The notes: generated by a model not told the origin, from the letters alone. DNA of 64,000 bases from Perkinsus chesapeaki ATCC PRA-425 (GCA_013115145.1 JAAPAO010000108.1:1-64000), one strand, 5' to 3'; numbered from the stretch's first letter, positions 1 through 64,000 are shown. Program-made: numbers and translations.

Positions 1-743
1 CTTCGCATATTGCAAGTGCGCGCTCGCTGATTGCATTATGCAATTTTCGTACAATAGTTCGATAATTCAACTAGTCAGCGACTTCGACAGCCCCACCATG
101 GAGAATTTCTTGCTGGTGCGACCTGAGTGTAAATGCAACGACGCCTATATTAGCGTTTCTGATTCGAAAGACCGATTCTTCAAAAGAAATCGTACCTGCG
201 CTGCAGGAACTGCAGGAAGTAATGCTCACATGAATAGCTTCCGGTAAGTTTCTGAGATGCAAACAAACGCCTTAGTTGAGGCTCAGTGACTAACTCGAGC
301 TGTCCGTCATAGCGGCGATAAGTATCTTCGGATCATCACGGTGGTTTCCCGGATATAAAACACTACGGACCCGTACGGCATTCGCGTGTGTGTGAGTGTT
401 TATAGTCCGACGGCGAATACGACTTGGTCAGACTATCCATTCTACGTGAAACTAGCATTCCCACGGCAAATATGAAGTCCCGGATTATACAGTTAAATAT
501 CGAACTCTTAAACTCAATGTGAGTATTGAACTGAGACTGTCTATATTTGGCTGAGATGGCATCTCGTACGATAAAATGGACTAGGATGACTGCTAAAGCT
601 TCAATAAGCTCTATATCTTTGGACTGTGCCTGAGAAATAGTTCATCTATGCTAGAGCTGTTATACTCAACTACATCCTTAGAGAATGGCAGAAGAGTCTT
701 GTAAGAGACTCAGAATGGGCGGAATGGATCTCCACTTGCTATA

Positions 744-1351
744 TTACTGGACAAAGCCGCACGTTCCATCCAGACAAATAGCGCTTCCGCAGTCCTATCA
801 TAAGCGAGAGGATATCAACGATCGCAAGTGTGGTGTTCGATTAAGGCCTACTTTACTGTCCTTGCATTCCAGCTGACAGAATGGGTGCATGGCGGCAAGT
901 TCGCACTCAGGCTTAGCTGTAACACCTCCGGGTGGAGGCGGGCACTCAGAAGTAGCCTCGCAAGGGGATTTACCACAAATTTGTGTGTTCTGATTCAAAG
1001 GATTTATTGCTATAACGAACTGACAATAATCTGCTTACTTTATAGGTCAAAGGGATCTCCCCGGTTGGGCATGTGCAGTTTTTGACGCGTCCTGCCTGCA
1101 TATCGTAATAGCAATGCCCCTTCGGATTTCCGTAAGGATCTGAACAACACAGAGGTAACATGCATTTACGCCATGCCTATCCCGGGGGGCGAATAGAACC
1201 TCTATTATAGAACCAATCGCGCTATAGTGTAACAGGAACCTCACGGTTTGCGTCGACTCTAAAACTCACCTGAGTTGGTATCAGTTGCAGGGCGGTGATC
1301 GCCTTCAGCCCACAACAATGGCACCAGCGCAATAAAAAATGTTTGCTTCAT
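744..1351 (-). CDS. Small secreted 12-Cys protein (~123 aa, 4 exons)
   Basis: Exons 1351-1270, 1139-1039, 989-852 and 794-744 join in frame via GT-AG introns: MKQTFFIALVPLLWA|EGDHRP...GHCYY...NCTC...TQICGKSPC...CPPPPGG...C...C...C...DCGSAICLDGTCGFVQ*. Signal-peptide-like N-terminus; paralog at 8455-9014. Confidence 0.8.
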
Positions 1352-3020
1352 GATTGCTACTGTATGGGAGGTATATTCAAGCTGTGCGGCGCACAGTGTG
1401 CGCTGCGACACCGTTTTGTAGCGAGACGTGTGATGTGACCGTCCCCCGAACTATGAAGGGGACGGTCACGGCACATGACTTGGATTAGGGAAGTTTTCAT
1501 CTGAGGAGAGATATCGCCGATATCATGTCGAGAGAGCTTAACGTGGCCGCAATCTGACTGTGCCAAAGGCACAACGGCGCGATATCCGATCGAATGTGAT
1601 ATCGAGTAAAATGTGGGGTCGAACTGTTGTGCCAGGTATGGTCATTCGGGTGAGCCTCCCATCGGGACCTCCAATTGAGGAGTGGTGCTGAGAATATCAA
1701 AGCTCTGGCTCCGACAAATGCGGGCGCTACGGACCTGGAAAGCGAGGAAAACGAAGCCTTTAGTAACTAAAGGCTCCAGCATGGTAAGGCGGTTGCGTCA
1801 AAGCCCAGCGTGGAGACAGCCCCGCGCGGCTGTTGATTTGTTCAACGAGAGGCAGCTCACCCGAAGCCTCGATTCAATCGAGTCGATCGGTGGGGGAAAG
1901 GGGTGTATCAACATTATGATCACCCCTTACGTGGTAGACATTACTCATCTCTAGACTGGATATTAGCCTTATCTATAATTCTAAATCTAATACGCCTCGG
2001 TACTAGACGGTCTCGCGAGGCTCACCCTCGGGCGCCACGTCGAGGTTATCGCGATATAGTTTCAAGGTATCCATCGTCTGCAATTGCGTTAATCCAGTAA
2101 TAAGACAAGAGGACTGTCCGCTCCCCATCTCTGTGTCACTTAATGTGTTTGGCTAAACAGGCGCGGTCATTTTGGCTCGTTTATACAGCAGCAGTATGGA
2201 CCGACTAGAGTTTTCACTCAGCTTCCGAAGCTTGAAGTAAACCATTTTTCCAACGTTACTCTTTTGATTCGATCCCCAGAACTGTTAATCGTGCACTACT
2301 CTGCGCACTGCGCAGTCAATGTACATGCGTGCAATAATGATGCGCGCCGCCTCAGGCGGCCATAGCCTGCCCTTGTCCCTGTTATTTGTTCTCACTAAAC
2401 TCTCTAGCATAGGCTAACTATCCCTCAAGGCCCCTCCTGTTGTATATGCGCATTCGAGGTGCTATTATCTCATATACTAACTCTTCGCCCGAACCCAATC
2501 ACAGGCCGATATGCGCGAATCCTGTCAAGGTTGGGTGGGACATACCACCTTACAGGAGGTATGTCCCACCCAACCAGTAATACTGTCTCCTTCTCAGGAT
2601 CGCCACTCAGTAATACTGAGTAACCAGGTTCTCAGTCGCGATCTATAGTTTACGCCACCGCGATCATCGGCAAGGTAATTTTTGCGACAGCCTGCGAGTC
2701 GCAGGTTTCGGACCCCGAAATTCGGAGCAGCGCATTATGGGATTTCCTGAAAGACGAGGCGAGTCTAAGCAGTCGTCAATAGTGCTCTCCGATGCCGTTG
2801 GTTGCGCACTCATATGAGACACCTTTCCATCGGCGATATCACGGAACAAGGCCCATGCCACGGCCAGTAGTTGAAAGAACGATTGTAGGGCGCGTGATAA
2901 ATTTCGAAACTGTTAAGTTTTTACGCACAATTAATCAGCGCACTTCCTCCGATCGCTGAGTTCCGCGTCGAGCTAATTATTCTACTCCTTACAGGCCCCT
3001 TTTTAACCCCTTAGTCCCCC

Positions 3021-5088
3021 ATGTCTCATTTGTTGAGGCGAGTGCGATTGCCCGTGATCTCGTTACTGTGGATGCATGTGTTGAAGTCAGTAACAGCCTA
3101 CGAGTTTGATGCGTAAAACTTTAATCAAAGTGTATCTCAAACGGTGCTGTCGTCAGATACAGCGGCAAACGGGGCTGGCTAGAAGACCACAACTACTTCC
3201 GTTGTCTTCATGGCGCTCCTCCTGTTGAATGGGACAATGAGCTCGCAAAGAGATCTGAGGATTGGGTCCAGCAGCTCTCATCTCTCCGGGAGCCCCAGCA
3301 TTCCGATAGTTTTAATAATCCCCCACCCTCTGCTGAAAGCATTATGTGGTTTACCGGGAGAGCATCTAAGTTCTGCCGTCAAATGGAGCAAGACTACAAT
3401 CAGCACTGTGCAGTGTTAGGATGGTATATGGAGTACGACGAGTTCTACCGATGTCACAGTGATATAGACTGGTGGACTCTCGACATAAAAAACATAGGGC
3501 ACTTCAGCTCCCTAGTTTGGCACAATATCGACCGAATAGGCTGTGCTCAATACGGTGACTTCTTCGTCTGCAATTACGGCCATTCAAAGTGCAGAAAGCG
3601 CCCTAATGATGACTATACCTGCCTTTGGAACAACCCAGATGCCACGCTACTGCCAAACGTTAATCTACAGTCCCGCTGTAGCACGTCTTACGATCACTGT
3701 ATCAAATGCCGAGACGACGATAAATTGCGAAGTGGTACGTGCGGACCTCAAAAAGTTCAATTGGTGAGTTAATCCGAAAGGGTCCGCATTTTTGCCATTC
3801 CCCCTATCAGAATCAACCCTATGGCCATGCCATGGACAAGCCACTCACAGTAAGCCCATCATGCACTTTCGATACACTCTTTAATATCAAGTCACTATGC
3901 AGTTAGTTCGCCTTTGTCAGGCCTCGTCGTGGGATAAGGTCGCTAGAGAACTGGGGATAGATGTAGGCATGGCATTGAGAAGGTCGGTAACAGATTGAGT
4001 CTCGTTCAGGCGGTTAATTACAACGTTCATGGTGATGAACTGTCGAAGCTGCGTGATCGCCTGGATGTGGGGCACGCTTCATCGAGGAAGCTCTTGACGC
4101 TTCTATTGGCAGGTCGTCCTGGAGCCTAAACGAGAGAAGTATACTACACAGGCTCCTACCACTACAACGACAACAAAACCCACAACAACAGCGACAACGC
4201 GATCCACCACTACCAAGACTACTACCACTACAACTACCAGAACGACGACCAGGAGAATGACAACAACAAGGAGCACTACTAAGAGGACAACAACGACAAC
4301 TGAGAGGACTCGCACCACAGCAAGGCCTGAACCAGAGGAACCAATCTTCTCTGAGGAGTCGGGCGGTGGTGGTTATGATAAGATGACTTATCAAGAGCGC
4401 CATGTGATAAACAGGGTAAGCAAGGAGGAGTTTATTTCCCCTAGTACCCTCCACAGCACTCTCGTGGTCGATCCAACTCGTACAGTAGGAGGCGCGGCGG
4501 CAGTGGACACTATCTGGCAGCAGACCACGATGCTACCTTTAACGTATCAGAGTATCTTCGGCGTCTAGTGACCAACGTTTCACCTCAGGGCACCATGCCA
4601 AGGCTTACTTTCGGTGAAACATTCGATCTTCTCCGAGATGGCTTCCAAGACGACGAACTAGTACCACTAAGTTGCATGACGATTAGTGCAATATGAAAGC
4701 CTCTTCAGGTCCCAGCTGATTATAGAAGGAATACGCAGTTGAATTCGCGGATACGAGTCCATGCCGATGTACACAATCGCCATATCGCTAGCTTGAGATC
4801 CCTTCTTCAGGCCTCGGATAGATCCGCCGACGGTCAGGGCGTCTGGGCGAGGATTGCCGCCCGCTCCCACGCTACTGTGAGCGAGATATCGTACATTCTT
4901 ACTGTGTTGTTGCCGTTCACTTTTTAAGATCCCTAGCGAGCACCTTACAAGTGCTTGTTTTATTCCACCTATTGTCGAGTGATGATGATCGTTCGAAGGG
5001 CGGCTTTGGCAGCCCTAGCAACAGCCCTGTGTATTCTCACTGTCCTCTTCTTATCATTATTATTCTTATTTCCATGCTTACAATGTGA
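3021..5088 (+). CDS. CAP/SCP/PR-1 family protein 1 with Thr-rich mucin stalk and probable GPI-type hydrophobic tail
   Basis: ATG 3021 gives a signal-like MSHLLRRVRLPVISLLW. A 44-nt intron (3113-3156) joins it to GWLEDHNYFRCLH...AESI...GHFSSLVW...IGCAQY..FFVCNYG (CAP signatures). Thr-rich exon ~4113-4560; terminal LLIIIILISMLTM* at 5088. The 3' exon boundaries are approximate. Confidence 0.75.
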
Positions 5089-5186
5089 ATTGTGGATACC
5101 TATGTGAAGGATGCTTTTTAGTGCACTCTGCACAGCGTTGCGTCGTCAATGCTTGGACCACTCCTAATTGCTCAGGCCTCTTTTTT

Positions 5187-6784
5187 ATGTTTGGCATCAA
5201 GCCGTTCCTCTTCGCTTTCACTACTTTCTACAGCACTCGTGGTTGGGAATACCAGGCTGCTGGTGGCCAAGAGGGCTGGGTTCAGGACCACAACTACTTC
5301 AGATGCCTTCACTACGCCAAACCTCTTGTTTGGGACAACAAGCTAGCACACAAGTAGGTGACTCTGGGGATCCAGTTCCGGACTACTGTCCAGAGAGTTT
5401 TAGAGGTAGAAGTACATTCCCATAAGGAATGCACTCTACGCTCTCTTACGCTCCAAGAACTCGCTGTCTGAAGGAGTTCTATCAGTTGTCTACATTAGGA
5501 AAGCTTTTGGCGCCTGGGCTACAGCCAGTTAATGTGTTGGGTGTTTTAGGGCCAAGATTGTCGCCGAGCACATTCAAGAGGTCAACATGCTCAGTCATTC
5601 GCCTAGCTACGACCAGATGCCTCCATCGGGGGAGAATCTTGCCAATGGAACGATGGGAGCGCCGTCATGGTGCAGCAAAAGGAGCAATATGTTCAACCAG
5701 CACTGTGCGGTGGGTGCTTGGTATAAAGAATATGAACAGTACTGGAAATGCGACCCTAGCAAGGACTGGAAGACCATCCATAGACTGGGCCATTGGACGG
5801 CAATGATATGGAAGGGCACCAACACAATCGGTTGCGCTGTCTCCTCCTCCGGTCACCATTATGTCTGCCACTACGGAAATGATAAATGCGATTCTACGAA
5901 AGACCAGTGTATGATAGAGTCTAGAGCTGAGCAACCGATGGGCATGCCTAACTTCAATACTCCTCAGTGTCGAGGAGATGAATGTGTTGCGTGTCTGGCA
6001 GGAACAGATGCCCAGAGGAAGACGAGAGAGCAGTTCTGCCGACAGGCTAACTTGAATGTAAGTCCGATTGCTAAGTCCAGGTGCAATGAGGATTTCATCT
6101 CAGAACGATCCGCCGTATCAGCTACCTGGTCGTGATCCTACCAAGACATACAGAACACTTAGCCCGCCTAAAATTGTAGGCAACGATCCCTCTAAGTGGA
6201 CTGTTAAGGATGGTGGATGGCGTGAGACTTACACTAGTGGCAAAGACGGCACACCCAGTAAACATGTCCCTGATCCGAACTATAGACCAGAGCATGATAC
6301 TGAGGCACCGCAGCCTACCCAACCAAGGCAACCAGCCACTACAGCGAGACCGCCACCGCCAGCGCCTACTAGACAACAGGAGCGTCCAAGGCCGACTAAT
6401 GTGCAGCCATCCCAGCAGCCTAGTCCATCTGGGAGTTCGATAGATATCGCCGCGATGATTAGGAGCACAATGGGTCAGTATGCGTCACGTCTACCGGAAG
6501 CCATACAAACCTTTAGTAGCGATAACCTTCCCTTTGTGCGTCAACTCGGCGCACTACTCAGCATCGTACAGTCTCATGGCTCCAGGAATGCCAAGATGGA
6601 ACCATCGTATCTCGGCAGGACGGCAACCCAGGTGTTTGGCATATCGAGCAACAGTCAGTGCTGTGAGTGGGTCAATAAAGCTGGTGACCATCTCAAGTCC
6701 ATGGCGTCCAAGCGAGAGTCCAAGAATATTGATAAGCTCGGCGACCTATTAAAGCAGCTTGCCTCATCGTTCCCAAGCGGTTAA
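5187..6784 (+). CDS. CAP/SCP family protein 2 with Pro/Thr/Gln-rich linker and C-terminal helical region
   Basis: MFGIKPFLFAF... then GWVQDHNYFRCLH; introns 5354-5549 (phase 2) and 6058-6103 (phase 0); motifs GENL, GHWTAMIWK, IGCA, YVCHYG. Confidence 0.85.
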
Positions 6785-6970
6785 GTTGATTCATGTCAAA
6801 GTGTCCCATGCGACTTCGTGGGCACATAAGCACTTGTAATGAAATCCTGTGGATTGTGAAGATAACAGTGGAGTTGGTGTTGTGGGTGGAGGAGCACAGT
6901 AGCTGTCTGTTTCTGCTGCCAGGCCTCTCTTAATTACATTTGTATGCAAACACATCACAGCCGACGACAC

Positions 6971-7805
6971 ATGGGCACATCCCTCCTGATGGCGAACATC
7001 ATAATCGTTATAGCAGTGAGCGATCTTTGGACTAGCATTTCACCTCTAGTCGCCACGTCAGGTCATGCTACTAGATATTCCTAGTGGAGCACTGGCGGTA
7101 AGACTAGCTTTGCTGTTCGATCTTTCATATGACTGTTCTTAGATCAAGTTAAACAACGACAACCATGTAGTCCATCGCCTCGGAAGCCAGGTGGGTCTGG
7201 TTTCGCTCCGCTGCGGTCGACCTAACCGGTGCCCTTCAGTTGACCCTTCTGCCTCCTCCACCGCCACCACCTGCCGTTGACGTAGGGAATGTGGTCCTTC
7301 ATGCACTGCCCCAAGTGGTCGTATGATAGGATGGTGAGCCTGAGGGTACTCCAGACCCTGAGGAGAAGGAAGACTCGTCTGAGCTTGGTGAGCCGTCTGA
7401 GGAGAATGATGACGACGTCGTGGTTGAGCCGCAAGCGCTGCCGGAGGACTCTCCTCAAGAAATGGTGCGTGTCTGGGTGAGTGGCTGCAGTGAAGGGGCT
7501 TTGCTTTCAGGCCGATGAAGATCTTGGGCCTGACGAACCATTGAGGTTGTCCTCTAGCATTGATGAACCTTCAGAGGCCAATGACGTGCCAACATCGAGT
7601 ACCTCGACAACCACAACAGTACGTGATGAAGGCTGAACACTTTATAACTGCTGCCCTTCAGACAACGCGCTCCACTACAATAGCCCGACCGTCCACTACA
7701 ACGGCGAAGACTACTCCTAAGGCAACAACCACTACCCGTCCGACTACAGTGGCCGGGAAAGGATCTGATAAGGTGGGCAAGGTCTTGAGTCTTTGGGTCG
7801 AGTAA
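6971..7805 (+). CDS. Secreted acidic/Thr-rich mucin-like protein (multi-exon)
   Basis: Hydrophobic start MGTSLLMANIIIVIAV. Exons encode a poly-Pro run, DGEPEGTPDPEEKEDSSE... and TTRSTTIARPSTTTAKTT, and are separated by ~45-nt GT-AG introns. Confidence 0.6.
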
Positions 7806-8454
7806 TGTATGGCGCTCTCAGCCCTCATCTGCAACCTTATCATCCAACATAGCTTCTCTGGTCTACTGCAGTGCTCTTGTTCTACCGCTAATCTTTTAAG
7901 GATTGTTATGAACCATGATCGTGAAGCGCTTTCGCTGTCCATGTTACAACACCATTGTGTTATCCTTTCACTGATGTTGGGTTATAAAGTCGGCATGTCA
8001 CGACCAGTGCCTCTTTATAATAAGATCCAATAACGATCGCGCTAGTATCGACCAAACAATGTTACGAGTATTTACAGTCGGACAAGCGCTTAAGAACTAC
8101 GGCAGAATTCCTCTTTGTGGGGGATGATTGGAGCCAAGAACATTTTGATAAACGATAATGATGTATGCCCTACAAATATGAACCTACTGGTACCCGGATT
8201 CCAAGAGCAACCCTCTGTTTACTATTCACGATTGCTAACACAAAGCCAAAATTAAACTGAGAGAGCTTAAATTGTTTGCCCAGTCTCGAAATCTCGTATA
8301 AGCGAGGATCTCTAGAGCTTCAACAAGCCTCAAACTGGTGGACTGGGCCTATGTGATAAATGATCCTCATTCGTTAATCCTTTCTGCATATCCCCTTACG
8401 TTCTTAACGGATATCTAGTCTCAGAATCCGAAGTCGAGTGAGAGAGATGGTAGT

Positions 8455-9014
8455 CTATGGGAGATTGTAGTCAGCCGGGGGAAGTCTTTTACGGGGGAAG
8501 CCGCACCATTTATCGTTACAAACGGCCCCTCTTCCACAGTCCTGTCACAAGTTAATTTAAAGTCGGAGAGCTGTGTTCTCTTAGTAGCTCACCTCATCTT
8601 TTCCGCAATCCAGTACACAGACGGACGGCTGGCGTGGTGCGAGGCAGTCAAGCTCCACGTTGAGACCTCCTGGTGGCGGAGGGCACAGATAATCGACTGT
8701 GCAAGGAGATGGGCCGCAGACTTGGGTTTCCTGATAAAAGCAGCAACATGCAAAGGTAAGAATGAATCGGATTGACCGAATCAGTTACCAGTCGTGCGAA
8801 CATGTTAATACTCCGAAGGTAGATAAAAAACACGTCAACCCTTCTGAACGGTGAATCTTCGGGAAGCATAATCTCGAATAGGCTCCGTGTAAACGCAGAC
8901 TCACGGTTAACATTGGACAGAATACTCACCCAGGATGTCATTTGGAGGGAGGGGATTGTCTTCAGCAAGGCAGAGCAAGGGGATGAATAGAATGGTGAAG
9001 GCTTGTTTCATCAT
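8455..9014 (-). CDS. Paralog of the 12-Cys secreted gene (possibly frameshifted/pseudogene)
   Basis: MMKQAFTILFIPLLCLA|EDNPLPPNDILG with a phase-1 GTGAGT donor; ETQVCGPSPCTVDYLCPPPPGG...C...C...C; phase-0 intron, then DCGRGAVCNDKWCGF. Intron positions match 744-1351, but I could not make exon 2 join exon 3 in frame. Confidence 0.65.
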
Positions 9015-9356
9015 CAACAGATGAAGGGATATGGAGACTCTGGGTTCGAGAGTATTGGTGTCTCGTCGCAGCTCAACGTGACGGCTAGTTTGTGACCGTC
9101 TACCTGAAGGTCACACAACCGAACGTGACATATGGATAGAATCCGAGCGCTTCCACGGGTCGTAAAGAATTGTAGAGGAAAGCCTTCAAGGGTGTGACAT
9201 TCGTAGGGGCAGAATCTGATCTTCATGGCGTGACAGGACCCTATACGAACATTCTGGTTAACACGTCATCAGAACCTCGAGTGTAGAACTTTTGCTACTA
9301 ACACTGGTTCTACATCACACCAATGATAGCTGAAAATAGACGAGAGAATCACAGCC

Positions 9357-9834
9357 TTGCTAGCACTGATAAAACTCAACAATCGGGCTCAGCAACCGAT
9401 GGGCCTGCCCAACTTCAACACATTTGAGTGTCGAGAAGATGTATGTGTTGCGTGCTTGGCAGGAACAGATGCCCAGAGGAAGGCGAGAGAGCAGTTCTGC
9501 CGACAGGCTAAATTGAATGTAAGTTCGATTGCTCAGTCCAGGCGCAATGGGGACTTCATCTCAGAACGATCCGCCGTATCAGCTACCTGGTCGTGATCCT
9601 ACCAAGACATACAGAACACTTAGCCCGCCTAAAATTGTAGGCAACGATCCCTCTAAGTGGACTGTTAAGGATGGTGGATGGCGTGAGACTTGCACTAATG
9701 GCAAAGAAGACACACCCAGTCGACCCCCAGTGTCCCTGAGCCAAACTATCCGTGTGACTCGGTGCCCACACTGTGGGCCCCACAGAATCTCCCTCAGATT
9801 CGACCCCGGGAAGCAAAAGCACGTGGCCGTTTAG
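9357..9834 (+). pseudogene. 5'-truncated duplicate of CAP protein 2
   Basis: Near-identical to ~5925-6290, including the 46-nt intron, so the duplication is DNA-level. It lacks the CAP core and is frameshifted after ...TPS (11 nt replace 6 nt; VPEPNY continues in another frame). Confidence 0.8.
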
Positions 9835-9974
9835 CATAGCATAGCATAGGCCGTTTACTGCAACGCCGTTGTTCTACCGCTGGTAAACTTATAATGGTTA
9901 TGATGAACCATGATCGTTTGATTGTGCTGTCGTTTTACTGCTGTTGGGTTATAAAGTGAGAATTATATAAAGTA

Positions 9975-10181
9975 CAGTACGCGACATCTAGAGATGCGCG
10001 GTGTGGACGGGCAAAAATATCGATAAGTTATCGAATTCCGAGCTAATTCCTTCTCTATCAAATTCTCCGCAGTCGATTACCCATAAATCGAGCTTGCCTC
10101 GCTCTAACTCGACAAAAACTTTGACATAGTTATCGATATTTTTGTCCGTCCACACCGCGCATCTCTAAATGTCGCGTACTG
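9975..10181. mobile_element. Tc1/mariner-type MITE, 207 bp
   Basis: 52-bp terminal inverted repeats (CAGTACGCGACATCTAGAGATGCGCGG...; 2 mismatches) at 9975-10026 and 10130-10181; TA on both sides (9973-74, 10182-83); no coding capacity. Confidence 0.85.
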
Positions 10182-10489
10182 TATCATACTGTGAGTATGC
10201 CACGAGCAGTACTTCTTTGCTGTGCTATGAATGTCTCGTAGTGCTTCATGCCTCGAGCATCGGCGCCATAATGAGCTACCACCGTCTGGTGGCCGAGCAC
10301 CACACTGAGCACACACCCTTATTGTTCTTCTCATCTCCACCTTCGTGGCCCCGTGTTCGTGGTTAGCAGTGTGCACGAGTGTAGCGTTTGTGAAATCCAC
10401 GAGCACAAAATTCAATTCCTTGAGTACGGCGATGCTCTTGTTGGTAACTCGGTGTCTTGCCGGAGCTTGGGCCGGTCAGCAGATCGCAA

Positions 10490-11063
10490 TTACGACTCGT
10501 AATCTACAAGCAAATGACCGGTGTCCATTGACCGCCTGCATATGAGATCTGTCGTTTGTGATATTATTCGGTAATAAGTAATCAGCAAGTGCATGGTAAC
10601 TGGAACCCGGGATATGCTATGGCGTATGGCGCAGGCAATTATTTCTTGTGGTGCCATTCTCGGCAAGACTCCAGTTTTGACCTTGAAGGCTCCTTCCACA
10701 GAACCTAAAGGAAGGAGAGGTGGTGAGCAGCTACACTAGACTTACCATTACCTATTGTAGCTATGGCGTAACCGTTGAAGCTGCTTTTCAGTGGAAAACG
10801 ATACTTGTCTTTATAGGGCTGAACATCCATCGCGGACTTATGTTCCTGATGAATTACAAATGAAATCAATAATCTGAAGACGATCAATGTCCAGTGGACA
10901 TTGATGTTCAGACGGGTATCGTCAACTCAATTACGCCGTGAAGTTCAGTGGAACGAGTATTGGGAGCAATCTGAGGAGAATATACTCCGAAATGCAAATT
11001 GCACTGTAATATAAACCCTGTATACTGAATACAGAAGACGATAGTCCGAGCGTAAAAGTTCAT
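10490..11063 (-). CDS. Hypothetical multi-exon protein
   Basis: ATG 11063; phase-consistent exons MNFYARTIVFC...LHG|EHKSAMDVQPYKDKYRFP...IATIG|SVEGAFKVKTG...; 3' end uncertain. Confidence 0.45.
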
Positions 11064-11688
11064 GGTGTCTAGCTGTAAATTAAACGGTATAAGTTTAAAT
11101 ACAATGTCGTAAACTAAACTTCTATTTACAAGTAAGAAGGATGTACACAAAACACACACCAACTCGCGAAATTGAATATATCGAGCTATATGATTTCCAC
11201 AAAAATATATGTTATACTGAGCTCACCCGGTAACAAATTTGACCTTCATCTCGAAATTATACAGTTTGGGACATGAGAGAAGAAAATATTGTTATGCAAC
11301 GCTTCTATACACAGCGTCGCGCAAAAATAATAACCGGGACCTCTCTAGACCTATTCGGGCTTCAACAGGCATTTTAGGGTTTTAAAGGATGTTTCGGGCC
11401 AATAAAGGATTTTTCGGGCGCGCGCCGGTACCAGCGAATCCGCACCCAACTGCATCTGGGTTAGCCATAGTGGGTTCCCATATGGCCTCGGGTTTCATGG
11501 TACTCTTGCATCCTTCTTATTCAATGTTATTTACATGTTGTAAATTACATTTTAATGACCGACGGTATCACCACTATTTTTTGGGCGAGCGAGGTCGTTC
11601 CTGCGCTTTTCCATAATTGAAGAGCGCATGATTACTATCCAGTAAACATGGCCGCTAAATCTCCCATCAGGTCTCATTTTTAAAGATC

Positions 11689-36844: not shown

Positions 36845-37685
36845 CTAAGCTGGCGATGATGTAGTAGCCATAACACAGCGGACTTTCCTCTCTATTGCCG
36901 CTGAAGCCATCATTCGATCTCTTCTCAAGCAGGCAATCTCATGAGGATTCAATGGCCTCAATACAACACCATTCCTCAGCTTGTCGACTGGCCTATTTAA
37001 GTCGTAGAAGAGCGTCGGCGTCGATTGTGGAGCTCTGCGCGGTAGTACGGCAGTAGTTTGCGAAAGACGTTTAAGCGACTTCAAGTGTGACCTTCTGGCG
37101 GTCCTAAGACAGACCTTAGACGACAGACCAGTGACGCTGTTGATGGTATTCTTGTGTACACCGACCGCCTCATTGGGATCGAATTCAATGACGTGAACGA
37201 CTCCCTTAAAATTAACGCGTCGGGTTGTATTTTCGGCAATAGCCGTTAGTGACCCTAGTGACGGCGAAAGTGATGATGACCGTGGGCTAGGGAGAGACGC
37301 GTCCGTAGAAACACTTCTAATATCAACTTCTTGATCAACGGCCTCTAAAAACGGCAACATTATACCACTCCACCGTAACGCCTATTATACTACCTTTAAG
37401 ACATGATTGTGGTGGTAGCCTTCTAGTAGATGAAGGCAGGACATGCATCCTATTTATTGTACATGCACCGGAAGATGCACGTGATATAATATCTTGACAG
37501 TTCCGACCCCTCACAACGGTCGAGGGGGTTCTCGCAGGCATTGGCGGCAGGTAAAATGGAGAGGCCGCATCGGGCACCTCTGCAACAGCAAGAGCAGCTT
37601 TGGTTTGAGGCCGGGGTTTTCGTAGACCCAGGAGCTGTACAATGGCGGTGAAGCAGTTCGCCTGGTGGTTGCCGAGCTCCAGCAT
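36845..37685 (-). CDS. RVxF-array member G
   Basis: MLELGNHQANCFTAIVQLLGLRKP; 49-nt phase-1 intron 37345-37393; TTRRVNFKGVVHVIEF. Confidence 0.72.
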
Positions 37686-39635
37686 GAGGCACCGATAAAA
37701 ATTCAGAACTGAAACAGAAGACAAACAGAAAGATGCAAATGATAGGCCTTCACGGGAACTAGCGAGTTCGCTGAATTCCTAACTCTTAATAGAATAATCT
37801 AGAATTTTCTAAATAGAAATTTTCCAAATTCTTCGGAGCGGCGGGAAAATTGTCGTCACCGATATATGTGGGCGACGGCTGTGCATTCCCATACATTGAA
37901 TGCAACCTTCCATAACACAGGTCTATCACAATTGCTATAATACTGAGGAGAAGTAGAAATTACAGTGAATGGTGCGCGAGACCAAATTTTGTGTCTAGAT
38001 TAAGAAGCGTTTTTAATACGGGTTTTAGAAGCCCACTGTGATGTTATCTACTGATGATGCTGATCTACAGTCATTAAAGCCCTATACGAAAAGTTACGGA
38101 GATAAAATGAAATCTCCAACGCTGCATTCAATAGATTGGTCAGCCGACGGATCCTATTAAAGCCACTGAGGAGGCACTCCTAAGGTACAATGGTACAAAG
38201 TGGCTGTACAGTAGTTAACCGGACTACAACTGCTAACAGTGAATACAGTAATAGGAACTATTACATGTGCTGCTATGACTTACGTACCGATGGAACAAAC
38301 ACGCGCCCAAAAACAGTCACCGCCACTTTTCCCGCGCGCCCCAGAGTTTTATCGGCGCACGCGTACAATGTGACGTGGGAGGGGGGGGGTACAGCCTGCC
38401 GTCACGAGGTTGGAAAGATAATGGTGGCTACTTCAATATTAAACATGTACATCATCGACTTGACGAATTTAACGCAAGGATTAGCAAGGGTCCATTCATC
38501 ACACTCATTTTCAAACAGTTTTTAGTTCAAGTACAGTAGTACATCGGCAACAGCTCAGGTATGCTCATAACATCGCAATGTTTTATTTGTCTATTATCGA
38601 ACTTTAACCTGTTTAAGTGTAATTGTGCATGATTTGGGAGGCACAACTGTGATGCGGCTACATAGTACGGTGAAAGCATTGCCCTTGATCGAAGCCAAGT
38701 GGGCAGTGTTGTGACTGCAGTGCCGTGGGGTGATAGGGCGGCAACCTGCTCAGTTAATTAATTGTCTGAGGGCATGAATCTGTTATTTCAATCAAGGTTA
38801 TTTAACCCTCCAACGAGAATCGGCTCGTCCTAGATAAAAACCATTTGAGTAGTAAATGGCCATTGACTGTAGATGGTCCCTTGGATGCTTTTGATAGCTA
38901 CAAATAGAGCTAATGCGAGAAGGATATTGTTTACAAGGTGTTGATGAGGCAAATCACGATTATACGGTCAACTATATAGTGATACTAGGAGGCTCTATAC
39001 CTCTTTACCGAGGCTGAGATGTTACCTTGGCCAATCAACTCAAAAAAAGAAAATCACTCCCGGGATTTGGACTTGCAACTTTTGACGTCCCTTTTCCAAT
39101 TTTCGCCACTCGAAAAATACGTTCTGAGCAAAAGATGACTTATTATGATTGTTTTCCCTATTAAATCTTGAGCCGTTGAAGGGCTAAGTCTTATATATCA
39201 CCTCATTGGGGCATCTCCTCTCTTGGAGGGATGCACTCCAGATCTCCCGTATAGTAGGTATTATTATTGTCAGTGCTGGTCACTTTAATAACAATGCCAG
39301 CCACGTCTCCAGGTATGAGGTCAGAGCCCACACCTCATATTTATACAGGTAATATGACCGGGGTAGGTTACAGCGACCTTTCTACGAATCTTTCGTAAGC
39401 AAGTCGTTCTTTTACGCGCCGACCCAGAAAGCCGCTTTACGTCGGTTTTTTTCTGCCATTGTAAAATCTCAATGGGAAATCATTAGAGCTCTCCATGTTC
39501 ACTATATGAATTTCTATCGCACACAGGTCTTGGTAGACAATCGCTGTCACCGGACAGTACAATATCAGAAGGCAGGCTGCTTACTAAGGTAGACTTGAAG
39601 GCGTGTTCCAGATAGAATGGTTATAGGGCAACGTA

Positions 39636-42600
39636 ATGGACTCGGATGCGTCACTAGAGGTTGACGGGCCACCGTTGTTGATCCCCGATCTTAATAACGG
39701 TCCAGCGGCGCCCTCTGGATCTGCCGCTGACGCCTCCTCCCGGTTACCAGCTATACCAGAGCCGGTTCCGGAGGATATATTGAAGCCTATTGGGGAGATA
39801 GATGAGAGGAGAGAGAAGTTGATGCAGTGGGAGCGAGTTAAACTGCACAAGTAGTATGGGAAGGGGGAAGACAGCTAAATTATGTAGCGATATACGTTGA
39901 ATGTTGTATTGAGAAAGTGCCCTAGCAAAAACTCAACTATGTAGACATATACGGGCGGCATCATTGCCCGGTTTAAATGCGCCTCGGCTGTGTGGCGACT
40001 GCATCTGAGCCGGGGGCGGTCTTGATGAGCTGTAAACGTATATAGATGTTTCATCTCCCAAGTGTAGGAGGTAAGTCTGCCATAACTGTATTACCCATAG
40101 ACTTAGTAAGTATTAAGTAAGCACCGTGGTATCATTCTTGGTTGGATTCACTGGTTGCTTGTTGTCCATGTATAATATTATTGTCAGGCGAACTATGGTG
40201 TTCTCTGTACCACGTTTTGAGAAAGCCTACCTACTTTCATTAGAGCCCAAGCTTCGTCGAAGCCTATGGGTGCCAGCAGTGGCTTTTATTGCGTAATAAT
40301 CATAAAGAAAGTATAAATGATTATATTAATAACCCTTATTAGGTTTGCTCTTGTATGTCTACTGTATCCAGCTATATGGATTGATAAGTGGGACACGTCC
40401 GCCAATATACTTTTTAACCTATGCTGGATTGTCATAATTGCCTTGAGTACTACTAGAATCGCCGGACTCGGATGTCATCCGGGTTCAGGTCTATTCGTAC
40501 TTTTGACGTTTCATTTCTCAATACCGCCAAGTCGATTCTTGGAGCTCTATATTCAGCTTTGGGCAGGCTTCACCATGACTGCTGCCACACTACTTGGTAC
40601 ACCTTATAGAGTTGCCACCTTAACAGGCAAGCAGGGGGAGGGTCATGCAGCAGCGTGGAAGGGAAAGTGTTACTGGTTACCTAGAGATATAATGGAAAGG
40701 TTTATAGAAATATCTTACCAGTGCGTAAGCAAAAGCACAAGCCTAATGGCTCATTGAATAAATATCAAATGTGTTGTTTCTGGTAGCCTTGATGTCCCTC
40801 TTTGGCGCCCTTAGCCTTGTGAAGTTGTATAATCTTTTTGTGGGTCGGCCGTCACCGTTGCCCGTATGTTACCCCATGAATTCAGTTAGGAAATGTTATC
40901 GTTCCGGTAGGACGTGCTTTTCGAAAATTCGGGATTGCTATGGTGACTACTGCGCGATTGTATTTGTGGTTGTTACTTCAGTGAGAATCTCCTCGAAGGC
41001 CAGGTGGCCATAACTGACATTAATGCTTTCCACATAGGTACAGACTATAGCGTTGCTTTTCCCGGTGCCAACCTTGGTGTTGCTGATATATCCGTCTTCC
41101 TTGACCTTATCACCATGTAAAAGCTACTACCCGACTTAGGGCTTTCCATTTCATCTTTATTCTTGTTAGAATGTATTTCTCTGTATACACTCCTCTGAGG
41201 ATCCGCAGGCTATTTCCAGTGGCGGTTATCGTTAATTGTCTGTATATTGGTATATCAATAGGGATGGGGGTCCCCTCGTATGGCCCTGACTCGGACGTTA
41301 TTGAGTCACCGTCGACAGATCGCTGGTTTGCAGTGTAATATTGGCGCATATGGCTGTCTGCTGCTGTTGCTGCTGTCATGATGGTTCAGGTCCCTATCCT
41401 TGGTGCTTGTTGTGAGCTCTATTCTTTGTCTTACCGGCAAATACCGTCTAGAGCTATTTCAAAGGACCAACTTCTTACGGTTGGAGGTCTCGCAACGCCG
41501 AATTGATGTAGCGTGTCCGGTGAAGTAGAAGTAGTAGGCTAGTTGTTTGGTCAGGTTTTGGAGAGGACTATAGTGGCATTCGATAGCTCTAATGATAAGG
41601 CAACGAGGGTGACGCAGATGCAGTTAACGCATAAGGTGTGTAATCGGCCTGCGGGGGCGACATTCTTTTCCTACCTCAGAGGCTGCTGCTGATGGAAAAG
41701 TTAATATTTCGGGCACGGTCCACTGGGCTCAGCGGTTTGAACGTCCACAATGGTCAGCTGGCCTGTGATCTGGATCATGCTCTCTCTTTGGTAACAGTGA
41801 ACTCAGCCGGCTTCGCCGAATTTTGCTGGGTAGGTGCGGAAATCGGAGAAGTCTCTCTTCGTGTTGGATTTCCAAAAGGAAGTCCTCATGGAGGGAATGT
41901 CGTCACATCAGCAGCAAGAGCAGCAACGAAGGGTTAGTCAGCTCGCGCACTCCCCTCGCCTATCCATTTTCAGATGGCATCTGGTGAAACGCCAAAGTCG
42001 GGAGCTGAATCGGGCAGCCGTGGTGGCGGTGGCCATGCCCCAACGGCATCGCTACTGTACTGCTCGGCGCTGTACACGCCAATGTCGAGTGTGGCGGCTC
42101 CTGGATCGAGAATAGGCCCATCACGGTAAGGCTGCAATAATGCCTCATCAAAGGTCATAGTAGGAGCTCGCTTAGAAAATACGATTGGCTATTTCAGTTA
42201 TAAGTCGATCTCTTAATGGTATTCAGATACGACACAGTAGGCGGCGGCACCCCATCAGTGACCGATCTTCCTGCCGAACTTCGACAAGGAGCGGAGTGCT
42301 TCGTTGAAAACTCTGCCAAATTGCTGGAACGTGTGGGCCGCGACTTCACGCTGGATGTTGAGGGGCTATGGGGTGACCATGTGGTAAGTGGTGTGTTTGC
42401 CTTGTCCATGGTGACGGAGCAGCCTTAAAGCTTCTATATTGTCTTTATTAAACATGTGCAAATCGTGAAAATCAGTTACGGTTAGGGTACGATTCGCGGC
42501 ATGGCTCTGAACCGTAGCCTACGATCTCTATGTAGATCACTTGCGGTGTAAAGTGTTGAACTTAACCTTTTTATTTATGTAGGAGGAAAACCGTAGCAAA

Positions 42601-45244
42601 CCCAGTTCTGTTGCTGCACTGTACTCGGCCGTCGCTCGAGCCTGTCTGCCAGATGATCAAGCTAATCGTATTCTTAGCATTGGTGAGTACATAAGTTGGA
42701 GACTTCCTTAGTGCTCCTGGTTTAGGTTCAGAAGCATCTGATGGCTCACAGTGCTGTCCTGTCTACGAACGATTCCTTGCGGAGGTCTGCAGCCGGTACC
42801 TGCCATCTGTACCTTATCACAACGCATTGCACGCGGCACAAGTAGCTCATCATTGGTAACTACTCAGGAGCGAAGTCGTTCCTTGATTCCCGCGTGCCCT
42901 CAGCGCAACGTGCATAAACTCCTTGGGAGTGCGTTCGGCACTTTCTGACCTCGATTGGGCATCCCTTATCATTGCCTGTCTCTGCCACGATGTGGGGCAC
43001 TTTGGTCGAACAAACGGCTTTCTCGTTAAAACAAGGCATCCTTTGGCGCTCCGGTAAACCCGTGTGTTATACACCCTGAGTTTCATTACTGTATAATAGG
43101 TATAACGACAGATCAGTGATGGAGAACTACCATGCAGCAACGACATTTGCTTTGCTAAAGGAAAGCGAGGATTGGGATATATCTCGAGGCCTGTCAAGGT
43201 GTCACCTCTTCTCCTTGCATCAGTTTTCCGCTAATTATTTATAGTCACTAGAGTCTACTGGCTACACTAGTTCCAAGTCTGGATAGTGTTAGTGTCACGT
43301 GTTTAGTACAATTTGTACTTTGTACGTTGTATAAAATAACTACCTCGAGAGCCCGATTTGGTTGATATATAATCTTTCCTAGGCCCACCAGAGGCGATGA
43401 AGCTGTTGTACAGAGCACTCACCGACACTTTTGTCAGGTCGGAGCTGAAACGGTTTCGCAGTCAAATAGTGACTTTGATATTGAGCACAGACATTGGCAC
43501 ACAACGGAAGCTATTGGACAAGATAGAAGTATCATACACTGCCATATATTCCCATCATTCTCCTATTGCCAGGAGCGAGTGCAAGCTGGGGCACCCTTCA
43601 GTATAGCACAGTTCCCTGAAGACTCCCGTATAATACGGGAGCTCTGTATCTGTATGGCCGACTCAGGACATGTCTGCCTTGCTTGGGACATGCACTATAA
43701 ATGGGCCATACGACTGTGTAGGTGCCCATATCATTGCAATCGAATCATCTGCAATTTCTCAGCCTCTGAGTTTGCAGCAGAATCGCTAGAATTGGCAAGG
43801 TCCAATCGAGGGCCGCCACCATCGTCACCGACATTCCAGGCAAGCTCCCCGAGCTCACCTCCTGCCGGCGATCAACTTAACTTTATCAATCGTTGTACGT
43901 ATTGTTATTCCATAATCCCTTACGGAGTGCTTCAGGTCCCTTAGCGTTGCTTCAAGCGATTGGAAGGCTTGTGGATATAGATACCACTGAGTTTGCTAAG
44001 AATGCAAGGGAATGGATGGTGAAAGTCGAGTATGCTATTGATGATAACCTAACACGGTGGAGCATGCTAGAAGAAGAGGAACAAAAGAAGGCACCACCGC
44101 CGAAACGGTAAGGACTTTGGTCGTCAGAGTGATGATGAGGTCTTCGTTTAGGGAGCCGCGTACGGTGGTGGTGGAGTCGGGCGATGGCCGGTCGCCGAGA
44201 GGGAAGAGGAGCTCATCTGCAGACGAATCACCTTCGTAATAATTTCCTTAAAAATAGTGGCCCGTAAAACTAAAAGATTTCGGCAATAATGCCGCCTATC
44301 ATATTCGCTCTGAAATACTTTGTGTTTCAGGAATGATGATGATGACGAGGATGATGATAGAAGGCCTATGGTTAGCTACCGAGAGCTTTACGGGGATAAG
44401 AGTAAATCACAGAGGTAAGTTAGGTACAATAGGCAGCATTCCGACTGAGCCTCTCAGCGATGAGGAGGAGGATGGTATCCCAATGGTGAGCTACAGAGAA
44501 GCATATGGCGGCGGATCGCAGAACAAAAGGTATTCGATGTCTCTGTGCTACACTTGCCATTTCTACACCCCTCAGTACTGAGATGGGAAAATCTATTGAT
44601 AGCGATGAGGAGCCTCCTATGTTGAGCTACTCCGCTCTATATAATGCTGATGGCAGCAGTCACACGCAGGCAGCATCTAGCAGGCAACATACACGCTCTC
44701 TTTCCAGTAGTGTAGTGCCATACCAATAGGCCTGTTACCGCCTCTGGCTTCACCTCCAGCGACGAACCTCCGCTTCTGAGCTATTCCGCACTCTATGGTG
44801 CCGATGGTAGAAGCATTGAAGGTGGACAGAACCCAAGGTAGGCAAGGCTCAACGAAGTTAATATCTTGGATATTGTGGAAATGGCAGGAGCAGGTCGCAA
44901 CTAGATGATAGCCATGATGACGATGAGCCCCCATTGATGAGCTATACTGAACTTTATGATCACCAACGGTAAGAGCTCTGCTGGTTGCTGTCGGTATTGT
45001 TGTTACGGATAGAGGAACAAGCGATGACAGTGGGGATGTCCCCATGTTGAGCTATGGTGATCTGTACACTAAGTCGGGCGCGACAATAATTCAATCCAAG
45101 TAGACCGCGGGGTTAAGTATGAAATAATTTCATTTGATCTCACTTATCAGGGATAGCGATGATGCTTCTGAGCCGCCAATGATTAGCTATAGTGACCTTT
45201 ACGGCAAGAAGAAATCAAAGGAAAGCGGTGGCTCTAAGGACTAG
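39636..45244 (+). CDS. Class I 3',5'-cyclic nucleotide phosphodiesterase with N-terminal transmembrane segments and a repeat tail
   Basis: PYHNALHAAQV (~42810), CHDVGHFGRTN (HDxxHxGxxN, ~42985), SVMENYH, LILSTDI and CMADSGH; hydrophobic exons at 40.3-41.0 kb, as in apicomplexan PDEs; in-frame exon chain to the stop at 45244. Confidence 0.9.
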
Positions 45245-46405
45245 CTTATTCGAAGTTTAAGCCTGTCTCAGGCGAGGCGACGACTATTATGTTCCTCTAT
45301 ATCACGTCATTGATAATTGTATCTATTCAGCTACCATTATATACAATTGCTTCATCATCAGAGTTTCATAGGGAGTTTCACCACTCAAGAAGAGATCGAG
45401 TTTGTAGTCTTAGCACAAGGAACTTCCCTGAGAGAAGGTACCGAGCAGCAGCCACGCTCGGAACTTATATAGAGCGCGACACGACCATACCGTATATCTG
45501 AATAGTAATTGGTGGAAAGGGCATGCGAGGTCATTGGCAAAGAGAGCTACGTATGGGAACAATTGACTTAAAGCGGCACAGTTGTCTCGCATCCTAACTC
45601 CGGAAATGATTTCCATCATTTAATGATTTCCGTGTGTGGGCCACGGCAAGGCGCACTCAATACTACAGTCGCACGACTTGCGCGCCACAAGTACCAGTCT
45701 GGCTGGTCCAATCTCTGAAAGACTACTCAAGCAGTATTCGTGATCAACATCAATCTAGTTAGAAATCAAACCCTCAGGGTGGTTTCTATCCTCCGGAACT
45801 GGCCGCCAGATGCTGGCTCGAAGCCTTCGAGTCGAAGGGAAGTCCTGGCACCGTGTCAATGACACGATAAAAGACTCGGGTACCCTGAGTCGGGCTTAGA
45901 TGCCTGCACTATCTCGTAACTTAGGGACAACGTAGTCGTAGCACAACAACTATAGATTGGGCTCATAGTTAACGATATAGGGCAGTTGAGAGTCACTCAC
46001 TGTGAGCGAGTAATACTCGCCGAGTATTACCACACAACTCGTGTGACACAAGCTGCGACCATTTCTCCTTCGTGTATGACCTCAACATAATCTTCTTCCG
46101 TCAGAACTCACTTCGCACCATCCACGTGTCACCGAGAGAATCACAAGTTATGAATCATAACTTATGATGGAGCAGCCGCAGCTCAGCTGCTGAGCCTCAG
46201 CAGCCTGACACGGTCCGTCCGGACGGCTGTGGCGCTCGCCCTGATAATCGATTACATGCGCAAAGTGGGCGAGCGAGAGTCTGTAGATGCCTCCTACTGT
46301 TGCGATCGAGGATTGAAGTTATTGCTTTCAGTTGAGTTATTAATTGTTGAAAGTACTCAGCCAGTCTTGCGCCTTTGATACGCATCAAATTTGGGTTAAT
46401 ATATA

Positions 46406-47619
46406 ATGAACCAAGAAAATAGCGCTAAGAATTGCACAAGCAGCAGTAGCAGCCCCAGAAGTGATACCAGCGTTGAAGGCACAGAGCCTAGTGTAGTGAG
46501 ATTGGAGACTGCTGACATCATTAATCAAGAAGAGCCTTCCGACTCTGATGGGAAAAGCAGTTCTGATAAAAATGTGGTCGATAATGCTACCGATGGTGAT
46601 AGTAACAAAAAGGAGGAGACTGAACTAATTCAAGATGAGAACTCACCGGGCGCCGACCCGATAGGCTGGGGTAAGTTACACTAGAATACTCGCTTTCTTA
46701 TTTATTTGTTTTAGCAATCGACAAGTTACTCAGCCGTATTGTTAAAGAGAACAGTCTAGAGCAGCTAGTAGGCTTGCTCTCTGAGATGACCAAAAGAGCG
46801 CTCATATTGCAAAATCAACTTGATATAAGTAATTTACGTAATAATGAATTGATTAAGGAGATTGACGAGCTTAAGAACGCCTTGCAAGAAGAACGGCAAC
46901 AAGTAGCGGCACCTGAGCCCCCTACCCCGCCGCCACTGATTGCACCAACAACGAGCACAACCCCAGTGATGGGGCCATCAGCCTATGATGGGATAGCAGA
47001 GCACCAGGTAGATGATACCTCCATGCTGCAGCAGCAGGCATCTCCCGGAAGGGTTACTGGTGCTACCCAACTTAATGAATTATATGAGATGCACCATATC
47101 GACCGAGATGTGCGCAGCATGTTGAGTGGTTCACGTAAAATCAAAAGACCTGATCAGCGACAGATGGTAATTGACCTGTTTCTTGATAGAGTTGGCCATG
47201 AAAGAGGCAAGGACGTCTTGGCTGCCCTGAAGGTAATAACTATTCCTTATTAGGCACCTCAGCTTCCTTTTTAGGGTGCTTCCGATGTCAATTCTGGGGA
47301 CTTGAAAACAACGCCTGACAGCAGGAGCCGGCGAAATGGGAGTCGTCGATCATCGTCTGATCAGCACCCTCTACAGGCTCGACCGGGGCCAGAGAATCGG
47401 AGCTGGTTATTTGCCCAATGTATACGTGAAGTTGAAGCAAAGATACCCTTACCAGCAACTCACCGCCATCCTCGCGGTGGCAGTGGCTCGCGGAATGATT
47501 ATTACTATGAGAGGGCCAAGTGGGGCTATCCTGGAGGGAGCTCATCTTCTGGTAGAAATCACGAAGCAGTTCGGGCTGGTGGAGGCTGGAATGGCCGGCG
47601 TGACGCTACTGGATGGTGA
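46406..47619 (+). CDS. Hypothetical coiled-coil protein with acidic N-terminus and Gly/Arg-rich C-terminus (3 exons)
   Basis: ORFs 46406, 46774 and 47302 are linked by GT-AG introns; heptad-like LQNQLDISNLRNNELIKEIDELKNALQEE. Confidence 0.65.
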
Positions 47620-48348
47620 CTAATAATAAGTTGAGCCTGCTCGATACTATTATCTTCTCCAGTTCGCTGCCGGAGGGTTAAACCAATCGATACTGGTGCT
47701 GATGCTGCTCCAGCCTCCTATTATATCATATACGTTGTTGTCATTAATGTTGTTGCATGATGAATCTTGCTTACGCATAATAAAAGTTAGATTCTGTACA
47801 TTAATGTAGCTTTGATGACTCTGCTAATACATATTTCTTACCACTACTTATGGTAGTGAAGACATTGTATAGAGAGTTGCCTAGTTCCTTATTATCATCT
47901 CCCATATAAAGCTCAATCCTTTTTCAACACCGTCATCAGTGCTCTTCCTTCTGCTGCTGCTGGTCAGCATCATGAACCCCAATAGCTTGCACTAGCTTTA
48001 CCAAATCTCTTAATACAGCTGAGCCATCTAAAGTCGACAAGGGCTCTGTCATACTGCGTTTGGTGGTATTTTCATTGTTCCATATTTCTGGTAATGTTTA
48101 TTTATAACGATAAGCCAGCAGTCGTCGATACGATGGCTATGTTGTTGCTGCTGATACCGTTGGAAGACGCTTGAGGAGTTAACGAGTTTAAATCACGATG
48201 ATTCTGCTGCTGTAGAGTGGTGAAGGCTGCTGTTCTTGAGACTGGGTGTATTAAAATGGCGAAGGCGTAATCTTTGATGGTCTTTAATAGCTAGGTCTTG
48301 TGTTAGTATTGTCTAATACCGCCGACTAATAAGGCTAGTTTTGTAGAA

Positions 48349-50400
48349 ATGCGGTCCCGACTTCGCAGCCTTCTTTTATTGATTGGGCTGGGCTTGTATA
48401 CTGTATCTTTCACGGTAGTATTGTTACATATCTATTTCACTTTATATTTTATCAGGTCAGCTCGACTAAGTCGTTATTGCTATGGTTGGGCAACAGTGAT
48501 GGCACTAAAGCAGTTGTGGCTACACCGGTAAGAAGTGACCTAGTCCCGAGTAGTGCTATCTTGTGTTAGGAACAGTTGGCTTTGGACTTCTTGGATGACC
48601 GCTTGCTCGAGGCTCATGCGCAGGCGCTAGATCGCTACGTTGATTGTGTTACGCAGAATACTGCTTCAGAGCGGCCATGTCGCCGAGATGCTATGGGAGT
48701 GTTTGATACGATAGCTGCTGAAGTGAAGACTCCAAAAGAGGTTGAGAAAGAAGCCAAAGTGCTGATCAATTCAGCACGGAAATTACTGCAGACTGGTCTG
48801 GAAATGTTGCAAGCTGAAGTGGACCGGTTACGGCTAGCAGCTAGAGCGGCCAGTGATGAGCAACGACAGGCACTTGCTTGGATAGGGGAGATGGCACAGA
48901 GAGCTAAGCATAGGGAAGAGGCGCCGAAGTCGACTGGGGTTAGGCTGAGGGGCGACGCGTTGAAGAACGGCGGCGCATTCAAAGATGCTATTAGTAGCAT
49001 ACTGGGCAGCATCGAGATAAAAAGCCCGGAAGGAGGTCTCCGGTTCGATTCCGGGGGAGGGGAAAATGGTAAATCAATATTGGAGTTGATAGGAAGGGCG
49101 GCGCAAGATGCTGGGCCTTCCCTAATGTTTGAGTGGTAACATTTACTGGTTACTATTGGTAGCATTACTCTTATCAATTACCTTGACATTGTGCTTGGTT
49201 TGATGTAGGGGTAGTGTGTCTAAGTGCAGTTTGTTGGTTTATGGTGCGGTCTGTTGCTGCTGCTAAACGTGGCCATTCTGGGAGTAAGGTGGAGAAGCGT
49301 AGAAGGCTCAGATCTATTGGACTGCTGGCTGGGCTAATATACGGATGTGGACTACTGGTAAAAGGGGGACTCTTATTGTCTACCAGCATCGTTACATTCA
49401 TTATATGGGAGTGTGTTATTATCACAATTGAGCTTTTGTCGATTTATATACTCTTCCCTCGATATCAGTATTGCCCTTATGATGACCCACATGGATTCAT
49501 TGGTTTGTCCTTCCTTAGGTGACCAGCTTCGGTCCATTATGGCTGTTTGGCTCCAACTCGGACAACTCGGATTGGTCCCGTCCCCACCTTATTACCAGGT
49601 ACCATACTATACCATTATCGCATGTCCTACTAGTATATTATTAGTTCCTCGGTCGGCGGTGAAGTCTCTGGAGAGCTTCGTGACTTCTTGAATGATCCAT
49701 TGGTTAATACCGATAGAGAGCAGACCTGGCAGCACCGTTATAGCCACAATCAGCTCGGAGACCTAACCCTCACTGGTAAGAGCGCATACGTACTTGCCCT
49801 TACTTTTCTATATGCCCATGTGATGGGATCGCTTGGTGTAGTATTACTGTAGTCAATCATCATATATTTTTCATGTCACATATGGCGACTTCAGGACAAT
49901 GTTGTTTTTTTGTATACTGTAAATTATGTTAGTTTATTGCCTTTGGTAGGTAATGACAAGGACGAGTGGGCGGCTAACTATCTCTACAACCTTCCTGGCA
50001 AAGGTAACTTTTTCCTAAACTTTTTACTCTTCGAAGTTCCTTGTTCAGGGCTTGGTACTGTCGAAGGTGCTCTCAATAGCGATCAGCAGCTAGCCCTTCA
50101 ATACTCCAACGCCATACAGGACGGAATGGTACGGTTTTATTTCGCTGTTTCACAGATTTTTGTTGGTTATTCAGCTGAGCGGGTCGGCTGGTTGGTCAAG
50201 TAATGATGGGTACTTTGGTAAGCTGTCTAAGCTATGGAGCAGCGGTAATGGGAAGGCGGCTAGGTATTATACGGCGGGGTAGGACGAGGCGTGTGTGATA
50301 CTTACTCAGCAGATATGATATAGCGGGCAATACCAATAACGGTGAACTGAAGCATCAATTACAGGCTCAATGGGCTAGGGATAACGATAGGGTAGAAACG
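48349..50400 (+). CDS. Hypothetical signal-anchored protein, multi-exon
   Basis: N-terminal hydrophobic MRSRLRSLLLLIGLGLYTV; helical 187-aa exon 48576-49139; several downstream short exons; family not recognised. Confidence 0.5.
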
Positions 50401-50551
50401 GCTGCAGATTGTTGAATGTGCAAGTGTGAAAATTATCAGGCGGAGGCTGGCATCCAGGCCCCCATAACTAATCCATATGGGTTCCTAACTAAGGGATCTA
50501 AGCAATGTAAGCATTGATGATATGTAAGGATGGTCGTTCTAATTCGCGCAC

Positions 50552-51697
50552 TCAGTTAATCCTGACTGGTACACTTCTTACAGTCGATCTCTTATTGACG
50601 GCGGCTACGATGTGAAGAAGCCTTTCGTAAGTTCCTATCATTGTTGTTTTGCCTATGTAACTGTCCTCAGGGAATGGAGGGAGGTGCGAGGCTCTCTTCT
50701 GGTGGTGAGCTCGAGGGTCGCTTAACTGCGAGGGCCAAGCCTCTGGACAGCATTGATGCCGAGTAGTCACTTAGGCTCCCAGCCTGTCGCCTTGTATTTC
50801 GTGGAGTGTAGGTATCGAGTTAGCGCAAAAACTCGACCCGATACGTCGAAGGGCTGGTGGGGATGGTTGACCGGCCTTGGTAAATCTCCTGTGGAATTGG
50901 AGCATAATGCACAGGTGGGAACGAGTCGTTATTCAATTCTGTCCCATCGCTCAGAACGTAGGTACAATATTCGAACGCACCTGGTAGCGTTATGTACGCA
51001 AACTACGAGAAGAGAGACTCTTCCCCTGGCCACCTACGTCTGGGCTATGCTATGACAAGTGACGATACGCATTGATAAGAATAATAAACGACTATCAGGA
51101 GAAATATTTGCACTGATTGGTAGATCCTTCCAATGCTTCCTATCAACACTAGTGACTTGCGTTGTGAGAGTTATCCAGTAAAGAGGAGTGAACGTGACCT
51201 AGCGCAGCGCGGGTTCCAAAATGTTCCATTTGTTCCAATACGCAAGGATTGACGCGCACTAATTGAGAAGTGTAAAAACCTGCATACTCCTGCGTTCATG
51301 ACTCTCTGCTATTACTCATCGAGTGCTGAACTGAACCTTCGTTCGTCAATCGAATAATAACCATCGCCGATGATGGCTGGTTCCTCTCGCTACCCAAATC
51401 GGGTACCAAGCTTCATGCATTTCTACCCCCATTCGTACTGTGCACTTGCGTTGTTGTGTTGCTGTTCGCCTATAACTGAGTCTGCTTTGATATAACATAC
51501 CCCATTCGGAACGTTTGATTGTGTAGGCTGCTGCTTGTGTTGGAGTTTTTACTTTCAACTACAACACGACACCTTCGCAGTATGTAGTTTGGAGAAACGT
51601 TGTGGCGATGCCAATAGTGTCTACGCTTACGCAACTGGCGAACACGCAAAGCCGCCAGTGCGATTGGTGGAATTGTTGGAGAACCTGAGAATAACAA
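50552..51697 (-). CDS. Possible multi-exon gene directly downstream of IMPDH
   Basis: Splice-like signals and short open segments; structure unresolved. Confidence 0.3.
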
Positions 51698-51717
51698 GTA
51701 CGGTGTGTGCTACCTTA

Positions 51718-53792
<2,075 letters not shown>

Positions 53793-53897
53793 TGAAATCA
53801 GGAAATCAGGGAATACGTCTACACATAAACATCATCATCATCATCATCTACAAGCCACCCCAGCCAACCAAACACTTCCGTGATAATTGAAAATTTG

Positions 53898-55370
53898 TCA
53901 AATAATCATCTCACCAGGGTTAACCACTGTCGCTCGGGCGGCTGCTGAGGTCGGCGGCTTCCTCTTACCAAACGGCACTTGGGAGCGCCAGGTGACCTCA
54001 TATCGAAGAACGAACGCAGCCTGGACAAGTTCTGGCTGATTGCCGTCCAGCCGTTTCAGAACCGACTCTAATATGTCCACGGTCTCCGTGTCCAATGTCA
54101 GCCCGCATGCGAGGAGGAATTCAATGGCACCATAGCACACACCCAACCTTTGAAGAACGACCTTAGTGTCGGACAGATCACCGTCAACAAGGCCGCGAAG
54201 GCCCGAGAGCAACACTTGAGCTATCCCGGAGAGGTAGAGGTCCGTTAGTCGCTGAGATGACAGCTTCTTGCACAGAATGAAGTGGAGGAGCATTGCAGCT
54301 GCACTGCGGGCATGGAACTGCGCAATGAACCATAAAGCGCTTATCGACAAGATGCTACTACTACCTGTTCCGCTACAGTGGCGTCGACCAGGACAGACTG
54401 GGAGATACATACAGAGGTGCAGATCTGAAGCACACGGGCGTAGATTCAAGTCAGCCGTGCCAGGCCGATACTACCGTTATGAAGCATTTCCAAGCGGCAT
54501 CAGCACAGTCCCTTTCCACTTGAGCCAGTTTCCCAGTAAGGGTATGAACAAGTCTCAAGTGCCCTAGTATAACATTAAGACTGCTACTACGCTGACTCGA
54601 CTGTACCTAGAGGCAGTGGTGAGGAATGTTATAAACAACGTCATCATCATCATCATCGTACTGCTGCGGCCAGGTCCCGTACGATATGCCTTATATATAG
54701 GTCAGGATGCTTAATACCCTTCAATTGCACCAATACTAGACTTTGACTCGTCTCTGTACATCCATCAACAGTGCAGAATGCATCGTGGATAAGGTCCACA
54801 ACCTAACATCGGCTCCTGTATGCCACATACCACTCCCAACGGCTACCTCCCTATACGGCGACTCTATCCTTGCCTTCTTCGCCAATGGTGGCAATCTATC
54901 TGTTGCGGATGGTTCTGAGCCCTTACCAACAGTCCGAGAGGATAACCAGTCCTGGCCTGACATCCCTAATGACCTTCCCTCGCTGGAGCAACGGCACACC
55001 TCTGCACACAGCTGCGGTGATGTCATAGTCGGTGTCTTGCGGTATCGGCAAAGGTTTGTTGATCTCATTTATCAGTCTAATAACTGCCTTCTCGGACTTG
55101 TCTCGCCACAGCTCTCCTATACGGCGTGCAATTGTCATCTACTTAGTCGATTCCATCAGCCATACCTTCCGTAACCCACCCCAAATCTTCAGTTAAAACA
55201 GCCTTAACCTTCTCAGCGGTTACTAAGGATAAAGCATCACATGCCTCCCCCCCCACATTACTACCGTTCTTCCCCGACTTCTCGATAAAGCCACGTTCAG
55301 CAACTCTAGCGGCGAGTGTCCGAGCTAGACGAAGCCCTACGGTTTGGATGTCATCGTGGATGGATGTCAT
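53898..55370 (-). CDS. Hypothetical protein, multi-exon
   Basis: ATG 55370; successive open exons down to the 183-aa ORF ending at 53898; no recognised motif. Confidence 0.55.
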
Positions 55371-55491
55371 AAAACATGAGGGACACCACAGCCTATGTAG
55401 AAGTCACAGAAAGACAAAAAAGCGGAGCGATGCGTGGTAGTAGGATAGCGCGCCCGCCATGACGATCGACCAAATATTGCCGCGATGCGGG

Positions 55492-55779
55492 GTCCTATAG
55501 TACAATAGATGATGTCCTATAGTACAATAGATGATGTCCTATAGTATAATAGATGATGTCCTATAGTATAATAGATGATGTCCTATAGTATAATAGATGA
55601 TGTCCTNNNNNNNNNNNNNNNNNNNNNNNNNNNNNNNNNNNNNNNNNNNNNNNNNNNNNNNNNNNNNNNNNNNNNNNNNNNNNNNNNNNNNNNNNNNNNN
55701 NNNNNGATGTCCTATAGTATAATAGATGATGTCCTATAGTATAATAGATGATGTCCTATAGTATAATAGATGATGTCCT
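55492..55779. repeat. 22-bp minisatellite (TATAATAGATGATGTCCTATAG) spanning an assembly gap
   Basis: Tandem copies flank the N run 55607-55705. Confidence 0.95.
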
Positions 55780-56001
55780 TGATAAATACAATATATACGG
55801 GCTTCTACTTCAGTGTCGATATGCCCACCTATTACATTTAACTGATTTAAACCAAAGATCTAATAACGATAATGCCCTGGAAATTATTGTCCTCAATATC
55901 ATGCAGTAGCACCATTAGCAGAATACACCCTGCTTCATTCACAATTATCTGTATTATAGCCTTCTTAGGTTTACAAAGTAGCCTTGGTTATTATCATAGG
56001 T

Positions 56002-58688
56002 CTACCCCCCTGTAGATGGTATAAGCTCTGGTGAGGTCGATATGTTCGATTGCCATGCAGCATAATTCGCCTTTAGTGCATCCCTCTTATCCTTCACCTT
56101 ACCCAAAACACTCTTGCACTTCACTGACATCTCCATCTCTAACACTTCAGTCTTATTATCAACCTATCAACCAAGACAACTGCACCGTCTTCCTAACCGC
56201 AGTGAACCTCTCCACCTTGCTCTGCGCAATTTTTATCCACTCCGGCGCGAGTTCTGCAGTTTGGCGAAGATACTCCTCCATAACCCGCGCCCCAAGAGGT
56301 TTATACCGCGCCCCACCGCCATTCGTAGACATGAAATGCCTGGACAAACCATCACAGTCCACGAGGCGGCCAGGAAGGCGACATACTTCACAACATCAGT
56401 GAGCCGCATTGATGGGTGGCCCCGCATGAAGTACAGGCGGCTGAGTTCAGCCACGATGGATGAGAGGAGCTCCAGGAAGTTCAATTGCCTGAAACGGACC
56501 ATACACAATCACCTTCGGAAATGGTTTATTTCTCACTCGCGCCATTTTAGATCTTCTTCATAAATCTTTGCCCCCTCCTTCTCTTTAGCCTCCTTCGCGC
56601 GGACCTACTTGCCATGACGCCGCCGTACCACATCAACGGATGAGCTCACTCTTTCACGCATCTCCTGTCGCCGCTCCGCAGGTGTCTTGCTGGCAGATCG
56701 ACTTCGCAGATTCTCCCGAACTGACGGGGTGCGCTGCAAAAAAACATGTCTCCCATAAAAAACACAACGAAACCCACAGCAGGCGTCATCGGTTCAGAGA
56801 GCTGCGGAAGTATGACAGGAACGAATGGCGACGCGCTGAGCTCCAGCCTCTCCTGTCGCCGAGCGCGTATGCCTGCAACCAACCAGCTTGTCATCTTTAC
56901 CATTGTGATATCGTCGTGTACCCGACAGAACCATGCTGGCTGGGGTCTGCGGCGTCATATCGCCACTGGGGGTTCCACGGCCTCTAAGCACTGGAGTTGA
57001 AGGTACCGATGCCTCCGCTGTCTCGAAAGGATTACATGGCAATTGGACCTACAGGCCAGTGCATCCCGCTTTAGAATACGAACAATTACTTGTGGGACAG
57101 GATCAGCCTCATCGGTGATGAATTTTTTAGGATCGCTGCACCGATGTTCCTAAGAAATGATCTCAACGAACAGATGGTGCGTGCATTCACATACTTGCTC
57201 CGCTAGAAGCTCTGATAGCCTCTGCTGGACAACTTCTGCACGCTGGAGTGCCTCCTTCGTATCAAGCCTCTTGGTTAACTCAACACCTATTATGAGACGT
57301 ACCTCCATAGTAGATGCTCTTCAGTCCTACCTGTCGAGTCCTTCTGAATCACCACTAGCCGTCTGAGTGAGCTGGTCCCCATCGAGTCCAGTTCACATGG
57401 CTTCTCTCGCCACTCAAGGTCAAGAAGACCACACGAGGCGAACACCACTTGGAGCAATCTACCCTGTAAGCAACCAAGCTGCACTGCACCTCACTGCGCT
57501 GCTCCGTTACCTTTGCGAACCGCTTGCCGCTAGCTCGCTCCACACCAGCCTTCAGTTGCAAATAATAAGGGACTTGGCTACGAGTCCGAAATAGCGAAAT
57601 AACCTCATCAAGCCTTGACAACACATCGCTCCATTCAAAGTACATCCCCTTACATCTTGAATTGATCCAGTACAGTCTTGTAGTGGCTAGGCAGTGCCCG
57701 CTTAACGACAGCACTTGCCTACGCGTGACGAGCTCATTCCATGGAAATGCCCAACTGCCCTACCTGCCTGGCAGGCTTTTTCTTTAATTCCTCTGGGATA
57801 GGCAGCTTTGTTGAGACTCCAATAGACATCACCGGTGGAGGCGGCAACTGTGATGTCTTCGTATCTGTCATACCGATAAACCGAAGCCAAGCACTACACT
57901 CGTACCACCAGCATCCTGCTTATCCGTAAACTCCTTGAACAGGTTCTTCACCGGTCCACGATCAGTACCATTGCCTCCTGGTAAAGACTCTCGTCTGAAG
58001 GCCAAGTCCAATCATACGGCAGCACCTGCTACGCTTACTGCTTGCCATCGGTGGAGGGTAGGTCAAGTTGGTCCACGACTTCCCCCATGCTTATCCGCGT
58101 GCCGCAACCTATCAACACCATCAAACCTACCACATGCATCCGGCTTACTGCTCCGATTCGTAACCAAGGAAGCTCGACCACGTGTAGACGGTCGTCCTCG
58201 TATTATAGATTCTCGGCGCGAAGCTTCGGGAGCATCCTAACAATTGAACATATGAAGCACGTAGATCGCCTGGTAGTTGCTACGTTGAAGTTGACCCTCT
58301 CGCCATCTCCTGGCCGCTTCGGCGTACCAGAGTTGAGGCGCTTTGCCGATGGTCGCGAATTCTTGGGCGTAGAAACGGGCATGCTCGAACTCCCTGCGAT
58401 GCCAGCCTAGCACACTGTTGCTGCTGGGATGCTCAGACCTGCCGTGAGATCTCCAAAAAGGTTCTTTCTCGGTGTAGCGCAGGCAGGCTCTATGTCGGGC
58501 GAGACTGATTCTCGGCGACGCTTCTGACTTGTGGATCGACCTGAGGAGGGGAATGCCTCCGAATCACATCGGTTCGCCAGGGCACCCCGCGCTGCTGACG
58601 GTGTCGCTATATCCTCTGACTGCTGCTGCTTGCTGCGACGCAGCAGCCTTGAAGAGACTCGACTTCCACTCCTTGGTGTGGCAGACAT
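56002..58688 (-). CDS. CDT1: DNA replication licensing factor CDT1-like
   Basis: Middle domain LPSHYKTVLDQF..LDEVISLFRTRSQVPYYLQLKAGVERASGKRF resembles the Cdt1 geminin-binding winged helix. C-terminal MEEYLRQTAELAPEWIKI resembles the Cdt1 C-terminal WH. The disordered N-terminus has many S/T-P sites and RKNLFG. Confidence 0.8.
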
Positions 58689-59335
58689 ATTAGATACAAC
58701 AACAGTCAACGGAAGCGAGATAGAGTCCAACACAGGAACTACTCTGCGATTCACAAACGCGAGGCAGAGCAAGCCAAAGCGGGAAACACGAATAGAAGCG
58801 AGTTGCCTTGTTGCAGGGAGCATGACACCAGCACCTGTGGTTCATTGCCGACGTGATTTAGACAGAGACTATCTAGATGCAGAGTCAAAATGGAAAAGTT
58901 GCCCAAGACTGCCGAGACAGATGACGCAGAGGTATCAAGGGACAGAATGAAGGCTCACAGGCCGCCTCGGCGGAAAGGCGCAGTCGAGATGCATTGAGAA
59001 TGCTCCCACATGAGTTGAGGACATACAGTGATGGAAAATAGCAGCTGTGGGCCAACATAGCAAACCTGAACAAATAAGATGGTGATAATGACTGTCACAG
59101 GAATCAGAAAAACTGGCCCAGCGGCCAGCCGTTTCTGATGCGGCAGCGCGCGCCCGGCCGCGCTGCCGTTAAACGCTTACTCCTAATGTTGCAACGTGCA
59201 ACACACCGTATCAATCATAAGTTGGGGAAGGCCTGAGAGCAAGCGTCTATATTAAACAGAGGGACACGCGGTACGTCAGCGGTGGGGCTGCAACAGGGTC
59301 GGGGTAGGGGATGGTTATGAAAAAGTTATTGGTGA

Positions 59336-60606
59336 TCACTCCAGGATCGTTGTAACGGGAATCTTCAACTCCTTCCTGGCAGCGACCTGATCAGCGGACG
59401 AAATAAAATAATACTCGCGGAAGAGAGACGTACAGATTCCGTTGCTGGAGAGCGTCGCGATAGGCGGTGGCACAACGGTGACGGGGGTCGGTAGAAGGCC
59501 TGCCGCGCTTTCATCACCGCAGTGAGCCTGCAAAATAGGGTATGTCACTGTCTCCAAACGCCAGTATACCGACGAGATGGGGAGGTGCATTGTAGCTTCC
59601 GTAATGCCGCCTGGTGTATGTGATGTAGAAGTTGTTAACAATATGAGATGCTCCATATTGTGGAGGAAGAACGATAGCCAAGGACGGGTATGGAGCCGGA
59701 AAACCTGCAGCAGCAATGATGGAGAAATGCTCCGCGGTAGGATATGGCTTCACCTGGATGGTGCATTGAGATGCTCGTTTGCGAGGGTCCCCATCTGCGC
59801 TGAGACCTCACAGGTTCTGATGTATTGCGATCATCTCTGTGGCGGCGATGTCGGCGAGAGCGCGGCTGGACACATAAGGGGACACGGTAAAACTGAACAG
59901 TAACGTCGCCTACCCTTCTCGATCTCTTTCTTGATGAGCGGAAGGGAGACGAGCACTGCAGTCCCGAACTGGTCTCTACCGGCGAGCGCCAAGATCCTGC
60001 GGTCGTCGTCGCAGTCTCAGGGAAAAGGTCGATCTCTGACGGACTTCCCGGGCGGAACCGATCTGTCGATGACAGTTTATTCGATTCATCCCCAGGCAAG
60101 TTGTTCATTTTGTCCGTGAGATTTACATCACTTCGGACACTCGAGATTGGGCTTAGACACTCCATACAATGGGCTGAGTTCCCTCCGAGCACGGGCGCCT
60201 CGAAATCGCCAATGTCTACGAAAGGATATAGCTATACAAGCTGCGGCATCGTCGCACTTCCGTGGTTATGAGATGAGCTTATAGGGGACGATAAGATCGC
60301 AGGAGGTACCTTGCTTAAGTTAGCTCATAAGACCACAGGCTTCGCCCACCACCTCCAGGAGAGGGGGCATCGAGTCGATGGACTCCTCGAACGCTCTTGG
60401 CTCTTCAAAGATACCGTCTCCGATCTGAAGAAGAGCAGAACTGCGGGACCATCAGCAGCTACAGCGAGGCCTTGCTGGCAGACCAGCAGGGGAATCCTCA
60501 CTGTGCCGATCCCACAATCAGTATCTCCAATCAGCTGCTCATCGTTAACCATTACGGAGGCTTTACTAAGTTGCATAAAATCAAGCAAAGCACTTTCAAA
60601 CTGCAA
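59336..60606 (-). CDS. Hypothetical Ser/Arg-rich protein
   Basis: Open minus-strand segments 60325-60606, 59635-60192 and 59336-59716; no recognised domain. Confidence 0.4.
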
Positions 60607-60775
60607 GATTCAAGCAGCATCTGGTATCAGCGACAGGCGGACAGCACTCCAGCATCCCCGACCGATAACGCAATATCTTAGAGGACTCACGAACGGGAGG
60701 AATGGCGGCGCCAAACAAGATGCATTTCTTAGAGCTACCACACATTAATAGAATGTGCCAACGAGTCTCGCCACG

Positions 60776-62743
60776 CTACTGCGGAACGCGTGACGGAAGA
60801 CAACGCTGCAGGGCTACTGCGGAATACCCTGCTTGACGTGACGTGGAAAAGAGTGCGATGGGAAGGACTGATACGGTGGCAAGCCGCTCGTACAGGGAAA
60901 TGCAAAGGGGCGCAGCAGAGCTACTGATAGAATGCTCTGTCGAAGCAGCAAGGACAATATGGAAAAGTAGAGATAGACACTTGTTTAGAGTGACATGATA
61001 CGTAAAAGGCGAATAAGGAATAGGAAGGCTGCCGATCCTATGTAATAACAATGATCTTCATATATAAGATTGCAGCTCATAGCGGACTTGAAAGAAATAA
61101 GAATAGGAGTATGGAAAATGAACGAAGGTGTGAAGAACCTGAGATGAGCTCATGAGCGGGTGGTATCGAAAGGAGAACCTTCGTTGGGTTACTTGTCCTA
61201 CACTTGTATCTCCACAGGAAAAGCACTCCTCACCGCGGCAACGTTGTCTTCAGCAGTATGCACCAACTTCCTACCTTGGACGTTGGGCCTAAAAATGGAA
61301 AGCTCAGAAGGATGGGGTCACCACCGTGGCTGCTTACAGTTAGAAATGCGACATACAATTGCATTGGCAAGCGCCTGCCGCCATGTGATGGCCGATGCCT
61401 CCCTGATGTAGGGTGCTTTGCATAGGGCGTGTGTTGGCAACAGTCTGTGAGAACTTCAAAGGTCTACCATTTACGACAAATAATGGTCTTAACCTGAGGA
61501 TCATGCGGCGAACGCCCAACTATGATTCTTCTCGATCGCGAGCTGGTAACGAGACATCTTACTCTGGATTTATCTCAGCGGCCACGGCTTTTCTGCTGTA
61601 GTGCTCGAGATTGTTACGAAATCCCTGAATCGTCGCCGGCACCACTTCGACCACTTTTCTCGAACCGAATCTCCCAAGTGTCCGACCCTTGCAGCAGACC
61701 CAATGCAAACACGGGAATCGGAAGCTAAGCCTTACTGTATAAAAGTGAGTAAACTCTTTGGCGAGCTCAGGCGTGATGAAGTTAATGAAGCAGTAGCCAG
61801 CATTAGCCATGGACACTCGATCTGAACCGGGCACTCGTAACAGCTATAAAACTCGTCTCACCGATCGGCAAATAGAAGAAGTCGAACTTGTCAGCAAATC
61901 CAGAGGTTGATATTTGTTGAATCAGTTCACTCTGTGTATATCGATTCGGTATGTTCCTGAATATTCTCCCTCCAAGAGCTCATACGGTGAGCAAGACTAA
62001 GTACTTCATCATCAAAGTGGTTGCTTCACTTTCTATCACCGATCCAGTCAGACAACTGGCTGCAGTTACCTAGCAAAGGTCGAAAAGGGGTAGCACGCCG
62101 GAGCGACGGGTGTGATCTGTTACTCCCGTCGAGACACTGCGGCCACGGCGTCTTTGCTTCGCAAAGCTATGACCACTCCAAGCCGCCGAGTTTCCACTAG
62201 GACGGAGCCTGCGATTGCTACCTGGCAATGCAAACTCGGCGGGCTGGTGCCAAATGCTCACCGATCTCACATGCTGCTCCAGAACTCCAGGAATCGCCGC
62301 TTCCGCGGTGTCCACCATTGTGTTGACTTCGCTGCGTTACACATGGTGCTGGGAACTCGGGCATCCTCGTTCGCCCCGACATCTCCAATGCAATCTGAGG
62401 ACGAGCGTAGTGGGCCGAATAAACCACAGGACAGGCTACATCAACAAGCATTCTTGTCATCATAGCTTCGGTATCGACTTGCTTTTCAGGAGGCGGAGTA
62501 GGCAGTAGTGCTGGCAGCTGTGGCTTGCATGCTGTACTGCTGTCAGGGAGGGAGCGAGCGCTCTGCTGTTCGGAATGCGCCGCTTCCAGCTCTTCCAGAC
62601 CACCTTCTTGTAGCTGAGCAGGAGTTCGATGCTATGCATTCGATGACCAGTAGCATCGACCATACCAATGTATCGATCCAGTTAAGGTTCCCAGTGGGTG
62701 CCGTGGTGCCATAGAAGTCCAAGGGTGTTGGAGAGTGTTGCAT
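60776..62743 (-). CDS. Mei2-like RNA-binding protein (C-terminal RRM3)
   Basis: TTLMM..NIPNRYTQSELIQQI...KFDFFYLPID..SMANAGYCFINF...VVPATIQG...LEHY...ELRPLF matches the Mei2/AML RRM; 3' end approximate. Confidence 0.85.
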
Positions 62744-62849
62744 GAGTGAAGTGCTGTAAGCTGCTGCGAACTATCCCAACTATTGACCATGAACTACAAA
62801 ACGATCAACTATGGAAACTGAGAAGCACCAGCTGTCTTACACATTTCGT

Positions 62850-64000
62850 TATCAGTTGGCCAAAGCAGCCATGCAATTAGTTGAAACTAATCATTGACAA
62901 CAATTGGCAGCAACGGATTCAAGTTACATGTCGGTCCCAAGAGGTAGTAGGAAGTATAATAGTTTGTCTTTATGGTAACGTCTCACAAGAAACGAACACA
63001 AGTGGGCATAGAAAAAGGTATAATAACAATCTGGAGTATGTCACTCTGGAACTGCCAGATCACTGTATCGAAAACTCTACCTTTAAATGTAGGTGGTTTG
63101 AGGAAAACGTACATGGCAGACATCACAGAAGCAGCAGCAACAACAGGCCCGATAGCCCAGTACGTGTCTGGGAACCGCTTGCCGGGGATCATGGAAGCAT
63201 TCATTTACAATATTTAGCGAGATGACGACTCGTCACGTTTTATGGAATGACATAGGGAGGGGAAACCTGGGAAAGTATGACCACTATTAACAACAAAGCG
63301 AGATACACGATGATTGCTGCGCTCATCCACTCGTATACGAAAAAGGGGATATGTCCAAGTACAACAAACGAATCTTCATATTCTGAGTTGGCAGACGGAC
63401 TTCTGCATCGTGTCATTACCTTATAACGAAAATTGTAACAATAGTATACAGTAGAGACGACTTACCTGGGCTTGGAAACATCGTGGAATGGGGAAATTGA
63501 AGCTGACGTTCCAGGAAAATCGCCAATAACGCTACGATGCCAGCTGGAACCACTTATGAGCTCATGAACTATGCCGTCATAAAGGTGCCTATAATAAGTC
63601 CAAGAACCGTATGCTAGGCAAGCATTGGACACTCGGTACTCTGCAATAATAGTATCATCACAACTACACAGTATATGTCCACCCTTGGCCTGATTAGAAT
63701 GCCGATTCAACGAGCTCTGTTTGGCAGGGCAAACGGAACCTTGGCGAGATCTGAATAGAAGCTACTCTTCATGCCGTGGATCAGCATCCCCACGGATCTT
63801 TAATCTCACTAGAGCCTCTCAAGGGTACACGGGAGAACGTCAAGCGGTAGCCTTCGACGAGGAAGATTGGGCGAAACCTGAAGAGGACAGGAAACATACA
63901 CAACGGCATTGAATGCCCCAATCATTCGCTATCAGTCGAATACAGCAAATGAACGCCCAATTTGAAGCCACCACCTACTCCTCCTCCGAATCAGTAGCGA
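62850..64000 (-). CDS. Multi-pass membrane protein, 5' part outside window
   Basis: Hydrophobic exons WMSAAIIVYLALLLIVVILSQ and YWAIGPVVAAASVMSAMYVFL; family not recognised. Confidence 0.45.

Follow-up and report, generated by a model that had tools for sequence, protein, structure and literature searches.

A putative docking-motif array encoded by symmetric phase-2 exons in the tail of a Perkinsus membrane phosphodiesterase

Near the 3' end of a phosphodiesterase (PDE) gene of Perkinsus chesapeaki, seven successive short exons each encode one copy of a tyrosine-containing peptide motif, which raises the question of whether these copies belong to the PDE and what such a tail might do. The locus was analysed within a stretch of 64,000 nucleotides (64 kb; referred to below as the window), together with comparison loci from P. 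olseni (L001, L003) and P. marinus (L002). On balance it is probable, though well short of certain, that the tail is a selected multivalent docking array, putatively bound by one cytosolic partner and thereby placing or clustering the PDE. From sequence and prediction we infer that all seven exons are translated, that the tail serves in docking and that it has a partner.

The whole PDE gene was placed at 39636-45244 (+ strand) by exact spliced mapping of the public protein, which replaced minimum-cost gene models that had run in wrong frames and skipped exons. It encodes a multi-pass membrane N-terminus, a class I PDE domain and the repeat tail, and is annotated as KAF4672475.1 (A0A7J6MLR7_PERCH, 1038 aa, Perkinsus chesapeaki) under the record name "calmodulin-dependent PDE1B". 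At least five hydrophobic segments were located at residues 94-277.

The catalytic-domain exons (42726-44107, + strand; residues ~562-793 plus C-terminal helices) were recognised from Pfam, single-exon matches, PDB comparisons and AlphaFold2 (AF2). The PDEase_I family (Pfam PF00233) matched residues 562-793 over profile positions 1-228 of 238, scoring 175.2 bits (cut-off 24.8; E 2.4e-51), and the top PDB matches were PDE catalytic domains at E ~1e-29. The metal-site motifs (H-N-x-x-H, H-D-x-x-H and a later Asp) were present, and in an alignment of 30 PDE domains the near-invariant columns were H44, N45, H48, H84, D85, H88, D157 and D199.

Judged from these sequence comparisons, the PDE1 label of the public record is not supported. 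PDE1B structures scored 84-85 bits, below unnamed PDE entries, PDE8A, PDE4 and PDE3 (93-104 bits), and an N-terminus with at least five membrane segments is not known as a PDE1 layout. The gene is transcribed, as a 176-nt RNA contig confirmed the intron at 41117-41169; the two small P. chesapeaki RNA runs held almost none of the gene and nothing on the tail.

A search of all six frames of the window with the expression P[MLIV][MLIV]SY..[LA]Y gave exactly seven matches, all on the + strand and all within 44365-45202, the first at 44365-44391 and the last at 45176-45202. Copies of the form P-[ML]-x-S-Y-x-x-[LA]-Y were likewise confined to the tail (7/7), with none elsewhere in the six frames of the 64 kb. 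From residue frequencies, we estimated that ~0.005 chance matches would be expected per window. The matches were spread over three frames, so that they can be read as one protein only through splicing.

Exon bounds were derived from sequence, annotation and orthologues. The reading frame remained open from the last catalytic exon (43936-44107) through a linker exon (44152-44235, + strand, 84 nt, flanked by phase-2 introns on both sides and without the motif) and all seven repeat exons to the stop codon at 45242-45244. Between the linker and the array lies a phase-2 intron of 95 nt (44236-44330, + strand, GTAATA...TTTCAG), whose retention would end the protein immediately as ..ADESPS at the stop 44239-44241.

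The repeat exons, all on the + strand, were as follows. Exon 1 (44331-44414, 84 nt) carries unit A, DDDRRPMVSYRELY, and is orthologous to the first repeat exon of both P. olseni (Po1) and P. marinus (Pm1). Exon 2 (44458-44529, 72 nt) carries a second copy, A', EEDGIPMVSYREAY, whose nearest relative is exon 1 and which is without counterpart in P. olseni and P. marinus. Unit B, SDEEPPMLSYSALY, on exon 3 (44576-44683, 108 nt), is the best-conserved unit and is absent from the public gene model. It is followed by unit C, SSDEPPLLSYSALY, on exon 4 (44730-44837, 108 nt), by unit D, DDDEPPLMSYTELY, on exon 5 (44888-44968, 81 nt; the annotated acceptor lies 6 nt downstream, at 44894), and by unit E, DSGDVPMLSYGDLY, on exon 6 (45013-45099, 87 nt). 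After the last intron (45100-45150, + strand, 51 nt, phase 2), exon 7 (45151-45244) encodes unit F, DASEPPMISYSDLY, then a Lys-rich end; no counterpart of it was found in P. olseni or P. marinus.

Thus each repeat exon, of 72-108 nt, contains one motif, and all internal exon lengths (84, 72, 108, 108, 81 and 87 nt among the phase-2 repeat exons) are divisible by 3. The internal introns of the array measured 43, 46, 46, 50, 44 and 51 nt, and all were phase 2. The initial annotation had described seven motif copies at 44331-45244, entered through phase-2 introns of 43-51 nt and chained in frame from the catalytic domain; the same peptides were recovered by the regular expression, the exon and intron bounds were reproduced, and phase and length held for every array intron, as did the open frame.

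When the seven units were aligned, P, S, Y and Y were invariant and mean column identity was 43%. Tandem Repeats Finder reported no DNA-level tandem repeat in the tail other than an (ATG)n run at 44333-44358, and this absence indicates that the copies are old and diverged. The GC content of the window was ~48%. No Rfam match was obtained on 43500-46000, and an antisense open reading frame at 44677-45045 (122 aa) was dismissed, as it crosses introns and has no recognisable features.

That the array is part of the PDE gene is supported by sequence annotation, in that it is joined to the catalytic domain in three independent annotations from three species. The only in-frame ATG codons in the tail encode the Met within the motif, and the tail exons therefore depend on splicing from the PDE for their translation. 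The earlier assignment of these exons to the PDE was thus upheld.

The junction between exons 3 and 4 is unusual. On enumeration of donors and acceptors, no GT donor joined these exons in frame; the frame-keeping donors were all GC, the best being 44684 (CAG/GCAACA) with the acceptor at 44730. The resulting GC-AG intron (44684-44729, + strand, GCAACA...CAATAG, 46 nt, phase 2) is the sole frame-keeping exon 3-4 link. The nearest canonical pair, GT at 44659 with the acceptor at 44708, leads to an end after three repeats (..NADGSIV and stop).

Exact spliced mapping of KAF4672475.1 recovered six of the seven units, with a jump from 44529 to 44730. The public annotation skips exon 3 and has six repeats because exon 3 lacks a frame-keeping GT donor. 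A second, independent P. chesapeaki DNA run was identical letter for letter over 43475-45077, including the GC donor, which is therefore not an assembly error. At the same position P. olseni has GTAAGA and P. marinus GTAGGA, and GTAACA serves as a donor elsewhere in the P. chesapeaki PDE gene. Introns of the GC/GA-AG class make up 0.7% of annotated P. marinus introns, and the median intron there is 49 nt (PMC7789003, Table 1); short introns are accordingly usual for this genome, and a GC donor, though rare, is nothing exotic.

At 9/9 positions the exon 3 motif agreed with its counterparts in both P. olseni and P. marinus, and 5-7 synonymous differences separated the codons. This pattern indicates that constraint at the protein level has acted on exon 3 for most, if not all, of its history.

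The layout with a single motif on each phase-2 exon recurred in P. olseni and P. marinus, and the units were collinear and orthologous, with lineage-specific gain, loss or decay. The P. olseni tail exons, all phase 2, measured 96, 96, 108, 78 and 96 nt, and their GT-AG introns were 49-56 nt long; those of P. marinus measured 81, 99, 72, 84 and 88 nt, also all phase 2, and the 81-nt exon is missing from the public model yet cleanly spliceable.

Unit A is represented by Pc1 (with the second copy Pc2), Po1 and Pm1, unit B by Pc3, Po2 and Pm2, and unit D by Pc5, Po4 and Pm4. Unit C is present as Pc4 and Po3, its motif having been lost in P. marinus, and unit E as Pc6 and Pm5, having decayed to SSSYDDSY in P. 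olseni. Unit F (Pc7) is found in neither P. olseni nor P. marinus.

The comparison of repeat number that the initial annotation had proposed thus gave 7 intact motifs in P. chesapeaki, 4 plus 1 decayed in P. olseni and 4 plus 1 decayed in P. marinus. The decayed unit is not the same in P. olseni (E) and P. marinus (C), and since each of them carries a decayed unit, no single copy is indispensable.

In P. marinus a stop follows soon after unit E (TAA at L002 7322-7324), and the P. olseni protein would end as ..PPSK if the annotated 614-nt intron (L001 1374) stays unspliced. Retention of the last intron in P. chesapeaki gives an end directly after unit E too (..IIQSK, stop 45101-45103). The P. 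olseni gene models continue from the tail into the next gene; as that gene has its own ATG in the window and is separate in P. marinus, the fusion is probably an annotation artefact.

Between orthologues, identity was 88% within the motif and 41% in the flanks. Over eleven orthologous pairs, which are not independent, the nine codons of the motif had a pooled pS of 0.76 (near saturation) and a pN of 0.067, giving a pN/pS of ~0.09. Among the 15 intact units, the invariant residues were encoded by varied codons, with four Pro codons and five Leu codons in use; TAC and TAT were about equally frequent at both motif Tyr positions, and Ser was always AGY.

These codon-level data support purifying selection on the motif with drift in the flanks, in line with the earlier statement that the motif is held while the flanks diverge. 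The motif is conserved in three Perkinsus species, and the objection that it might not be conserved, raised beforehand as grounds for abandoning the proposal, therefore fails.

The tail was rich in Ser (17.5%), Asp (14.8%) and Gly (10%), with a net charge of -19, and all its Tyr residues (12/12) were within motifs. AF2 was run on residues 520-1038 of the six-repeat public model with an alignment of 30 sequences. The pLDDT exceeded 90 in the catalytic domain and was below 50 in the entire tail (block means 28-47), where predicted secondary structure was limited to helices of 3-6 residues, located on the Y-x-x-L-Y of 5/6 motifs.

By this signature, the tail is a predicted disordered region with short binding motifs, not a folded repeat domain. 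A folded tandem-repeat domain such as a solenoid or propeller was rejected on account of the pLDDT of 28-47 and a unit number that varies between species. A search for look-alikes of the tail in the ESM Atlas gave a best score of only 0.59, too low to be informative. As the tail follows a cytosolic enzyme domain, it is expected to face the cytosol.

A profile built from the seven units and run against 1.84 billion representative proteins gave two real matches, KAF4672475.1 itself (E 2e-63) and its P. olseni orthologue (E 2e-26). Two further matches were rejected, one to a junk tandem repeat and the other to a bacterial repeat protein. No other PDE with such a tail was found among these 1.84 billion proteins, in agreement with the statement of the initial annotation that none was known. 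The same search gave no other motif-bearing protein that would hint at a shared reader domain, with the limit that single copies would escape it. Judged from this profile search, the tail appears restricted to the Perkinsus orthologue group.

A word-based homologue search with the P. chesapeaki tail returned only the query itself, and matches were obtained when the P. olseni tail served as query. Of two scans of metagenome contigs with degenerate DNA patterns, the first yielded 0 matches and the second 5 isolated ones attributed to chance, and no array was seen.

No Pfam family covered the tail. A score of 26.2 bits for DUF1653 (PF07866) was a sum of partial matches to profile positions 19-36 (18/62), none of which passes alone, and DUF1653 gave no match in the P. 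olseni and P. marinus tails. A PDB entry, 3bdu (a putative lipoprotein carrying DDETGMISYTDAYGQQ), showed a short local likeness that was judged to be chance. Both resemblances, to DUF1653 and to 3bdu, were treated as the chance likeness of a short peptide. A full-text literature search with the peptide strings gave no relevant paper; the gene is public, with six repeats in its model, and the tail as a motif array is undescribed in the literature searched.

Taken together, the arrangement suggests a cytosolic C-terminal tail of ~190-225 residues, strongly acidic and predicted to be disordered, on a multi-pass membrane class I PDE. It would embed six or seven copies of P-[ML]-Phi-S-Y-x-x-L-Y, each with an acidic run ahead of it. 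As each copy sits on its own symmetric phase-2 mini-exon, the array would have grown and shrunk by duplication and loss of exon-plus-intron units, and at least five units would already have been present before the three sequenced species diverged.

Each copy may act as a short linear motif, becoming folded when bound, with Y-x-x-L-Y forming a helical turn, and would be taken up by a hydrophobic groove on a single cytosolic partner. With several copies, the flexible tail could then provide avidity or clustering. The PDE would in this way be fixed at a particular membrane or scaffold, where it could shape local cAMP or cGMP pools.

The motif was compared with known short-motif patterns across the 15 intact units of the three species. 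YxxPhi (Y-x-x-[LIMFV]) fitted 14/15 units, as did Phi-x-x-Phi-Phi, and the core LIR pattern [WFY]-x-x-[LIV] fitted 12/15. The stricter xLIR pattern fitted 0/15, and PPxY, LPxY, NPxY and YPxL were each found in 0/15 units, with acidic dileucine in 3/15. Acidic residues stood at -6 and beyond, with Ser at -1, hydrophobic residues at -2 and -3, and Pro at -4.

The initial annotation had proposed that acidic residues followed by Y-x-x-L match both the YXX-phi and the LIR motif. The two four-residue cores stood up to this comparison, but the strict xLIR did not, and the acidic residues lie outside positions -1 to -3, where typical LIRs have them. A longer interface than that of YxxPhi or LIR is indicated by the hydrophobic residues at -3 and -2 and by three further invariant residues, Pro(-4), Ser(-1) and Tyr(+4).

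The most concrete sub-hypothesis, although an unlikely one, is that the copies are YxxPhi sorting signals read by AP mu subunits, directing the membrane PDE into endocytosis or post-Golgi sorting. Besides the fit of nearly all units, it is favoured by the position of the tail, which follows the cytosolic catalytic domain in a polytopic membrane protein, and by the predicted disorder, which resembles that of adaptor-binding tails. However, the pattern is very loose and leaves the invariant Pro, Ser and second Tyr unaccounted for, and in P. chesapeaki unit 2 the Phi position is occupied by Ala. We also know of no sorting tails in which arrays of four to seven YxxPhi signals are a feature.

A reading that we hold to be distinctly unlikely is that the motif is a previously undescribed, Perkinsus-specific docking motif whose copy number is set by RNA processing, through exon skipping or intron retention. 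Retention would place a stop directly after the exon for 6/8 of the phase-2 introns between 44108 and 45150; such immediate stops arise because phase 2 is combined with GTA[AG] donors, and are a general consequence of that combination. Exon 3, through its GC donor, would be the obvious candidate for skipping. If copy number were set in this way, graded tails with 0 to 7 docking sites would be produced. The splice-tunable array proposed in the initial annotation found no direct support; the data showed change in unit number during evolution and one weak GC donor, and the sequence would permit any symmetric exon to be skipped.

It is also very unlikely that the motif acts within the protein or by phosphorylation, that is, through Ser and Tyr sites tuning activity, through fold-back on the catalytic domain, or through Tyr 'stickers' for self-association. 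One Ser and two Tyr are invariant, the Tyr are evenly spaced within a spacer rich in Ser, Gly and Asp, and several mammalian PDE families are regulated via their termini. However, AF2 docked no motif confidently on the catalytic domain (tail pLDDT <50), the net charge speaks against self-association, and the invariant Pro and hydrophobic positions resemble a binding interface more than a kinase site.

Even less credence is given to the copies as Atg8-interacting motifs (LIR/AIM) that would tie the PDE to membranes decorated with Atg8 or to turnover by autophagy. Besides the core pattern, this reading could draw on Asp or Glu at x2 in 5/7 P. chesapeaki units and on the Ser immediately before the aromatic residue, as in phospho-regulated LIRs, of which that of FUNDC1 is an example. 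Against it stand the failure of xLIR in every unit, the hydrophobic residues at -2/-3 and Pro at -4, where LIRs usually carry acidic residues, the Met at the Gamma position in unit A of P. olseni and P. marinus, and the second invariant Tyr, for which it does not account.

It is scarcely credible that the tail results from a faulty gene model or is neutral, low-complexity sequence, with the protein ending as ..ADESPS at 44239-44241 or the exons present in no transcript. In favour of this reading, the protein would stop at once if the intron at 44236 were retained, the two small RNA runs have nothing on the tail, annotations differ on unit number, and P. olseni models fuse the tail with the next gene. 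Against it, the motif has been under purifying selection in three species whose synonymous divergence is saturated, phase and exon layout are conserved, and the only in-frame Met of the tail lies inside the motif, so that translation of the exons requires splicing from the PDE.

A docking array on this enzyme would be of interest because cyclic-nucleotide signalling depends on PDE location. The regulatory and targeting parts of alveolate parasite PDEs are largely undefined (PMC10865986), and the Perkinsus tail is a clean candidate targeting module, with one conserved peptide in many copies on one membrane PDE. Perkinsus is a culturable genus of shellfish parasites, P. chesapeaki being a clam parasite, and the motif peptide offers a direct handle for finding the partner by peptide pull-down. 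The locus also illustrates neatly how symmetric mini-exons can make up a motif array, with selection on the motif but on no single copy. Its scope is narrow, covering one orthologue group in one genus, known from sequence and prediction.

Multivalent motif arrays in disordered tails are exemplified by the DPF repeats of Eps15, the NPF repeats of epsin, EspF and the CTD heptads of RNA polymerase II. The Perkinsus array resembles these in its many short copies, predicted disorder, species-variable copy number, kept motif and drifting spacers. In contrast, P-[ML]-Phi-S-Y-x-x-L-Y matches none of their motifs, and the Perkinsus array is carried by an enzyme, not an adaptor, with one exon per copy.

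YxxPhi signals and LIRs have four-residue cores that fit most of the units, and the Perkinsus tail is likewise cytosolic and predicted to be disordered. Its core, however, comprises nine residues with three extra invariant positions, and the strict xLIR pattern does not apply.

As in symmetric-exon repeat proteins, the Perkinsus repeat exons share one phase (2-2) on both sides and lengths divisible by 3, with one unit per exon, in all three species, and units can therefore be gained or lost without frameshift. The classical units are folded modules, whereas those of Perkinsus are of 24-36 residues and non-folding.

The closest known enzymes are the alveolate membrane PDEs. Plasmodium PDE alpha-delta and most Toxoplasma PDEs have N-terminal TM helices followed by a class I catalytic domain, an hPDE3-like layout (PMC10865986), and the Perkinsus PDE is alike in its TM N-terminus and class I domain. 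In those enzymes the catalytic domain is C-terminal and no repeat tail is mentioned (PMC10865986), whereas the Perkinsus PDE continues for ~190-225 residues beyond the domain.

The public PDE gene model of Perkinsus chesapeaki (KAF4672475.1) contains two introns of unusual length in its membrane region, spanning window positions 39851-40187 (337 nt) and 40597-41037 (441 nt). Open frames were present within both introns, and the P. olseni protein retains residues at the corresponding sites, including GTPYRVATITGTDYS, that are absent from the P. chesapeaki model. Membrane-region exons may be missing from the public model.

Irregularities were also observed in the models of the related species. 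Each of the three P. olseni gene models (P0002, P0005 and P0008) links the PDE tail, across a 614-nt intron (L001:1374-1987, also found in L003, both from the P. olseni PDE locus), to the next gene, which encodes a coiled-coil protein. The counterpart of this coiled-coil gene in the window has its own ATG near 46400 (about 46400-46681), and in P. marinus the counterpart is a separate gene, from position 7810 of locus L002 onward. Misannotation probably accounts for the fusion of the two genes in P. olseni. For P. marinus, the public model (P0007, 512 aa) begins partway through the gene (L002:5001) and lacks the membrane region; it also omits the first repeat exon (L002:6705-6785), which is flanked by good GT-AG sites and encodes the motif DDDDVPMMSYRDMY.

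Within the P. chesapeaki repeat tail, exon 5 was found to possess two in-phase acceptors 6 nt apart, at 44888 and 44894 (..GGCAG|GAGCAG|G..), the choice between which results in the gain or loss of two residues. The downstream acceptor is the one used in the public model.

In an independent DNA run, contig X4 lacked one base at window position 41064, within the coding exon 41038-41116, which would cause a frame shift. RNA contig X1 was identical to the window at this position. Strain or haplotype variation may account for the missing base, as may an error in the contig. In addition, that DNA run carried a 21-nt insertion after position 42464, located in an intron. Upstream of the PDE gene, a run of N at 33776-33930 represents an assembly gap.

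Outside the PDE family, a motif-like repeat was observed in an unrelated predicted protein from ENA (P0003, 189 aa), in which QWIVSYSALYNTxxST occurs five times in tandem, adjoining a (TH)n run. The SYSALYN resemblance to unit B, encoded by the third repeat exon (44576-44683), most likely arose by chance from a translated DNA repeat.
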